This document shows, piece by piece, positions 1-64,000 of a stretch of DNA of 64,000 nt. The number at the start of each line of letters is the position of its first letter. Position 1 is the stretch's first letter. The stretch covers positions 64,001 to 128,000 of the forward strand of contig JABCTZ010000017.1 in the NCBI GenBank assembly GCA_018238155.1. Reading direction: 5' to 3'. Under the pieces are notes generated by a model. It did no database searches. It saw only the letters and a program-made list of their open reading frames with translations, and was not told the DNA's origin. Source of the DNA: Candidatus Heimdallarchaeota archaeon (lineage in GTDB: Archaea; Asgardarchaeota; Heimdallarchaeia; JABLTI01). Made by a program: the position numbers and the translations under genes.

Positions 1-1153
1 AGAATTTCTTTTAGAAAAAAGCATTGTGAAAAATCTATTTGATATTGGTTTAGCATTTGAGGGAGTAGACTATGAAGCACTAGTAATAGTAGCAAGTAAA
101 AGTCTAGATAAGAATGCAATTGAGAATAGCAAAGTACAAATTGATACTGTTAGCAACATAAAAAGTCCAGCCAGTTTAAAAACCCCTCAATTTATTGGAT
201 ATAATGCACAATGGATGATGCAGTTACATAAGATACTCATATTCAAGTATATCACAGCTTTTGAAGGAAAAATACTTCAAACGGTAAAAGATAGCTCGGA
301 ATCGTTTGATCAATTCTTTAAGGGGAAATCTTTCAGAGGTGTCTACTTTAATCAAAGTGAAGAGAAACAATTACAAAAAGGAAAACATCTCTACATTCGC
401 GGTGGCCCATCTATACAAAAACATTATCTAAAAAACATCAAGTATATTCGCTATCCTGAGAAAAGAATCGGTGAACTAGAGAAATTAATGAAACCAAAGA
501 TAATATTCAAAGCTTTAAGGGGAACACAGTTAGTTGCTTATGTCGATACATTGGGAAGGATTATTTCAGATAGTAACATGAACAATGTCATTTTGAAAGA
601 TGAATACTCAAGTAGCTTAAAAGCAATGCAATTAATACTCAATCATAAATTAGTTTCATTCTATCTGTCTAAGTTAGTTTTTAGTGAAACAACTGAGACC
701 GCAAGGCATCTAGATACCCCCTATGTTGTTCCAATACCTATACCAAAGAGAATAGATTTCGATGTTTGTAACAAAATAACAGAGATTCTTCTGTTTTTAA
801 ATCAGTACTATTTCACGAATTTTCTAAGCAAAAACAGTTCGAATGTTGCAATTGAGACAACAATCAAATATTTTGATAAACTTGCTAAAGTTATCATCTA
901 CGAGTCGTATTTCAGAGAATTGCTCACAACTAATTTACAAAAATTGCTCAAAACAATAATCTCCATAGATTTTGAGAAATGGTCACAGCTCGAACGATCA
1001 AATAATCTAGCTTCTTCTACCAGTAAAGAAAAGGATGGCATTCTGAAGATTGAAAAACATTACAAAGAACTTTGTGATAACGAAGATATTGAGAGTAATA
1101 TTGACACCACTCTATCACATGAATATGTAAAGTGGATAGAGGATAAAAAGTAA
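1..1153 (+). CDS. Type IIG/Eco57I-like restriction-modification enzyme, C-terminal part (TaqI-C-like target recognition domain); 5' end lies outside the window
   Basis: Frame is open from position 2 (EFLLEKSIVKNLFDIGLAFEGVDYE, typical end of an N6-MTase domain). It continues with KPKIIFK..LVAYVD and ILNHKLVSFY...VPIPIP, the TaqI_C-like pattern. Confidence 0.7.
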   Translation, partial: EFLLEKSIVKNLFDIGLAFEGVDYEALVIVASKSLDKNAIENSKVQIDTVSNIKSPASLKTPQFIGYNAQWMMQLHKILIFKYITAFEGKILQTVKDSSESFDQFFKGKSFRGVYFNQSEEKQLQKGKHLYIRGGPSIQKHYLKNIKYIRYPEKRIGELEKLMKPKIIFKALRGTQLVAYVDTLGRIISDSNMNNVILKDEYSSSLKAMQLILNHKLVSFYLSKLVFSETTETARHLDTPYVVPIPIPKRIDFDVCNKITEILLFLNQYYFTNFLSKNSSNVAIETTIKYFDKLAKVIIYESYFRELLTTNLQKLLKTIISIDFEKWSQLERSNNLASSTSKEKDGILKIEKHYKELCDNEDIESNIDTTLSHEYVKWIEDKK

Positions 1154-1173
1154 AGTTGAGATTTTTTCTTTAA

Positions 1174-1662
1174 CTATTTTATCTTTTTCCCTGTGAAATT
1201 GATAACAATTATAGTTCCAAGTAAACCTGTTCCAAGACTGAGATTTATGATCAAGTCAGTATTAAAATCTTGATCACTTTCAAGAGTAAAAGAGAGAGCT
1301 GCAGAATTTACTGTATCGGAGTTGTAAAACAAAACATAAAACGTATCAGTCCATAAAGCACTAAATTCAATATTAGATGTTGAAGAAATGCCTGAGTAAT
1401 ATCTTTCATAATAGGACATACTAGGATAGTTTTCTGAGTCAAGGATGTATAGTTCAATTTCACCACTTGATACAGTAACAGAAATAGACAATGTGTCTCC
1501 ATCATGTAATTGGAAAGCAACTGCATGTTCTCCTAGAGGGGAAAGAACAATTGAATCTGAAACAGTCTTGCCACAAGTGAATAGTGCTGTTGTTAGCAAA
1601 AGCAAGTTGAGTAGTAGAAAGCCTATCATTGCAATTTTTACTTTTATTGTCTTAGTTTTCAT
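1174..1662 (-). CDS. Single-pass surface protein with a small beta-sandwich (GOLD/p24-like or PPC-like) domain
   Basis: N-terminal hydrophobic signal, beta-strand pattern (GDTLSISVTVSSGEIELYILD...DTFYVLFYN), C-terminal TM and KKIK tail. The ATG at 1662 avoids overlap with the upstream gene. Confidence 0.55.
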   Translation of the reverse strand: MKTKTIKVKIAMIGFLLLNLLLLTTALFTCGKTVSDSIVLSPLGEHAVAFQLHDGDTLSISVTVSSGEIELYILDSENYPSMSYYERYYSGISSTSNIEFSALWTDTFYVLFYNSDTVNSAALSFTLESDQDFNTDLIINLSLGTGLLGTIIVINFTGKKIK

Positions 1663-1685
1663 TTCTATCACATATAAATTGTTAA

Positions 1686-2240
1686 TTATAAAATGCTCCC
1701 GCATTCATTACAATACTTACTACCATAGGGATTGTCAACACCACAATTCGAACAGAGATTTTTATCTTTTCTTTTGGTTTTAGTAGCTGGAATATCACTA
1801 ACAATTTTACCGGAAAGCTGCATTGCCCGAAGATATTTATGATAATTTTTACTGGCAGTAATCTTGAGTGCAATCATAGCTATAATTGTTCCAATCCAAA
1901 GAATATATCCAATTGGAAAGAAGATATTGATAATCAATCCTCCAATAAAGAACGACCAAAGAACTATTATGCCTATTAAACTGGGCGAATTTTTGAATCG
2001 GAAGTAAACACCTTGAGAGCTCTTATCGTACCCAACAGACTCGCTATAAGTGATGAAACAATCAGGGCAATAGAAATTGTAATCAAGCTCAACAACACGA
2101 TCATAATTAGAATGTCTGGTAACTCGAGAGGAAATAACTTCTTGAAATGTACATTCATGACAAATTGCCTTAGAACATTCGTTACAATTACGTGTTGATG
2201 CTTTTTCTGAATGAATGTAGCACTTCGTCACGAAAACCAT
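1686..2240 (-). CDS. Membrane protein with N-terminal B-box-like zinc finger and C-terminal double zinc ribbon
   Basis: CxxH-x7-CxxC-x3-CxxC...CxxC, then two TM helices, then CSNCG...CNECG. Confidence 0.65.
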   Translation of the reverse strand: MVFVTKCYIHSEKASTRNCNECSKAICHECTFQEVISSRVTRHSNYDRVVELDYNFYCPDCFITYSESVGYDKSSQGVYFRFKNSPSLIGIIVLWSFFIGGLIINIFFPIGYILWIGTIIAMIALKITASKNYHKYLRAMQLSGKIVSDIPATKTKRKDKNLCSNCGVDNPYGSKYCNECGSIL

Positions 2241-2399
2241 TCCACCAAATTGATAATAAACATCGCATGAACGAACTTTTAAAGATTATTAAGAACGTTT
2301 TTCCTTGGGGAAAACCACTTCAATTTACTCGAAACACTTTAATTACAAAAAAAAACTTTAAATGATTTAATGAGCATACAAAAACATTGAGGAAAAAAC

Positions 2400-3089
2400 A
2401 TGGTAAATGAAAAGATTGCTTTGGAAGACCTAATAACTTTACGACCGCAGCTCAAAGCTTTTCTCTTTGATTTAGATGGAACATTAGTTAATTCACAAGA
2501 AGGGATAATAGCTACAATTCATGGATTCTTGCAAACAAAAGGGCATACGTTTGATCGAGAATTGATCACTAAACTGCTTGGAAAACCATTAGAAGTTGTT
2601 TTAAAGCTTTTAATCCCCAATATAACAGAAGAGGATATTGCCGTTTATCTAAAAGGAATACGTGAAAGATACTCAAAGAATCATACAGAAATCACCCCCC
2701 TATTTTCTAAAACCAAAGAAATACTTGAAAGTATAAAAACGAGAGGTTTCAAAATGGGCGTTGCTTCTACAAAACTCAAAAGATTTATCATAGAAATACT
2801 TGAGCACTACAATATAACTGGATTATTTGATACCATAGTGTCCGGATATGAAGTTAACAACCATAAACCCGCACCAGATATTCTTATAGAAGCGGCTAAA
2901 CAACTTCAAGTATTACCTTCAGAATGTGTCTATGTTGGTGATAGCCCTTCTGATATAGAAGCAGGAAGAAGAGCGGGTTGTGTGTCAATAGCCGTGCTGA
3001 CAGGACCTCACAATCAAGAAATGTTTGTAAATGAAAAACCAGATTTTGTGATTGAAAATTTACTAGCTTTATTATTTGACAAGAGCTAA
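2400..3089 (+). CDS. HAD-superfamily hydrolase (phosphoglycolate phosphatase/PpaX-like)
   Basis: FDLDGTL, KPAPD and VGDSPSD motifs. Confidence 0.9.
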   Translation: MVNEKIALEDLITLRPQLKAFLFDLDGTLVNSQEGIIATIHGFLQTKGHTFDRELITKLLGKPLEVVLKLLIPNITEEDIAVYLKGIRERYSKNHTEITPLFSKTKEILESIKTRGFKMGVASTKLKRFIIEILEHYNITGLFDTIVSGYEVNNHKPAPDILIEAAKQLQVLPSECVYVGDSPSDIEAGRRAGCVSIAVLTGPHNQEMFVNEKPDFVIENLLALLFDKS

Positions 3090-3100
3090 TAACTTTTCAT

Positions 3101-3757
3101 TCAGTTCATATTTTCTGATTTCGTTGAATAATAATTTAGTATTCCTTTTATTTGTTTTATGAAAAAACTTTGATAATCTTTCTGGTAATTCAGTTTCTGA
3201 GCGTATTGTTGAGGAAAGATATATTCTGGTTGTAGAATAGAAACATTGCCATGAACAATTCCCCAAAGAAATAAAGTAAAATTGAGTGGTTCTATATCAA
3301 CTAATTCTTTCCGTTCAACTGCTGTTTGCACTACCTTAAATATAATCTCAAAAGACTCAGGTTGATAATGTGATTCTATGGGACCGATTGATGAAGATGG
3401 TGGGGCGGGAGTCAAAAACATCATTTTGTATCTTTCAGTATCTTCTACAGCAAAGTCAAAATAATATTCAGCAATTTTCCCTAATAACTTGATTGAGGTA
3501 CCTTGATGACTTTCAGTAACTTGTTTCATTCTCTCAGTAAATTGTTGAAAATCTTCTTGAATAACAGCAAACCATAATTCCCGCTTGCTTTGAACATAAT
3601 TGTAGAGATTCCCCTGTTGCATACCAGTTTTTTTAGCAATAGCTCTCATACTAAACCCTTCAGAGCCTAATTTTAGAAAGAGCTTTCTTCCTTCTTCAAT
3701 GATTTCTTGGAATTTTTCTGCTTTCTTTTCTGGCGATCTTGCTCTAGTTTTTGGCAT
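3101..3757 (-). CDS. TetR/AcrR family transcriptional regulator
   Basis: N-terminal HTH FSMRAIAKKTGMQQGNLYNYVQSKREL; WHG-like C-terminal domain (LWGIVHG). Confidence 0.9.
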   Translation of the reverse strand: MPKTRARSPEKKAEKFQEIIEEGRKLFLKLGSEGFSMRAIAKKTGMQQGNLYNYVQSKRELWFAVIQEDFQQFTERMKQVTESHQGTSIKLLGKIAEYYFDFAVEDTERYKMMFLTPAPPSSSIGPIESHYQPESFEIIFKVVQTAVERKELVDIEPLNFTLFLWGIVHGNVSILQPEYIFPQQYAQKLNYQKDYQSFFIKQIKGILNYYSTKSENMN

Positions 3758-3795
3758 AACTTATTCTATTCTCTCCCTCTTTTAAAAGTTTTTAG

Positions 3796-3862
3796 ATGAA
3801 CGGCGTTCATTTAAAAGGATTTATATATTCACTAAACCTCTTATTTAACTGAACAACGTTCA
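3796..3862. promoter_or_regulatory. Two TetR operator-like palindromes (TGAAC-N3-GTTCA)
   Basis: ATGAACG-G-CGTTCAT at 3796-3810 and TGAAC-AAC-GTTCA at 3850-3862, in the divergent tetR/epimerase spacer. Confidence 0.7.
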
Positions 3863-3882
3863 CTTACATGTGGTTGAAAAAT

Positions 3883-4854
3883 ATGATTAACACACAAGAA
3901 AAATCACAACAAAAATTAGCTGTTGTATTGGGTGCAACAGGCGCCGTGGGTTCTGCAGTTGTAAGAAAATTAATTGAAAATAAAGAACTAGTACGTGCGG
4001 TATCACGAAATATAAAGAAGGCAAAAAAGATGTTTGATGGTTTGAATGTTGAGTGCATAAAAGCAGACTTACAATCAAAAGAGGAAACAAAGAAAGCAAT
4101 TGTTGGTGGAACGGTGGTTTATCATTGTGCAGGTATTCCTTATACAAAATGGTTGAAAACATTGCCCCTGATTCAGAAGAATATTATCGAAGCTTTAACG
4201 GAAACAAAAGCAACACTAGTTTACGCTGATAATTTATACATGTACGGAAGAATGCAGGAAGAAAAAATCTCTGAAAAACATCCTGAAAATCCTACTTCAA
4301 AAAAAGGATTATTGAGAAAGAAGCTTGCGGAAGAACTATTAGAAGCTCACAAAGAAGGGAGAATAAAAGTAGTCATAGTTAGAACTGGAGATTATTACGG
4401 ACCAAATGTAGTGAATGGTTTTACAAAACCTCTCTTTCAGAACCCTCTTGCCAGAAAACCCGCCACTTGGATTGGATCTTTGGATCAGAAGCATTCACTT
4501 ATTTATATTGATGATGTTGCAAAAGGGCTTGTATTGATTGCAGAGCATCCTGAACTGTTTGGGCAAATTTGGCATGTGGAAGGAGGAGAGGCATTAACAG
4601 GACAAGAGTTCATCGAAATGATATACTCTCAAGTAGGCATTCAACAAAAAATAAAGGTCCTAAAAAGAAGTACATTGAATTTTCTGAGTCCGTTCGTACC
4701 CATAGTCAAAGAACTGAAGGAACTTTTAGATGAATGGGAATATCCGTTTATAATTGATGGTTCCAAATTCAAAGAAACAATGGGTGTCTTTCATCACACT
4801 CCACATAAGATTGCAATTGAAAAGACTTGTAACTGGTTCAAAGAGAATTGTTGA
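3883..4854 (+). CDS. NAD-dependent epimerase/dehydratase family protein (atypical SDR)
   Basis: GATGAVG Rossmann motif; DNLYMYG; GDYYGP. Confidence 0.85.
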   Translation: MINTQEKSQQKLAVVLGATGAVGSAVVRKLIENKELVRAVSRNIKKAKKMFDGLNVECIKADLQSKEETKKAIVGGTVVYHCAGIPYTKWLKTLPLIQKNIIEALTETKATLVYADNLYMYGRMQEEKISEKHPENPTSKKGLLRKKLAEELLEAHKEGRIKVVIVRTGDYYGPNVVNGFTKPLFQNPLARKPATWIGSLDQKHSLIYIDDVAKGLVLIAEHPELFGQIWHVEGGEALTGQEFIEMIYSQVGIQQKIKVLKRSTLNFLSPFVPIVKELKELLDEWEYPFIIDGSKFKETMGVFHHTPHKIAIEKTCNWFKENC

Positions 4855-4962
4855 GAGCCAATAAACGGCAGAGAAAACCGTAAATGAAATCATTCCTAAT
4901 TAAATTGCAAGTTTATAAATTTAGAAATATGTAATAAGCATTATACAAAAGGATGACTAAAT

Positions 4963-5321
4963 ATGAGTGATGATAATAAATAGAAAAGTGACTATCTGTC
5001 GTTACAATTCTATTCAATAGGTAGAAAGTAGAGTTTCAACCGTTATGTAATAATGCGATTGATAGATTCGAGTAGCAAGAAAAAGTTCGGTTGACAAGCT
5101 GTAAAAAGATGGATGAATTTCCCTCAACAAAGAAATACGAGTGGACCGATGTGTTGGCAGTTCATGTGAAAGATTTGAGCCAAGCACAAAAGATTAACTT
5201 TAAACCAACAGACAATTTTGCTAATCTAGCAAAGAAAATTGAGGAAGAATTGTCAATCATAGCAGAGAATATTGACAAGAAAGACTCTACAGAGGAAAAA
5301 ACGAAGAAAGAAAGTACCTGA
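4963..5321 (+). pseudogene. Probable decayed gene; the 5091-5321 ORF is its intact 3' part
   Basis: The frame of the 76-aa ORF extends upstream through in-frame TAGs at 5022 and 5073. An upstream ATG at 4963 is in another frame and is also interrupted. Confidence 0.35.
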
Positions 5322-6288
5322 GAGAATACCGTTCCTTTTTTTCTGTTTACCAATAAAACTTTTATTAGTAAATACAAATAGTATTGCTTATAGGAGAGAC
5401 TTTAAGATTATTGATAATAAATTTCTCAACCTTTCATTTTTTTTAATCTTGATAATATTTTCACAGAATATCTGCTATTCGTATGGTTTTAGTGTTAGTA
5501 GAGAATTAGAACCTCAATCATTATTAAGGGGAAAACTAGTTCTTTCAGATTTTTCGCAATTCGATTTGGTAATAAATAATTCTCATCTTGGGACTTCTAA
5601 ATCAAGCTCGAAGATTGATTTTTTCCGTGTTGATGACGAAATCGGTCCAACCAATTATGGCTTAAAGTATATCTACACTTTCCCTCAAAATTTCGATTGT
5701 TTTGACTTTGATTTTTCAATTCAATTTGACATCCAATTTTTTGACATTGATCATATCGGATATATCATAATTCACTTCGTAAGTTATTATGATCAATATA
5801 ATATCGGATATCTCAATACTGGATCAATTGCTCGTACTATGATCTTTGGTATGCCAAATAATGCTGATTCAGGTTATGACGTTAGTTTATGGTCTGCATC
5901 TGGAGAAACGGAGAACAAGTGTAGATATTATTCCTCGAATACTCCTGATTCTGTACTCTGTTGGGGAAATCGCACAAGTACCGCTACAGAGCTTTGCATG
6001 AAGAATCTTGATTTTGGCAGCACTATCATTTCCGGATTTTTCATGAAACAAAGCGATAATAATCTAAAGTATATCTCACTAGAATATATGACAAATGTAA
6101 ATAATGATAATTTCAATGCAACTGCTTCAAATATTAGTGTTGTTTTTTACTCTGACGAAACGACAACTATTATTGATACAAATCTAAATACTTCATATAT
6201 TCTGGGTTTGACACTACCAGTAATTGTAGGAACAACACTTTTTCTTGGTGTATTTATAATTGTTTTCCGAAAGAGGAGAGAATATTAA
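5272..6288 (+). CDS. Hypothetical membrane-anchored surface protein (true start probably near 5400)
   Basis: Internal signal-like hydrophobic stretch, Thr/Asn-rich linker, C-terminal TM plus RKRR tail. Confidence 0.55.
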   Translation: MTRKTLQRKKRRKKVPERIPFLFFCLPIKLLLVNTNSIAYRRDFKIIDNKFLNLSFFLILIIFSQNICYSYGFSVSRELEPQSLLRGKLVLSDFSQFDLVINNSHLGTSKSSSKIDFFRVDDEIGPTNYGLKYIYTFPQNFDCFDFDFSIQFDIQFFDIDHIGYIIIHFVSYYDQYNIGYLNTGSIARTMIFGMPNNADSGYDVSLWSASGETENKCRYYSSNTPDSVLCWGNRTSTATELCMKNLDFGSTIISGFFMKQSDNNLKYISLEYMTNVNNDNFNATASNISVVFYSDETTTIIDTNLNTSYILGLTLPVIVGTTLFLGVFIIVFRKRREY

Positions 6289-6520
6289 ATTTTCTTGCTC
6301 TTTCAATAGGTTTACAATTTTTGTATTCCTTTTAGACTCTGATATTTCAAGAAGCGGTTTTTTTCCTCAAGGGCTACTCTCTTAGAGAGTTTTTTACTAA
6401 CAAATAAACTTTTTTTTACTAATTTACATTATATTGTTCCAAAGACTTTTCTATTTTTTTGTCTTATATGCCTTGAAACATTATTTCGTGAATGGAAACA
6501 ATGACTAGAAGTGAATTTAT

Positions 6521-6691
6521 ATGATTTCAAAGATAATTTTAATCAAAGCTAAATTAGAGATGAAAGATTATAAACGAAAGCTAGATGATCCAATGTTTCA
6601 TCAGAAGAAAATTCTTTTTCAAATATTGAATCGCAACAAAAATTGTGAATATGGTTCTGATTATAAATTTGCATCTATTAATATGTCCTAA
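6521..6691 (+). pseudogene. Truncated GH3 (auxin-responsive acyl-amido synthetase) family N-terminal fragment
   Basis: 56-codon ORF MISKIILIKAKLEMKDYKRKLDDPMFHQKKILFQILNRNKNCEYGSDYKFASINMS* matches the GH3 N-terminal pattern P..Q..L..IL..N..TEYG..Y.F..I. Confidence 0.55.
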
Positions 6692-6909
6692 AGAGAATTA
6701 TCATGCTTATAACATATGCAATGAATTCCACAACAATCAAAACTATTGAGTAACCACTTATCATAATGCTATTACAAGCATTGTCATTATTTTTAATCTA
6801 ACAAAGGAGGATAGTTTTATTCGACAAAATTTTTGATGTGGATTTTGAAGTTAGAAAGTCAATGTTTATTTATAGGTGTAAAGAGATAATCTAGTAGAAG
6901 AATCTAAAG

Positions 6910-7389
6910 GTGAAACAAATGAAAATTTGGATAGTGCATGATTCACATTTTGGTAATGGTGAAAAATTAGCTAAAACATTGGGCACAGCTTTAAAAAAGA
7001 AAAGAGAAGTTTTTATTGATAACATCAAAAATGTTTCTCCAGAAAAAGTAGTTAGTGATTCTCCAGATGCAATTATTATTGGAACTGCAGCACGAATATT
7101 CATGATTAGTAGCGCATCCAAGAAATGGTTGCGAAAGCTCAAAAATGAACTGAAAAAAGAAAACAAAACAATAAAATATGGTGCAACTTTTCTAACTCAT
7201 GTTCTAGATAAAAAAGTAGCTAAGACCTGGGGGAAAAGGTTTCATAAGAAACTTAATGGTTTAGCTATAACTAATATCTATTCTGAATGGATATCAGGTC
7301 AAGTAAAAGACAAAGAAGGTCCATTTATAGATGGTGAACAAGAACGATTTGAGAAAATCGGTAAAGATCTTAATGACTGGATGAAATAA
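6910..7389 (+). CDS. Flavodoxin-like domain protein
   Basis: IVHDSHFGNGEKLAKTL FMN-loop-like start; DAIIIGT; GPF near the C-terminus. Confidence 0.7.
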   Translation: MKQMKIWIVHDSHFGNGEKLAKTLGTALKKKREVFIDNIKNVSPEKVVSDSPDAIIIGTAARIFMISSASKKWLRKLKNELKKENKTIKYGATFLTHVLDKKVAKTWGKRFHKKLNGLAITNIYSEWISGQVKDKEGPFIDGEQERFEKIGKDLNDWMK

Positions 7390-7508
7390 GCTAGTTAGTA
7401 CTTTATCATGTCTCTTTTTTTCTTGCAACAGGTTCTTTGTAAATTTTCATTTTAAACAATTCATTTAAGATTATTTGACTTACATATTGTAGAGAGGATT
7501 ATGTTTCA

Positions 7509-8474
7509 ATGATAAATGACAAACAGAGAACCATTATCAAATTTGTCAATGTTTCCAAGAATTTCAGGGAAGTAAAAGCTCTAACTGATGTTTCCTTTGA
7601 AATCAATAGAGGAGATATTTTTGGTTATATTGGTCATAATGGTGCAGGTAAAACAACGACACTGAAGATTTTAGTTGGTCTTATTCGTGATTATTCCGGG
7701 GAAGTATTGATTGTTGGTGAATCACTTCAGAACCATTCTGATTTTAGTAATCTTATTGGATATCTCCCACAAGATGTCGGTTTTCAAGAATGGCGAACAG
7801 TTGACCATGCATTGATAACATTTGGTTTATTATCTGGTATGGGGAAATCTGAATTAACGCAACGCATTCCGGAAATTTTGGAAATGGTTGGTTTAACAGA
7901 AGCTCGTCATCGTAAAATTAAATATCTATCTGGTGGTATGCAGCAGAAATTGAAACTTGCTCAAGCACTCCTCCATGATCCACAAGTGCTAATTCTTGAT
8001 GAACCCTTGAGTGGTTTGGATCCCACTAGTAGGTATCAAATGAAGAATATAATCCGAAAATTGGCTGTAAATAAAAAAACAATTCTCTTTTCGTCTCACA
8101 TTCTGGGCGATGTAGCAGATATTGCTACAACAATTGGTATAATTAAAGAGGGAGTTATCCAGCGCATAGGTACCCCTCTTGAACTCCAAAATGAACTTAC
8201 AGAAGGTGACGCTATTGAGCTTGTTGGTCATAATCTTACAACATCCATTGCAAAAATTCAAGCCCTTCCAAATGTCGAACGAGTAGAGCTAGTTTCAAAC
8301 AATCAAGATCGATTGGTGGTGACCTATTCTACTGGTACAAACGTCCAAGAAGTAACAATTCAATTAATGGCTTTTTTGAGTGAAAATAAAATAGCAATAC
8401 AAAATTTCAATTATCTTAAACCATCTCTAGAACAAGTATATTTGAAATATATGGAAGGAGGTACTTCACATTGA
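7509..8474 (+). CDS. ABC-2 type exporter ATP-binding protein
   Basis: GHNGAGKTT, LSGGMQQK, ILDEP, SSH. Confidence 0.92.
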   Translation: MINDKQRTIIKFVNVSKNFREVKALTDVSFEINRGDIFGYIGHNGAGKTTTLKILVGLIRDYSGEVLIVGESLQNHSDFSNLIGYLPQDVGFQEWRTVDHALITFGLLSGMGKSELTQRIPEILEMVGLTEARHRKIKYLSGGMQQKLKLAQALLHDPQVLILDEPLSGLDPTSRYQMKNIIRKLAVNKKTILFSSHILGDVADIATTIGIIKEGVIQRIGTPLELQNELTEGDAIELVGHNLTTSIAKIQALPNVERVELVSNNQDRLVVTYSTGTNVQEVTIQLMAFLSENKIAIQNFNYLKPSLEQVYLKYMEGGTSH

Positions 8475-9133
8475 GTTTTGTGATATTATTCTGGGATGAA
8501 CTTCAAGGGTTTGTTAAATCAAAAATTATGTTTGCGTTATGGATTGGCATGCCATTAATGGTTGTCTTAATGCATTTCATTCAACCAGATACAGAAGGAC
8601 TGCCTCTTTCTATTTTAACTGGTATGTTGATTTCTTCAATAGGTGGAGCACTCGCTGCAGTTCTCCTTAGTACTTCAATAGTAAATGAATGCAATGCCAA
8701 AGTATACGATTTATATCTAATTCGACCCGTTAAGCGTCACAATATACTGCTTGCAAAATATTTTGCTGTAATTCTCAATCTATTTATTGCAACCATATTG
8801 AGTTTAGCAATTGGTCTATTAATTGATAAATTTACTATTGGTTTACCTACAGAAGAAGTTCTCATGCCTACTTTAGACTCCCTTGTAATGTCCATCGCAG
8901 CAATGTCAATTGCAAGTGCAATTGGTATTCTCATTGGCATCTTATTGAAATCTGTTGGCTTAGCCGCAATCTTATCTCTCTATTTGGGACAACAACTGTC
9001 TCTTATTGTAATGCTGCCTGGAGTTTACTTTGAAAGCATTAATCTTATGCTCTTTTCAGCTGCAGTAGGAATACCACTAACAATAATAATTATTATAATA
9101 GAAATAATCATTTTTAGTAAGAAGCAATTTTAG
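8471..9133 (+). CDS. ABC-2 type exporter permease
   Basis: Six hydrophobic segments, RPVKRHNILLAKY motif, overlaps the ATPase stop. Confidence 0.85.
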   Translation: MSFVILFWDELQGFVKSKIMFALWIGMPLMVVLMHFIQPDTEGLPLSILTGMLISSIGGALAAVLLSTSIVNECNAKVYDLYLIRPVKRHNILLAKYFAVILNLFIATILSLAIGLLIDKFTIGLPTEEVLMPTLDSLVMSIAAMSIASAIGILIGILLKSVGLAAILSLYLGQQLSLIVMLPGVYFESINLMLFSAAVGIPLTIIIIIIEIIIFSKKQF

Positions 9134-9366
9134 CTTCTTACCTTATTTTTCATTTTTTACCCCATCAAAAAAAAATTTGAGTGCAAGTATTGCTAATTGA
9201 TAGTTTTTTATTACCAGATTAATAATTGGATTACGATTACTCATTTATTGATTATGATAAAAAAGCTTAATCAAGTAAACAAATGTTTCTTCATTTGTAA
9301 TCGAGATATTTGATTATTTCTCGAGACAATTTCCATCTATTGTATCTATAAGGAGCTATTACAGCA

Positions 9367-10260
9367 ATGGCAAAAACAGCTATAATTACAGATGGGGTTA
9401 ACGACCTCTCAGAAGAAATGATAAATGAATATGATATTATTTCTGTGCCAATGAGAATTTTTTTTGGCGATGAAGAATTTAATATCTGGCATAATGAAAA
9501 ATGCGATATAAGCATTGAAGATTTTACTGCGCGAATAACAAAGAGTACAAAAGATACTCTGCCAAGAACTTCCCTTCCCAAACTAAGTGAATTTTCTAAA
9601 GCATTTGATGAAGCACTTGAGAAAGCAGATTCAATTATTGTTGTGCTCATATCTTCAGGCTTATCTGGAACTGTTCAGGCAGTTCAAACATTAATTGATA
9701 ATTATTATCAAGGAAAAGATATCACCATTTTTGATTCAAAACAAACCATGATTGGAACAGGAATCCAAGCACTTGAAGCAGCTAAAATGGCTAAACAAGG
9801 GAATACAAAGGAAGAAATCCTTGGAAGGCTTGAAGCTATCAATCCACGAGTAAGAACAATTATGGTTATTAATGATCTAAATTTCCTTCACAAAGGAGGA
9901 CGGATAGGTCGAGCAAAGAAGTTAATGGCCTCTGCTCTTAATGTTATTCCTGTAGTTCAAATAAAGGGTGGGATAGTTCATCCCATTGGTTCTTTCAAAG
10001 GAGAAAAGAACTTAACGGAACAACTGAGAAGTTTTTGTCTCAGAATTATGGAGAAGAACGAAACTAATGATATTTTCCTTTATCAGCTCAATCAAGAAAA
10101 TATTACTGGTCAAATATACAACGCAATGCTTGAAGCTAATGGGAATAATGTAAGTGTTCATCATAGTACTGCCGGAGCAATTCTAGGGGTCTATGCTGGT
10201 CCTAAAACCATTTGCTTGAGTTATATTGGTGATTTCAATGAGAAGTGGTTAGTGAAATAA
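9367..10260 (+). CDS. degV: DegV/FakB family fatty-acid-binding protein
   Basis: AIITDG, TSLP, ISSGLSGT, DSK, LHKGGRIG, AGP motifs. Confidence 0.92.
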   Translation: MAKTAIITDGVNDLSEEMINEYDIISVPMRIFFGDEEFNIWHNEKCDISIEDFTARITKSTKDTLPRTSLPKLSEFSKAFDEALEKADSIIVVLISSGLSGTVQAVQTLIDNYYQGKDITIFDSKQTMIGTGIQALEAAKMAKQGNTKEEILGRLEAINPRVRTIMVINDLNFLHKGGRIGRAKKLMASALNVIPVVQIKGGIVHPIGSFKGEKNLTEQLRSFCLRIMEKNETNDIFLYQLNQENITGQIYNAMLEANGNNVSVHHSTAGAILGVYAGPKTICLSYIGDFNEKWLVK

Positions 10261-10262
10261 TC

Positions 10263-10970
10263 CTAACCAATCTCTGTTCCTCTTTTTTTACCCATTGATG
10301 TTTTCTTAATGAGGTTTTCAAAAAGCCTTGTTAGTAATGCAGTAAGCATTGAGAATGTTAAGAGACCTTGTGTTAGATGAAGGAAACCATTTGGACCTAC
10401 AACTAAATCATTCATTAAATTGTTCCAAGGTGGACCGATTGGTATTAGAAGAGCAACAAATACACAAAGTAATACTATGATAGAACCTGCTGTTCTAACA
10501 TCCAATTTGAATACAACTGTTATAAAGATGAACCCAAAGAGGTAGAACATCAATGCTAAAGGTTGAGTGTACGTTAATACTCCCATAAAAACGGCTAATC
10601 CCTGTCCTCCCTTGAATTTTAGGAAAATGGAATAAGTGTGTCCTAAAACACAGAATCCAGGACCGATTATGCATGCCAAAGTATGAAAAATATTGAACCC
10701 CTTTATTACAATATAGTGATCAAGGGAAAAAAGATGATCCATTAATGCAATAACAAGTGCTCCTTTGAAAATATCAAGAAAGAGGATAATTAGTCCAATT
10801 CCCAAACCAAATGTTCTGATTGCATTCATTCCACCAGGATTTCGTGTATGATGTTCTCGTACATCCTGACCTTTAACCAATTTACCTATCCAAACTGAAA
10901 ACGGTATCGCTCCAATAAGATAAGCTCCAAAAAAGGCTAGAATTAGCCATAGTATATCAATAGCTGCCAT
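10263..10970 (-). CDS. plsY: Glycerol-3-phosphate acyltransferase PlsY-like membrane protein (divergent motifs)
   Basis: YLIGAIPF, NPGGMNAIR, DIFKG, GHTYSIFLKFKGGQGLA; about 7 TM segments. Confidence 0.85.
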   Translation of the reverse strand: MAAIDILWLILAFFGAYLIGAIPFSVWIGKLVKGQDVREHHTRNPGGMNAIRTFGLGIGLIILFLDIFKGALVIALMDHLFSLDHYIVIKGFNIFHTLACIIGPGFCVLGHTYSIFLKFKGGQGLAVFMGVLTYTQPLALMFYLFGFIFITVVFKLDVRTAGSIIVLLCVFVALLIPIGPPWNNLMNDLVVGPNGFLHLTQGLLTFSMLTALLTRLFENLIKKTSMGKKRGTEIG

Positions 10971-11133
10971 TTTATTCAAATCGTTAGAAATTATTGGATA
11001 TTGTCAAGTATTAATTTACACATCTTTAATAATAGCGATTCTACGGGTTATGTAAAAAAAATCTACATTTGGTTTTCTCTGATAAAAAGTAGAATGAGGA
11101 ATTTGAAAAATGCGCAAGCGCTTTTCCTCACAC

Positions 11134-12090
11134 TTATATTTCAACATATTCTAATATTTTAGTGTTGAACTCAAGCACCTTAATCTGGTCGTAGGTGACA
11201 TTAGAGAAAATATTAGCAAAAGCCCAGAAAGCACTATTTGTTGAAATAATAGCATTAAAGTTGCTGAGATTATAATTAATATGAACACGATAATTGGTGT
11301 TAGTTTCTAGGAATGAAATAAATTCCCTAATTTTATTCCCATCATCTTTGTTAGAGAAAACGATAAGATTCTTAGCTCCTTGGCTAATGAAATCCAAAAT
11401 AGCTAATTTGGTTGGATCGAGATTGCGATCTAAATTCTTGAACTGATAATTGAGCATATCAATAGAATTTGTAACATATTTGCCAAGGGGAGTTAGATAA
11501 TAGGGGCCAAAGCGTTTCTCTTTATAGGTTAAACCCAGATAACCACCAATCTTACAGAGAACATTTTCAACATTCATTTCATTGAAAGGACGACGACCAC
11601 CACGGAATGAAACACCTTTGAACATTTGAGCTGTTTCTTTGGTATGGTAGAGGAGTTGCTCTCCTAAAGTGGAACGAAGACGATTGAGATCTGCTCCTGG
11701 GTTTTCTAGAAGATATTTAAGGAAAATCTTAAGCGGCAACCAAGTAAGAAAGAATGGTATGAGAGGTTGAACGAGATTTTGGCTCTTATCGCGAGTTTCA
11801 AGTAAATATTTACTAAAATTAGTTAAAGAGAAATAATCAGTAGTAGTATCAGGATCAAAACGAGCTTTGATAATACCAATATGTTGGAAGAGATTATAGA
11901 TAGTCTTTGAAACATCTGATTTGTGTCCAAGAATTTCTTTACCCATTGCAGCTGAAAGCTCATCCACTTCAAGCATTTTTTCAAGTAAAGGTTCAACATA
12001 GCGTAATTCTGCAAAGGCTGTTCCGGAAGATTCAAGATATGCCTGAACAGCAACATATTTCGGTAAAATCATTTTTTTCCCTTCAAACAT
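11134..12090 (-). CDS. Hypothetical protein, probable tandem winged-helix domains
   Basis: Two wing-like motifs (IGII...FSLTNFSKYLL and LGLT...YYLTPLGKYV). Confidence 0.5.
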   Translation of the reverse strand: MFEGKKMILPKYVAVQAYLESSGTAFAELRYVEPLLEKMLEVDELSAAMGKEILGHKSDVSKTIYNLFQHIGIIKARFDPDTTTDYFSLTNFSKYLLETRDKSQNLVQPLIPFFLTWLPLKIFLKYLLENPGADLNRLRSTLGEQLLYHTKETAQMFKGVSFRGGRRPFNEMNVENVLCKIGGYLGLTYKEKRFGPYYLTPLGKYVTNSIDMLNYQFKNLDRNLDPTKLAILDFISQGAKNLIVFSNKDDGNKIREFISFLETNTNYRVHINYNLSNFNAIISTNSAFWAFANIFSNVTYDQIKVLEFNTKILEYVEI

Positions 12091-12195
12091 ACACGCTATG
12101 TGTGCTATGAGCTTATGCGTTATATTTTTATTGTGAAAATCGCTGTTATTGTAGGGAATAACATTCTATTCTTTAGACATGAGAAGGGCAAAACA

Positions 12196-14000
12196 ATGAC
12201 AAGAATAATTATTAAAAAAAACATCTTAGCTATACTTGTTATAGTGTGTATAATGGCTGCTCCGTTTTATGGAGAAAAAAAAAAACGGTCGGAAAAAATC
12301 CCGAACCATACTTTTCAATAAGTATTCTCTGTCCTAATACCAACCCATCGAGAAACCAATGGGCATCATTGATGGTTGAACAATTACCAAAGATAGGTAT
12401 TGCCGTGGATATCTTTGATCATACCGGATGGGCGCAAATCTCCCCCCGCGTTTGGGGGCATCCTGGTCCATATCCAATACCAACATACGCCGAGGGAGGA
12501 TACGATATTTTCTTTATAAGTTGGTCCTGGGGTCTCGATTGGGATCCAACAGGTCTTTATGACAGTCCAGCAATTACACCAGATGGCAATAACTTTTATC
12601 AATACGATAATCCAGCAATGGACAACGCAATTGGTAATTACATTTCTTCATTCGTTCTAGCAGATAGAATTGAATGGGCTGAAGAAATCCAAGCAATTCT
12701 CTATGAAGACTTGCCAGAAATTTCCCTTATTTACCCATTATCAGTCTATCCTCACGTTGAAGGTGTTGCAGACTTTAGTGGATTGTTATGGGCTTCAACT
12801 CAATATCCATTCTTCGAAATGACTATTACAGGTGAAACTGATTTTCATTACGCCATTCCTGCAGACTTTGTAGATTTCCATCCTCATACTTATGCCTCCA
12901 ATTATGATGCTCAATGGTTGCGACAAATTTACAATGGTCTAATTCAAAGAGACCCATCAATAAACAATGGGTATGCTCCTTGGTTAGCTGAATCCTTCAG
13001 TAGTCCAGATGGTATAATTTATACTGTTGTCATCAAAGACGATGCTTGCTGGGCTGATGGCACTGATTTAACCTCTGTAGATGTTGAATACAACTATCAA
13101 TTAGCTGTTACTCAATCTTTAGGCGGAAATAGATACTCAACCAACATCAAGTACTGGGACAATAACTCCATTGAAATCATAAATAACAAAGAATTCACCA
13201 TTACATTCAAACAAGCATATGTTTTCCAAGATGGAAATTTAGCTCTGGACTTGATTCCAGAACATATTTGGGGTGCAATTGCTCCCGCGAATCACGAAGC
13301 AACATCAATTAACTGGACAAAAAATCACCCCGAAAAAATGTTCGGTGCTGGTCCTTACATGTTAGCTGATTATGATGCTACAAATCGTGTCATTCAATTA
13401 GAAGCAAATTCACATTTTACCGATTGGTATGGTGCAGAACCAAGCTTTGATAATATCTACTTCGAGTTCTATGGTAGTAAAGAAGGTGCATTGGCAGCTC
13501 TTGCTGCTGGTACTATAGACATGGTTGATGCTCAATACAGTCCTCAATTAGATGAGCTTGACATTGCAGGCGCTACTTATACATTAGTTGAAAATCCTGG
13601 TGTGCATGAAATCGCAGTTAATATGAAACATCCTTATCTTGGCACAGGTGAACTATGCCCAATTGCTGGTACAGAATCAGCAAAATTCATTAGAAAAGCT
13701 ATCTCTCATATGGTTCCAAGAGAAATCATCGTAGAAGAAATTCTCAATGGTCTTGGCACACCTGGAACAACTGGTTGTCCAAATGTTGCCATTGGTTACG
13801 ACATCACTCTAGTACCTTATGAATATAGTATTAACCTTGCTTTGCAATATATGGCTCAAGCTGGTTTTGGCGTCACTCTTCCATCAACTACTGCACTAAC
13901 AAGCCCGTCATCTATTGTAGGGATTGCTATACCAATAATTCTAAGTATCTTTGCGCTAATTGGTGGTACAATATTTGTCATAAATAAAAGAAAGAGATAA
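12196..14000 (+). CDS. Family-5 (peptide/nickel) ABC solute-binding protein, copy 1, C-terminally anchored; frameshift in an A11 tract at 12275-12285
   Basis: The signal peptide (MTRIIIKKNILAILVIVCIMAAPFYGEKK) is in a different frame from the body (12246-14000). SBP5 motifs LAESFSSPDG, WADG, GAGPY, IRKAISHMVPR. Confidence 0.8.
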
Positions 14001-14302
14001 TCTTCTTTTATTTCTTCCATTTTTTATCACTCTTTCAATTTGTACAAAGAACTGTTTTTTATTGAATTAATATTAGAATTACAATAATTGCTTTTCTCGA
14101 AGAGATGTATTCAATTCTTGCACTTTAAACCAAAAGATATGAGTGTATTTCATATAAATTAAGAGAAAAAAATGATTATATTCTTTTACATCAATACATG
14201 CTTTTTTTGTCTAGGGGTAAATAGGTTATCTTTTTATTATCAAAAGTACTACCATAATTTAGGAAAAAATCATTTCTTTAATTTTTGAGAGAGATTAAAA
14301 AT

Positions 14303-16120
14303 ATGAGAAAAATTACACAAAAAAACATTCTTGTTATGCTTGTTTTAGCAAGTTTTATAATTGCTCCATTATATGGCGAAAAAAAAATAACTGGAGAAAA
14401 TCCTGGACCATATTTTTCAATAAGTCTTCTCTGTCCAAATACAAGCCCAGCGAGAAATCAATGGGCATCATTGATGGTTGAACAATTACCAAAGATAGGT
14501 ATTGCCGTGGATATCTTTGATCATACCGGATGGGCGCAAATCTCCCCCCGCGTTTGGGGGCATCCTGGTCCATATCCCATTCCAACGTACGCCGAGGGAG
14601 GTTATGATATTCTTTTCGTAGGTTGGAGTGGTGGTCTTGATTGGGATCCAACAGGACTTTATGACAGTCCATCCATTACTCCAAATGGTGATAACTTCTA
14701 TCAATACAACAATCCAGTAATGGATAACGCAATTGGCAATTACACCTCTTCATTCGTTCTAGCAGATAGAATCGAATGGCTTGAAGAAATCCAAGCAATT
14801 CTCTATGAAGATAACCCAAGTATACCAATAATTTATCCTTTGGAAGTTTATCCGCACAATGAAAACGTCACTAATTTCTCAGGATTATTGTGGTCTGAAG
14901 AATATCATCCATTTTATAAAATGTTTATCCCAGGTGAGACCGAATTTCATTACGCTACACCTGCACACTTTGAAGATTTCCATCCCTATATTTTTGAGTC
15001 TGTTTATGATGCTCAATGGTTGCGACAAATCTATAATGGTTTACTTCAAAGAGACTCATCAATCAACAATGGATATTCTCCATGGCTTTGTGAATCTTTC
15101 AGTAGTTCTGACGGTTTAACCTACAATGTTGTCATCAAAACTGATGCTTGTTGGGCTGATGGCACAGATTTAACCACAGATGACATTATTTACAACTATC
15201 AATTAGCTGTTACTCAATCTTTAGCCGGAACCAGCTACTCATCCAACATAAAGTATTGGGATAACAGTTCCATTACTAAAACAAACGACAAGGAATTCTC
15301 CATTACATTCAAACAAGCATATGTTTTCCAAGACGGCAATTTAGCGCTCGATTTGATTCCAGAACACATTTGGGGTGCAATTGCTCCCGCAGATCATGAA
15401 GCAGCTTCTATTAACTGGACCAACAATCACCCTGAAAAAATGTTCGGTGCTGGTCCATATATGCTTGATGACTATAATGCTACAAATGGTGTTATCCAAT
15501 TAGAAGCTAATCCACACTTTACTGATTGGCATGGAGCTGCTCCAAGTTTTGATGACATCTACTTCGAATATAAAAGCTCTAAAGAAGCTGCATTAGCAGC
15601 ACTTGCTGCTGGTACTATAGACATGGTTGATGCTCAATTCAGCCCTCAATTAAATGAACTTAATCTCCCAGGTGTATCATACACTCTTGTCGATGACCCT
15701 GGTGTACAAGAGATGGTTATTAATATGGAACATCCCTATCTTGGCACAGGAGATCTCTGTCCAAACGCAGGCAAACAATCTGCAAGGTATATTAGAAAAG
15801 CGATAAGCCATATCCTTCCGAGGGAAATGATCTGTAATGAAATCCTTAACGGTTTAGGTCGTCCAGGTGTTACGGCATGTCCCAGTGTAGCAATAGGTTT
15901 TGATGATTCATTAGACTATTATGAATATTCTATTGAAACAGCACTTCAATACATGGCTCTAGCTGGTTTTGATGCACCTGTTCCAACTCCTACTCCAACC
16001 CCTACTCCTACCACATCAACAAATTCCTCTTTCAATATTGGAATTGCTGTGCCAGTAATCATAGGTATCTTTGCACTAATTGGAAGTTCAATATTGATAG
16101 TAAATAAAAGAAGAAAATAA
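14303..16120 (+). CDS. Family-5 ABC solute-binding protein, copy 2, with PT-repeat linker and C-terminal TM anchor
   Basis: Paralog of copy 1; PVPTPTPTPTPTT linker; TM plus KRRK. Confidence 0.88.
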   Translation: MRKITQKNILVMLVLASFIIAPLYGEKKITGENPGPYFSISLLCPNTSPARNQWASLMVEQLPKIGIAVDIFDHTGWAQISPRVWGHPGPYPIPTYAEGGYDILFVGWSGGLDWDPTGLYDSPSITPNGDNFYQYNNPVMDNAIGNYTSSFVLADRIEWLEEIQAILYEDNPSIPIIYPLEVYPHNENVTNFSGLLWSEEYHPFYKMFIPGETEFHYATPAHFEDFHPYIFESVYDAQWLRQIYNGLLQRDSSINNGYSPWLCESFSSSDGLTYNVVIKTDACWADGTDLTTDDIIYNYQLAVTQSLAGTSYSSNIKYWDNSSITKTNDKEFSITFKQAYVFQDGNLALDLIPEHIWGAIAPADHEAASINWTNNHPEKMFGAGPYMLDDYNATNGVIQLEANPHFTDWHGAAPSFDDIYFEYKSSKEAALAALAAGTIDMVDAQFSPQLNELNLPGVSYTLVDDPGVQEMVINMEHPYLGTGDLCPNAGKQSARYIRKAISHILPREMICNEILNGLGRPGVTACPSVAIGFDDSLDYYEYSIETALQYMALAGFDAPVPTPTPTPTPTTSTNSSFNIGIAVPVIIGIFALIGSSILIVNKRRK

Positions 16121-16249
16121 TCTTCTTTTCTCATTCTTTTTTTCACTGATCTTTTAGCTTGAAAGATGCTCTATCTTCAATTTATTGAAGAAAAACAAAT
16201 AAACAAAGTGATTAATACACTATATCAGAAATCACAGGTATCGGAAAAA

Positions 16250-18052
16250 ATGAATGCAAAATACTTCGGGAGAAAAACAATTCATTTATTTCTAATAGTT
16301 GGTCTTTTGTTTGTTCCATATCAACAACTTCTCAATATTGCTGAAGGTAATCCTGAACCATTTTTCAGTATTAGCATTTTGGCTCCGAATTCTGGAACTG
16401 CAAGACTTCAATGGCATACACTTATGTTTGAACAATTACCAAAGATAGGTATTGCAGTAGATACATTCGACCACACTGGTTGGGCACAAATTAGTCCAAG
16501 AACTTGGGGCTATCCTGGACCATATCCAATACCGACGTACGCCGAGGGAGGTTACGATATTCTATTCTTAGGTTGGGGCGGGGGTTTCGATTGGGATCCA
16601 GCCGGTTTATATGACAGTCCATCCATTATTCCAAACGGTGATAACTTCTATCAATATAACAATCCAGCAATGGATGCTGCCATTACCAGTTACACATCTT
16701 CCTTTACTCTAACTGATAGGAATAAATATGCCGGTGAAATTCAATCCTTGCTCTATGAAGATTTACCACAAATAAGCATTATTTATTCATTAGGCTGCTA
16801 TTCTCATGATCCCAATATTACTAATTTTGAAGCATTACTTTGGGCAGGTGCCTATTATCCGTTTCACAATCTATCAATACCTGGTCAAACAAGCTTCACA
16901 TATGCCACTCCCGCTGACTTTGAAGATTTCCACCCTTTTATATACGAATCCGTTTATGATGCTCAATGGTTGTTGCAAATCTACAATGGATTACTTCAAA
17001 GAGATCCAATATTGGATAATAGCTATGGACCTTGGCTTGCTGAATCGGTTAGTAGCACTGACGGTGTAACCTACGATGTAGTCATCAAAGATGACGCTTG
17101 TTGGGCAGATGGAGTAGATCTAACCACTGATGATATTATTTACAACTATCAATTAGCTGTTAATCCATCATTAAATGGAATCAGCTACTCAACCAACATA
17201 AAGTACTGGGATAATGATTCTATCACTAAGATAAATGACAAAGAATTTTCAATTACTTTCAAACAATCGTATGTTTTTCAAGATAACAATTTAGCGCTCA
17301 ATTTACTTCCAGAACACATTTGGAGTGCAATTGCCCCTGCAGATCACAAAGCAACATCTATTAACTGGACCAATAATTACCCCGAAAAGATGTTTGGTGC
17401 TGGTCCTTACATGTTAGCTGATTATGATGCTACAAATCGTGTCATTCACTTGACAGCCAACCCCCAATTTGCTGACTGGTTTGGTGCTGCCCCGAGTTTC
17501 GATGATATCTACTTTGAGTTCTTTAATACTAAAGTTGGTGCATTAGCTGCCCTTTCTGCAGAAACCATAGATATGGTTGATTCTCAATTTTCTCCGCAAA
17601 TAGCTGAATTAGCTATTCCAAATGTTAGTTACACTTTGGTTGATGATCCTGGAATACAAGAGATAGCTATCAACATGGAACATCCCTATCTTGGCACCGG
17701 AATGCTCTGTCCAATAGCTGGGACAGAGTCAGCTAAACACATTCGAAAAGCTATTAGTTATATGGTGCCCAGACAAATAATCGTCAACGAAATTCTCAAT
17801 GGTCTTGGCGTTCCTGCAACAACAGGTTGTCCCCGAGTTGCCGTTGGGTATAATCATTCTTTGATTCCATACGAATATGATATTGAGCTTGCCAAGTATC
17901 ATATGAACCAAGCTGGTTTCGAAATCTCCTATACACTTCCTGCAAGCCCCAATAGCTATGTTATTTCTTTATCCTTCAGTTTTATGGTTATTATGTTTGG
18001 GCTGCTTGGTGTGGGTCTTTGGATTACTCGAAAAAATTCATTTAAGAAATAG
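16250..18052 (+). CDS. Family-5 ABC solute-binding protein, copy 3, C-terminal TM anchor
   Basis: Paralog of copies 1 and 2; signal peptide from ATG 16250. Confidence 0.88.
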   Translation: MNAKYFGRKTIHLFLIVGLLFVPYQQLLNIAEGNPEPFFSISILAPNSGTARLQWHTLMFEQLPKIGIAVDTFDHTGWAQISPRTWGYPGPYPIPTYAEGGYDILFLGWGGGFDWDPAGLYDSPSIIPNGDNFYQYNNPAMDAAITSYTSSFTLTDRNKYAGEIQSLLYEDLPQISIIYSLGCYSHDPNITNFEALLWAGAYYPFHNLSIPGQTSFTYATPADFEDFHPFIYESVYDAQWLLQIYNGLLQRDPILDNSYGPWLAESVSSTDGVTYDVVIKDDACWADGVDLTTDDIIYNYQLAVNPSLNGISYSTNIKYWDNDSITKINDKEFSITFKQSYVFQDNNLALNLLPEHIWSAIAPADHKATSINWTNNYPEKMFGAGPYMLADYDATNRVIHLTANPQFADWFGAAPSFDDIYFEFFNTKVGALAALSAETIDMVDSQFSPQIAELAIPNVSYTLVDDPGIQEIAINMEHPYLGTGMLCPIAGTESAKHIRKAISYMVPRQIIVNEILNGLGVPATTGCPRVAVGYNHSLIPYEYDIELAKYHMNQAGFEISYTLPASPNSYVISLSFSFMVIMFGLLGVGLWITRKNSFKK

Positions 18053-18103
18053 AGAACATCTAAAATACTTTTTATTGTTAATACATAATTAAATGCTGTC
18101 AGA

Positions 18104-18724
18104 TCATTTCGCCATTTCTTGTATTATTTTCTCTATTTCTTCAATACTATAATCATCCATTTTTTTGACTTTAGTGGAAATTTCAGTTATAATCTTCAAA
18201 CTGGAATTTAGGTTTATCATTCTTTGTTGTAATTGTTCTTTTCTTTTTTCATAATGTTTCTCTAAAGCTTGAAGGAATTTCTTTGCCTCTTCTTTTGTTT
18301 TGAATTTCTTCAATTGCTCTATCAAACTCGGTCTCCTGCTATGCCGAATACGTATTAATGGTCTTCGTGTTGGAGGAATAATATCACTTAGGAACGCAAT
18401 TTGATTGGTCCAATCATCTCTTAATTCTCGTAATTTTTCCTTCCCTTGTTCAGTTATTTTGTATAGTTTTTGCGCACGACCCTTGACAATTGCCTCTTCA
18501 GAAGTAATATATCCTTTTTCTTCCATTCCCTTCAATGTTCTATAGACATTCGTTTGTTTTACTTTGTAGTTCTTTTGAAGATCATATCCGGTAATCCCTT
18601 CAGTCTCTTCTGAAATAGTCCATAAGAACACTAATTGACTCATTTCTTTTACCATGCCAGGACCAAAAGGCATAGGTGGTCGAAAATGGTGTTGTTCGTA
18701 AGAACTGTGCCTTTGCTTATTCAT
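18104..18724 (-). CDS. PadR family transcriptional regulator with coiled-coil C-terminus
   Basis: ITGYDL...VYRTLKGMEEKGYI...KLYKITEQGKEKL. Confidence 0.85.
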   Translation of the reverse strand: MNKQRHSSYEQHHFRPPMPFGPGMVKEMSQLVFLWTISEETEGITGYDLQKNYKVKQTNVYRTLKGMEEKGYITSEEAIVKGRAQKLYKITEQGKEKLRELRDDWTNQIAFLSDIIPPTRRPLIRIRHSRRPSLIEQLKKFKTKEEAKKFLQALEKHYEKRKEQLQQRMINLNSSLKIITEISTKVKKMDDYSIEEIEKIIQEMAK

Positions 18725-18763
18725 TATACTTCACCTATACTTTCACAGCTATGCTTTAAAAAA

Positions 18764-18786
18764 AATATCGTCAAATTGGTGATATT
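18764..18786. promoter_or_regulatory. Imperfect palindrome upstream of padR (putative operator)
   Basis: AATATCGTCAA-A-TTGGTGATATT; a close copy lies at 19352-19374. Confidence 0.55.
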
Positions 18787-18892
18787 ACCGTTCCTTTTTA
18801 GAAATAGTAAAGAACTCATGCTTGGGCTTACACGAGTTCTTTAGTTTTGACGTGATGTTTTCTTTTGGAGATACTTAACTACTGAAGCGTTA

Positions 18893-19315
18893 TTACTCAT
18901 CCATGTCGATTATTTTCTTATCGTATTCTCGGTGAGTTTTTCTGAGGATTTTTCTCATTTCCCCGGGTGAGTATTCTTCTAGTTTAGTTAGATCCTTTAT
19001 ACTTTGATCAAAAAGTTCATTTAGAATTTCTAAATGTTCCATTCTTGTGTTCAATCGTCTTTTTTGTTTGACCAACATTTTCTTCCGATATTCCAAGTGT
19101 TCTATTGCCTCATCTTTGCTTCCAAGTTCTTCTAGTAGGTCCATTCTCCTACCATGGAACCTTCTGTGTCCAGCCATTGGATGTCTTCCCATTATTGGGT
19201 GTGTTCTCATTCTTGGCGCTTTTCTCATCATATGATGCATTACATGTCTTGGCATATCTTCTGTGCAATCTTGACTGTTTCTTTCTGTGTTTCTTTCTTT
19301 ATGTCTTCTCAACAT
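18893..19315 (-). CDS. His/Met/Arg-rich protein paralogous to the PadR C-terminal coiled-coil domain
   Basis: KDEAIEHL...RMEHL...KLEEYSPGEMRKI aligns with PadR KEEAKKFL...RMINL...KMDDYSIEEIEKI; GGTGA RBS upstream. Confidence 0.6.
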   Translation of the reverse strand: MLRRHKERNTERNSQDCTEDMPRHVMHHMMRKAPRMRTHPIMGRHPMAGHRRFHGRRMDLLEELGSKDEAIEHLEYRKKMLVKQKRRLNTRMEHLEILNELFDQSIKDLTKLEEYSPGEMRKILRKTHREYDKKIIDMDE

Positions 19316-19351
19316 TTTTCACCATGCTCCTTATAGACACGGTAGTATATA

Positions 19352-19374
19352 AATATATCCAATTTGGTGATATT
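19352..19374. promoter_or_regulatory. Second copy of the putative PadR operator
   Basis: AATATATCCAA-T-TTGGTGATATT; its right arm is identical to the 18764-18786 copy. Confidence 0.55.
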
Positions 19375-19469
19375 GCTACAATAAGCATATTGCCAAATTA
19401 TTCACTACTGACCAAAACAGCTGGTGGAACTAGCTTCAATAAAAAAAGAAAAATTAAAATAAACCTTTA

Positions 19470-19898
19470 TTATTGACTTTTATAAAGCTCATCCACTTTT
19501 TTTGCTACTTCTTGAGCAATTATTTCAGCTAATTTCATACCATCATCTCCAATATCCTGTGGAGTGTTAGGAATAAGTTCTGGATGTTGTTTCATAATTT
19601 CCTTAACGTAGATTGTTGCTGTTGCAGGAGCGCTATATCGTTCAACAGCTACTTTTCCACATTCTTCATCACATCCTTCTATTGTGATGGTTTTGTGTTT
19701 CTTAGCAAATTCTCTCTCGGATCCACCACCCTTATGATTAATATCACCCGCCATAAATAATGGTTGACAAATAATTGTGGTAGTGAATGGTCGCAATTTT
19801 TCTACTACAATTCTTGTTGCTACTCGAGTTAATGTTCCTTCTACTAATTTTTCACCACTACAAGCGATTATACCTATTTTTGGTTTTACTGAAATCAT
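19470..19898 (-). CDS. DGC-domain (putative zinc-binding) protein
   Basis: IIACSG...G..TR, IICQPL, ITIEGCDEECG. Confidence 0.8.
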   Translation of the reverse strand: MISVKPKIGIIACSGEKLVEGTLTRVATRIVVEKLRPFTTTIICQPLFMAGDINHKGGGSEREFAKKHKTITIEGCDEECGKVAVERYSAPATATIYVKEIMKQHPELIPNTPQDIGDDGMKLAEIIAQEVAKKVDELYKSQ

Positions 19899-19909
19899 CT
19901 TTTCACCTT

Positions 19910-20314
19910 CTATTCTATATATAAATCATCAACTTTTTCTGCAATATTCTCTGCTAGTTTTCTTGAGAGTACTTTTGCATTTTCACCTAAAATCAAAATA
20001 TCTTTTTCAGGTTTCAAGTCTCGATGTTTTTTGACTATGTCTGTAGACATAAAAACCGCATCAGGTTCTCTAACTGCTACTCGAACATCGGTATATGCGC
20101 ATTTTGCAGTACAACCATCGATGGTGATAATCTTATTTGCTTTCAGAGCATCAATGACTTCCTTCTTTCCTTTAACAATAAGTGGTAGACATTCTATAGC
20201 AGCTTTTTCTGGAGCTAACTCATTAACAACAATATAGGCTGCTTCTCTACACATACCACCAAATGCTTTTCCTATTCCACTACAAGGGATGATGTATACT
20301 TTTTCTTCTGACAT
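19910..20314 (-). CDS. DGC-domain (putative zinc-binding) protein
   Basis: IIPCSGIGK, ECLP, ITIDGCTAKCA. Confidence 0.82.
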   Translation of the reverse strand: MSEEKVYIIPCSGIGKAFGGMCREAAYIVVNELAPEKAAIECLPLIVKGKKEVIDALKANKIITIDGCTAKCAYTDVRVAVREPDAVFMSTDIVKKHRDLKPEKDILILGENAKVLSRKLAENIAEKVDDLYIE

Positions 20315-20327
20315 TTTACTACCTACC

Positions 20328-21191
20328 TTAATTTTCTTCAACAATTTTACGTTTCATATATTCGAAGTATGTTGGACCATCCATTAGGAGTTCCTTATCT
20401 TCTTCAAGAGCTGCTAACTCAATTTCAGCAACCCATCCTTGCTCGTAAGCATCGCCATTCAAAAATTCTGGACTGTTTTCTAGTTCATTATTAACATCGA
20501 TAATATTTCCACTAACTGGTGATATTAATTGGAGTAATGCCTTAACTGATTCAAAATCTGCAACTTCATCAAATTGCTCGATTTTTGTTTCAATCGTTGG
20601 CAAATCAACAAAAATAACATCTCCCGCTTTGTTTTGAAAATAGTCTGTAATACCAACTAATGCTGTTTTTCCTTCTATTTTTGCCCAACAATCATTCTCG
20701 TTAAAATAGTATCCTTCTTTTGGCACACGGAAATGATATTTATCTACGGTAGTTTCTAAATATTCTACACCTACGAATTTTCTCTCTTCCTTTTTCTCAG
20801 TAATTGTGCTTAATTCAGTAATGAATTTTGTAATAATTTCTGCTGCAATTTTCTCTACAAGTTTCTCTCCATCGGTATTGAGTACTAGGTTTTTACCAGG
20901 GCGCAGTTGAAATTTTTTGGTCATATCCGGGATAAAAACTCGTTTGCTGATTTTCTGTCCTTTCGTCTCAGCTAATTTTGCTGCACAACGTGTTGAGCAC
21001 CCATCTATTACAATGATTTTAGCATTCTTTAGAATCTCGTCATATTTTTTTTCATTAGTATTATATAGAACCGGGCAGATTAAATCAATAGAAGAATCCA
21101 TCTCGATTACTTTGATAGATACTTCTCGAGTAATAACTCCAAGTGCTTTATCTAGTCCATTACAAGGTAGTAAACAGATTTTTTTAGCCAT
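20328..21191 (-). CDS. DGC domain fused to a glycine-cleavage H (lipoyl carrier) domain
   Basis: N-terminal PCNG...LICP...VIDGCSTRCA; C-terminal VGITDY..GDVIFVDLP..FESVKA..SPVSG..N.DAYEQGW with the lipoyl Lys retained. Confidence 0.85.
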   Translation of the reverse strand: MAKKICLLPCNGLDKALGVITREVSIKVIEMDSSIDLICPVLYNTNEKKYDEILKNAKIIVIDGCSTRCAAKLAETKGQKISKRVFIPDMTKKFQLRPGKNLVLNTDGEKLVEKIAAEIITKFITELSTITEKKEERKFVGVEYLETTVDKYHFRVPKEGYYFNENDCWAKIEGKTALVGITDYFQNKAGDVIFVDLPTIETKIEQFDEVADFESVKALLQLISPVSGNIIDVNNELENSPEFLNGDAYEQGWVAEIELAALEEDKELLMDGPTYFEYMKRKIVEEN

Positions 21192-21194
21192 TTT

Positions 21195-21500
21195 TTAACC
21201 CTCACCTTTTTTTCTAATTTCTTTAATCAGCGTAACAATTTCCTTTTTGTTGGGGAAGATCAATGCATCTGGTTCACACATTTTCACGCAAGCTCTACAA
21301 AAAACAACGCAATTATATACATTCTTTACAATAAGTTTCTTCTCTTCTTCGTTCCTTTTTTCAAAGACTTTATGGGGGCAGAACTTATCACAATCCATAC
21401 AATAGTTACATTTTTCATAATCTATTGTTGGCCACCAAGGAATCTCTTTTCTTGGTACTCCCATGAAAGTAGCAGTAGTTGCATCATATTTTTTAGCCAT
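21195..21500 (-). CDS. 2x[4Fe-4S] ferredoxin
   Basis: CNYCMDCDKFCP and CVVFCRACVKMCEPDAL. Confidence 0.88.
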   Translation of the reverse strand: MAKKYDATTATFMGVPRKEIPWWPTIDYEKCNYCMDCDKFCPHKVFEKRNEEEKKLIVKNVYNCVVFCRACVKMCEPDALIFPNKKEIVTLIKEIRKKGEG

Positions 21501-21501
21501 T

Positions 21502-21876
21502 TTATTCATCCTTCTCATGATTTTCTAAGGTTTGCTCAACTAGATTAAATGCTTGTTCTGTAGACAAATCTCTAATATCTAGCGGAATAAGATCTTTCTT
21601 TACATCTAATCCTACCTTTTGAAATGCATCTCGAAAGAGCTTGTATTGCATTGTTGGTGCACAACCTGCTACCATGTATTTTCGTCCTTCCTGTAAGAAA
21701 TCATCAAAAAATCTATCACCATCTTCTTCACAAAGCTGCGGATGAATAAATCCATATTCAACTGGAAGCTCGATACGTACTCTGTTGACAAAGTCCCACA
21801 TATCCATTTTTTCAAATCCAGGGCATTTGCCTGTACAAACACACATTATGAATCCAATCTCTTTTTTATTTGCCAT
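21502..21876 (-). CDS. Stand-alone heterodisulfide reductase subunit A N-terminal-like protein
   Basis: IGFIMCVCTGKC...PQLC..DG...VAGCAP...FRDA...LDIRD resembles the HdrA N-terminal domain. Confidence 0.7.
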   Translation of the reverse strand: MANKKEIGFIMCVCTGKCPGFEKMDMWDFVNRVRIELPVEYGFIHPQLCEEDGDRFFDDFLQEGRKYMVAGCAPTMQYKLFRDAFQKVGLDVKKDLIPLDIRDLSTEQAFNLVEQTLENHEKDE

Positions 21877-21916
21877 GCGTATCACTTGGTTCTAGGTAAT
21901 TAAAACACGAGGGTTC

Positions 21917-21940
21917 ATAACAATATTTAAATATTGTTAT
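21917..21940. promoter_or_regulatory. Perfect 24-bp palindrome, putative ArsR operator
   Basis: ATAACAATATTT-AAATATTGTTAT between the divergent arsR and the DGC operon. Confidence 0.75.
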
Positions 21941-21956
21941 ACACTTATTTCGTTTT

Positions 21957-22277
21957 ATGAATGAAAAAAATGAACTACTTCAGTTTAGAGCGAAGATATT
22001 CAAAGCGTTTGCGGACCCTCTAAGACTACATATATTGCAATTCATAGGTACTGAAGAAAAATGCGTTTGTGAAATAATCCCCGAATTAGATGTAGTACAA
22101 CCATTAGTATCTCGACATCTCGGAATCCTTAAGAGAAGTGGTCTCATCTTTGATCGAAAAGATGGAAATAAGCGTTTTTATTCCCTAACAGATATTAGAA
22201 TTCTCAAGATAATAAAAGATGTCACTCCAGAAATGTGTGAAAATTTTTCTTCGTTAATTATTCAGTTATTAACTTGA
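21957..22277 (+). CDS. ArsR/SmtB family metalloregulator
   Basis: FKAFADPLRLHIL...KCVCEI...QPLVSRHLGILKRSGLI; alpha3 CVC site. Confidence 0.9.
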   Translation: MNEKNELLQFRAKIFKAFADPLRLHILQFIGTEEKCVCEIIPELDVVQPLVSRHLGILKRSGLIFDRKDGNKRFYSLTDIRILKIIKDVTPEMCENFSSLIIQLLT

Positions 22278-22297
22278 AGAAAAAGGAACCAATGAAA

Positions 22298-22855
22298 TTA
22301 TGCTTCTTGCTCTAAAAGATGGAATAAATACGTGAATGCATCTACTAATCCTTTACCAGATTTTGCAGATGTTTTGTAAACAGCCCAATTGATAACAGAG
22401 CTGAGTTGCAATAGACCAAATTTTTGAATAAACTCTGCTCGAGGCATGCACTCGGATAAATCTGCCTTATTTAACAGAACTAGAACTGGTATTCCAATAT
22501 TAATCTGTGTTTCAATTACTTTGTGGAAGACTTCTCGAGATTCTTCGAAATTGCTTTGATCACTACCATCCACGATATATACTACAGCATCCGATTTTTC
22601 ATTTATCTGCGTCCAAAAATTACGGAAACCTGTTTGCCCACCAAGGTCAAATATTTTTAAATGTAAATTTGGAAAATCAATATTATTTATATTAACACCC
22701 ATTGTAGGTATTGTTGTTTTTGAGTCACCGTACATTAGATAATTAATAGTTGAAGTCTTTCCTGCATTGGCTAACCCACAAACTGTCATGTTTGCTTCTT
22801 TTGTTTTTTTACCAAATAATCTTCTAAATATTGACACAGTCACCTTTTCTCCCAA
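22298..22855 (-). CDS. Arf/Arl-family small GTPase
   Basis: GLANAGKTS, PTMG, DLGGQ, NKAD, SAK; N-terminal amphipathic SIFRRLFGKK. Confidence 0.88.
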   Translation of the reverse strand: MGEKVTVSIFRRLFGKKTKEANMTVCGLANAGKTSTINYLMYGDSKTTIPTMGVNINNIDFPNLHLKIFDLGGQTGFRNFWTQINEKSDAVVYIVDGSDQSNFEESREVFHKVIETQINIGIPVLVLLNKADLSECMPRAEFIQKFGLLQLSSVINWAVYKTSAKSGKGLVDAFTYLFHLLEQEA

Positions 22856-23211
22856 GTACTAGTTGATAGTAGCAGACTTATTTACTAAGAAAGATTTCTT
22901 TACTTTAAATTTTTTCTGTTAATTGTTGTTCATTAATGTTTTTATCTTCTCTTTTAGACATTTTTTTAGTTTTTTTTTGAATGAAAATTTAATAATATTA
23001 TCTACCGCACAGCACAAGATTTTCGATTGAAGAACAAAATTAAAATAGAGATAGCTTTTGTCTAGCATGATAGGAGAAAAAAACATTCAATCAACCAAAT
23101 AGGAAGAAAAAACATATAAGACACTTCCTAAAAAAGGTTGATGTGATATATTCTCAATCTTATCATGCGCAATGATAAAGAAAAAAAAAACACTCTGAGT
23201 GTGACCTAAAA

Positions 23212-23781
23212 TTGGTTGATGACAAATTAACTGATATTCGATTTCATGGTCGTGGCGGCCAAGGTGTAGTGACCGCTTCTCGTATTGCCGCAGAAGCAGC
23301 CCTTGCCGAAGATAAATATGTCCACGCCTTTCCAGCTTTTGGTCCAGAAAGAGCCGGTGCACCTATAGAAGGGTTTACTCGCATTTCCTCTGAAGAGTTC
23401 ACTTTAAAAACAGAGATTCACTATCCCGATATAATTGTGATTTTAGATCCAACACTAATCGGTACAGTTAATCTTGGTAAAGGACTCAAAGAAGGGGGAA
23501 TTGTCATAGCAAACTTTGCCGGTTCGATGGACGAGTTAAAGAAAAAAATCGGTATAAAAACCAAAGCCGAATACCATAAAGTAGACGCTACTAAAATTGC
23601 TAACGAAGAATTAGGTAGACCGATTACCAATACTGTTATGCTTGGTGCAATGATCAAAATAACAGATATTGTTGATTTAGATCATGTCTGCAATATAACT
23701 GCTGCGCGATTCCCAGGAGTTGTTGGTGAGAAAAACGTTAAAGCAATTAAAAGAGCATACAAGGAGACAGAAAGCGAATGA
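23212..23781 (+). CDS. porC: Pyruvate/2-ketoisovalerate:ferredoxin oxidoreductase gamma subunit
   Basis: IRFHGRGGQGVVTA, FGPERAGAP. Confidence 0.9.
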   Translation: MVDDKLTDIRFHGRGGQGVVTASRIAAEAALAEDKYVHAFPAFGPERAGAPIEGFTRISSEEFTLKTEIHYPDIIVILDPTLIGTVNLGKGLKEGGIVIANFAGSMDELKKKIGIKTKAEYHKVDATKIANEELGRPITNTVMLGAMIKITDIVDLDHVCNITAARFPGVVGEKNVKAIKRAYKETESE

Positions 23782-24104
23782 GTAAAAATACACTCTCCGA
23801 AAAAGAAATGAAAGAATGGATAGAGCAAAAATGGGGTTATGAAAAATTACCCATGGGCGGATCTGTTCCTTTTGGTGGTTCCTCCATTTACTTCAAAACA
23901 GGTGATTGGAGTCCGTTCAAAGCAGTTGTTGATCGCGAAAAATGTACCAAATGTACTCGATGTTTCTTCCTCTGTCCTGATTCAGCAATAACCATGGATG
24001 ATGGTGGAATTCCGGTAATGGATTTCGATTATTGTAAAGGCTGTGGTATCTGTGCTGAAGAGTGTCCGTCTGACGCTATCGCAATGAAGGACTTGTCTAA
24101 ATAG
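23778..24104 (+). CDS. porD: Pyruvate:ferredoxin oxidoreductase delta subunit (ferredoxin)
   Basis: KTGDW, CTKCTRCFFLCPD, YCKGCGICAEECP. Confidence 0.9.
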   Translation: MSKNTLSEKEMKEWIEQKWGYEKLPMGGSVPFGGSSIYFKTGDWSPFKAVVDREKCTKCTRCFFLCPDSAITMDDGGIPVMDFDYCKGCGICAEECPSDAIAMKDLSK

Positions 24105-24114
24105 GTGATTACTC

Positions 24115-25311
24115 ATGACTAAAGCATCAATTACCCCTGGTAAAAGAGTAGGTATGACTGGCGACGAAGCTGTTGCTAATTCTATGGCAGTTATTAACCC
24201 TGATGTGGTTGCCGCTTATCCTATTACCCCTCAAACAATTATTGTCGAACATTTCAGTGACTTTGTCAATGATGGTGAAGTAGACACCGAATACATTACT
24301 GTAGAATCTGAACACAGTGCCATGAGCGCTTGTGTTGGTGCAAGTGCAACCGGTGCACGAGTCTTTACAGCCTCTGCCAGTCAAGGTATCGCTTTAATGT
24401 ATGAAATTCTCTTCATTGCTTCTGCCTCAAGATTACCTATCGTTATGGCTGTTGCAAACAGAGCATTAAGTGGTCCAATTAACATTCACGGTGAATTAAC
24501 AGATCAAACCGTCTGTCGAGATACTGGTTGGATTTCCATGTTCTCTGAATCTGCTCAAGAAGCATATGATGCAGGATTCATTGCTTTCAAAATTGGTGAG
24601 CATCCTGATGTATCTTTACCAGTTATGTACGGTCTTGATGGGTTTATTATAACCCATGCTCTCGAGGGTGTTTATCCTCTTGACCGAGATTTCGTTAAAA
24701 AATATTTACCAGAACGTGAGATGGTTCATCCAACAGTTCCTGGCAACCCAGTTTCATCTGGTCTACTTGCTCTCCAAGATTATTATATGGAAGTAAAGTT
24801 CCAGCAAGAAATTGCTATGGATGCTGCCCGTAAAGTAATTCCAAAAGCCTTTGAGGAATTTGGAGATTTAACTGGTCGCTATTATAAGAGTGTTGAAGAG
24901 TACCAAATGGAGGACGCTGAAGTCGCTTTTGTAACCATGGGTGCGTTAGCTGGTACAGCAAAATATGTTGTTGATAAGCTTCGCAAAGATGGCGAGAAAG
25001 TTGGTATGTTGAAAGTGAAAACCTTCAGACCATTCCCAGAAGAAGATTTGGCTAAAGCTTTGAAAGGTATTGAAACAATCGGTGTTATTGATCGTGATCT
25101 TACTTTTGGAGCACCAGGACCAGCTCTATATACTGACATTAAAACAACACTTTATGACCACAAAGAACGTCCACAAGTGCTTGGTTATATTGCAGGCCTT
25201 GGTGGAAGAGATGTTGCACAAGATGAATTCAACTACATCTACAAGCAGATGCTTAAGAATAAAGGCGCTGAAAAATCCGTTCCAGTAGAATGGGTCGGTC
25301 TTAGAAAGTAG
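24115..25311 (+). CDS. porA: Pyruvate:ferredoxin oxidoreductase alpha subunit
   Basis: AAYPITPQT, ESEHSAMS, NRALSGP. Confidence 0.92.
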   Translation: MTKASITPGKRVGMTGDEAVANSMAVINPDVVAAYPITPQTIIVEHFSDFVNDGEVDTEYITVESEHSAMSACVGASATGARVFTASASQGIALMYEILFIASASRLPIVMAVANRALSGPINIHGELTDQTVCRDTGWISMFSESAQEAYDAGFIAFKIGEHPDVSLPVMYGLDGFIITHALEGVYPLDRDFVKKYLPEREMVHPTVPGNPVSSGLLALQDYYMEVKFQQEIAMDAARKVIPKAFEEFGDLTGRYYKSVEEYQMEDAEVAFVTMGALAGTAKYVVDKLRKDGEKVGMLKVKTFRPFPEEDLAKALKGIETIGVIDRDLTFGAPGPALYTDIKTTLYDHKERPQVLGYIAGLGGRDVAQDEFNYIYKQMLKNKGAEKSVPVEWVGLRK

Positions 25312-25326
25312 GAGGCATGAAAGAAA

Positions 25327-26313
25327 ATGACTTCATCCGAAGAATTAAAGAAAGTAAGAATTCCACCCGCAAAGGAATTAATGAAATTAAAAGATCGCTT
25401 GGCTCCTGGTCACCGATTGTGTGCAGGTTGTACCGCTGGTACAATTGCTAGATGCGCTACATTGGTTACAGATCCAGAAGATGTAGTAATATTCCATGCA
25501 ACAGGTTGTTTGGAAGTCGCTACAACTGTCTATCCATTTACTGCTTGGCGAGTTCCTTGGTTCCATAATGCTTTTGAAAATGTTGCTGCAACCGCAAGTG
25601 GTGCAGAAGCCGCTTATCGCTCAATGGTTAAGAAAGGCAAACTAAAGAAAGTACCAGACATCATTGCTTTTGCCGGTGATGGTGGAACATACGATATTGG
25701 TTTACAATCTCTTAGCGGAGCACTTGAACGTGGACATGATTTTGTATACATTTGTTACACAAATGGAGCATACATGAATACTGGTATTCAACGTTCTGGT
25801 GGTACACCTATGTATGCTGCTACAACAACTTCTCCAGCTGGCAAAGTTATTCCAGGTAAAATGGAATGGCGTAAAGATCTAGTAGCAATCGCTGCTGCTC
25901 ATAAAATTCCTTATGTTGCAACTGCTTCTCCCGCAGATCATAGAGATATGATGACCAAAGTTCGAAGAGCATTGGATGTGGATGGTCCGGCATTTCTTTT
26001 AATAGATATGCCATGTCCAAGAGGTTGGCGATTCCCTGAAGAAAAATCAGTTGCAATAGCAAAACAAGCGATTGACAATTGTTACTTCCCATTATACGAA
26101 ATCTACGATGGACGTGATTACGTTCTAAGTAGAATGAGTAAAATGATTGCTAAAAAACCCGAAAAGAAAGTTCCTGTTGAAGGCTACTTGAAAGGGCAAG
26201 GACGATTCAAACATCTCTTCAAACCCAAAAAGAGAGATGATTTGATTGCATTGTTCCAACAAGCAGTTGACCAAGAATGGGCTCATCTTCAGAAACTAGT
26301 TGAAATGTATTAA
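25327..26313 (+). CDS. porB: Pyruvate:ferredoxin oxidoreductase beta subunit
   Basis: GHRLCAGC, TGCLEV, GDGGTYDIG, YMNTGIQRS, PCPRGW. Confidence 0.92.
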   Translation: MTSSEELKKVRIPPAKELMKLKDRLAPGHRLCAGCTAGTIARCATLVTDPEDVVIFHATGCLEVATTVYPFTAWRVPWFHNAFENVAATASGAEAAYRSMVKKGKLKKVPDIIAFAGDGGTYDIGLQSLSGALERGHDFVYICYTNGAYMNTGIQRSGGTPMYAATTTSPAGKVIPGKMEWRKDLVAIAAAHKIPYVATASPADHRDMMTKVRRALDVDGPAFLLIDMPCPRGWRFPEEKSVAIAKQAIDNCYFPLYEIYDGRDYVLSRMSKMIAKKPEKKVPVEGYLKGQGRFKHLFKPKKRDDLIALFQQAVDQEWAHLQKLVEMY

Positions 26314-26325
26314 CTATAAATACAA

Positions 26326-26360
26326 GAGAAAAGGTTAACCCTTTTTCTCCTCTTATTTTT
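26326..26360 (+). terminator. Hairpin plus T-rich tract after porB
   Basis: GAGAAAAGG-ttaac-CCTTTTTCTC followed by T-rich sequence. Confidence 0.45.
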
Positions 26361-26484
26361 CTATTCAAAAGTTCTCTTAGAGGAGGAGCAGTTGAAACTA
26401 AGATTTGGGTTATTTAGACCTTTTTAAACAAAAAATACAGTGGGTTTTATTGAGAATATGTCTCCTTATGGAGGAAAATTCAAA

Positions 26485-26619
26485 ATGATGAAACTGATGA
26501 AAAATAAGCGATTAACATTGATCTTGCTTTTTGGAGTTATAGTATTACTCTGGGTAACAATGACCTTAACAATTGGTCCACCTGATGAAGCGCCACCTTT
26601 CATAACACCTGGTCCTTAA
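26485..26619 (+). CDS. Small single-TM protein (44 aa)
   Basis: GGAGG RBS upstream; MMKLMKNKRLTLILLFGVIVLLWVTMTLTIGPPDEAPPFITPGP. Confidence 0.5.
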   Translation: MMKLMKNKRLTLILLFGVIVLLWVTMTLTIGPPDEAPPFITPGP

Positions 26620-26704
26620 TTTTTTTTAATTAATAGGAAACAATAATAAAAAAATTCGAGGAAAACATGGTTAAGCTGCCCTCTAAATTAGAAAGGCGCT
26701 TTTT

Positions 26705-27301
26705 TTACTTCTTTTTTTTCTTTCCAACTTTTTCCTTCGCAGCAATCGCTTCTTCTGCATTAGTAACCATAGATTTTATCAACTTACCGAAAACCTTCTT
26801 GATAGTTTCACCCGTTTTTGCAGATGTTTCAAGATAGGGGATTTTATACCCAAATTCTTTTGACTTTTTTGAAGCTAATGCTTTTCCTTCTGTGACTGAT
26901 ACCTGTCGGTTCTCCAAATCAATTTTATTACCAATGAGGATAATTGGTATAGCTATACAGTTGTCTTTGACTTCCTTAAACCACATATCAAGGTTCTCAA
27001 AGGAAACCTTGTTCGTCACATCAAAAACTACTAGACAACCTAACGCTCCACGATAATAGAGTGGACGAATCTTAGAAAAACGCTCCTGACCACCTGTGTC
27101 CCAAATTTGACATTTAACTTTCTTGCCACCAATTATCATCCGTTTTATTGAGAAATCGACTCCAATGGTCATTTTATAGCTATCTTGAAATTTATCTTCT
27201 GTAAATCTGAGAGAAAGAGCAGTTTTCCCTACGGCACCATCACCTACAATAATTGTTTTGAACAAGTAGTCGAATTGTGAAAGTAGTGCATCTTTGGACA
27301 A
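26705..27301 (-). CDS. Rab-like small GTPase
   Basis: FDYLFK, GDGAVGKT, TIGVDF, KCQIWDTGGQERF, YYRGA, NKID, ETSAK; poly-Lys tail. Confidence 0.92.
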   Translation of the reverse strand: MSKDALLSQFDYLFKTIIVGDGAVGKTALSLRFTEDKFQDSYKMTIGVDFSIKRMIIGGKKVKCQIWDTGGQERFSKIRPLYYRGALGCLVVFDVTNKVSFENLDMWFKEVKDNCIAIPIILIGNKIDLENRQVSVTEGKALASKKSKEFGYKIPYLETSAKTGETIKKVFGKLIKSMVTNAEEAIAAKEKVGKKKKK

Positions 27302-27572
27302 TTTTTTCCATCCTTTATCTATAGTTATTCTTATCTATTTTTGAAATCGATTATTTATGAATGTCATAAAGTATAATGAAAACGTAAAAAACCTTTGCTT
27401 CTGGTACTTTTTCATTTTTTTGGTATATTTTCATCCGTTTCTCTATTGTTTAGTTCCTAAAAAGCTACTTGTCAATATTATTTGTCAATTAAGTTTATTT
27501 GTGATGAAATCTCTTTATTTACAGTTGTAAATATAATTTCAAGTTACAATCATAGGAGATTTCAATTGGTCA

Positions 27573-28481
27573 ATGTCAAACATGGACGAGATTTTTGATG
27601 CCGCATTTGTCGGTGCACCTGGTGATAAAATCCTTTTACCTTTGATGGGATATCCTTCAGAGCGCGATGCGATTTTCATTGCTTTGGTTGCTGCTGAATA
27701 TTTTGGAAGTGATTTGCACATTCTTCATATTGTAAGCAAAAACAGTAATGCTGAGCGCTATTTCAAAGAGCAAATAAACTGGTTACAAGAGAAAGCTGAA
27801 AGATTGAAAGTCAAAGTAAATATTAATATCAAAGATTCACTCTTTAATATCCACCTTCATCAAGTTATTCTAAACGAAATTAAAACCATTAATCCTAATT
27901 TGACTTTTATGATGAGTCGCCGAAAAGGTCTTTTTCAAAGATTTAGGGGAAGCATTGCTGAGCGTGTTGCTCGTGCGAGCCCAACTTCAGTAGTTATTAT
28001 ACGTTCTCCCATAAAAGATTGGACTACCTATGGTGATCATCTTGAACCAAGACGAATAATCGTTCCTATTGGCACTGATTCTCCATGTGAATTACTTGCC
28101 ACCCAGTTAGCTATTGCTCTTGCTAATGCTGGAAAAACACAAGATGCAGAAATAATTCTCTTACATGTCATTGTTATTCCTGAAACCGTACCAATAGATA
28201 CCACTAATGATGAGATGCTTGTTGAACAAGAGCTGAAATTCATTAAACAAGCTGGAAAATTCAGTACACTTCTTCTCTTTCCTATGAAATCAAAAGTGAT
28301 TGTTGGAAGAGATATCGGTCGTTCTGTTAGCCAATATGTCAATAAAGTGCATGCTGATATGGTAGTGATGGGTGTCCCTTATTTGCCAAGAAAATTCTCA
28401 GGTTTGTACGGAACTGATACAAATGAAATCTATCATAAGAGTAAATGCCCTGTAGCAATGGTTTTCAGAAAAAAAAGCTAA
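27573..28481 (+). CDS. Universal stress protein (tandem USP domains)
   Basis: GSIAERVARASPTSVVII; second domain DMVVMG...SKCPVAMV. Confidence 0.85.
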   Translation: MSNMDEIFDAAFVGAPGDKILLPLMGYPSERDAIFIALVAAEYFGSDLHILHIVSKNSNAERYFKEQINWLQEKAERLKVKVNINIKDSLFNIHLHQVILNEIKTINPNLTFMMSRRKGLFQRFRGSIAERVARASPTSVVIIRSPIKDWTTYGDHLEPRRIIVPIGTDSPCELLATQLAIALANAGKTQDAEIILLHVIVIPETVPIDTTNDEMLVEQELKFIKQAGKFSTLLLFPMKSKVIVGRDIGRSVSQYVNKVHADMVVMGVPYLPRKFSGLYGTDTNEIYHKSKCPVAMVFRKKS

Positions 28482-28617
28482 CTTTAGTAATTTCTGATAT
28501 TGATACTAAACAAAAGCATTAAAAGCTTCTCAAATTTGCTTCTCATTAGATAGTTAGTTAATTAGAGTTGTTTACATCTCTCTTATATTATAATAAATTA
28601 CTACGAAGGAACTTATA

Positions 28618-30108
28618 ATGAATTCTCATGATGAAACAAATACACCATTGGACTCGAAAGATCAACCAATTCAAACAAGTTCTAAACTAATCGAAGTTAT
28701 TGATACCGGTATTGTTTCTCAAAGAGAATTATCCAAAGAATTGGGTTTTAAAGAAGCGTTGAGTATTGGTCTAGGAGGTACAATTGGTGGAGGAGTATTT
28801 AGTGTTCTAGGAATAGCAGTAGGTTTTGCAGGTCCTGCAGCAATTCTTTCCTTTGCTTTTGGTGGAGTCTTGGGATTACTCGTTGGTTATTCCTATGTAA
28901 AATTAGCTTTAAAATACCAATCAGCAGGTGGAAGTTATACCTATGCCCGGGAAGCCTTTGGAGAATATTTTGGCGGTGCTTTTGGTTGGCTTTTATGGAC
29001 AGGTTATTTAGCTTCATGCTCATTATATGCCTATACTTTTGGTTCCTTCTTTGCACACATGATTCTCAATGAACATACATCATCGTTAGTCGTTGATATA
29101 GTCTCAGGTGTTTTTGCTGCAACTTTAATTACTCTAGCAACGGTCATTAACTTGGTTGGTGTAAAAGAAACTGGAAAATCTCAGAACATTATTGTATTAA
29201 TTAAAGTAATAATCTTGTTTGGTTTTGTAGCAATAACTATTCCTGCAGCAATAAAAAATGCCCCAGAACATTTAACTCCTTTTTTTGCTGACGGGGAAAG
29301 AAATCAGCTTGATGTTATAACTGGATTAGCAATGGCTGTAGTTGGCACATCAATATTATTTGTTGCTTTTGAAGGGATGGAATTAATTCCTAATGCTTCT
29401 GAAGAGATTCAAAACCCGGAAAAAAACATTCCTCGCTCAATTTATGGTACTGTAATAATTGCTACTATTATCTATCTCTTAGTTGCTTTTACGGCGCTGG
29501 GTGGTACAGATTATACGATTTTTGCCGGTGACCCTGAAAAAGCAGAATATGCTTTAGCTATCGCAGCAACTCCTGTGTTAGGTAAAACGGGATTCATAAT
29601 TATTACTCTTGGTGCTCTATTTTCAACTGCAAGTGCCTTTAATGCTTCTCTTTATGGTTCTTCTCGTATGACTTATGTTATGGCTCGAGATGGCATTTTT
29701 CCCCGATTCTTCAAAACTGTTTCAAAGAAAGGCCGAGTGCCTTACATTAGCATTTTATCTATCAGTGGATTAACCTTGGTATTTACTCTTGTATTAGATC
29801 TTAGGCAAATTGCTAATCTTGCAAGCTCGATATTTTTGTTATTGTTTGCAATAATATCATTATCAAGTTTAATTCTCCGTAAGAAAACAAAAGCAAACTT
29901 CATAATACCTCTTGTAGGATTCTTACTTACTACTGCCCTTTTTGGAATTTTTCTTTGGAACTTGATTGGTCAAGTTATTGTTGATGTTTCAGAGAATAAT
30001 TTTGGCGATTCATTTGTAACTATAATTCTACTACCATTACTAATTATTGTTATGACAATTGGTAGTGTTATTACAATTAAAACTCAAAAGAAGAAATTAC
30101 AAAATTAA
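28618..30108 (+). CDS. APC-family amino acid permease
   Basis: IGGGVFS, AGGSYTY, AFEGME, EEIQNPEKNIPR; about 12 TM segments. Confidence 0.9.
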   Translation: MNSHDETNTPLDSKDQPIQTSSKLIEVIDTGIVSQRELSKELGFKEALSIGLGGTIGGGVFSVLGIAVGFAGPAAILSFAFGGVLGLLVGYSYVKLALKYQSAGGSYTYAREAFGEYFGGAFGWLLWTGYLASCSLYAYTFGSFFAHMILNEHTSSLVVDIVSGVFAATLITLATVINLVGVKETGKSQNIIVLIKVIILFGFVAITIPAAIKNAPEHLTPFFADGERNQLDVITGLAMAVVGTSILFVAFEGMELIPNASEEIQNPEKNIPRSIYGTVIIATIIYLLVAFTALGGTDYTIFAGDPEKAEYALAIAATPVLGKTGFIIITLGALFSTASAFNASLYGSSRMTYVMARDGIFPRFFKTVSKKGRVPYISILSISGLTLVFTLVLDLRQIANLASSIFLLLFAIISLSSLILRKKTKANFIIPLVGFLLTTALFGIFLWNLIGQVIVDVSENNFGDSFVTIILLPLLIIVMTIGSVITIKTQKKKLQN

Positions 30109-30127
30109 TCTCCTTTGGTGAATTTGG

Positions 30128-31201
30128 TTGTCTCCCTCCAAAAATAAAAAGAAAAATCCTTTGCCAAGGAATTATCATATCTTGCGTGTTATTCTAACAA
30201 ATACCAATGCACGAACCCTTGGATTTGAAAGGAATCCAGATTTTATACCAACAGTTCTTAATTCTGTTTTAACAGAGGCTTTGATTCTGTTTTTGCAAGA
30301 TGAATCAAAGAGACTTTCTCTCCTAACGAAATATGCAAAAGAATTAGCTACAACAGACTTGAGAACTAGGCAATTACATGAAACAAAAGAAGTAGTATTC
30401 AGTTTGCGTGAAACAGATTCAACATCTGATGATGCATTAGATTTCTTACAAGAAAAATTAACGCTCCTACAAACAGAGCGTGAGAATCACGACAAGTGTA
30501 TCTTAGTAAGAATAGAGGCTTTAGAACAAATACAATCTCAAGAAACATTACTTGAAGTTATTTCTTCTTTCGTTAGTGTTTTCTCATTTATTGAAACTAA
30601 CCACTGGGAAGCCGACTTAGATTATTTCCGAACTCGATTCCTCTTACAACGAGCGCAAGAGGAAGAAGATCAACGCTTGAAAGATGAATTCTTACCTGAA
30701 GAAACTGCTGTTCAACAATCAAAAGAGGGTTCTTCTCAGAATGTTCAACAAGTGACTAAAACGGAATATTTCTTCATTGCAATACATAAGAAATATTATC
30801 TGAAATTAAAGCACTTAACTCAAGAATACAATCAGATAAAATTATTACAGCATCCTGATTCCAGTGTCTCTCTTGAGGAAAAATCAGATGACGAACTTGA
30901 GGAATTGATTGCTCAACAAGAAAAGATTAGTTTTGTAGTTGGAAAGGAGATGTATACCTTGAAACGAGAACAAGGCATTTTAACTTTGAAAACATTTGAA
31001 CTTGTTCAAACACTGAAATCAAGATTACTCAATATCACAGGTTCAATTGCATCTAGACGTTTCATGAAAGCTGCTCTAGACGATTTGCTTGTCATTGTTA
31101 ATGATTCTGGAACTACTTTCGAAACTAAAATGGAAAAAACCACTAGAGATTTGAAAAGACTTCTTCGAATAGTAAGAAAAGAACCTTCAGAAGGGAAATA
31201 A
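30128..31201 (+). CDS. Hypothetical all-helical/coiled-coil protein
   Basis: Long ORF, E/K/L/Q-rich, no recognised motif. Confidence 0.6.
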   Translation: MSPSKNKKKNPLPRNYHILRVILTNTNARTLGFERNPDFIPTVLNSVLTEALILFLQDESKRLSLLTKYAKELATTDLRTRQLHETKEVVFSLRETDSTSDDALDFLQEKLTLLQTERENHDKCILVRIEALEQIQSQETLLEVISSFVSVFSFIETNHWEADLDYFRTRFLLQRAQEEEDQRLKDEFLPEETAVQQSKEGSSQNVQQVTKTEYFFIAIHKKYYLKLKHLTQEYNQIKLLQHPDSSVSLEEKSDDELEELIAQQEKISFVVGKEMYTLKREQGILTLKTFELVQTLKSRLLNITGSIASRRFMKAALDDLLVIVNDSGTTFETKMEKTTRDLKRLLRIVRKEPSEGK

Positions 31202-31323
31202 TATGGCTTACGGTTATTGATTTGTGTTCTTTTTTTCCCTCAAAAAAAGAGTCTTTTTACAAAAATTTTTGATAACATAGTTTTAAAAGAGTAAATAACG
31301 TGTTGTTGAATCAGTGAAAAATC

Positions 31324-32895
31324 ATGACTAAATTTATGAAATTCTCTACTGGAAATAAAATTCCTGCTTCTGAGAATATTTTAGAAGATATCCCACTCGT
31401 TGGAGAGATGTCATTCAATGAATTTGATACTTCCCAAGAAGGAATTAAAGGCAAACCAATAAGCTGCTCTAACTGTGGTGCAGTCCTTACTAATATCAAA
31501 AACATCGAAACAAGTGATAAAGTTGGCACCTTTTTCAAATGCCTATTTTGTTCAACAGTAAATGTAATTGATCCAAAGGATTTACCTACAAATATTGATA
31601 TCAATATAGATTGGTATATACCTCCTGATACAACCAAAGGTGATTTTGGTATTGGAATACAAAAAGGTAATTCCCTAATCGCCGCTCTAGATGTATCGGG
31701 TTCAATGAGAGGAGCAAAACTCGAAGGTGTAAAACAGAGTTTAATTTCAACACTAAAAGCTTATTCAACATCAAAACCCGACTCAATATTTGGAATGATA
31801 ACTTTTGAGAATGCATTAAGAATTTACTCTGCAGATGGTGAAATCGTAGAGCGATTATCTGGTGATATACTCTATAATGTGAAAGAAATTGAGAAAAAAG
31901 TTGCTGGAAATAGTTGGGTAAAGAAACAATTGCCTAAAATGACTATGAAAACTGTTGCTAAAGATTGGCAAAGAACAATACAAAAAATGGTTCCCCTTGG
32001 ATATACCGCACTTGGTGCTGCAGTTGTTGCAGCAAGAATAATGTCTTTAGCTGCAGGAACAGGGCGCATTCTTCTCTTAACAGATGGAATGGCAAATAAA
32101 GGAATTGGCAGCCTTTCTGGCGCAAGTCCAGAAGGAAAGGAGTTCTACAAATCAATAGCACAAGAACTGAAAACTAATGGTGTTATTTTAGATATTGTGG
32201 GTATTGCTGGGCAAGGATCTTTAGAGCTAAAAACGTTAGCACAAATGCCAGAAATAACAGGTGGAGATTTGTTTTATGCTGACCTTTCTGAACTTTCAGA
32301 AAGCTTTTCAATGATTACGGGAGACACTCTTATTGGACGAAATGCTCGAATCAAAGTTATCGTTCCAGAAGAACTTGAACTCACTAATTTGAGTGGTGCA
32401 GGAGCACATAGATCACATCTCAAGAGTGGGGAAGATATTTCCCTTGGTGGCTTGACTAAATCTCGTTCTTTAGCTTTTGAGTTTAAAACCAAGAAAAAAG
32501 TGAAGGATCGCAAAAAAGTTCCTGTGCAAGTACAAATTCGCTATAAAGACGAAGATGACAATGAACGTCTCAAAATCGTTGAGCACGAACTCGAAGTTTC
32601 AGAAATCAAAGAGGAGCTCGAGAAAAGCCTTGATGCTGATTTAATTGCTGGTTATACTGTGCAACGAGCGGCGCAAATTATGCAAAAGGATCGGAAGAAA
32701 AGTAAGGAAATGATGAAGGGAATGCGTTCAATACTTTCTCGTGTTGCCCCACAAGCTGCTAAAGCACAAGCTTATCTTCATGAAGAGATGGAAGATCTCG
32801 ATAAAATAATCGAAATGGAAGAAAAAGGCGAAGCAAGAGCAGAAGATCAAGTGCAAGCAAGCTCTTATCGTATGGCCAAAAAGAGAAAGAAATAA
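31324..32895 (+). CDS. Sec23/Sec24-like protein (zinc finger + vWA trunk + beta-sandwich + helical domain)
   Basis: CSNCGAVL...FKCLFCSTVN zinc finger; DVSGSM; GRILLLTDGMANKGIGSL; FYKSIAQE...ILDIVG...ITGGDLFY; QVQIRYKDEDDNERLKI. Confidence 0.75.
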   Translation: MTKFMKFSTGNKIPASENILEDIPLVGEMSFNEFDTSQEGIKGKPISCSNCGAVLTNIKNIETSDKVGTFFKCLFCSTVNVIDPKDLPTNIDINIDWYIPPDTTKGDFGIGIQKGNSLIAALDVSGSMRGAKLEGVKQSLISTLKAYSTSKPDSIFGMITFENALRIYSADGEIVERLSGDILYNVKEIEKKVAGNSWVKKQLPKMTMKTVAKDWQRTIQKMVPLGYTALGAAVVAARIMSLAAGTGRILLLTDGMANKGIGSLSGASPEGKEFYKSIAQELKTNGVILDIVGIAGQGSLELKTLAQMPEITGGDLFYADLSELSESFSMITGDTLIGRNARIKVIVPEELELTNLSGAGAHRSHLKSGEDISLGGLTKSRSLAFEFKTKKKVKDRKKVPVQVQIRYKDEDDNERLKIVEHELEVSEIKEELEKSLDADLIAGYTVQRAAQIMQKDRKKSKEMMKGMRSILSRVAPQAAKAQAYLHEEMEDLDKIIEMEEKGEARAEDQVQASSYRMAKKRKK

Positions 32896-32996
32896 GCAAA
32901 ATCAAAATGAGGATATGTATCAACAATCCTCTTCTTTTCATTTTTTGTTCCATTTATTATAATTAATCAATAATTTGATTTTTATTTGAAATCTAA

Positions 32997-34265
32997 TTAT
33001 CCTTGTATATCCTTAGGGAAGTAATTTTCAAGAGTTTTTTGAGTTCTGTATATTTTGTAGGTTTTGCTTACATTTAACCATCGATCTAAAGGTAATACAA
33101 GTCGTTTCTTCAATTCTACGAATGCATTGTCCATTGAATCGAATTTCTTTGGTGGGTGTTTCAAAGCTTCTTTAGCAATTTCTCTAAATCGCCAAACACC
33201 CATTGGAACCCATTCGGGGTCAACTTCCATAAATACAAAAGCACCTGATTGTCTATTTATTTTTGTCAAGTATTCTAAAACAGGTAAGCGAGTGCAATAG
33301 TAAGCTCCACAAATTACATCAGCATATTTCTTTCGTCCTTTCCAAGTTTCCCAATCTGTTTCAGGATTACCTAAAGGAGAGATACTCCAATATTCCAATG
33401 CCTCAAACATCCAGCCGCTTGGATACAATAGGATTTGAACATTATTTCCTAGTGCTTTATGGCCAAAAAGTTGAAAATCATTTATCCAATTTTTGTTTAG
33501 TATTTGCTTCCAAAACCTTTTCCCCAATATATCATCAATTGCAGTTATTGACCATGTTGTTGGAACTAATTTTCTCCTCTTTTTCAAACCAAATAAACCG
33601 GCAGATAACAACTTAGTAATATGTCTTTGTGGGATTTTGTCATCATAGAGATTCAAAATTCCTCCTGATGCTTTTAGATCTGTATCTCCAACAATTTTAT
33701 CCACTGGTTTTGGTACCTTCGGATTTTCAGTTATTCTAGCATTTTTTAGGATTCCTGATGGACCTGAAGGTGTTGTCCTGGGAGAAAAAACGATATCTAA
33801 TTTCGGGCGTTTAATGAACGACATTTCAGTATCAATGGGTTTACCTGACATTACTAACTCTTGTGTGAGGGAAAGAATTTTTCCCGGGTCGCGTGCAGAT
33901 TTTACACTTGTTGCTGCTTTTCCACGAACAAGAGATGTCCTATAAGCAATGATTTCCTCCATTGATTTTCCTATCCAAAGATCCTCTGCATCATAAATAG
34001 ATGTATCTTGTGATGCTAAAGGTGGTACCAATGGTCCTATAGCTACTTTTGGATAACCAAATACTCCAACAAAAAAACCCGGTGGGGAAGCACCAAAGAA
34101 TTCTGTCTTTGAAAAAGTCTTTTGAATTTCAGCTATAGATTTAGCTTTTGCTAAAATTGGGCATAAGCTTTTGCCACAGAGTTTTCTAAACCCCTTACAT
34201 CTTTGACACAAATTACGATTAATCTCGGAAGGAGAGGGTTTAAAGGTGAGATTACCGGAAGGCAC
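32997..34265 (-). CDS. nreA: Archaeal DNA repair protein Nre
   Basis: CQRCKG..LCG...CP, SPPGFFVG..GYPKV, LVPT.WSITA.DD; C-terminal PIP box QKTLENYF. Confidence 0.9.
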   Translation of the reverse strand: MPSGNLTFKPSPSEINRNLCQRCKGFRKLCGKSLCPILAKAKSIAEIQKTFSKTEFFGASPPGFFVGVFGYPKVAIGPLVPPLASQDTSIYDAEDLWIGKSMEEIIAYRTSLVRGKAATSVKSARDPGKILSLTQELVMSGKPIDTEMSFIKRPKLDIVFSPRTTPSGPSGILKNARITENPKVPKPVDKIVGDTDLKASGGILNLYDDKIPQRHITKLLSAGLFGLKKRRKLVPTTWSITAIDDILGKRFWKQILNKNWINDFQLFGHKALGNNVQILLYPSGWMFEALEYWSISPLGNPETDWETWKGRKKYADVICGAYYCTRLPVLEYLTKINRQSGAFVFMEVDPEWVPMGVWRFREIAKEALKHPPKKFDSMDNAFVELKKRLVLPLDRWLNVSKTYKIYRTQKTLENYFPKDIQG

Positions 34266-34290
34266 TATCTATCACAAATTTATTACTTAA

Positions 34291-35031
34291 TTAAGTATCA
34301 AGTTCTTCTTGATGTTCTTCTTCCCCCAAAACCTCGAGTGAGCCAAGAGCACGTTCTGGTAGCTCCTCTCGTTTCATTTGTTCTTGTTCTTTTAGAAGAC
34401 GCTCTACTTCATCTTCTTCTGGTGCACTTTTCCTTTTAACATATAGTACTATGATTATTATTAAAACCATTAACCCAATGATACCAATTAACCCGTAAAT
34501 TACAACATCAAGCCAAATTCCGGCAAAAACATCAAAATGCCAAGTAAATGTTAAAGGTATCAAAGAAGCTCCGGCATACATGATTAAACTCCAATTATCC
34601 GTAGAAGGTGCCTTTACTTGAAACGTACCACTTCTCTTATTGTCAAATGGAATATCATCTGTTCTAAATAGAGGATCATATAAATAAAGCAAATCCTCAC
34701 TTGGAATTCTATCTACTGCCTGAGTTAAATTATCGCTTTCAAGCCACTTTTCAAAATTTTCAGAATCAATAATGAAAACTAGGAAAGGTGAAGATAAAAC
34801 ATCTGCTGGCATTGCTTCCCAATCTCCACTGATTGCTTGTCCTTCCTCTACATACTTTGTCACATTATGATACTCATATGAGGATAGAGTGATTTGTTCT
34901 TCAATTCTTATTGCTGTTCTTTCTATTTTCATACCGAAGGTTTGTTGTATGTTCAATTGAGATAATAAGCTCACAACGATTATTAAAGAAGCTAGTATTT
35001 TGATTCGAGACTTTTGGAAATGCATTTGCAC
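34291..35031 (-). CDS. Type I membrane protein with a GOLD/PPC-like beta-sandwich ectodomain and acidic cytoplasmic tail
   Basis: Signal peptide; GQAISGDW...VFIIDSENFEKW...TDNWSLIMY (similar to the 1174-1662 protein); TM; Glu-rich tail. Confidence 0.6.
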   Translation of the reverse strand: MQMHFQKSRIKILASLIIVVSLLSQLNIQQTFGMKIERTAIRIEEQITLSSYEYHNVTKYVEEGQAISGDWEAMPADVLSSPFLVFIIDSENFEKWLESDNLTQAVDRIPSEDLLYLYDPLFRTDDIPFDNKRSGTFQVKAPSTDNWSLIMYAGASLIPLTFTWHFDVFAGIWLDVVIYGLIGIIGLMVLIIIIVLYVKRKSAPEEDEVERLLKEQEQMKREELPERALGSLEVLGEEEHQEELDT

Positions 35032-35653
35032 AACAATCCTTGATGTTGATTTAGTAATCTGAGAATTAATTCAAGAATTTTTCTAATAGTTTCTAAAAGA
35101 AGAGAAAGAAGCGAGGGTAAGTTTCCCTCGCAAAAAGCATGTTGTTTTCTCTTTCTTCAATAAACAATTGAGGAGTTACAATATCTGAAATTATTGCAAG
35201 CATTACGTTACTCAAATATCAGGTGTTTTGTAGTTCTTGTCATGCTTGAATTTTTCCATGTTCTCTTCTTTTGTTTTTTTAGATGGGTGCTTTATTAATT
35301 TTTGAGTAGCATTATTTTCTCTTCTGAATTTCTTTTCCCTTGCTGAAGATGATTCTATATCTATTAGTTTAGATATATCAACTATAAAGGTTTACATTGT
35401 TTCTCTTTTCAGAAAGAAAAAAGCTTCTCAAGGAACTAAAAAAGAGATAAAATTATCATCTTCTTAGTCATCTTTTTTAATAATATATCGCTCAGTGAAC
35501 GTATATGTATTCAGATAGAAATTTATTATCGAAAGAATTGTTAGTCTTTAAAAGAACGGCTGTGTATATTCAATAAGACGATTGGAAGAATCGAAGAGGC
35601 TGATATTTTTCGATTGTATTATAATTATATTTAATTATTATCGAGAGATTACT

Positions 35654-37606
35654 ATGAGCAAAAAAACCGCTAAGAAGTCAGGTAAAGCAGCAAAAGATGA
35701 ACCACTAATAGATGTAGATATCAAAACAACAGCTGAAATTCCTGTCCCAACTAGGTTAATTGATCAAGTTCTCGGTCAAGGGCGATCTGTTAATTTAGTA
35801 AAGAAAGCTTCAATTCAGAGAAGAAATGTTCTATTAATTGGTGAACCTGGTACTGGAAAGAGTATGTTAGGTTCTGCAATGGCTGAACTCCTCCCACGGG
35901 AGGATTTAGAAGATATTTTATGTGTACCAAATAGAAAGGATAGCAATACTCCAAAAATTGTCACTGTTGGTTCTGGTGAAGGAAGACGTATAGTTGATCG
36001 GTATAATGAAAAAGCTTCAAAAGGTTCAAACTTAAGGATGATTTTCAGTTTAGTCATACCAATAGCAATAATGCTCTATGTTATCTTTGTTCCAGTATCA
36101 CACCCTGATCAAAGACCACAACTTATCTTAATGGGTCTTTTTGTTTCATTCTTTGCATTTATCGCAATGAGTCAATTAAGAAGTAAATCGGAAAATCTTG
36201 TCCCTAAACTTCTTGTTGATACCAGTCAGCAAACTCATGCTCCATATAATGATGCAACAGGTGCACATGCAGGTGCATTATTGGGTGATGTTCGTCATGA
36301 TCCCTTCCAAAGTGGTGGTCTGGGAACACCTGCACATGAACGTGTTGAGGCTGGGTTAATACATAAATCCCACAAAGGAGTACTTTATTGTGATGAAATT
36401 GCTACACTTGGGATGCGAACTCAACAACAACTTCTAACTGCTATGCAAGAAAAAGAATTCCAAATTACCGGTCAGAGTGAATTGAGCAGTGGAGCAATGG
36501 TTCGTACTGAACCTGTGCCTTGTGATTTTATTCTTATTGCTGCGGGAAATCTTCCTACGATGGAACAGATGCATCCTGCATTGCGCTCAAGAATTCGTGG
36601 GTATGGGTATGAAATTTATATGGATGAAGTGATGCCTGATACACTTGAAAATCGAAATAAAATCGTACGTTTCGTTGCTCAAGAAGTTTCTAAAGATGGA
36701 CGCATTCCTCATTTCTCAGTAGATGCTGTAGAAGAAGTTATCCGAGAATTTCGTAGAAGAGCCAATAAGAAAAATAGTCTTACTTTAATGTTTAGAGAGC
36801 TTGGTGGTCTCGTTCGTGCTTCTGGAGACATTGCACGAGAAGATAACGATTCAGTAACTACTATGAAACATGTTCACCGAGCAAAATCACTAGCTAGTTC
36901 TTTAGAACAACAAATAGCTGAAAAATACATTGCAAGAAGACGTGATTACCAAATTATACTTAATGAAGGTGCTCTTATTGGACGAGTGAATGGTTTAGCT
37001 GTTCTTGGATCAAGAAGTGGTATTGTAACAAATGTTGAAGCTGAAGTGACTCCTGCGTTAAGCAATCAAGAAGGAAAGATTATTGCTACTGGTAAACTAG
37101 GTGAAATTGCTCAAGAATCTGTATTGAATGTGAGTGCAATAATCAAAAAATATATTGGAATAGATATTTCTCAACACGATGTTCACGTCCAATTCTTACA
37201 AACCTACTCAGGTGTAGAAGGTGATAGTGCAAGTGTTTCTGTCGCTACTGCTGTTGTTTCTGCACTTACTGATACTCCTGTTCGTCAAGATGTTGCTATG
37301 ACTGGTTCACTATCCGTTCGTGGTGAAGTTTTACCCATTGGTGGTGCAACCTTCAAAATAGAAGCAGCTATGGAAGCAGGTATCAAAACTGTTATCATAC
37401 CCATAGGTAACTTAAGTGATGTTGTTCTTGATGCTTCACAAAGAAAACAGATAAACATCATTCCTGTTTCTCGATTCTGGGAAGTGCTTGATATAGCGTT
37501 AGCTGTTGATGATCAAGGTATTGTTGATAAATTCAAAGCAAGTGTTAGTGAATACGAATTCAAGCTTGAAGCGAAACTAAAAGAAGCAGCGAAAGGAAAG
37601 AAATAA
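35654..37606 (+). CDS. lonB: Archaeal membrane-bound ATP-dependent protease LonB
   Basis: GEPGTGKS, two TM segments within the AAA domain, HDPFQSGGL, catalytic EGDSAS and TGSLSVRGEVLPIGG..K. Confidence 0.95.
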   Translation: MSKKTAKKSGKAAKDEPLIDVDIKTTAEIPVPTRLIDQVLGQGRSVNLVKKASIQRRNVLLIGEPGTGKSMLGSAMAELLPREDLEDILCVPNRKDSNTPKIVTVGSGEGRRIVDRYNEKASKGSNLRMIFSLVIPIAIMLYVIFVPVSHPDQRPQLILMGLFVSFFAFIAMSQLRSKSENLVPKLLVDTSQQTHAPYNDATGAHAGALLGDVRHDPFQSGGLGTPAHERVEAGLIHKSHKGVLYCDEIATLGMRTQQQLLTAMQEKEFQITGQSELSSGAMVRTEPVPCDFILIAAGNLPTMEQMHPALRSRIRGYGYEIYMDEVMPDTLENRNKIVRFVAQEVSKDGRIPHFSVDAVEEVIREFRRRANKKNSLTLMFRELGGLVRASGDIAREDNDSVTTMKHVHRAKSLASSLEQQIAEKYIARRRDYQIILNEGALIGRVNGLAVLGSRSGIVTNVEAEVTPALSNQEGKIIATGKLGEIAQESVLNVSAIIKKYIGIDISQHDVHVQFLQTYSGVEGDSASVSVATAVVSALTDTPVRQDVAMTGSLSVRGEVLPIGGATFKIEAAMEAGIKTVIIPIGNLSDVVLDASQRKQINIIPVSRFWEVLDIALAVDDQGIVDKFKASVSEYEFKLEAKLKEAAKGKK

Positions 37607-37643
37607 CTTTCCAAACTCCTGTTTCTAATCTAAAAATAACAAT

Positions 37644-37670
37644 ATGCGGGTTTCCGCATTTTCTTTTTCC
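37644..37670 (+). terminator. Hairpin plus T-tract after lonB
   Basis: ATGCGG-gttt-CCGCAT-TTTCTTTTT. Confidence 0.5.
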
Positions 37671-37743
37671 TTATGTTTTCTAAAATTTTTAACCGTTTAA
37701 CTAATTAACTTGAAAGCAATTATTTACTATAGGTTTGAGTTAG

Positions 37744-38769
37744 ATGAGCAAATATCATGAAGCGTTGTATTATACTCAACAAAATGATTCCAAAATAAAA
37801 TGTAACCTTTGTCCACACAATTGCATTATTTCTCCTAATAATAAAGGAAAGTGTAATGTACGATTAAATGTGGATGGAAAGTTATATTCACTGAATTATG
37901 GTTTGTCTACTTCTGGAAGTCAAGATCCGATTGAGAAAAAACCTCTCTATCATTTTCAACCTGGAACTTGTTCCTATAGTTTTGGAACTGTTGGTTGTAA
38001 TCTATTCTGTCAATTCTGTCAAAATTGGCATATCGCTCGTGCTGACCCTGAAAATACCAAGCATAGCCTTGATTATCTTTCACCAGATGAGGCGGTTAAA
38101 TCTGCTAAGAAATCTGGTTGTCCATCCGTTGCTTATACTTACAATGAACCAATTGTTTGGTATGAATGGGTGCTAGATACCGCGAAGAAAATGAAATTAA
38201 ATGGCTTGAAGAATGTGTTAGTAACAAATGGTTATATTCAACAAGAACCATTAGAAGAGCTTTTACCATATATTGATGCTGCTAATGTAGATTTGAAAGG
38301 AGACGCTAAATTCTACAAAGAATTATGCAAAGTCTCTCATCATGAAGCTGTATTGCGAACATGCAAGTTGATGGTACAAAACAACATTCATCTCGAGATA
38401 ACTAATTTAATTGTTACTTCAAGTAATGATTCTAAAGAGCAGATTCAAGATTTGATCGATTTTATAAAAAATGAGCTGGGTGCTGAAGTTCCTTTACACT
38501 TCTCCCGTTATTATCCACAGTATAAACTTGATTTACCATCTACTCCTGTTGAGACACTTTTAATGGCTCGAGATATGGCAATTAATTCTGGATTGAAATA
38601 TGTTTATTTGGGGAATGTGCGAGATGCAGAACATAGTAATACATATTGTAAAAATTGTGGTGAACTTTTGATTAGTAGAACTGGATATTCTGTCCGTTTT
38701 CCAAACATCACCAAAGATAAAAAATGCAAAAAATGTTCTGATTTCAATTCAATTATTTGGTATGACTAG
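37744..38769 (+). CDS. amrS: AmmeMemoRadiSam system radical SAM enzyme
   Basis: CNLCPHNC, DPIEKKPLYHF, GCNLFCQFCQNW, YTYNEP, PLHFSRYYP, YVYLGNV. Confidence 0.9.
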   Translation: MSKYHEALYYTQQNDSKIKCNLCPHNCIISPNNKGKCNVRLNVDGKLYSLNYGLSTSGSQDPIEKKPLYHFQPGTCSYSFGTVGCNLFCQFCQNWHIARADPENTKHSLDYLSPDEAVKSAKKSGCPSVAYTYNEPIVWYEWVLDTAKKMKLNGLKNVLVTNGYIQQEPLEELLPYIDAANVDLKGDAKFYKELCKVSHHEAVLRTCKLMVQNNIHLEITNLIVTSSNDSKEQIQDLIDFIKNELGAEVPLHFSRYYPQYKLDLPSTPVETLLMARDMAINSGLKYVYLGNVRDAEHSNTYCKNCGELLISRTGYSVRFPNITKDKKCKKCSDFNSIIWYD

Positions 38770-38903
38770 TATTTTTCTACTATCATTATATCTAGTTTTT
38801 TTTCCCCCTCAATTCTATTTTGTATGGTTTATATAGGTGAATGAGACATGTCTATTTACCACGATGGTGGTAACTAAATAATCGTTAACGGTGGAAAAGA
38901 AAA

Positions 38904-40145
38904 ATGTCAAGCAATTTCTGTGTTTATTGCGGTCAACATTTAGAAGGAAATGATAAATTCTGTTATAAATGTGGCGCAACTGTTCAAGATCAGAAGGTTG
39001 TACCTTCTATTAAAAATCCCGATAATAGACTACATAGTAATAGTTTAACAACTCCAATAATAGATGAAAATAAACGGTCCTCTAGCAAAAATTTGAAACT
39101 ATTAATTCTAATTCCAATAATACTATTTTCAATTGCTTTACCTTTTATAATCCTGTCATCATTAGGGGCGGTTAGATCTCCGCTTGGAACGTTGGACTAT
39201 GAAATAAATTCAATGGACTATTTGGACGTAGAATTAGTAATAGACAATAGTGTTGGCTTAATCGAGATAACTTTTGATGATTCAATGGATGCCCTCTTTG
39301 AAGCAACAATAGAGGTTCGAGGTGGAATTAAAGCTTCTCTGGAGGATGCAAAAAACTTCCAGCATAACGTGATAAACAACAAAACAATAATCACTTTTAA
39401 TTCCGAAGATGAATTCTTAACAATTTGGAATTTTAAAACTCTTACTCATAATCTTTACATTTCATTACATCCAGATACAGTAACTGATTTTAGTGTTTGC
39501 TCTTCTGTAGGCAGTGTTAGTTTAGATTTAGATAGTGTTGATAATCTTGTAATGAAAGATGTGGATTTATCCTCATCCACAGGTTCTGTGAATTTCTGCT
39601 CTGGAAATACAATTAATACTACTATGGAAGATATTATTTTGTCAACTAATAATGGTCGAATCTTATTCAACTTTGATGATGCATTTGGAACGACTGTGAA
39701 CGAAATTGTTTTCGAAGATTCCACTGGTAATATAATTGCACTATTAGGAGAGGCATTGAACATTGAATCTACTGATATAGTCATGTTGACTTCTACAGGT
39801 TCAATAGAATTAACTTTTGAGGATATCCTCTTTAATGAGGATACGAATTGGCTTATTGAAACTTCCACTGGATATATATCAATAGAATTCATTCAAAACA
39901 TCAACCTTCCGGCAAATTTCACAGCAGTATTTAATGTAGAAACATCTACAGGAAGTATTACTATAGATGGAGATGTTGCAAGTGATGTAGGTATAGAAGC
40001 TGCTGCCACAACTAATACAGGTAGTATCAGTTTTCCAAGTGAATCCAGTCAGTACACTTCTGAGAATTTTTACTTGAAAAACAATCGCTTCTCTTTTACG
40101 TTAGTGACCTCTACTGGCAGTATTACAGCAAATTTTGAAAACTAA
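38904..40145 (+). CDS. Zinc-ribbon + TM + DUF4097-like beta-solenoid (putative adhesin) protein
   Basis: FCVYCG...FCYKCG; single TM; repeated (T/S)STGSI motifs. Confidence 0.7.
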   Translation: MSSNFCVYCGQHLEGNDKFCYKCGATVQDQKVVPSIKNPDNRLHSNSLTTPIIDENKRSSSKNLKLLILIPIILFSIALPFIILSSLGAVRSPLGTLDYEINSMDYLDVELVIDNSVGLIEITFDDSMDALFEATIEVRGGIKASLEDAKNFQHNVINNKTIITFNSEDEFLTIWNFKTLTHNLYISLHPDTVTDFSVCSSVGSVSLDLDSVDNLVMKDVDLSSSTGSVNFCSGNTINTTMEDIILSTNNGRILFNFDDAFGTTVNEIVFEDSTGNIIALLGEALNIESTDIVMLTSTGSIELTFEDILFNEDTNWLIETSTGYISIEFIQNINLPANFTAVFNVETSTGSITIDGDVASDVGIEAAATTNTGSISFPSESSQYTSENFYLKNNRFSFTLVTSTGSITANFEN

Positions 40146-40329
40146 CAAATGAAGTTATTTCTTACTCCTTCCATTTTTGAAGATATGAGGGAGTAACAAA
40201 ACCTCTCCCAAATGACGAATATTCCTTCCTATAGTCATCAAAACCATGTAAAAACATCTTTCATTTTCAATTTTTTAGAAATGAATATATTTGTAGACTC
40301 AAAGTAAATCACTAGTTTGAGGTTATATA

Positions 40330-41367
40330 ATGAAAAACACAAGAAGAAATAAACATGTGCTCATTTCTACGTTTGCACTATTAACAATCGTTCTCATTGT
40401 TTTATCATCAGCTAATCAAATGGTGAATGCAAAAAAAATTACTGCCATCATTCACTCAAACAATTCTGGATTAGCAATGATTGATACAGATTTCTTCGAA
40501 ATTACTGCTGTTGGAGACCACAAACTAACATTAATCGAATATTCACACTACAACAGACCAATTTATCCTAATTATACTCAAGTAAATTTTGCTGTAGTAT
40601 TAGATGGGGAAGAGCATGCTATATCTAAGATAGAGCTTCACTATTCTCAAAATAAAATCAATTGGACAACAATTCTTTTCACTGAAACAAAAAACCTCTC
40701 AGCAAATTCAACTTTATTTGACGTATCAATTGGTCCATTCATTGAGTCTGGTATGTATTCCGTAAAAATCAATGCTACACGAGGTTCGCTTGAGCATGCT
40801 ACTATCTTCTTTTTTATGCATGTAGAAGAAATTAATGGTCTTGTATTCCTTGATTTTGATCATCAAATAGTTGAATTAGAAAATAAGACCAAACTGGTAA
40901 ATCTTCAAGTAAGTGTTCTAGGTAATAATTTGATTAATGACTCTGTAAGAGTAATAGTAAATCAGATCGATTATAATTCAACCACAATGGAACTTATTGA
41001 CGGGTCAACAAATCGATACAATGCTACTATGGGTTCAATTATGCACTGGAACGAGTACGTTCATGTTACTTTTATTGGTAATACCGTTTTAGGAACGGAG
41101 TACAATAATACTAACTTTCTATTTCATAAAGGACCTCCTAGATTTGAAGAACCATTTCTCACTTCAGTTCTTCCAGCAATTCTTGTTAGCTTACTAGTTC
41201 TCGGTTCAATATCCACAATTTTCATCATGGCTAAACGACGTGTGCCTAAGAAATTCGATATCGAAACCTCTGATAATAAGGAATTGAAAGCACAACTAAG
41301 AAAACAAATGAAAAAAGAAAGAAGAAATAAAAAAGAAAAAGTAGAAAAGAAAGATGACTTACTCTGA
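40330..41367 (+). CDS. Hypothetical secreted protein with Ig-like domains, C-terminal TM and Lys-rich tail
   Basis: Signal peptide, many N-X-S/T sites, TM, basic tail. Confidence 0.6.
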   Translation: MKNTRRNKHVLISTFALLTIVLIVLSSANQMVNAKKITAIIHSNNSGLAMIDTDFFEITAVGDHKLTLIEYSHYNRPIYPNYTQVNFAVVLDGEEHAISKIELHYSQNKINWTTILFTETKNLSANSTLFDVSIGPFIESGMYSVKINATRGSLEHATIFFFMHVEEINGLVFLDFDHQIVELENKTKLVNLQVSVLGNNLINDSVRVIVNQIDYNSTTMELIDGSTNRYNATMGSIMHWNEYVHVTFIGNTVLGTEYNNTNFLFHKGPPRFEEPFLTSVLPAILVSLLVLGSISTIFIMAKRRVPKKFDIETSDNKELKAQLRKQMKKERRNKKEKVEKKDDLL

Positions 41368-41371
41368 ATCA

Positions 41372-42388
41372 TCATTTCATTTTTTCAAGTCGAAGATCAA
41401 TTAGAGCTTCTGCTTCTGGACCTGTTCCAACAAAAGTAACGGGGATATTTGTCTCCTTTTCGATTTCTGCAATGAATTGGAGTGCTTCTTTTGTCAATTT
41501 ATCATCAGAATTGGCTCCGGCAATTTCGGGGAAAATAATATCCAATTTGGTTAAAGCTATTTGTGTTGCTCCATTAAGTCGAATTGCTTTTCTAGCAACA
41601 TCGAAATCGATTGGTGCGGATCTTCTTGCTCTACCCGTAACAGTGCCATGTTCTACCCAACCCCGCTTCTCTATTTCTTCTTCAGAGAGTGTACCAGGCA
41701 TTGGTCCTTCACCAACTCGAGTCATAAAAGCTTTGAATACAATAATGACTTCATCTACTTTTGTTGGACCAATACCAACATCCGAACAAATTTGAGGAGC
41801 GGATACGTCTTTGCTTGTAACAAAAGGGTATGTTCCATGCCAGAGTGAGAGCATTGTTCCTTGAGTTCCTTCAAGAACGACATTCTTTCCAGCTTCAATT
41901 GCTTCATTGATCTCCTTAGAAACATCAGTTAAGTATGGTTTTAACTCAGGAACTTCTTGAGCTAACCTCAATGTTCTTCTTGCTCGATCTTCGTTTGCTG
42001 GACCACATCCTGTTCCCGTGCTACCAATTTTATCTTTGAGATGCTTATCTGTTTGGTCCTTTTCTTTGTGTTCTTTATCAATTACTCCTGTCTGAAAATC
42101 AATACCAATTCGATCTTTGCAACCTGTTTCATTTATCTCTTTGAGAAAGATCTCGGGGTCGACAAGTACACCTGCACCTACTAATAAACGAGATTTTTTA
42201 CTCGTAAAACCACTTGGTATCATTCGCAGTCCAAACTTTTTCCCTTCAAAGACAACAGTATGTCCTGCATTTGTTCCTACACCACCTCGAGCGATGATTG
42301 CCGGATGTTCAGCATATGCAATATAGCTGATGATTTTTCCTTTACCTTCATCGCCCCAAAAGCCACCTACAATAATTGTCGTTGTCAT
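41372..42388 (-). CDS. purA: Adenylosuccinate synthetase (short archaeal type)
   Basis: WGDEGKGK, NAGHT, IGSTGTGCGP, EGTQG, GTVTGR, TKLD. Confidence 0.95.
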   Translation of the reverse strand: MTTTIIVGGFWGDEGKGKIISYIAYAEHPAIIARGGVGTNAGHTVVFEGKKFGLRMIPSGFTSKKSRLLVGAGVLVDPEIFLKEINETGCKDRIGIDFQTGVIDKEHKEKDQTDKHLKDKIGSTGTGCGPANEDRARRTLRLAQEVPELKPYLTDVSKEINEAIEAGKNVVLEGTQGTMLSLWHGTYPFVTSKDVSAPQICSDVGIGPTKVDEVIIVFKAFMTRVGEGPMPGTLSEEEIEKRGWVEHGTVTGRARRSAPIDFDVARKAIRLNGATQIALTKLDIIFPEIAGANSDDKLTKEALQFIAEIEKETNIPVTFVGTGPEAEALIDLRLEKMK

Positions 42389-42617
42389 GGTTCGTTCGTG
42401 TGAAAAACTCACCATAATAATTAAAGTCCTTTTGTTAACTTAAAGGTGATAATTTTACATAGCACTGCGAAAACTTAATATGCAAAAGCTTTTGGATAAT
42501 CGTAAGCGCAATTGATGAGTCCGATACAGGTCTTTCCTCAAGAAGTTTCTCAGTCGTTTCCTCATCAATAATTGTGAACTAATTGAAATTTGTACAAGAT
42601 GCAGAGGTCAGAAGAAA

Positions 42618-44075
42618 ATGTCAGAAAAGAAAAATATTGTTCCAAAAAAGATTAGTGAAGGAATATATGAAATTCCTAAAGACGCAAAAAACTATATGAA
42701 AGTTCCTGCAAGGATTTTTGCTGATGAAAAGATAATTCGAGCAATGGAACAAAGGATGTTTTTACAAGCAACTCACATAGCTTGGTTACCTGGAATTTAT
42801 AAGAATGCTCTAGTTCTACCTGACGGACACATGGGGTACGGATTCCCTATTGGTGGAGTAGCTGCAACTGATTATGAGGAAGGAGTAATTAGTCCTGGTG
42901 GTGTAGGATACGATATCAATTGTGGAGTACGTGCTGTAAGAACAAATCTAAAAAAGAAAGACATTATGCCAAACAGTCAGAAATTGGTTGAAGCATTATT
43001 CAATAATATTCCAGCAGGACTCGGTTCTAAAGCAAAAATTCGTCTCTCAAAAACTGAATTGGATGAGCTCTTAATTGAAGGCGCAAGCTATTGCGTGAAG
43101 AAAGGCTTAGGTTGGGACGAAGACCTTGATCATTGTGAAGAAAACGGTCAAATGAAGAATGCCGATATTTCCAAGGTATCGGAAAGAGCGTTATCTCGAG
43201 GTATTCCACAAGCAGGTAGCTTGGGAAGTGGCAACCATTTTCTGGAAATTCAATATGTTGATAAAATCTATGATGAAGATTTAGCAAAGAACATGGGCAT
43301 CATAGAAAAAGAACAAGTAATTGTAATGATTCATACTGGGAGTCGTGGTTTAGGACACCAAATTTGTGGTGACTATCTGCGAAAAGTAGAACAAGCGATG
43401 CCAAAATATAACATTCAACCACCCGATAGAGAATTGTCTTCTGTACCAATACAGAGCGATGATGGACAAGATTATTTCGGCGCAATGGCTTGTGGAGCAA
43501 ATTTTGCTTGGGGAAATCGTCAAATGATTCTTCACTGGGTGCGTGAAACATTTGAGAAACAATTCAAAACTTCCGCGGAAGATCTTGATATGCATCTCAT
43601 TTATGATGTTGCACACAATATTGCAAAGAAAGAAGAACATACAATTGATAAGAAGAAACGAACCGTAATTACTCATAGAAAAGGTGCAACTCGAGCATTT
43701 CCGGCAAATCATCCAGAGGTACCACAAGCATACCGTTCAATGGGTCAGCCGGTTCTATTACCTGGTAGTATGGGTACTGCGTCTTACATTCTTGTCGGAC
43801 AACCGAAATCAATGGAAGTAAGCTTTGGCAGTACTGCACATGGTGCAGGTCGTGTTTTAAGCAGACGTGCTGCATTAAAACGATTCTGGGGTTCCACTAT
43901 TAAAGATGAATTGAAAGGCAAAGGAATTACTGTAAAAGTAGCAAATCCAAAAATGATTGCTGAAGAAGCACCTGGTGTTTACAAAGATATCGATGCTGTT
44001 GCAGCTGTAAGTGATTCTCTTGGTATTGGTAAAAGAGTCGTTCGATTGAAACCTATTGCCGTTGTAAAAGGTTAG
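42618..44075 (+). CDS. rtcB: RNA-splicing ligase RtcB
   Basis: LPDGHMGYGFPIGG, GYDINCG, GSGNHFLE, HTGSRG, HRKGAT, STAHGAGR. Confidence 0.96.
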   Translation: MSEKKNIVPKKISEGIYEIPKDAKNYMKVPARIFADEKIIRAMEQRMFLQATHIAWLPGIYKNALVLPDGHMGYGFPIGGVAATDYEEGVISPGGVGYDINCGVRAVRTNLKKKDIMPNSQKLVEALFNNIPAGLGSKAKIRLSKTELDELLIEGASYCVKKGLGWDEDLDHCEENGQMKNADISKVSERALSRGIPQAGSLGSGNHFLEIQYVDKIYDEDLAKNMGIIEKEQVIVMIHTGSRGLGHQICGDYLRKVEQAMPKYNIQPPDRELSSVPIQSDDGQDYFGAMACGANFAWGNRQMILHWVRETFEKQFKTSAEDLDMHLIYDVAHNIAKKEEHTIDKKKRTVITHRKGATRAFPANHPEVPQAYRSMGQPVLLPGSMGTASYILVGQPKSMEVSFGSTAHGAGRVLSRRAALKRFWGSTIKDELKGKGITVKVANPKMIAEEAPGVYKDIDAVAAVSDSLGIGKRVVRLKPIAVVKG

Positions 44076-44079
44076 TCTC

Positions 44080-44110
44080 GAGGAGTTTTCTCCTCACATT
44101 TTTTTCTTTA
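44080..44110 (+). terminator. Hairpin plus T-tract after rtcB
   Basis: GAGGAG-tttt-CTCCTC-acaTTTTTTT. Confidence 0.5.
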
Positions 44111-44286
44111 TCCTGTTTATCGAATCTTATGGTTTTATGAAAAAAGTGAGCTAGAAAAAACGGTTCTTGATTCTAGTATTGGAGTGACTATACAGCAAAT
44201 TTCTTTCATTACATCTTAAATAAGAAATAATTGAATCTATTGTTTTCGAATATAATGGTTTATTATCTTGGAATACAAAACATTCT

Positions 44287-45036
44287 TTGGAGATAAAATT
44301 GTCACAAGAAGAATTGAGATTTTGCAAATTTTGTGGAGAACATGTAGAATATCTTACAGATTTTAACGACTATTTTTGTAAGTTCTGTAATTCATATCAA
44401 ACTAAAAGTGTCCCAATTCAATCTAAGGGAAAGAAAACTGATAAAATAAAATCAAACTTAGATTCTTCACCTCCACCTTTACATAAACCGGTCTTGCCCC
44501 CTGAGTGGCAGGATAATATTCCAATCTTTCGACATAGTGAATATTTAGTTGTTCAAGCAATTCTTAGCTTTGGTCCAAAGTATACGATCTATAATGTAAG
44601 TGGATTAAAGATGGGTGAATGCCAAGGAAGAATACTTTCTTGGGGTGGAGAATTCGACTTTTATGATAATAATGGACAACATGTAGCTAAAGTGAAAGGG
44701 AGTCCAACTCTGTTATCAATTCAAACAAAGACATGGAAAATAACTGATTTTCGTGGAACCTTTAAAGGAGCAATAAAATCACATTATGGTTTTCTCAAAA
44801 GAAACTGGGAATTGTATGATGAACATGGAACTTTAATCGCTCGACCAAATGAGCAAGTATGGTTTAAGTATAACTGGCAAGCAGTCAGCCCTCAAGGACA
44901 AATATTGGTCTCAGTGGATAAACAATTGTTCACTATCCGAGATAAATTCAGTGTAAAAGTCAGCCCAAATATTGATCCTTTAATAGCACTTGCTTACTCA
45001 ATTGCAATTGATTATATGTATTTCAAAGGCGATTGA
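44287..45036 (+). CDS. Zinc finger + LURP-one/scramblase (Tubby C-terminal-like) domain protein
   Basis: CKFC...CKFC, Pro-rich linker, repeated beta-hairpins (F.D..G..VA.V), terminal helix DPLIALAYSIAID. Confidence 0.65.
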   Translation: MEIKLSQEELRFCKFCGEHVEYLTDFNDYFCKFCNSYQTKSVPIQSKGKKTDKIKSNLDSSPPPLHKPVLPPEWQDNIPIFRHSEYLVVQAILSFGPKYTIYNVSGLKMGECQGRILSWGGEFDFYDNNGQHVAKVKGSPTLLSIQTKTWKITDFRGTFKGAIKSHYGFLKRNWELYDEHGTLIARPNEQVWFKYNWQAVSPQGQILVSVDKQLFTIRDKFSVKVSPNIDPLIALAYSIAIDYMYFKGD

Positions 45037-45144
45037 ATTATTCTTCTCCTCTCGCCTCACTCTTTTTTATTATTGAACATTCAAATATTTTTAATCAATC
45101 AATAGCTTTTTAATGAAGATTTTTTAGCTTTATGCTGAATCCAA

Positions 45145-46464
45145 ATGATACGCAAAGATCGCTTTAAATTGCTCATTCCTATTAGCCTTTTTCACACAAT
45201 GGCGCACATTTATCCATATTTGTTACCTGTTCTCTGTTTAGTTATACGTGAAGATATTGTAATGGATTACACTCAAGTTGCTCTTCTTTCAATGATAGGA
45301 ATGTTAGTAACTATTCCTTTAACCATTGCTTTCGGTTTTGTTGGTGATCGAATTAGTAAATGGCGATTAGAACTTGTCATTGCAGGTTTTCTGTTAATTT
45401 TTGCACATTCTTTCATAATTTTTGCCGCTCAAACATATGCTGTTTTAATCATTGCTGCAGTTGTTGCTGGTATCGGCGCATCTGTATTTCATCCAATAGT
45501 TTTACCAATGCTTTCTCAAGAATTTGGTGCTGAACGCAATGTAGCTTTAAGTATCAATCTGATCTTTGGAGCTTTAGGTTCAATTATTACTCCAATTGTT
45601 TCAATCTCTCTTAGTGATTGGTTGGGTTGGAGAACTACAGCGCTAATCTTTGGCATTGCCGGACTAATCTTCTTGCCAATTTTATCCATCAGTATTTTAT
45701 TAGGAAAGAAATACATAGAATATAATCCGGAAGAAGCACTGGTGAAAAATGAAATAGTGGTTAAAATAGATACTTCCAACAATAAAAATGTCCGAACAAT
45801 AAAGAAACTCACATTCATCACAGGTCCATTTATAGCTCTGGTATTAGCCCAAATAATACGAGCCGGCACATTTAGAATTTTGAATACATTCACAGCTTTT
45901 ATCTTTGAAGACCATTTTGGTGCTTCAAAATTAACGAGTGCACTAATTATGTCAATCATTCTTGGATGCGGAGGTATTGCCGCACTAATAAGTGGTTTCG
46001 TGTCAATTAGAAAAGGTAGTTTACGAGTGTTTCTTTTTGCTAAATCAACAACTGTAATTGCTTCTCTATTCGTAATTGGATTTGTTATCTATATAGCTCT
46101 TGCGAAGGTTGTAGTAGGAGTCGCACTTCTTGTCTTAGCAATATTTCTTTTCATATTCTTAGTTATGTCATTCTATTTTGGAAGTCCATCATCAAATGCA
46201 CTCTTTGCAGAAATGGTCCCTCAGAGAGTTTTAGGATCGACTTTTGGTGTTGTGAACGCTTTAATGACTGGATTCTCAGCATTAACACCACTGATTTTTG
46301 GTACAATAGTTGACAAAAACTATAATTTCCCATACGAGTATTTCTTACTCTTTCTCTTCTCTGTTATTCCCCTTGGATTACTCATTTATGTTAAATCGAA
46401 AATTGGATTCAAAACACCAGAAGAAGTAGAAGAAGCTCGAAAGAAAGGTGTGCACTTTCATTAG
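45145..46464 (+). CDS. MFS transporter
   Basis: 12 TM segments; GFVGDRISK motif A; GIGASVFHP. Confidence 0.88.
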   Translation: MIRKDRFKLLIPISLFHTMAHIYPYLLPVLCLVIREDIVMDYTQVALLSMIGMLVTIPLTIAFGFVGDRISKWRLELVIAGFLLIFAHSFIIFAAQTYAVLIIAAVVAGIGASVFHPIVLPMLSQEFGAERNVALSINLIFGALGSIITPIVSISLSDWLGWRTTALIFGIAGLIFLPILSISILLGKKYIEYNPEEALVKNEIVVKIDTSNNKNVRTIKKLTFITGPFIALVLAQIIRAGTFRILNTFTAFIFEDHFGASKLTSALIMSIILGCGGIAALISGFVSIRKGSLRVFLFAKSTTVIASLFVIGFVIYIALAKVVVGVALLVLAIFLFIFLVMSFYFGSPSSNALFAEMVPQRVLGSTFGVVNALMTGFSALTPLIFGTIVDKNYNFPYEYFLLFLFSVIPLGLLIYVKSKIGFKTPEEVEEARKKGVHFH

Positions 46465-46471
46465 GATCGCT

Positions 46472-47383
46472 TCACAAAAATTCAAAGAGTACTAAACTAC
46501 CAGCCATAATTAGCATACCTAGTACTACTCCACCCATTACTAAATGTCCACTGCCATATTCATGAGCAACAGGAATTAATTCGTCAATTGAAATGTAAAC
46601 CATTATTCCTGCAACTGATGCCAAGCTAATCGCTAAAACAGCTGGAGTTAGAAATGGTCGAAGAATTAAGTAAGCAATTGCTGCTCCAATAGGTTCAGCC
46701 ATTCCCGAAGCAAGAGATAAACCAAAACTTTTCCATTTACTTTTAGTAGCAAAATAAATAGGGATAGAAACACTGATTCCTTCTGGAATATTATGAATGG
46801 CAATCGCAACTGCAATAGTAATGCCAAGAGAAACATCATCAAGAGCAGTGGCAAAAGTAGCTATTCCTTCTGGGAAATTATGAATAGCAATAGCTACTGC
46901 TGTTAGAACACCTGTTCTTGTTAATGATTTTGCCTTTGCTTTTTCAGTTGTTTCTTCATTTATAACTCTTAGATCAACTTTTTCTTCTTCATCGGATTTC
47001 TTGTCTTCCTCACAATCTCTGCATTCCCCTTGAATTTTACTTATTGAATCGCAATCTTTAGTCATATGATGAAGATTCTTTTCATGGGGAATAAGAAAGT
47101 CTATTAGAGCAACAATACCCATGCCAACAAAGAAAGCAAGATAGACCCAGTAGCTTTCAAGAGATTGAAGAGCTTTTACCATTAGCTCCATAAAAGAAAC
47201 AATTATCATTACTCCAGCTGAAAGTCCAAGGAAGAAAGCTAAATATTCTTTTTTAAATTTCTTGAAGAAAAAAGGGATAGCACTACCAATGCCTGTTGCC
47301 AATCCTGCTCCTGCTGTTAATAAAAATGCTGCTAATACTGGATCCAATGAAATCCCATCCAATAGTTCTGATAGACGTATCAT
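46472..47383 (-). CDS. zupT: ZIP-family zinc transporter ZupT
   Basis: HNFPEG, HNIPEG, SGMAEPIGA, AGIMVYISIDEL. Confidence 0.92.
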   Translation of the reverse strand: MIRLSELLDGISLDPVLAAFLLTAGAGLATGIGSAIPFFFKKFKKEYLAFFLGLSAGVMIIVSFMELMVKALQSLESYWVYLAFFVGMGIVALIDFLIPHEKNLHHMTKDCDSISKIQGECRDCEEDKKSDEEEKVDLRVINEETTEKAKAKSLTRTGVLTAVAIAIHNFPEGIATFATALDDVSLGITIAVAIAIHNIPEGISVSIPIYFATKSKWKSFGLSLASGMAEPIGAAIAYLILRPFLTPAVLAISLASVAGIMVYISIDELIPVAHEYGSGHLVMGGVVLGMLIMAGSLVLFEFL

Positions 47384-47525
47384 TATTACTGCTTTATTGT
47401 TTATAATCTTATTTTTTTATTAAATATAGATAGGTAAAAAAAAGACTATTGATTATTTGCCGAAAAGACTGATAAAAGTCCTTTTTAGGAATAGCTTTTT
47501 TAAACAATTATTGAATAGTAAACAT

Positions 47526-48005
47526 ATGGAAACTCAAAATAAAATGGTAAATTATGTAGCTCTTATAGCTGTTGCGATATTTAGTTTAGTAGCAATGATA
47601 TTAGTACTTTCTACTGATTTTGGTTGGCAAGATTATGGTGAATATCATTCCACCTACTGGTTTTGGCTTGGAAATTCAAATGTTGCTGCTTGGCCTCAGT
47701 TCTTTCTGGTAGTAATAGCACTAGCCTTTCTAATTTCATTATGTTATTCAGTTCTATTATTCTTAATTAATCTTGAAAAAATATCCTTAAACATCTCAAT
47801 AAAATGGCATGCCATTATCGGACTATTTATTGCCAGTGTTGCTTTCATATCTACTCTATTTACAGTAGGAATGTGGGGGATTGCTTCAATTGATTATTAT
47901 TGGGGTGTAGCAACAAGCTTCTATACTTCATTATTTGGATCAATAATTATAGGAACATTCTATCTTGTTTATCTAGTAAACGCAAGAAAAACATTGGTTG
48001 AGTGA
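47526..48005 (+). CDS. Hypothetical 4-TM membrane protein
   Basis: Four hydrophobic helices; ATG at 47526. Confidence 0.65.
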   Translation: METQNKMVNYVALIAVAIFSLVAMILVLSTDFGWQDYGEYHSTYWFWLGNSNVAAWPQFFLVVIALAFLISLCYSVLLFLINLEKISLNISIKWHAIIGLFIASVAFISTLFTVGMWGIASIDYYWGVATSFYTSLFGSIIIGTFYLVYLVNARKTLVE

Positions 48006-48236
48006 CTGACCTACTAACTGAAAAATTATCAAAATACCATTACAAATTATTTATCAATTCTATTACTTTGGAGAAAGGTAAAATAACCGATTCAAACTTA
48101 CATATTTACCTTATTTAAGAATTGATTCTAAGTAGTTGCTAGATACCCATCTTTTTTCTTTCTTTTGTCAAGTTGAGAATCTTTATTAAGAAAAAAAGAT
48201 TACCCTATACAATAATAGTACACTGGAGGGTATAAG

Positions 48237-50765
48237 ATGGTAAAATCTTTGCCGAAAATTATAATTGTTTTAACACTAATTTTTAGTAGTTTTTTGATGT
48301 TTAACACTGTGGATTTTGGAACTTCTAATAACGACTATAATCAAGAAATCAGTTTTAGAAGTCATAATAAAATAGTAGATAATGATTTGCTTATTTCAGA
48401 CTTTAAGGTTACACCATATGAGCCGAATTTTGAACCTCAAGCAGCTAGAACGGGCGCCCAAAGTTTCGTTGTCATTCTTGTTCATTTCTCTGATTATACA
48501 ACTCCTCGATGGACGCCTGCTGAGCATGAGGATATAATGCAAACAATTGATGATTACTGGGTTAATGCAACTAATGGTTTAATGTCCATTGATTGGGCAG
48601 TTGAAGGATGGTATGATTTAGGAAATAATCTAGCACATTATGCACATCTTACTGGCTCTGGTGCTTTAGATCTGGATGTCAATTGGCATACTATCGCAGA
48701 TGATGCAGTAGCTTTGGCAGATGGTGATGTTGACTTTGCTGCTTTTGATAATATTATTATCATGCTAAGTAATGTTTGGTGGCGTGGCGTAAGCACACTC
48801 GGAACAAAGATAGCAATAAATACTGCTGAAGGTAACTTCAATCGAGAAGCTACACTTGTTGCGGAAAGAGATGGCGATACCGAACAAGCAGTTTGGGGTC
48901 GAGTTGCGCATGAAATGGGTCATTGTTTTCTCTTACAACATACACACGGTAATAGTGCAGCAAAGAATTATGCTAGTTATTATAGCTTAATGGCTCGAGC
49001 TTATCCATCTGCATGTAATATTTATACTATGCTCATCGATAATCATGCAGGCTGGTTTGATGCACCAACGAACGAAGAAGTAATCGCAGCTGGTCAATCA
49101 TTAATGTTTCACGTTAGACCACGACATTTGGACACTACTTTAGATGTTCAATCCTTGAAAGTTCCTTTTTCCGCCACGAAATATTACCGTGTTGAAGTTA
49201 TTGAGCAAAAATCAGAGGATGCTTGGCTGCCTGATGAAGGTGTACTTATTTATCTGGTTGATGAAGGTGATCCTACTAATGATCAATGTACTGATGAGGA
49301 TAGCACTCCAGGTTCCGACCCTGATGTAGTTATAGATTTACAAGATTGTTTATATGATGTAGGTCAAACGTTCACAGATGCAACTAACGATATAACAATA
49401 TCAATAGATCAATTTTCCTTTGATGGCTATGACATATCAGTCACTAATGATGCAGGTGGTTCCATTGATTTAATGATCAATGAATGGGGTGATCCTCCTG
49501 GTTCTCCAGGTCCCTGGGAATCAATAGATATCTACGTTGACAATCCTGTGAATGGTTGGGGTTGGTATAGATACAATGATGGAAATGGTCACAATCCAGT
49601 AGGAAATGGTGATGATCCACTTCTAAATCACGAGAATAGATTGTATGCAAAAATCCATAACATTGGTGATACCGATGCCAGCTCTGTTACTGTTAAATTC
49701 TATGAGAATACTCCTATTGGCGCTGGTGCTTCTGGTTCCTGGACTCTTATTGATACATTAACTGGACTTTACGTTAGCAAACTTTCCACTCAAGAAGTTT
49801 TCGTTCCTTGGACTCCAACATATGCTGTTTCTCCAACAGACACAGGAGTATTAGACATGCACTCTTGTGTTAAAGTTGTTATCGATACTCATCCCTTAGA
49901 AGATACTTCAGGAAATAACGATGCACAAGAAAATATTGACTTCTTTGAAGTAGCACCTGGTTCTCCAATACCTGGTATGATGTATGCTGAAGCAATATAT
50001 GGAACTGTTAGTAAAGATTTCACCATTGTTAATCCTTGGAAAGAAACAAAAGAAATCCATATCAATGTCTTAGGTGTAACTGGTGACTGGACAGTAACTG
50101 GAAATGGAATAGGTGAGTTCCACACTTTTGCATCTAATGAAGCTAAAGTTTTCAGTATTCAAATAACCCCTGGTCCAGATGCTCGTGTAACTGAATCAGT
50201 GCAAGCTGATCTCGTTGCATCTACAAATGTTATGTACGAAAATGAGAATGGTACTTTCGATGGAGACATGCATCTCACACCATTTGGAGGTGTATCATTT
50301 TCTGCAACCATTATGTATCGAAGTAGTTTGAATATTGATGCCACCATAAGAGATGAAAATCATTTCTTGATCAAGGGAGAACTTAATTTCTTGGATGACA
50401 TACCACAGCAGTTATTGCCCGATGCTGACGGTGACCGAATGGTATATCTGCTCATTGAGGAGCTTGATACTGGTGTAATAACAGACACTACGGTTGTTGT
50501 AGATCCATACGGAGATTTCCAACTTGAAGTCATTGGTAAATCAGGCATATACGCAATAAATGCTTATTATGCTGGGACAGGCATAATCACATGTGGTGCT
50601 TCTGTAACACTCATGGTTGATTTAAATGCAAGTACAGTATGGACTAGTACAAGTGGCAGCAGTGATTTTATACCTGGATTTACTTTCTACATTGCACTAA
50701 GTGGTATTCTCCCTATATACATAATAGTAATTATAAAACATAAGAGAAAATTAGCTCTCAGATAA
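48237..50765 (+). CDS. Secreted M6-like (immune inhibitor A-type) metalloprotease with CARDB/Ig domains and an IPGF C-terminal sorting signal
   Basis: VILVHFSD, DGDVDFAAFD, AHEMGH..L.H, YSLMA Met-turn, EGVLIYLVD; C-terminal IPGF-TM-KHKRK. Confidence 0.8.
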   Translation: MVKSLPKIIIVLTLIFSSFLMFNTVDFGTSNNDYNQEISFRSHNKIVDNDLLISDFKVTPYEPNFEPQAARTGAQSFVVILVHFSDYTTPRWTPAEHEDIMQTIDDYWVNATNGLMSIDWAVEGWYDLGNNLAHYAHLTGSGALDLDVNWHTIADDAVALADGDVDFAAFDNIIIMLSNVWWRGVSTLGTKIAINTAEGNFNREATLVAERDGDTEQAVWGRVAHEMGHCFLLQHTHGNSAAKNYASYYSLMARAYPSACNIYTMLIDNHAGWFDAPTNEEVIAAGQSLMFHVRPRHLDTTLDVQSLKVPFSATKYYRVEVIEQKSEDAWLPDEGVLIYLVDEGDPTNDQCTDEDSTPGSDPDVVIDLQDCLYDVGQTFTDATNDITISIDQFSFDGYDISVTNDAGGSIDLMINEWGDPPGSPGPWESIDIYVDNPVNGWGWYRYNDGNGHNPVGNGDDPLLNHENRLYAKIHNIGDTDASSVTVKFYENTPIGAGASGSWTLIDTLTGLYVSKLSTQEVFVPWTPTYAVSPTDTGVLDMHSCVKVVIDTHPLEDTSGNNDAQENIDFFEVAPGSPIPGMMYAEAIYGTVSKDFTIVNPWKETKEIHINVLGVTGDWTVTGNGIGEFHTFASNEAKVFSIQITPGPDARVTESVQADLVASTNVMYENENGTFDGDMHLTPFGGVSFSATIMYRSSLNIDATIRDENHFLIKGELNFLDDIPQQLLPDADGDRMVYLLIEELDTGVITDTTVVVDPYGDFQLEVIGKSGIYAINAYYAGTGIITCGASVTLMVDLNASTVWTSTSGSSDFIPGFTFYIALSGILPIYIIVIIKHKRKLALR

Positions 50766-50890
50766 AAGTAAAGGTTTAATCCTTTCTTTTCTCTTTTTTT
50801 TATTTAAATCATATTTCTATTAAATAGATTATAATGAGTTTTTGACACCCTTTAAATATTGTAAGATACAATATTTATTTAAACAATTAT

Positions 50891-51649
50891 TTGGGAGAAG
50901 ATAGAATGAACCTAAAACGAAAAGGTTACGATAAGCCAATACACTATTTACTAGTTTTCCTACTAATTTTATCATCCGGATTTTTACCTCTAGAGTATTC
51001 TCAGAGTAATCCTATTCCAGTTGATCTTTATGAGGTCAATTTTGAGGATATCCATCAATGGGATATGACCCTTTCAACTGAAGGGAGTTCCTTAACTAGA
51101 GATACTACACTAAATCATTCCATGGAAAACACTGGAAAATTAATAGGTAGAACAGTTTGTTATTATGATTTTACTAAAAATAGAGCTAGCGGAGAACCGA
51201 TAAGTTTCAAAAATTCTCGATCTGTTGAATTTGGTTGGTATTTCACAAACATCAGCAGTAATTATGTTGCAGTGATGCTTAACTATTCAGACACTCAAGT
51301 TTATTTTGTAGCCAATTTTTCAGGTGAATATTCGAATAGCAGTTCTGAATATTGGTTTCTGCGCAATAATGATACTACTACCGAAAGTTGGTATGAACAT
51401 CATTTATCCCTAGATTCTTTTGGTGATCTGTTATATGGTGTTGCTATTATCAATAGTGGTTATGATAATGGGGTAAATTTGGAACCTTGTAACCAGACAA
51501 CAAATTTCGCTTACATCAACATAACACATTTCGGTGAGGGGTGGACACCTCCATTAGCAATTCCAATATTTCCAATAATAATCGGACTAGTAATTATTGG
51601 AATCACGAGTTCAAAATTTGTGCTTAAAAAATCGAAAGAAAAGAAATGA
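50891..51649 (+). CDS. Hypothetical membrane-anchored surface protein
   Basis: Signal peptide, glycosylation sequons, C-terminal TM plus Lys tail. Confidence 0.6.
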   Translation: MGEDRMNLKRKGYDKPIHYLLVFLLILSSGFLPLEYSQSNPIPVDLYEVNFEDIHQWDMTLSTEGSSLTRDTTLNHSMENTGKLIGRTVCYYDFTKNRASGEPISFKNSRSVEFGWYFTNISSNYVAVMLNYSDTQVYFVANFSGEYSNSSSEYWFLRNNDTTTESWYEHHLSLDSFGDLLYGVAIINSGYDNGVNLEPCNQTTNFAYINITHFGEGWTPPLAIPIFPIIIGLVIIGITSSKFVLKKSKEKK

Positions 51650-51949
51650 AAACTTCTTTTCTTATATTTTTCCATAATAACAAATCCATTCTTCTATTTG
51701 TTAATATTAGTAACATTGTTCACTATATGAAAGCATGTTGATACGTAGTGACCAACAACTAACCAATAGAATCACTCTTCAGCATATTTTCGTTTAAGAA
51801 CATCGTCAATATTCAATGTATATAGCCTTACAGAGAATATACTTACCAAAATTATCTGGAAATAGTGGACAATAGCCTATTTGCTAAAAAAATATACTCT
51901 CTGAATCCAATAGTTTTAGTTGATAACCAAAAATGATGGTGGTCAATCA

Positions 51950-52090
51950 ATGCAAACAAAGGACAGAATAATATCGAAAAAAGAAATTAAGGACGTAATA
52001 CTAATTATAATTATTACTGGTATACTGTTACTATTAGCTCTTGCTTTAGATGTAAGTCATCACTTTCCTAATCTATGGTTTTGGGATTAA
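51950..52090 (+). CDS. Small single-TM protein (46 aa)
   Basis: GGTGG upstream; MQTKDRIISKKEIKDVILIIIITGILLLLALALDVSHHFPNLWFWD. Confidence 0.45.
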   Translation: MQTKDRIISKKEIKDVILIIIITGILLLLALALDVSHHFPNLWFWD

Positions 52091-52400
52091 ACAATAATCA
52101 CTTTTTGTATAAAGTAATTAATTTTGCTACTGAATAAAGTCTTATGCAATTTTTTAGATGAAATAAAAATAGATACAAACTTCGAAAAACTTCTTGACGA
52201 GATTTTGTTCTTTGAGTTTGGCATTTCTATTATTGGGGAGAGGGTTCCTACGGCTTGGGAAATGAAAAATCATTTATCGAGGAATCTCAAACGAAAAATT
52301 TTTTGTGTAACCAATTCTTTTAATAAATTAACAATACTTTCATCAAACAAAAGTTATATATTTGGAAAAAGCTGTTTTTATTTTAAAGGAGGAGGAAACT

Positions 52401-53225
52401 TTGTACAAAATCAATTACAAAAGAAAATTCTCAAAATTACTATTTCTAGGATTAATATTGGTACTAGTACCAAGCACTTTAGTAAAATCAGCCAATCTAA
52501 AAGCAACTATTTATTCTTATCCTGCAGACCCTATACCGACAATCGATGGTAAGATATCTGCTGGTGAATGGACTGTTGCAGGAACACCTGAAGAAACAAA
52601 ATTATATGATTTATCTGATCAATATAATCCACATATTGTCATTTATTTGAGATCTGTTTATTCAGAAGAAAAAGTCTTATATCTTGCTATAGAAATTCCT
52701 GATACACTAGTGGATGGAAGTGATGAATTTATAATTGCCTTTAATTCGAGTGATACACCTTTAGCTCTAAGTGCTCCTACTTCTGGAATTGCCTTTGATG
52801 ACGACCATGATGCTAAAAAGCTCAAGATTGAGAGCAATGATTACATTGATGCTTTCACATCAGGGACTGGTTTTAGTCTCAATGATGATGTATCTGTTAG
52901 CGGAACGAATGATGGTCTGGGAAAGTGTACTAACAATGTTACGCATGTGATTATTGAATTCGAGATACCATTTGATTCAGGCGATTCTCACGGTCGAGAT
53001 ATAGCAGTAAATGTTGGTGATGATGAAGAAATATTTCTCTACTATCGGGATGGAGACAATGAAACAACATACTCTCACTGGTTGGTAGAACTAGTTGAGT
53101 ATGACTATTGTAGAATACATATTGGTTTACCCCCTGCTTTTACAGGGATTCCATTCTGGATATTTGCAACATCTCTTGCGAGTATCTTTATTATTGCTTC
53201 ATTCATTAAGAAGAAGAAAAAGTGA
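52401..53225 (+). CDS. Surface protein with a CBM9/DOMON-like domain and C-terminal anchor
   Basis: PTIDGKISAGEW, LYLAIEIPD, IIEFEIPF; GGAGG RBS before TTG 52401; TM plus KKKKK. Confidence 0.65.
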   Translation: MYKINYKRKFSKLLFLGLILVLVPSTLVKSANLKATIYSYPADPIPTIDGKISAGEWTVAGTPEETKLYDLSDQYNPHIVIYLRSVYSEEKVLYLAIEIPDTLVDGSDEFIIAFNSSDTPLALSAPTSGIAFDDDHDAKKLKIESNDYIDAFTSGTGFSLNDDVSVSGTNDGLGKCTNNVTHVIIEFEIPFDSGDSHGRDIAVNVGDDEEIFLYYRDGDNETTYSHWLVELVEYDYCRIHIGLPPAFTGIPFWIFATSLASIFIIASFIKKKKK

Positions 53226-53360
53226 GATACATCTGAACAACTGAAAGCTGAAGGAACTTACCCTTTAGCTAGTTATTTTTTTAATAATTCTTTTTTTCTT
53301 CTCACCGTAAGTATTTTAAATGGAAACTGAAAGGAAAAAGATAATCAATAATAATAAGCT

Positions 53361-53466
53361 AGGCCTGTAGCGCAGTTAGGATAGCGCACTTGCCTTCTAA
53401 TCAGTTCACTTGGTGATCTGAGAAGTAAGTAAGGGGTCGAGGGTTCAAATCCCTCCAGGCCTGCCA
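53361..53466 (+). tRNA. tRNA-Arg(UCU) with a 28-nt intron at 37/38 (53400-53427) and encoded CCA
   Basis: Acceptor AGGCCTG/CAGGCCT; D arm GCGC; anticodon TCT at 53396-53398; canonical BHB (CTTC/GAAG helix with two TAA bulges); T arm GAGGG-TTCAAAT-CCCTC. Confidence 0.95.
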
Positions 53467-53546
53467 TTTTAATTTTAGTTATGAAACAATTTCATTTTAC
53501 CATAAATTCTTTTACTTGCATTATTTTATATTTGAATGGTGTCGTA

Positions 53547-54500
53547 ATGATTAAGCTAAAAGCATTAACTTCTAACCATATTTCAGACATTGTTCATTTA
53601 ATCCTAAACAAGTGTAAACAAGCGAATTTAATTTTTCCTAATCTCTTTGATCAAATACCAATTGAAACGAAACTATCCTCTATGCTCGACGATTTTTTTG
53701 TGAAAAATTCTGGATATGGTGCTTTTCGGAAAAATGAACTGGTGTCATTTCTTCTCGGATTTTCAGGTATACCTCATCTAAAGGGACAAGAACAGGGAAT
53801 TTACATTCCGTTATGGGGGCATTATCAATCTAACATTGACGATCAACAGTTTTTCCTTCTCTACCGCACTCTTGCTCAAGAAATTGTTAATGACGGTGTT
53901 TTTAATCATATCATAACCTATTTGCCAAATAATCCCCTCCTCCAAGAGCAATTATTCACTTTAGGTTTTGGTCTCTTGGTTATTGATGCTATTAGACCTA
54001 TGGAATTAATTTCCACTAAACCTCTCCAATCAAAATTCGTTGTAAGGTCTATGACATCAGATGATCATAATGATGTTAATCAACTCGAAATTGATTTAAG
54101 TTCAAATTTGCAAACAAGTCCTACTTTTCTTCATTCATCCCTATCTGGTCAATCTTCTCCTTTGAGCGATTTTATCAGTGATAAAAACCAGACTTTTGTT
54201 GTCGAATTTGAGGATAAGATTGTAGCTGCTACACGTTGCGTCCTTGGTTCTAGTAATTTAGATCTTCTAGACCACTCCCAAACAATAGCAATAAATTTTG
54301 CAAATACTTATCCAGAATTCAGAGGGATGGGTTTAGGAACGCATTTAGTAAATGAAGTTCTCAAATGGGGTCAAACTCATCAATCTACTAGATGTACCGT
54401 AGATTTTGAATCAGCTAATCTGATTGCAACTCGGTTCTGGTTGTCCCTTTTTACTCCCATTGGTTTTAGTGCTATTCGCAAAATGGATAATCGTCTCTAA
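53547..54500 (+). CDS. GNAT family N-acetyltransferase (tandem domain)
   Basis: YPEFRGMGLGTHLV acetyl-CoA motif; VDFESAN..ATRFW. Confidence 0.82.
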   Translation: MIKLKALTSNHISDIVHLILNKCKQANLIFPNLFDQIPIETKLSSMLDDFFVKNSGYGAFRKNELVSFLLGFSGIPHLKGQEQGIYIPLWGHYQSNIDDQQFFLLYRTLAQEIVNDGVFNHIITYLPNNPLLQEQLFTLGFGLLVIDAIRPMELISTKPLQSKFVVRSMTSDDHNDVNQLEIDLSSNLQTSPTFLHSSLSGQSSPLSDFISDKNQTFVVEFEDKIVAATRCVLGSSNLDLLDHSQTIAINFANTYPEFRGMGLGTHLVNEVLKWGQTHQSTRCTVDFESANLIATRFWLSLFTPIGFSAIRKMDNRL

Positions 54501-54611
54501 TTATCTTTTCTAGTCATTTACTATTTTTTTGTGTGGAAATTACTGAATTTGTGCATGTTTTGTAATTATTATTTATATTCTATATTGATTGTTTATTAGC
54601 TTGGGATTATT

Positions 54612-55697
54612 ATGAAAAAAGTATTGCAAATTTGGCCTTTGATTTTGAATAAAATAGAAACAAGTAATGTTAAAGAAACATATTTCTTTGATTTTAGTGA
54701 TAATAAAGACGAAACTTGTGCTCTCCAGATAAGTAAAGGAACATGTCAATTTATTGATGGTGTGCCGGAAAATTATACTATTAAGATTACTGTTGAGACT
54801 AAGGACTGGATATCAATCTTATCGAAGGAACAATTGATTGAAGATGTTATTGCCGACGGAAAATTAACTATCGAAGGCGATGATAAGAAATTAACCAAAT
54901 TTGAACAATATTTTTCTGGTGATCCCGATTGTCTACAATTCAAATCTAGTAACTATGTAATGACTGAGAATGAGAAAGAATTGGAAGAAGGAAAATGGAC
55001 TAAACCACGAAAAATCTTAGCACTAATTGGTTCTCCAAGAAAAGACAGAGGTGCTACAACAATGGTTTATTCATTTCTCAAGCAAGGATTGGATGACTGT
55101 GATTGTGAAATTGATACCATCTATTTAGCTGATTTAGAAAATAAGACCTGTAAGGGATGTTTTACTTGCTGGAATGGAAAAGATAAGAAATGTGTCTATA
55201 GTGATGATGTTAATGATTTAATTCTTAAAATACCGACCTATGATTTACTGATACTTGCAGCACCTGTTTATATTGATGGTCTTCCTGGTGCGCTGAAAAA
55301 TTTTATTGATAGAATGCTTTGTCTACTCGCTCCCGAATTTATTATAAAAGACGATCATTGTCGACATCCCAGTAGATATCCAAGGATGCCTCATCTTCTC
55401 TTAGTATCCACTTGTGGATTCACAGAATTTGATAATTTCTCTCCAATGATAGAACATGTAGAAGAAATTTGTAAAAATATGCATTTCTCTTATATTGGTG
55501 AAGTACTCCCACCAACTGCTTGGTTGATGACAGTTCCAAATCTACAACCTTTATACTTGCCTGTTATTGAAGCTATAAAACAAGCTGGTAAAGATATTTT
55601 TACTTCAGGTAAAATTTCAGAGGATCTCTATAAGCAAATCACTAAACCTATCTTATCCCGTGGACAAATTTTTGCTTTCTATAATCGTGACCTATAG
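54612..55697 (+). CDS. SCP2 sterol-carrier domain fused to an iron-sulfur flavoprotein/NADPH-dependent FMN reductase domain
   Basis: N-terminal GKLTIEGD SCP2 motif; GSPRK..GAT, CKGCFTCW...C, APVY..G.PG.LKNFIDR. Confidence 0.8.
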   Translation: MKKVLQIWPLILNKIETSNVKETYFFDFSDNKDETCALQISKGTCQFIDGVPENYTIKITVETKDWISILSKEQLIEDVIADGKLTIEGDDKKLTKFEQYFSGDPDCLQFKSSNYVMTENEKELEEGKWTKPRKILALIGSPRKDRGATTMVYSFLKQGLDDCDCEIDTIYLADLENKTCKGCFTCWNGKDKKCVYSDDVNDLILKIPTYDLLILAAPVYIDGLPGALKNFIDRMLCLLAPEFIIKDDHCRHPSRYPRMPHLLLVSTCGFTEFDNFSPMIEHVEEICKNMHFSYIGEVLPPTAWLMTVPNLQPLYLPVIEAIKQAGKDIFTSGKISEDLYKQITKPILSRGQIFAFYNRDL

Positions 55698-55775
55698 TTA
55701 ATTTACATATAGAAATTGCTTGAAAAATTCTCTCTTATTGGATATATTGTGGGAGAGACAGATTGTATCGAAGAT

Positions 55776-56627
55776 CTAAATCTTCTTTACAAAATACTCT
55801 AGTTTCTTTAACCATAAGTCAGCATTGTTACTATTTCTTTCATTTATCACATACCAGTGTGCAAGCGTTGCAATTGCAAACCCCTTCCAAGTATTCACTT
55901 CTCGTTGCAAATGCAGAGGAGGATGTACCTTTGAATATTCTTTAGCATAAGCTAAATCAAAATAGATTGAACCCTTAGTAGCAAACTCCCAATCAATAAT
56001 AGCATACTTTGCTTCTTGTTCTTTGGCAGTAGGATAGACTTGGAGAATGTTGCCTTCGTGAAAGTCTCCATGAATTAAGTGAGTACCAGCTAATTTTGTC
56101 TTTTTTTGTTGATCTAAGAACTCGGTAATCAATTCCAAATACATTCCCCACTTTTCCTCATTTTCTTGTTCTTTGTTTAGAGGTTGGGTTAATTTCTTTA
56201 CTACATCTTGCTCAAATGAAAATTTAGCTGGAATGTGTTTACTTGCTTTCTTCATAATCTCAATTAATTCAATCACTAACTGAAAATCTAGATAGGGTTT
56301 CATACTTGAAAATGCTTGGCCATGAATCCAAGATAATGCTCGAATAGAACACCCAGCTTCTACAGAGGTCCACTCATCAATTATTTCTGGAATAATAATC
56401 AATTGCTCATCTGTATGCCTTTTTTTTACTACTTTTGCGATTGCTTTTAGAGCCATTCCTTCTCGCTCGAAACGATTTTGATAATAATCATTGTCTGGAT
56501 AAATACGAAAAATCACTTTTTGCTCTTTATATTTGCCAGTAAATTTCTGGATTGATTCTCCTAATATCAGAGGATGTATATCATTAGCATTAGTAATTTC
56601 TGCCAATTGATCAGCTGTCAAATTCAT
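55776..56627 (-). CDS. Aminoglycoside phosphotransferase/choline kinase-like protein
   Basis: LIHGDFHEGNIL, IIDWEFA..G..YFDLA. Confidence 0.85.
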   Translation of the reverse strand: MNLTADQLAEITNANDIHPLILGESIQKFTGKYKEQKVIFRIYPDNDYYQNRFEREGMALKAIAKVVKKRHTDEQLIIIPEIIDEWTSVEAGCSIRALSWIHGQAFSSMKPYLDFQLVIELIEIMKKASKHIPAKFSFEQDVVKKLTQPLNKEQENEEKWGMYLELITEFLDQQKKTKLAGTHLIHGDFHEGNILQVYPTAKEQEAKYAIIDWEFATKGSIYFDLAYAKEYSKVHPPLHLQREVNTWKGFAIATLAHWYVINERNSNNADLWLKKLEYFVKKI

Positions 56628-56779
56628 ATTCTTACCAAACCTCTCAATACTGCATACTTCATCTTTAGCTTGATTTTGTTAGCGATTAGATGACTAATTA
56701 ATATTTTTGGATGTAAAGAAAAAGACTTTAGTCTATTTTAACTAGATAGTATATGTTAAAATGTTCCGAGAGATGACTA

Positions 56780-58957
56780 ATGGTTCCAAAAACTGATTCT
56801 ATTAAACCAACAATAACTGATATGATTTCATTGGAATTCGTTTCACATGCAAAAATTTCGCCAAAAGGCGATAAAATTGCTTATTGTATTAGAAAAACGA
56901 ACTGGACTAAAGATAGGTATGAGAATGATTGTTTTATATTTGATGTTGAGAAAAATAAAACCTTTCAATTAACTAGATATGGTAAAATAAATCAGATTGC
57001 CTGGATAAATAATGAATCTCTTGCAGTATTAAAAGAAGATCCTGAAATGAAAGAAAATTCTAATCAAGTATTTGTTTTTGAAGATTTAATAGGAGAACCC
57101 ATCCAAGTAACAGATCATTATAACGGCATCCAGACCTTTGAGATATTTGGTAAGGGGTTAATATATCTCGCAAAAGCTCCAGATAGAGCAGAAACAAAGG
57201 AACGTAAGACTAAGTTTGGATCCTTCATTCATTTTGAGCAAGAGCAAAGTGCAAGCGCACTTTATTATGTAGAATATGAGAAAATGAAGAATTATTTTGA
57301 AGGAAAGAAAAAGAAGAATGGAAATAATTCTAAATCGCTGATAAAACCTGTGATAGAAATTACCAAGCTATTGAAAGAACCTCTATCAATTTTGGGTTAT
57401 GTTGTTTCTCCACAAAATGATGCAATTTATCTTACCTGTCAATCTCGAGATGACAAAGTATACGATCAAGAAACGAGCACTTATCAAATCAAGATAAAAC
57501 CCACAGAAGCATTGAATGCTTATCTCAGCAAACAAGACGAAAAACAACCTACTGATAAAAAAGAAACTAAGAATAAAAATGACAAAGAAGTGCTAGATGA
57601 TGATCTATCATATCTTGGTGTTCTAACTAGAATCGCACTGCCAATTGTGAGCTCTATTGTTAATATTTCACCAGATGGAAAGAAACTCCTTGTAGCAAGA
57701 AGAGAACGCGATAATTTCTACTTCACTCAAAGTGATTTATGGACATTGGATGTAGATAAATGGCAACCCCTCCTAGCAAAGGAAGAAATAAACGATAAAT
57801 TAGTGAAAATTACCGGTAGTCTAGATAGAACGCCTATGAATATACATTGGGTGAAAGAAGGAATATTTTGCTCTCATGTTGAAGGAACAAAAACAGCTAT
57901 CATTCACATTTCTAAATCAGGGGAAATTTCTACATTAGATCTAGAAGGTTATTCTGCATCGCTGTTTAATACTTTTGATGTTTCAGAGAGCGGTCGTTTA
58001 TGTTTCTTGGGATTCAACTCTTCTAAAATAGAAGAGCTCTATATTACTCAAAATGCAATTACAGTCAGCAAATTAGAATTCATACAAATAACTAATTTCG
58101 GCAAACAAATTCAAAATTGGAGATTCGGCACTGTCGAAACCATACGATGGGCTAGTAAAGATGGAACTGAGATTGAGGGAGTTCTTAGAAAGCCTGATGG
58201 CTTCGATCCAAAGAAAAAATATCCATTAGTTTTTATCATCCATGGAGGCCCTGCAAGTTTTGACGCTGAAACTCTTCTACCTCGAAATAGCCTTTATTAT
58301 TATCCTGGTATTCAATTTAGCAATCTGGATATACTAGTTTTAAGAGTAAATTATCGTGGGTCCATAGGAAGAGGACAAGCATTTCTTGAGCTAAACAAAG
58401 ATAATCTTGGAATTGGTGATATGTGGGATCTAGAAAGTGCTATAGACTATCTTGAAAAGCAAGGATTTGTTGACACTAACAAAATAGGCTGCATGGGTTG
58501 GAGTCAAGGCGGATATATCTCTGCTTTTGTAGGCATTCATTCAAAACGATTCAAGGCAGTATCTGTTGGTGCAGGTATAGCAGACTGGTATACTTATCAT
58601 ATTAGCAATGATATTCCTCAATTTACAACTCATTACCTTTCTGGCAGTCCATTTAGAAATAGAGAATTATATGAGAAAACAGCTCCTATAAGTAATATCA
58701 AAAATGCCCAAACACCAACGCTAATTCAACATGGAGAAATTGACCAAAGAGTACCTCTATCAAATGCAAAAGAGCTCTATCGCGGTTTAAAGGAGATGAA
58801 TGTACCCGTTGAATTGTTCATTTATCCAGGTATGGGTCATCCAATAATCAAACCAAAAGAAAATCGTACGGTAATGTATCAAAATTTGAATTGGTTCAGT
58901 CACTACTTGTTAGGTGAGGTCTTGAATCTTTTTGATGAGAAGAAAATGGAAAAATGA
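56780..58957 (+). CDS. S9 family peptidase (acylaminoacyl/dipeptidyl peptidase)
   Basis: IHGGP, NYRGS.G.G, GWSQGG, HGEIDQRVP, YPGMGH. Confidence 0.92.
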   Translation: MVPKTDSIKPTITDMISLEFVSHAKISPKGDKIAYCIRKTNWTKDRYENDCFIFDVEKNKTFQLTRYGKINQIAWINNESLAVLKEDPEMKENSNQVFVFEDLIGEPIQVTDHYNGIQTFEIFGKGLIYLAKAPDRAETKERKTKFGSFIHFEQEQSASALYYVEYEKMKNYFEGKKKKNGNNSKSLIKPVIEITKLLKEPLSILGYVVSPQNDAIYLTCQSRDDKVYDQETSTYQIKIKPTEALNAYLSKQDEKQPTDKKETKNKNDKEVLDDDLSYLGVLTRIALPIVSSIVNISPDGKKLLVARRERDNFYFTQSDLWTLDVDKWQPLLAKEEINDKLVKITGSLDRTPMNIHWVKEGIFCSHVEGTKTAIIHISKSGEISTLDLEGYSASLFNTFDVSESGRLCFLGFNSSKIEELYITQNAITVSKLEFIQITNFGKQIQNWRFGTVETIRWASKDGTEIEGVLRKPDGFDPKKKYPLVFIIHGGPASFDAETLLPRNSLYYYPGIQFSNLDILVLRVNYRGSIGRGQAFLELNKDNLGIGDMWDLESAIDYLEKQGFVDTNKIGCMGWSQGGYISAFVGIHSKRFKAVSVGAGIADWYTYHISNDIPQFTTHYLSGSPFRNRELYEKTAPISNIKNAQTPTLIQHGEIDQRVPLSNAKELYRGLKEMNVPVELFIYPGMGHPIIKPKENRTVMYQNLNWFSHYLLGEVLNLFDEKKMEK

Positions 58958-59093
58958 GTTCCTTTTCTCACATTTTTTTACCATAATCATCTACTACTTT
59001 CTTCTATGTACTCCTATTTTCTCTCTATACCCAACACATAATATTGATTCTAAATGCATATGGAGATAGATTGAAACTGACTGTTGAATTGTT

Positions 59094-59957
59094 ATGGTAG
59101 TAAAAAAAAATAGTGAAGTATCAGAATCAATTTCTATACCGATCAAAATAGCTAATGAACTTGTTTATAACCCAGAAATCATTCAAGATGAATTATTTGA
59201 AGAAAACGAAGTAAAAATGGACATTGTGAATTTATCGCATTGGTTTGGTGATAATCAAGTTTTATCAGGTATATCTATGCCCATCTTCACGAACAAAGTT
59301 ACAGCTATTATTGGTCCTTCTGGTTGTGGAAAATCAACCTTTCTTCGCGATTTGAATCGTATGAATGATTTGGTATCTATCTCTAGAATGTCAGGTGATA
59401 TTCTATTAGGGAATAAAAATATCTATGATAATGATGTAGACGTAGTTCAATTGAGAAAACGAATTGGTATGGTCTTTCAGAAACCAAATCCTTTTCCAAT
59501 GCCAATAGAAAATAACATTGCTTACGGTCCTTATATCCATGGGATAGAACCTGACAGCATTCCTGAAATTGTGAAAAGTTGTTTGCAAAAAGCAGTTCTG
59601 TGGGATGAAGTTAAAGATCGATTAAAAGATAATGCTTTTTCTCTCTCTGGTGGACAGCAACAGAGATTATGTATTGCACGAACCTTATCCGTTCAACCTG
59701 AAGTAATCTTATTTGATGAACCTTGTAGTTCTCTTGATCCTCATGCTACCGCTAAGATTGAGGACTTGATTACAAAATTGAAACAAGATTATACTGTAGT
59801 AATTGTTACACATAATATGCAACAAGCAGCTCGAGTGTCTGATTATACTGCATTCTTCAATTTAGGTGATCTTGTAGAATTTAATAGTACTAAAACAATA
59901 TTCAAATCTCCCGAGCGAAAAATGACAGAGGAGTATATTTCCGGGCGATTTGGTTAA
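59094..59957 (+). CDS. pstB: Phosphate ABC transporter ATPase PstB, copy 1
   Basis: [50 protein letters not shown]. Confidence 0.95.
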
Positions 59958-60125
59958 CTCATTTTTATTGGTGGTTTGCATATTGAATGAAAATAATAAA
60001 CAGCTTGATGAAACATTATGCACTAAAGAATTAATGAGCAAATTTCTAAATAATACGGGATTGTTTTACTATATTAATCGAATACATTTGAATAAATATT
60101 TTTATAGCTATGAACCATCGAATTA

Positions 60126-61031
60126 GTGGTGACAATATTTTTGCCAGCAAATACTCGCGATTCACTTTCCAAAGCTAAGCCTCTCAAAGACAGGAGCGAA
60201 GAAGCAAAGATTGCTATAAAAATAGCTGCTGATTTAACTGATCCACCCGAAATTGTCCGAGAAGATTTACTAAAAACACATGTATTGAAGATGGAGTCAG
60301 TTGAGCTTTCACACTGGTATGGCGATAACAGAGTTCTTTCTGGTATTTCTATGCCTATTTTCAACAACAGAGTTACAGCTATCATTGGTCCTTCCGGTTG
60401 TGGGAAATCGACTTTCCTTCGGGATTTAAACAGGATGAATGATTTAGTTAAGATTGCACGAATTGCTGGCAAAATTTTGCTTGATGGACAAGATATCTAT
60501 GCAGAACATATTGATGTTGTTCAACTGAGAAAACGAATTGGTATGGTCTTTCAGAAACCAAATCCTTTTCCTATGTCAATAGAAAACAATATTGCATACG
60601 GTCCATATGTTCATGGAGTGAAGCATGAGGGTTTAGATGAAATTGTTGAAAGTAGCTTGAAAAAAGCTGCCTTATGGGAGGAGGTCAATCAACGACTAAA
60701 AGATTCTGCATTATCATTATCAGGAGGACAACAACAGCGGTTGTGTATTGCTCGAGCCTTATCTGTTCAACCTGAGGTTCTCTTAATGGATGAACCGTGT
60801 AGCTCTCTTGACCCTCATGCTACCGCTAAGATTGAGGATTTAATTACAAAATTAAAGCAAGATTATACTGTAGTGATCGTTACCCATAATATGCAGCAAG
60901 CTGCTCGAGTGTCTGATTACACTGCATTTTTCAATATAGGGGAGTTAATTGAATTTGATAGAACAAAGAAAATCTTTGCTAATCCTGAGAGGAAAATGAC
61001 TGAAGAATATATTTCCGGGCGATTTGGATAG
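60126..61031 (+). CDS. pstB: Phosphate ABC transporter ATPase PstB, copy 2
   Basis: Same motifs as copy 1. Confidence 0.95.
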
Positions 61032-61079
61032 ATAGTTAGGATACTAATTAATTAACGAATATGAATATTAAGTAGAAAG

Positions 61080-61766
61080 GTGAAGAAATTGAGTAAATTC
61101 AGGTCGAAATTTGGTGGTACAATACGTTTCAAGGAAATTATGAAAGAATTGAATCAACATCTAGTTGTCTTGTCCAATCTTGTGATTAAAATGATTAAAG
61201 ATGGAAATACTGCCTTAGCTAATGATGATGAATCTATCTTCAAAAGACTTGAAGAAGAACTTAAGGAAGTTCATGAACATTGTAATTCTATTGATGAAAC
61301 TGTTATGGATACTATTGCTTTGCATCAACCATTTGCAAAGGATTTACGATTTATACTTTCCACGCTCAAAGTTTCAAATGAAATTCACCGTTCAGCTCAT
61401 GATGCAGTACACATTGCTAATAGTTCAGCTTTTATCAACCTGAAAAAATATACTGAGATTATTCAAAGAATTGGTGATTTGGCTACAAAAGCTTCTTCCA
61501 TGTTCAAGAAAAGCATAGAAGCATTTTGCAATCAGAAGGAGCTCAATGTGCAAAAATGGACAAAAAAGGATGATGAAGTTGATAGATTACATTCGGAAAT
61601 CATTCAAGATGTCACTAAAATCGTTGAAACCGATCCAACATGGTCAAGAGCAGGTGTTAGTCTTATTCTGACAACAAGGTATATTGAACGAATTGCTGAT
61701 CATGCATGCAATATTGTTGAAGAGAGCAATTATGTTGTTACAGGTAAAAAAGCCAAAATTGAGTAA
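61080..61766 (+). CDS. phoU: Phosphate uptake regulator PhoU
   Basis: QPFAKDLR, DDEVDRLH, RYIERIADHACNI. Confidence 0.92.
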   Translation: MKKLSKFRSKFGGTIRFKEIMKELNQHLVVLSNLVIKMIKDGNTALANDDESIFKRLEEELKEVHEHCNSIDETVMDTIALHQPFAKDLRFILSTLKVSNEIHRSAHDAVHIANSSAFINLKKYTEIIQRIGDLATKASSMFKKSIEAFCNQKELNVQKWTKKDDEVDRLHSEIIQDVTKIVETDPTWSRAGVSLILTTRYIERIADHACNIVEESNYVVTGKKAKIE

Positions 61767-62046
61767 TGTCTTTTCTATCGAGTATTATCTTCATAGATTT
61801 TGATTCTTTTTCTTTCAGAGAAGACTTTGTATTGTTCGTTATTTTTTTTTATTTTGAAGAATTGAATACTATTCACGAGTATAAATTTGATATTTGGAAT
61901 TACATTTGCCTAATTCTCTCTATATAGATATAATTGAGATATATTCAGCTATTGTTCTGAAAATAAACTATACAGAGAAGGATTATCTTAATGTCTCTCC
62001 TAAGATGTGCACACAAGAAAATAAAACTAAATGGAGAAAAAATAAA

Positions 62047-62979
62047 ATGTCATTCGGTAAAAATACTAGCAAACTAACATACCTCCTTATTACATTAATT
62101 TTTGTTGGAACAGGTTTTGGTGTCTTTATTGGTTGGATTGCTTTTAATGATGGAAACGGTGGAGATACATATATCTTAAATGTTCAAGGCTCCACCACAG
62201 TAGAAAAAATATGTACCTTGTCTGCAGTTCCTTTTATGGAAGCTCATCCTAGTGTTCAAGTAACGATTTCAGGTACAGGCTCGGGAACAGGAATTGGTAC
62301 ACTTATCAATAGTCAATGTGACATTGCAATGGCTTCCAGAACAGTAAAATCAACTGAAAATGATACCGCACATACAAGTACAGGTGTTTGGTTGAGACAA
62401 TTTACAATTGCAAAAGATGGATTGGCGATAATTATTAATGACGACGTTACTAGCATTTTAGATCTCAGTGAAGATACAATCAAGGCAATTTTTAACGGCA
62501 CAATTTCTAATTGGAGTGATACAGCTTTACCAGATGTAGGTTTATCCAGTGAAATTCAAGTAGTGGTTAGAGAAGAAGGATCTGGTACAAGAGATACCTT
62601 CAATGAATTAATAATGGGTGATGCAGATCAAGAATTCGCAGACAGTCAATATGTTGGCGATGCTTTGCCTATGACTAGTAATCAGATGATTTTCGATGAA
62701 GTAAATACTAACCCCCAAGCAATCGGTTATGTTGGACTTGGGTATCTTGGTGACGGCGTTGAATCAGTACATGTAGATGGCGTTGAACCAACTTTTGAAA
62801 CAGTAGTAGATGCAACATATTCTATTCAAAGAGAACTTTACCTAGTAACTTTAGGTGACCCTGAAGTTGGGTCATTAATATGTGAATATGTGAATTGGCA
62901 TTTCAGCCCAGACGGACAATATTTTGTCTTTGATTCTGGGTTCATAAATATCTTACCTAGACGAGACAATCTAATATAG
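62047..62979 (+). CDS. pstS: Phosphate-binding protein PstS
   Basis: GSTTV, GTGSGTG, DIAMASR, REEGSGTRDTF, IGYVGLGY. Confidence 0.92.
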   Translation: MSFGKNTSKLTYLLITLIFVGTGFGVFIGWIAFNDGNGGDTYILNVQGSTTVEKICTLSAVPFMEAHPSVQVTISGTGSGTGIGTLINSQCDIAMASRTVKSTENDTAHTSTGVWLRQFTIAKDGLAIIINDDVTSILDLSEDTIKAIFNGTISNWSDTALPDVGLSSEIQVVVREEGSGTRDTFNELIMGDADQEFADSQYVGDALPMTSNQMIFDEVNTNPQAIGYVGLGYLGDGVESVHVDGVEPTFETVVDATYSIQRELYLVTLGDPEVGSLICEYVNWHFSPDGQYFVFDSGFINILPRRDNLI

Positions 62980-62987
62980 GTGAAGAA

Positions 62988-63010
62988 GTTAGGAGATTTT
63001 TTCTCCTAAC
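62988..63010. terminator. Hairpin between the convergent pstS and phoU-like regulator genes
   Basis: GTTAGGAGA-ttttt-TCTCCTAAC. Confidence 0.55.
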
Positions 63011-63048
63011 AATTCTATTTTTCATTAATAAATAAAAAAATACTTTTT

Positions 63049-64000
63049 TTAATGTGCTCTATCAATTGCCATTTCAGCAATGTCTAAACCATAACCACAG
63101 ATTCTATCCAAGTGCCTTTCAACAAGTTGGATTTGCATTTCCACATCGAAATCTGGTGCTCTTTGTCTTGTTAGCTTCTCAGTTTCAAGTTTAGCTTGTA
63201 ATTCTTCAAATAATTTAATTGCTTTGAATGCTAATTTCAATTTATTTCCAAGAAAACTCTGTATTGCTAATGTATGAATTTCAACAGCTTGTTTTGAATA
63301 ATCTAATAAATATTTTTTAGTACCTTCGTCATCTATTATTTTATCCTGCAACGCAAGGCAACTTTTAGCGATACTTTCACAATGATCAGCAATCTTTTCT
63401 AAAGACTTTGCAACAGGATAAATATACAAAACTTCTTGAGGTTTGATATTCATTTCTTTTAGAATAGTTGGATTTTCTAAGGCTGAAGAAATCTCTCTTC
63501 TAATTAGGAAATAGAGTCTATCTACAGCATTTTCTCTTTCGAAAACATCTCGTGCGCTCTCTTTATCTGATGTCACAAATGCTTCTACAGCTACAACTTG
63601 CATGTTTCTAGCAATTAAGTGTCCTCTTCTTAATGCCTTGTCAATTGGAAATTCTCCATGGATTGCTAAATCTCGAATCTCTACTTCTTGAAATTCTTCG
63701 GAAATAATTTCACTTCCAATAAGCTTCGATACTGTAGAAGAAATAGCTTTACTTGTTTTCGGAGAAATATTACTCTTAGATTTAATAATAATCTTGGAAA
63801 AACCCGCAAGATATTTCGAAATAATGATCTTTTCCAGTAAACTGGTTTCACCTATAACATCGATATCAATAGTCACCTCTCTTTCTCTTTTGGGTGTCAA
63901 TGAGTTTTTCGATAAAAGTAGTGTTCCATCATTTTGTTCTAAAATAGATAATTCATCTCCTTGAGTTAAATTCAATTTTGTAACCCAATCTCGAGGAAGA
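63049..64000 (-). CDS. Archaeal phosphate uptake regulator (AbrB + PhoU domains); 5' end lies outside the window
   Basis: Frame is open at the window edge (LPRDWVTKLNLTQGDEL, AbrB-like); YLAGF; ENAVDRLY; LEKIADH; RHLDRI. Confidence 0.88.
   Translation of the reverse strand, partial: LPRDWVTKLNLTQGDELSILEQNDGTLLLSKNSLTPKREREVTIDIDVIGETSLLEKIIISKYLAGFSKIIIKSKSNISPKTSKAISSTVSKLIGSEIISEEFQEVEIRDLAIHGEFPIDKALRRGHLIARNMQVVAVEAFVTSDKESARDVFERENAVDRLYFLIRREISSALENPTILKEMNIKPQEVLYIYPVAKSLEKIADHCESIAKSCLALQDKIIDDEGTKKYLLDYSKQAVEIHTLAIQSFLGNKLKLAFKAIKLFEELQAKLETEKLTRQRAPDFDVEMQIQLVERHLDRICGYGLDIAEMAIDRAH

Follow-up and report, generated by a model that had tools for sequence, protein, structure and literature searches.

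A conserved cassette of lipoyl-carrier, DGC and Fe-S proteins beside a CxC-type ArsR, with a candidate role in arsenic handling

Arsenite is toxic largely because it chelates dihydrolipoyl groups. Protein-bound dihydrolipoyl can also donate electrons in the manner of thioredoxin, with dihydrolipoyl dehydrogenase (Lpd) recharging it; examples are the Lpd-DlaT-AhpD-AhpC relay in Mycobacterium tuberculosis and, in Trichomonas, the H-protein/L-protein/OsmC relay. Arsenic-resistance (ars) operons rely on other thiol accessories, combining ArsR, Acr3 or ArsB and ArsC with thioredoxin or glutaredoxin, or including ArsD-ArsA. A lipoyl carrier that works outside glycine cleavage is found in the sHdr-LbpA system, where GcvH-like lipoate-binding proteins partner Hdr-like Fe-S complexes in sulfur oxidation (Cao et al. 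2018; PMC6067878) and have a dedicated lipoate ligase.

The locus described here has features of each of these systems. Like the ars operons, it has a CxC-type ArsR and a palindromic putative operator, its products are small and Cys-rich, which could suit them to As(III) binding or to supplying a reductase, and in most relatives it is embedded in an ars island. Unlike them, it encodes five proteins of which none belongs to a named Ars family, its reductant would be an Fe-S-fed, protein-bound lipoyl group rather than thioredoxin or glutathione, and the copy studied here lacks an adjacent pump or ArsC. The GcvH-like carrier and the Hdr-related Fe-S protein are shared with sHdr-LbpA, and the dedicated lipoate ligase is matched in relatives of the cassette, though absent from the window (the whole 64-kb stretch of DNA analysed). 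In contrast to sHdr-LbpA, only the HdrA N-terminal domain is present, as a free protein of 127 aa, while the FAD domain, HdrB and HdrC were not found; furthermore, the cassette is carried by anaerobic fermenters and acetogens, in a genomic setting of arsenic and not of sulfur oxidation. The likeness to the lipoyl thiol relays lies in the true Lpd of 18 of the 45 bacterial cassette loci. However, no peroxidase partner was seen, the acceptors would be DGC domains, and Lpd is optional while every cassette includes a ferredoxin/[4Fe-4S] input. A literature search found no published description of this gene set.

The initial annotation had placed five tightly packed minus-strand genes at 19470-21885, divergent from arsR, and all six ORFs were recovered at those positions (Table 1). 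Genes A and B overlap by 17 nt, B and C are separated by 3 nt, and D and E by 11 nt. C and D overlap by 17 nt, or are separated by 13 nt if D begins at its likelier start codon. The T-rich tract directly past the stop codon of E is likely to be an archaeal terminator closing the five-gene unit. Domain searches with Pfam bore out the assigned content, giving DGC and GCV_H in C, DGC in D and E, a Fer4 dicluster in B and HTH_5 in ArsR.

Table 1. Features of the arsR-cassette locus, in window coordinates
Feature	Position	Strand	Description
arsR	21957..22277	+	ArsR/SmtB-family repressor, 106 aa
Palindrome	21917..21940	.	Putative ArsR operator, perfect 24 bp
Gene A	21502..21885	-	Stand-alone HdrA-N-terminal/MvhD-like protein, 127 aa
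Gene B	21195..21518	-	2x[4Fe-4S] ferredoxin, 107 aa
Gene C	20328..21191	-	DGC::H-protein fusion, 287 aa
Gene D	19910..20344	-	DGC protein, 144 aa; likely start ATG 20314
Gene E	19470..19898	-	DGC protein, 142 aa, paralogue of D
T-rich tract	19438..19463	-	Directly past E stop codon; sequence reading

Acr3, ArsA, LMWP-type ArsC, Lpd and LplA genes were all absent from the window, which thus does not hold the pump and arsenate reductase in one unit that mark a canonical ars operon, although many relatives have both next to the cassette. The earlier statement that the window contains no gcvP, gcvT, acr3 or arsM also held, and all of these are present elsewhere in the genome: a canonical gcvH-gcvPA-gcvPB cluster on contig C15, gcvT on contig C7, and acr3 with an ArsM-like gene and its own arsR on contig C10. 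Two LplA genes also lie elsewhere in the genome. That the cassette here does not adjoin the acr3 or arsM of contig C10 is an observation that speaks against an arsenic role.

ArsR matched HTH_5 (PF01022, 1e-11) in Pfam and the NCBIfam model HTH_metalloreg (NF033788; 78.8 bits, cut-off 55). The CVC site expected in helix alpha3 was confirmed as C36-V-C38, and both cysteines are invariant in an alignment of 25 ArsRs that takes in the ars-operon ArsR of Clostridium ljungdahlii. A CxC motif was present in all 32 divergent ArsRs adjoining cassettes. We take the pair to correspond to Cys32/Cys34 of the R773 ArsR, in which the first two alpha3 cysteines are enough for induction. The third alpha3 cysteine, at the position of R773 Cys37, is absent from the window ArsR (EKCVCEIIPE, compared with ELCVCDLC in R773). 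Another cysteine, C94, was seen only in the window protein and that of locus L015 among the 25 aligned. CxC-type ArsRs can also respond to Sb, Bi, Cd, Pb or Zn.

The palindrome between arsR and gene A, ATAACAATATTTAAATATTGTTAT, proved as perfect as had been claimed, with two 12-nt arms and no spacer. It lies 16 nt upstream of the arsR ATG, and none of 100 shuffles gave a copy. It is also single genome-wide: a search of the 4.08-Mb genome allowing up to 4 mismatches gave no second copy, and so lends no support to a regulon shared with acr3 and arsM. In near relatives (loci L015, L002 and L001/L036), arsR and gene A are separated by an almost identical palindrome. The palindrome is a putative ArsR operator, judged from its sequence and position. 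Its centre, ATATTTAAATAT, may be an archaeal TATA-like box readable in both directions, in which case repression could operate by occlusion of that box.

Protein A had no match in Pfam. Its HdrA-N-like identity, proposed from the letters of the sequence, was upheld by structure: the AF2 model (pLDDT 85.4) gave HdrA N-terminal domains as its top seven PDB matches in Foldseek (probability 1.00, TMq 0.49-0.62), followed by MvhD. In phmmer, protein A matched residues 7-93 of 7bkb_A with four cysteines aligned, and its C15, C17, C52 and C75 align with four cysteines of the HdrA N-terminal domain. It thus has the same fold as the HdrA N-terminal domain and MvhD of methanogen heterodisulfide reductase (PDB 5odc, 7bkb, 8rvu), but stands alone and has a fifth invariant cysteine, C21, in a CxCxxxC arrangement. 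Protein A probably binds a [4Fe-4S] cluster. The family is very narrow (134 cluster representatives among 1.84 billion), with archaeal and bacterial copies 59-78% identical to the window protein; its profile also reaches the N-termini of HdrA-like proteins of 505 and 551 aa. Protein B matched Fer4 and Fer4_10 in Pfam, and both its eight cysteines, in 38 orthologues, and its N-terminal extension are conserved. Its best NCBIfam likeness was to HgcB-type ferredoxins, under their cut-offs.

Protein C joins a DGC domain (residues 1-132; Pfam 4.9e-16) to an H-protein domain (residues ~150-287; GCV_H 1.4e-32) and was modelled with a pLDDT of 92.4. The H-domain has the fold of canonical GcvH, superposing on pea H-protein (1dxm_A) with a Z of 22.6 and an rmsd of 1.0 A over 131 residues, and it scored near the edge of the canonical models, with 118.1 bits for PRK01202 (cut-off 117) and 107.1 for TIGR00527 (cut-off 115.85). 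It also has the E-S-x-K lipoyl hairpin, E214-S-x-K217, which is invariant in cassette C proteins, the lipoyl Lys217 itself occurring in 51/51. Unlike canonical GcvH, it is fused to DGC, shows no linkage to gcvP or gcvT among annotated neighbours, and carries the cavity motif E165-N-D-C168-W169. This ENDCW motif was found in 50/51 cassette proteins, C168 likewise in 50/51, whereas 74/78 canonical GcvH proteins have xHEW. In the E. coli H-protein, Glu-12, His-13 and Glu-14 hold the loaded arm (PMC7733448). C168 takes the place of the Glu that in H-proteins normally keeps the loaded arm within the cavity.

The DGC family (PF08859) was recognised in C, D and E (59.1, 50.3 and 39.0 bits; cut-off 27). 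The domain in C has C10, C39, C65 and C69, of which three are invariant and C39 occurs in 48/51. All 44 orthologues of D (Pfam 2.7e-13) keep C11, C42, C68 and C72, all 43 of E (8.8e-10) keep C13, C44, C76 and C80, and every DGC domain carries a CxxxC pair. The profiles of D and E matched each other at 99.8% in hhalign, and a natural C-D fusion was found in P0116. Profile comparison revealed no relationship of DGC to LMWP-type ArsC (hhalign probability 0.3%). The four-Cys DGC sites could also be Zn or Fe-S sites with no arsenic contact, which would count against an arsenic role.

A check of gene neighbourhoods retrieved 80 cassette loci, and 287 relatives were found in species genomes. Synteny was kept from Asgard archaea to Bacillota, Actinomycetota, Chloroflexota and Melainabacteria: the order A-B-C-D-E was identical in every locus long enough to display it. 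The five genes are one strictly conserved unit under a CxC-type ArsR. The carriers (Asgard archaea, Bacillota, Actinomycetota, Chloroflexota, Melainabacteria and others) are strict anaerobes, including fermenters and acetogens such as Acetobacterium, C. ljungdahlii, Eubacterium and Moorella.

Neighbours were counted within 8 kb in loci of at least 10 kb (n = 64; 19 Asgard, 45 bacterial). Acr3, ArsA, ArsC or ArsP was near the cassette in 42 of the 64, with Acr3 in 9/19 Asgard loci and one or more of the four in 33/45 bacterial loci. Canonical gcvH loci, which served as controls and came mostly from aerobic Proteobacteria in other genomes, had an ars gene in 1/68 and ArsR in none. The neighbourhoods thus give independent support to the arsenic link. 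ArsD is also a recurrent neighbour, and in C. ljungdahlii the whole series arsR-arsC-arsD-arsA-acr3 lies beside the cassette. Since ArsC and ArsD are already present in some cassette loci, the cassette is not a simple replacement for them. LplA adjoins the cassette in 16 long loci and is part of the arsR operon in L001 and L002. Lpd homologues occur in 18/45 bacterial loci and are absent beside Asgard copies; that of the Acetobacterium woodii locus scored 511 bits for TIGR01350 (cut-off 409), as a true dihydrolipoyl dehydrogenase does, and the sole Pyr_redox match among the annotated neighbours is the downstream dihydrolipoyl dehydrogenase of L070. CDF cation-efflux genes were present in 9 bacterial loci, which, with the ability of CxC ArsRs to sense other metals, is a point against the arsenic reading. 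Members of a cysteine desulfurase family (TIGR01977, as scored for A. woodii) and Fe-S proteins with PF04060 occur in 14-18/45 bacterial loci; their presence in about one-third may point to sulfur chemistry instead.

Because the gene set lies beside arsenic-resistance genes in many anaerobes, lipoic acid may serve arsenic handling. A function related to arsenic or other metalloids is likely, and on balance we slightly favour the view that arsenite derepresses the operon and that its products make up a dedicated low-potential dithiol relay for arsenic handling. In the absence of As(III), ArsR would sit on the palindrome, cover the symmetric TATA-like box and shut both divergent promoters; As(III) binding at C36/C38 would free it. 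Electrons would then pass from reduced ferredoxin B to the [4Fe-4S] protein A and on to the lipoyl disulfide of protein C, which in many bacteria could be reduced also, or instead, by the added NADH-dependent dihydrolipoyl dehydrogenase. The dihydrolipoyl arm, C168 in the cavity and the four-Cys DGC domains (the N-terminus of C, D and E) would bind As(III), or alternatively the arm would give reducing equivalents for the reduction of As(V) or organoarsenicals. The product would exit via Acr3, encoded on another contig in this genome. A real, redox-cycled lipoyl arm is probable, given that its lysine is invariant, a dedicated LplA is common and a true Lpd is found in 18/45 bacterial loci; whether the cycling is done by the Fe-S proteins we consider evenly balanced.

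Four other readings of the cassette were weighed against this arsenic relay. The annotation had left open a metalloid- or sulfane-inducible relay, and the two sides fared differently, the metalloid side gaining from the ars neighbours and the sulfane side being the weaker. In a sulfur relay of the sHdr-LbpA kind, the lipoyl arm would carry sulfane sulfur from cysteine desulfurase, the DGC proteins would be persulfide carriers and ArsR would sense persulfide or sulfite. The partnership of lipoate-binding proteins with Hdr-like complexes in sulfur oxidation (PMC6067878) is consistent with such a relay, as are the HdrA-N-like protein A and the desulfurase and PF04060 proteins. ArsR gave a weak match to the BigR model, but its 42.5 bits fall far below the cut-off of 155, and it has the alpha3 CVC pair and no BigR/SqrR-type cysteine pair. 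Protein A also lacks the HdrA FAD domain, Pfam found no HdrB (CCG) or HdrC among the annotated neighbours of L001-L003, L050, L064 and L070, the recurrent neighbours are Acr3, ArsA, ArsD, ArsC and ArsP, and the carriers are strictly anaerobic fermenters and acetogens rather than sulfur oxidisers. We consider this relay improbable. A general thiol- or peroxide-stress relay, merely co-regulated with arsenic stress, would use the dihydrolipoyl H-protein in the manner of thioredoxin and the DGC proteins as disulfide reductases for damaged proteins. The true Lpd of many bacterial loci and the CxxxC pairs fit this proposal; yet the regulator is a metalloid-type ArsR rather than PerR, OxyR or OhrR, the surrounding genes serve specifically the transport and reduction of arsenic, and no peroxiredoxin, OsmC/Ohr or AhpD was found among the annotated neighbours of cassette loci, making it no more probable than the sulfur relay.

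Buffering or delivery of divalent metals (Cd, Zn or Pb), with Zn/Cd(Cys)4 sites in the DGC proteins and a CadC/SmtB-like sensor, would account for the four conserved cysteines per DGC domain, the database name 'putative zinc-binding protein' and the CDF genes; CxC alpha3 sites do occur in Cd/Pb sensors of the ArsR/SmtB family. However, this ArsR lacks the N-terminal Cys pair needed by alpha3N Cd/Pb sensors, ars genes are far commoner neighbours than CDF genes, and metal buffering gives no reason for a lipoyl arm, Lpd, ferredoxin and the HdrA-N module, so that it appears less probable again. The near-canonical H-domain, and the many acetogens and Asgard archaea among the carriers, would suit a specialised H-protein of acetogens or of organisms with the Wood-Ljungdahl pathway, serving as an accessory to glycine cleavage/synthase or to C1 metabolism. 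Against such an accessory, canonical gcvH-gcvPA-gcvPB and gcvT are encoded separately in this genome, neither gcvP nor gcvT was found among the annotated neighbours of cassette loci, the cavity residues by which the aminomethyl arm is held are not kept, and the regulator and neighbours are of arsenic type; this is the least probable of the four, and very improbable.

Within the arsenic relay, direct binding of As(III) by the lipoyl group plus Cys168 is doubtful. An elaboration that we regard as at least as doubtful is that the dihydrolipoyl arm would fold back into the cavity, its two sulfurs and Cys168 forming a three-sulfur As(III) site, with the arm kept reduced without NAD(P)H by ferredoxin B and protein A and with the DGC domains passing arsenic to efflux. 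By analogy with the aminomethyl-loaded form, the arsenic-loaded H-protein would then be protected, no lipoyl-based metalloid carrier or reductase would have preceded it, and ferredoxin B with the five-Cys protein A would be a new ferredoxin:lipoyl reductase.

If the arsenic relay exists, lipoate, the classic target of arsenic, becomes a tool for defence against it or for its processing, and gains a new role in addition to those known from 2-oxoacid and glycine enzymes, from sulfur oxidation by sHdr and from peroxide relays. First functions would be assigned to the DGC domain family and to the free HdrA-N module, and the relay could account for arsenic survival in anaerobes that lack glutathione and the O2-dependent ArsH and ArsI. 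The operon would put a dedicated lipoyl carrier under arsenic-sensing control, within ars islands, in at least 287 species of strict anaerobes. The same cassette is borne by the genetically tractable acetogens A. woodii, C. ljungdahlii and E. limosum/callanderi, which makes the idea testable.

The cassette proposed in the initial annotation, five close-packed minus-strand genes (A-E: HdrA-N-like, ferredoxin, DGC-GcvH fusion and two DGC paralogues) diverging from an ArsR gene, was recovered as ORFs with the Pfam domains tabulated below. Its spacing is tight, with two 17-nt overlaps and gaps of 3 and 11 nt, and a T-rich tract lies directly 3' of the gene E stop codon. The divergent arsR/A spacer is 71 bp long and holds ATAACAATATTTAAATATTGTTAT at 21917-21940, where the perfect 24-bp palindrome that had been claimed was found as a 12+12 symmetry. 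None of 100 shuffles contained this palindrome, which is single-copy in the 4.08-Mb assembly even when up to 4 mismatches are allowed. The initial annotation thus described the locus accurately throughout. The putative operator is nearly identical in the nearest relatives (retrieved loci L015, L002 and L001/L036). Its centre, ATATTTAAATAT, may be an archaeal TATA-like element readable in both directions, and the ~28 nt separating it from the arsR ATG would be compatible with a leaderless transcript.

Features of the cassette and of the arsenic locus in the same genome (window positions, except in the last row)
Feature	Position	Strand	Description
Gene A	21502-21885	minus	ORF, 127 aa; no Pfam assignment
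Gene B	21195-21518	minus	ORF, 107 aa; Pfam Fer4 dicluster
Gene C	20328-21191	minus	ORF, 287 aa; Pfam DGC + GCV_H
Gene D	19910-20344	minus	ORF, 144 aa; Pfam DGC; likelier start 20314
Gene E	19470-19898	minus	ORF, 142 aa; Pfam DGC
arsR	21957-22277	plus	ORF, 106 aa; Pfam HTH_5; divergent from A-E
Arf-family small GTPase	22298-22855		Convergent with arsR; PF00025, 1.6e-40
Own arsenic locus	L095 (G000:C10:35000-47000), 5097-7634		Acr3 (393 aa) divergent from ArsM-like gene and second ArsR

Fusion protein C had 767 relatives in the protein collection and 287 in a scan of one genome per species. The best 120 of the 767 all carried both domains, and the named ones among these 120 had Asgard or Asgard-like labels. 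In the 80 loci analysed, the A-B-C-D-E order was identical wherever a locus was long enough to display it; the operon is conserved in gene order across both Asgard archaea and bacteria. The Asgard carriers are Heimdall-, Loki/Promethearchaeota-, Jord-, Frey- and Thor-labelled. Bacterial carriers include six Acetobacterium species, Clostridium ljungdahlii, C. ragsdalei, Eubacterium callanderi (two copies) and E. limosum, as well as Moorella, Formimonas, Desulfotomaculaceae, Actinomycetota, Dehalococcoidales, Negativicutes and Melainabacteria. A tree of C separated the archaeal copies, as a single clade, from the bacterial ones (98% SH-aLRT), and the window copy was sister to that of a Heimdallarchaeota MAG (93% identity). 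Three contigs labelled Nanopelagicaceae, Bathyarchaeia and Deferrimicrobium (L020, L036 and L038) also fell inside the Asgard clade; mis-binning of Asgard contigs is a more probable cause than transfer.

The arsenic link emerged from Pfam annotation of neighbouring genes in cultured bacteria. Neighbours of the cassette were counted in loci of at least 10 kb (19 Asgard, 45 bacterial), scoring ars genes within 8 kb. Acr3 was present in 9 of the 19 Asgard loci and an ArsR-family gene in 16, while 33 of the 45 bacterial loci had at least one of Acr3, ArsA, ArsC and ArsP. Other bacterial neighbours were ArsR (39/45), dihydrolipoyl dehydrogenase (Lpd; 18/45), a PF04060 protein (18/45), a desulfurase (14/45) and the ligase LplA (12/45). 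Canonical gcvH loci analysed likewise gave any ars gene in 1/68 and ArsR in 0/68; this control is imperfect because its loci come mostly from aerobic Proteobacteria, but the contrast is large despite this. In C. ljungdahlii the cassette adjoins arsR-arsC-arsD-arsA-acr3 and an ArsP-type permease fragment. The A. woodii cassette is bordered by two arsenic-type genes, for an LMWP-type ArsC and (by BLAST) an ArsA homologue; also on its flanks are a CDF transporter, a cysteine desulfurase, a PF04060 Fe-S protein and an Lpd that scores as a true one (TIGR01350, 511 bits; cut-off 409).

The CVC site noted earlier in α3 of the window ArsR corresponds to C36 and C38. Both residues were invariant across aligned ArsRs, among them a genuine ars-operon ArsR, and all 32 ArsRs divergently adjoining gene A had a CxC motif in α3. 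Membership of the TsoR family was rejected, since the ArsR scored 61.8 bits where the cut-off is 115; literature searches yielded no TsoR paper.

The window itself carries a bare cassette: genes for a pump, ArsC, Lpd or LplA were found neither beside it nor elsewhere in the window, in agreement with the earlier remark that arsC and acr3 are missing there. In the relatives L001, L002 and L036, arsR is followed in its operon by genes for a DUF5714 protein, a ligase of LplA type and a protein of 104 aa. An operon of this type is missing in the window, where the GTPase gene occupies the corresponding position, and the arsR operon thus appears to have been truncated or replaced. DUF5714 was not found in the source genome (assembly 90.7% complete). 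The DUF5714 protein (L002:4189-4869; also L001, L003, L016 and L036), encoded behind arsR and beside the ligase gene, is similar to the N-terminal region of the model for 'metal-binding double selenoprotein MbdU' (125 bits; cut-off 600) and also to the C-GCAxxG-C-C family. In some Asgard archaea it may be one more Cys-rich component of the system.

The genome does have an arsenic locus of its own, on another contig (table). Its ArsM-like methyltransferase scored 242 bits with PRK11873, just below the cut-off of 263, and its ArsR (148 aa) has a CNC motif. An operator common to the cassette and this acr3 locus was rejected, as neither the palindrome nor its half-sites recur elsewhere in the genome. 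A Cas12f1/TnpB-like fragment lies near this arsenic locus (L095, 2292-2624). Canonical gcvH-gcvPA-gcvPB genes are present on contig C15 and gcvT on C7, with two LplA genes elsewhere in the genome. There is also a third GcvH-like gene, an orphan of 146 aa with a TiaS-like gene on one side and fumarate hydratase subunits on the other (L008, G000:C19:76864-80190, at 1459-1899).

Protein A aligned weakly to residues 7-93 of HdrA (7bkb_A), with four Cys in register. Its AF2 model, built from 52 orthologues (pLDDT 85.4, pTM 0.80), had HdrA N-terminal domains as its best seven PDB matches (prob 1.00, TMq 0.49-0.62), followed by MvhD. The family profile matched only 134 proteins among 1.84 billion cluster representatives, nearly all stand-alone and of 100-135 aa. 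Two matches (505 and 551 aa) lay at the N-terminus and continued into Pyr_redox_2 and Fer4 domains, which identifies these proteins as HdrA-like. By its structure matches and by a profile reaching the N-termini of HdrA-like proteins, protein A is a free HdrA-N module. Five Cys are invariant: C15, C17, C52 and C75 correspond to those of HdrA, and C21 is family-specific. The protein is unusually conserved, with 51 other archaeal and bacterial copies 58-96% identical to that of the window. Protein B keeps eight Cys, enough for two predicted [4Fe-4S] clusters.

The model of protein C (AF2, pLDDT 92.4) comprises two domains. Residues 154-286 superpose on pea H-protein (Z 22.6, rmsd 1.0 Å), and neither E214 nor the lipoyl lysine, K217, varies (n = 51). 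The motif E165-N-D-C168-W169 is nearly invariant, with Cys in 50/51, whereas canonical GcvH has x-H-E-W at the equivalent site in 74/78, including the GcvH of the same genome. In E. coli H-protein, Glu-12, His-13 and Glu-14 retain the loaded lipoyl arm in a protective cavity (PMC7733448); given this role, the replacement of xHEW by ENDCW would place a thiol, C168, where the tucked-in arm sits. Protein P0116 (444 aa) is a natural triple fusion, DGC-GcvH-DGC, in which C is joined to a D-like domain (40.6% identity to D).

Residues 1-132 of C were modelled as a flavodoxin-like α/β domain. No relative of solved structure was found for the DGC domain by sequence; its best fold match was the uncharacterised 3pu6_A (Z 10.1), which barely outscored generic flavodoxin-like folds (Z of ~8). 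In the predicted secondary structure, strands 1 and 3 are followed by C10 and C65, the loop behind a short second strand contains C39, and the next helix begins with C69, a predicted arrangement that puts all four at the usual cofactor edge of the fold. D and E are paralogues (hhalign 99.8%) with four invariant Cys each. A Cys-Gly-rich loop after strand 1 raised the possibility of kinship with LMWP-type ArsC, which was rejected as homology (hhalign 0.3%). A relationship with protein A or MvhD was also unsupported (hhalign 0.6-2%; MvhD absent from the 50 best VIA matches for the DGC domain). Selenocysteine at Cys10, suspected from shortened ORFs in L020, L026 and L039, was dismissed because translation gave a normal Cys codon and only the start is unusual. 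The DGC module duplicates repeatedly: E. callanderi strain FD has two full cassette copies (L057, L085), L046 has two additional D/E pairs upstream, and Jord/Frey-type loci (L003, L016 and L017) have an additional two or three DGC genes in a divergent group. No account of DGC domain function was found in the published literature.

From these features we infer the functional steps of a relay. ArsR bound to the palindrome would occlude both divergent promoters until As(III), by binding C36/C38, released it. The constant core consists of two predicted Fe-S electron carriers, a lipoyl arm and three four-Cys domains, with lipoate ligase and true Lpd as optional additions; on this basis we argue that the lipoyl group is made deliberately and cycled between disulfide and dithiol. 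Electrons would pass from ferredoxin B to A and then to the lipoyl group, and in many bacteria also from NADH via Lpd. As(III) prefers a three-sulfur site, and the two lipoyl sulfurs with C168 could form one. The dithiol and Cys sites may either bind As(III) or reduce As(V) or organoarsenicals, with hand-over to efflux; the DGC sites may carry Fe-S, Zn or arsenic.

Because the constant neighbours are arsenic genes, these two options are the most economical. Four other roles were rated lower: a sulfur relay, a general thiol/peroxide relay, Cd/Zn buffering and a glycine-cleavage accessory. With the sHdr-LbpA, Lpd-DlaT-AhpD-AhpC and H/L/OsmC relays the cassette shares a lipoyl protein outside the 2-oxoacid and glycine enzymes. 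However, no HdrB, HdrC or FAD domain was found with it, unlike sHdr-LbpA, and no peroxidase was seen with it, unlike the other two relays. Relative to a canonical H-protein, its H-domain cavity is altered. The regulatory logic is that of ars operons, although none of the five cassette proteins belongs to an Ars protein family. We found no published description of the cassette, and its genes are unmentioned in a published account of ArrAB-independent arsenate respiration in Fusibacter.

Two further groups of genes surround the cassette in the window. Directly after its putative terminator, at 18104-19374, a His/Met/Arg-rich protein of 140 aa without a Pfam family is followed downstream by a PadR-family regulator (206 aa), a pair not kept with the cassette in other loci. 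On the other side, the translations of three ORFs at 23212-25311 resemble the gamma, delta and alpha subunits of pyruvate/2-oxoacid:ferredoxin oxidoreductase, an enzyme that would supply reduced ferredoxin locally.
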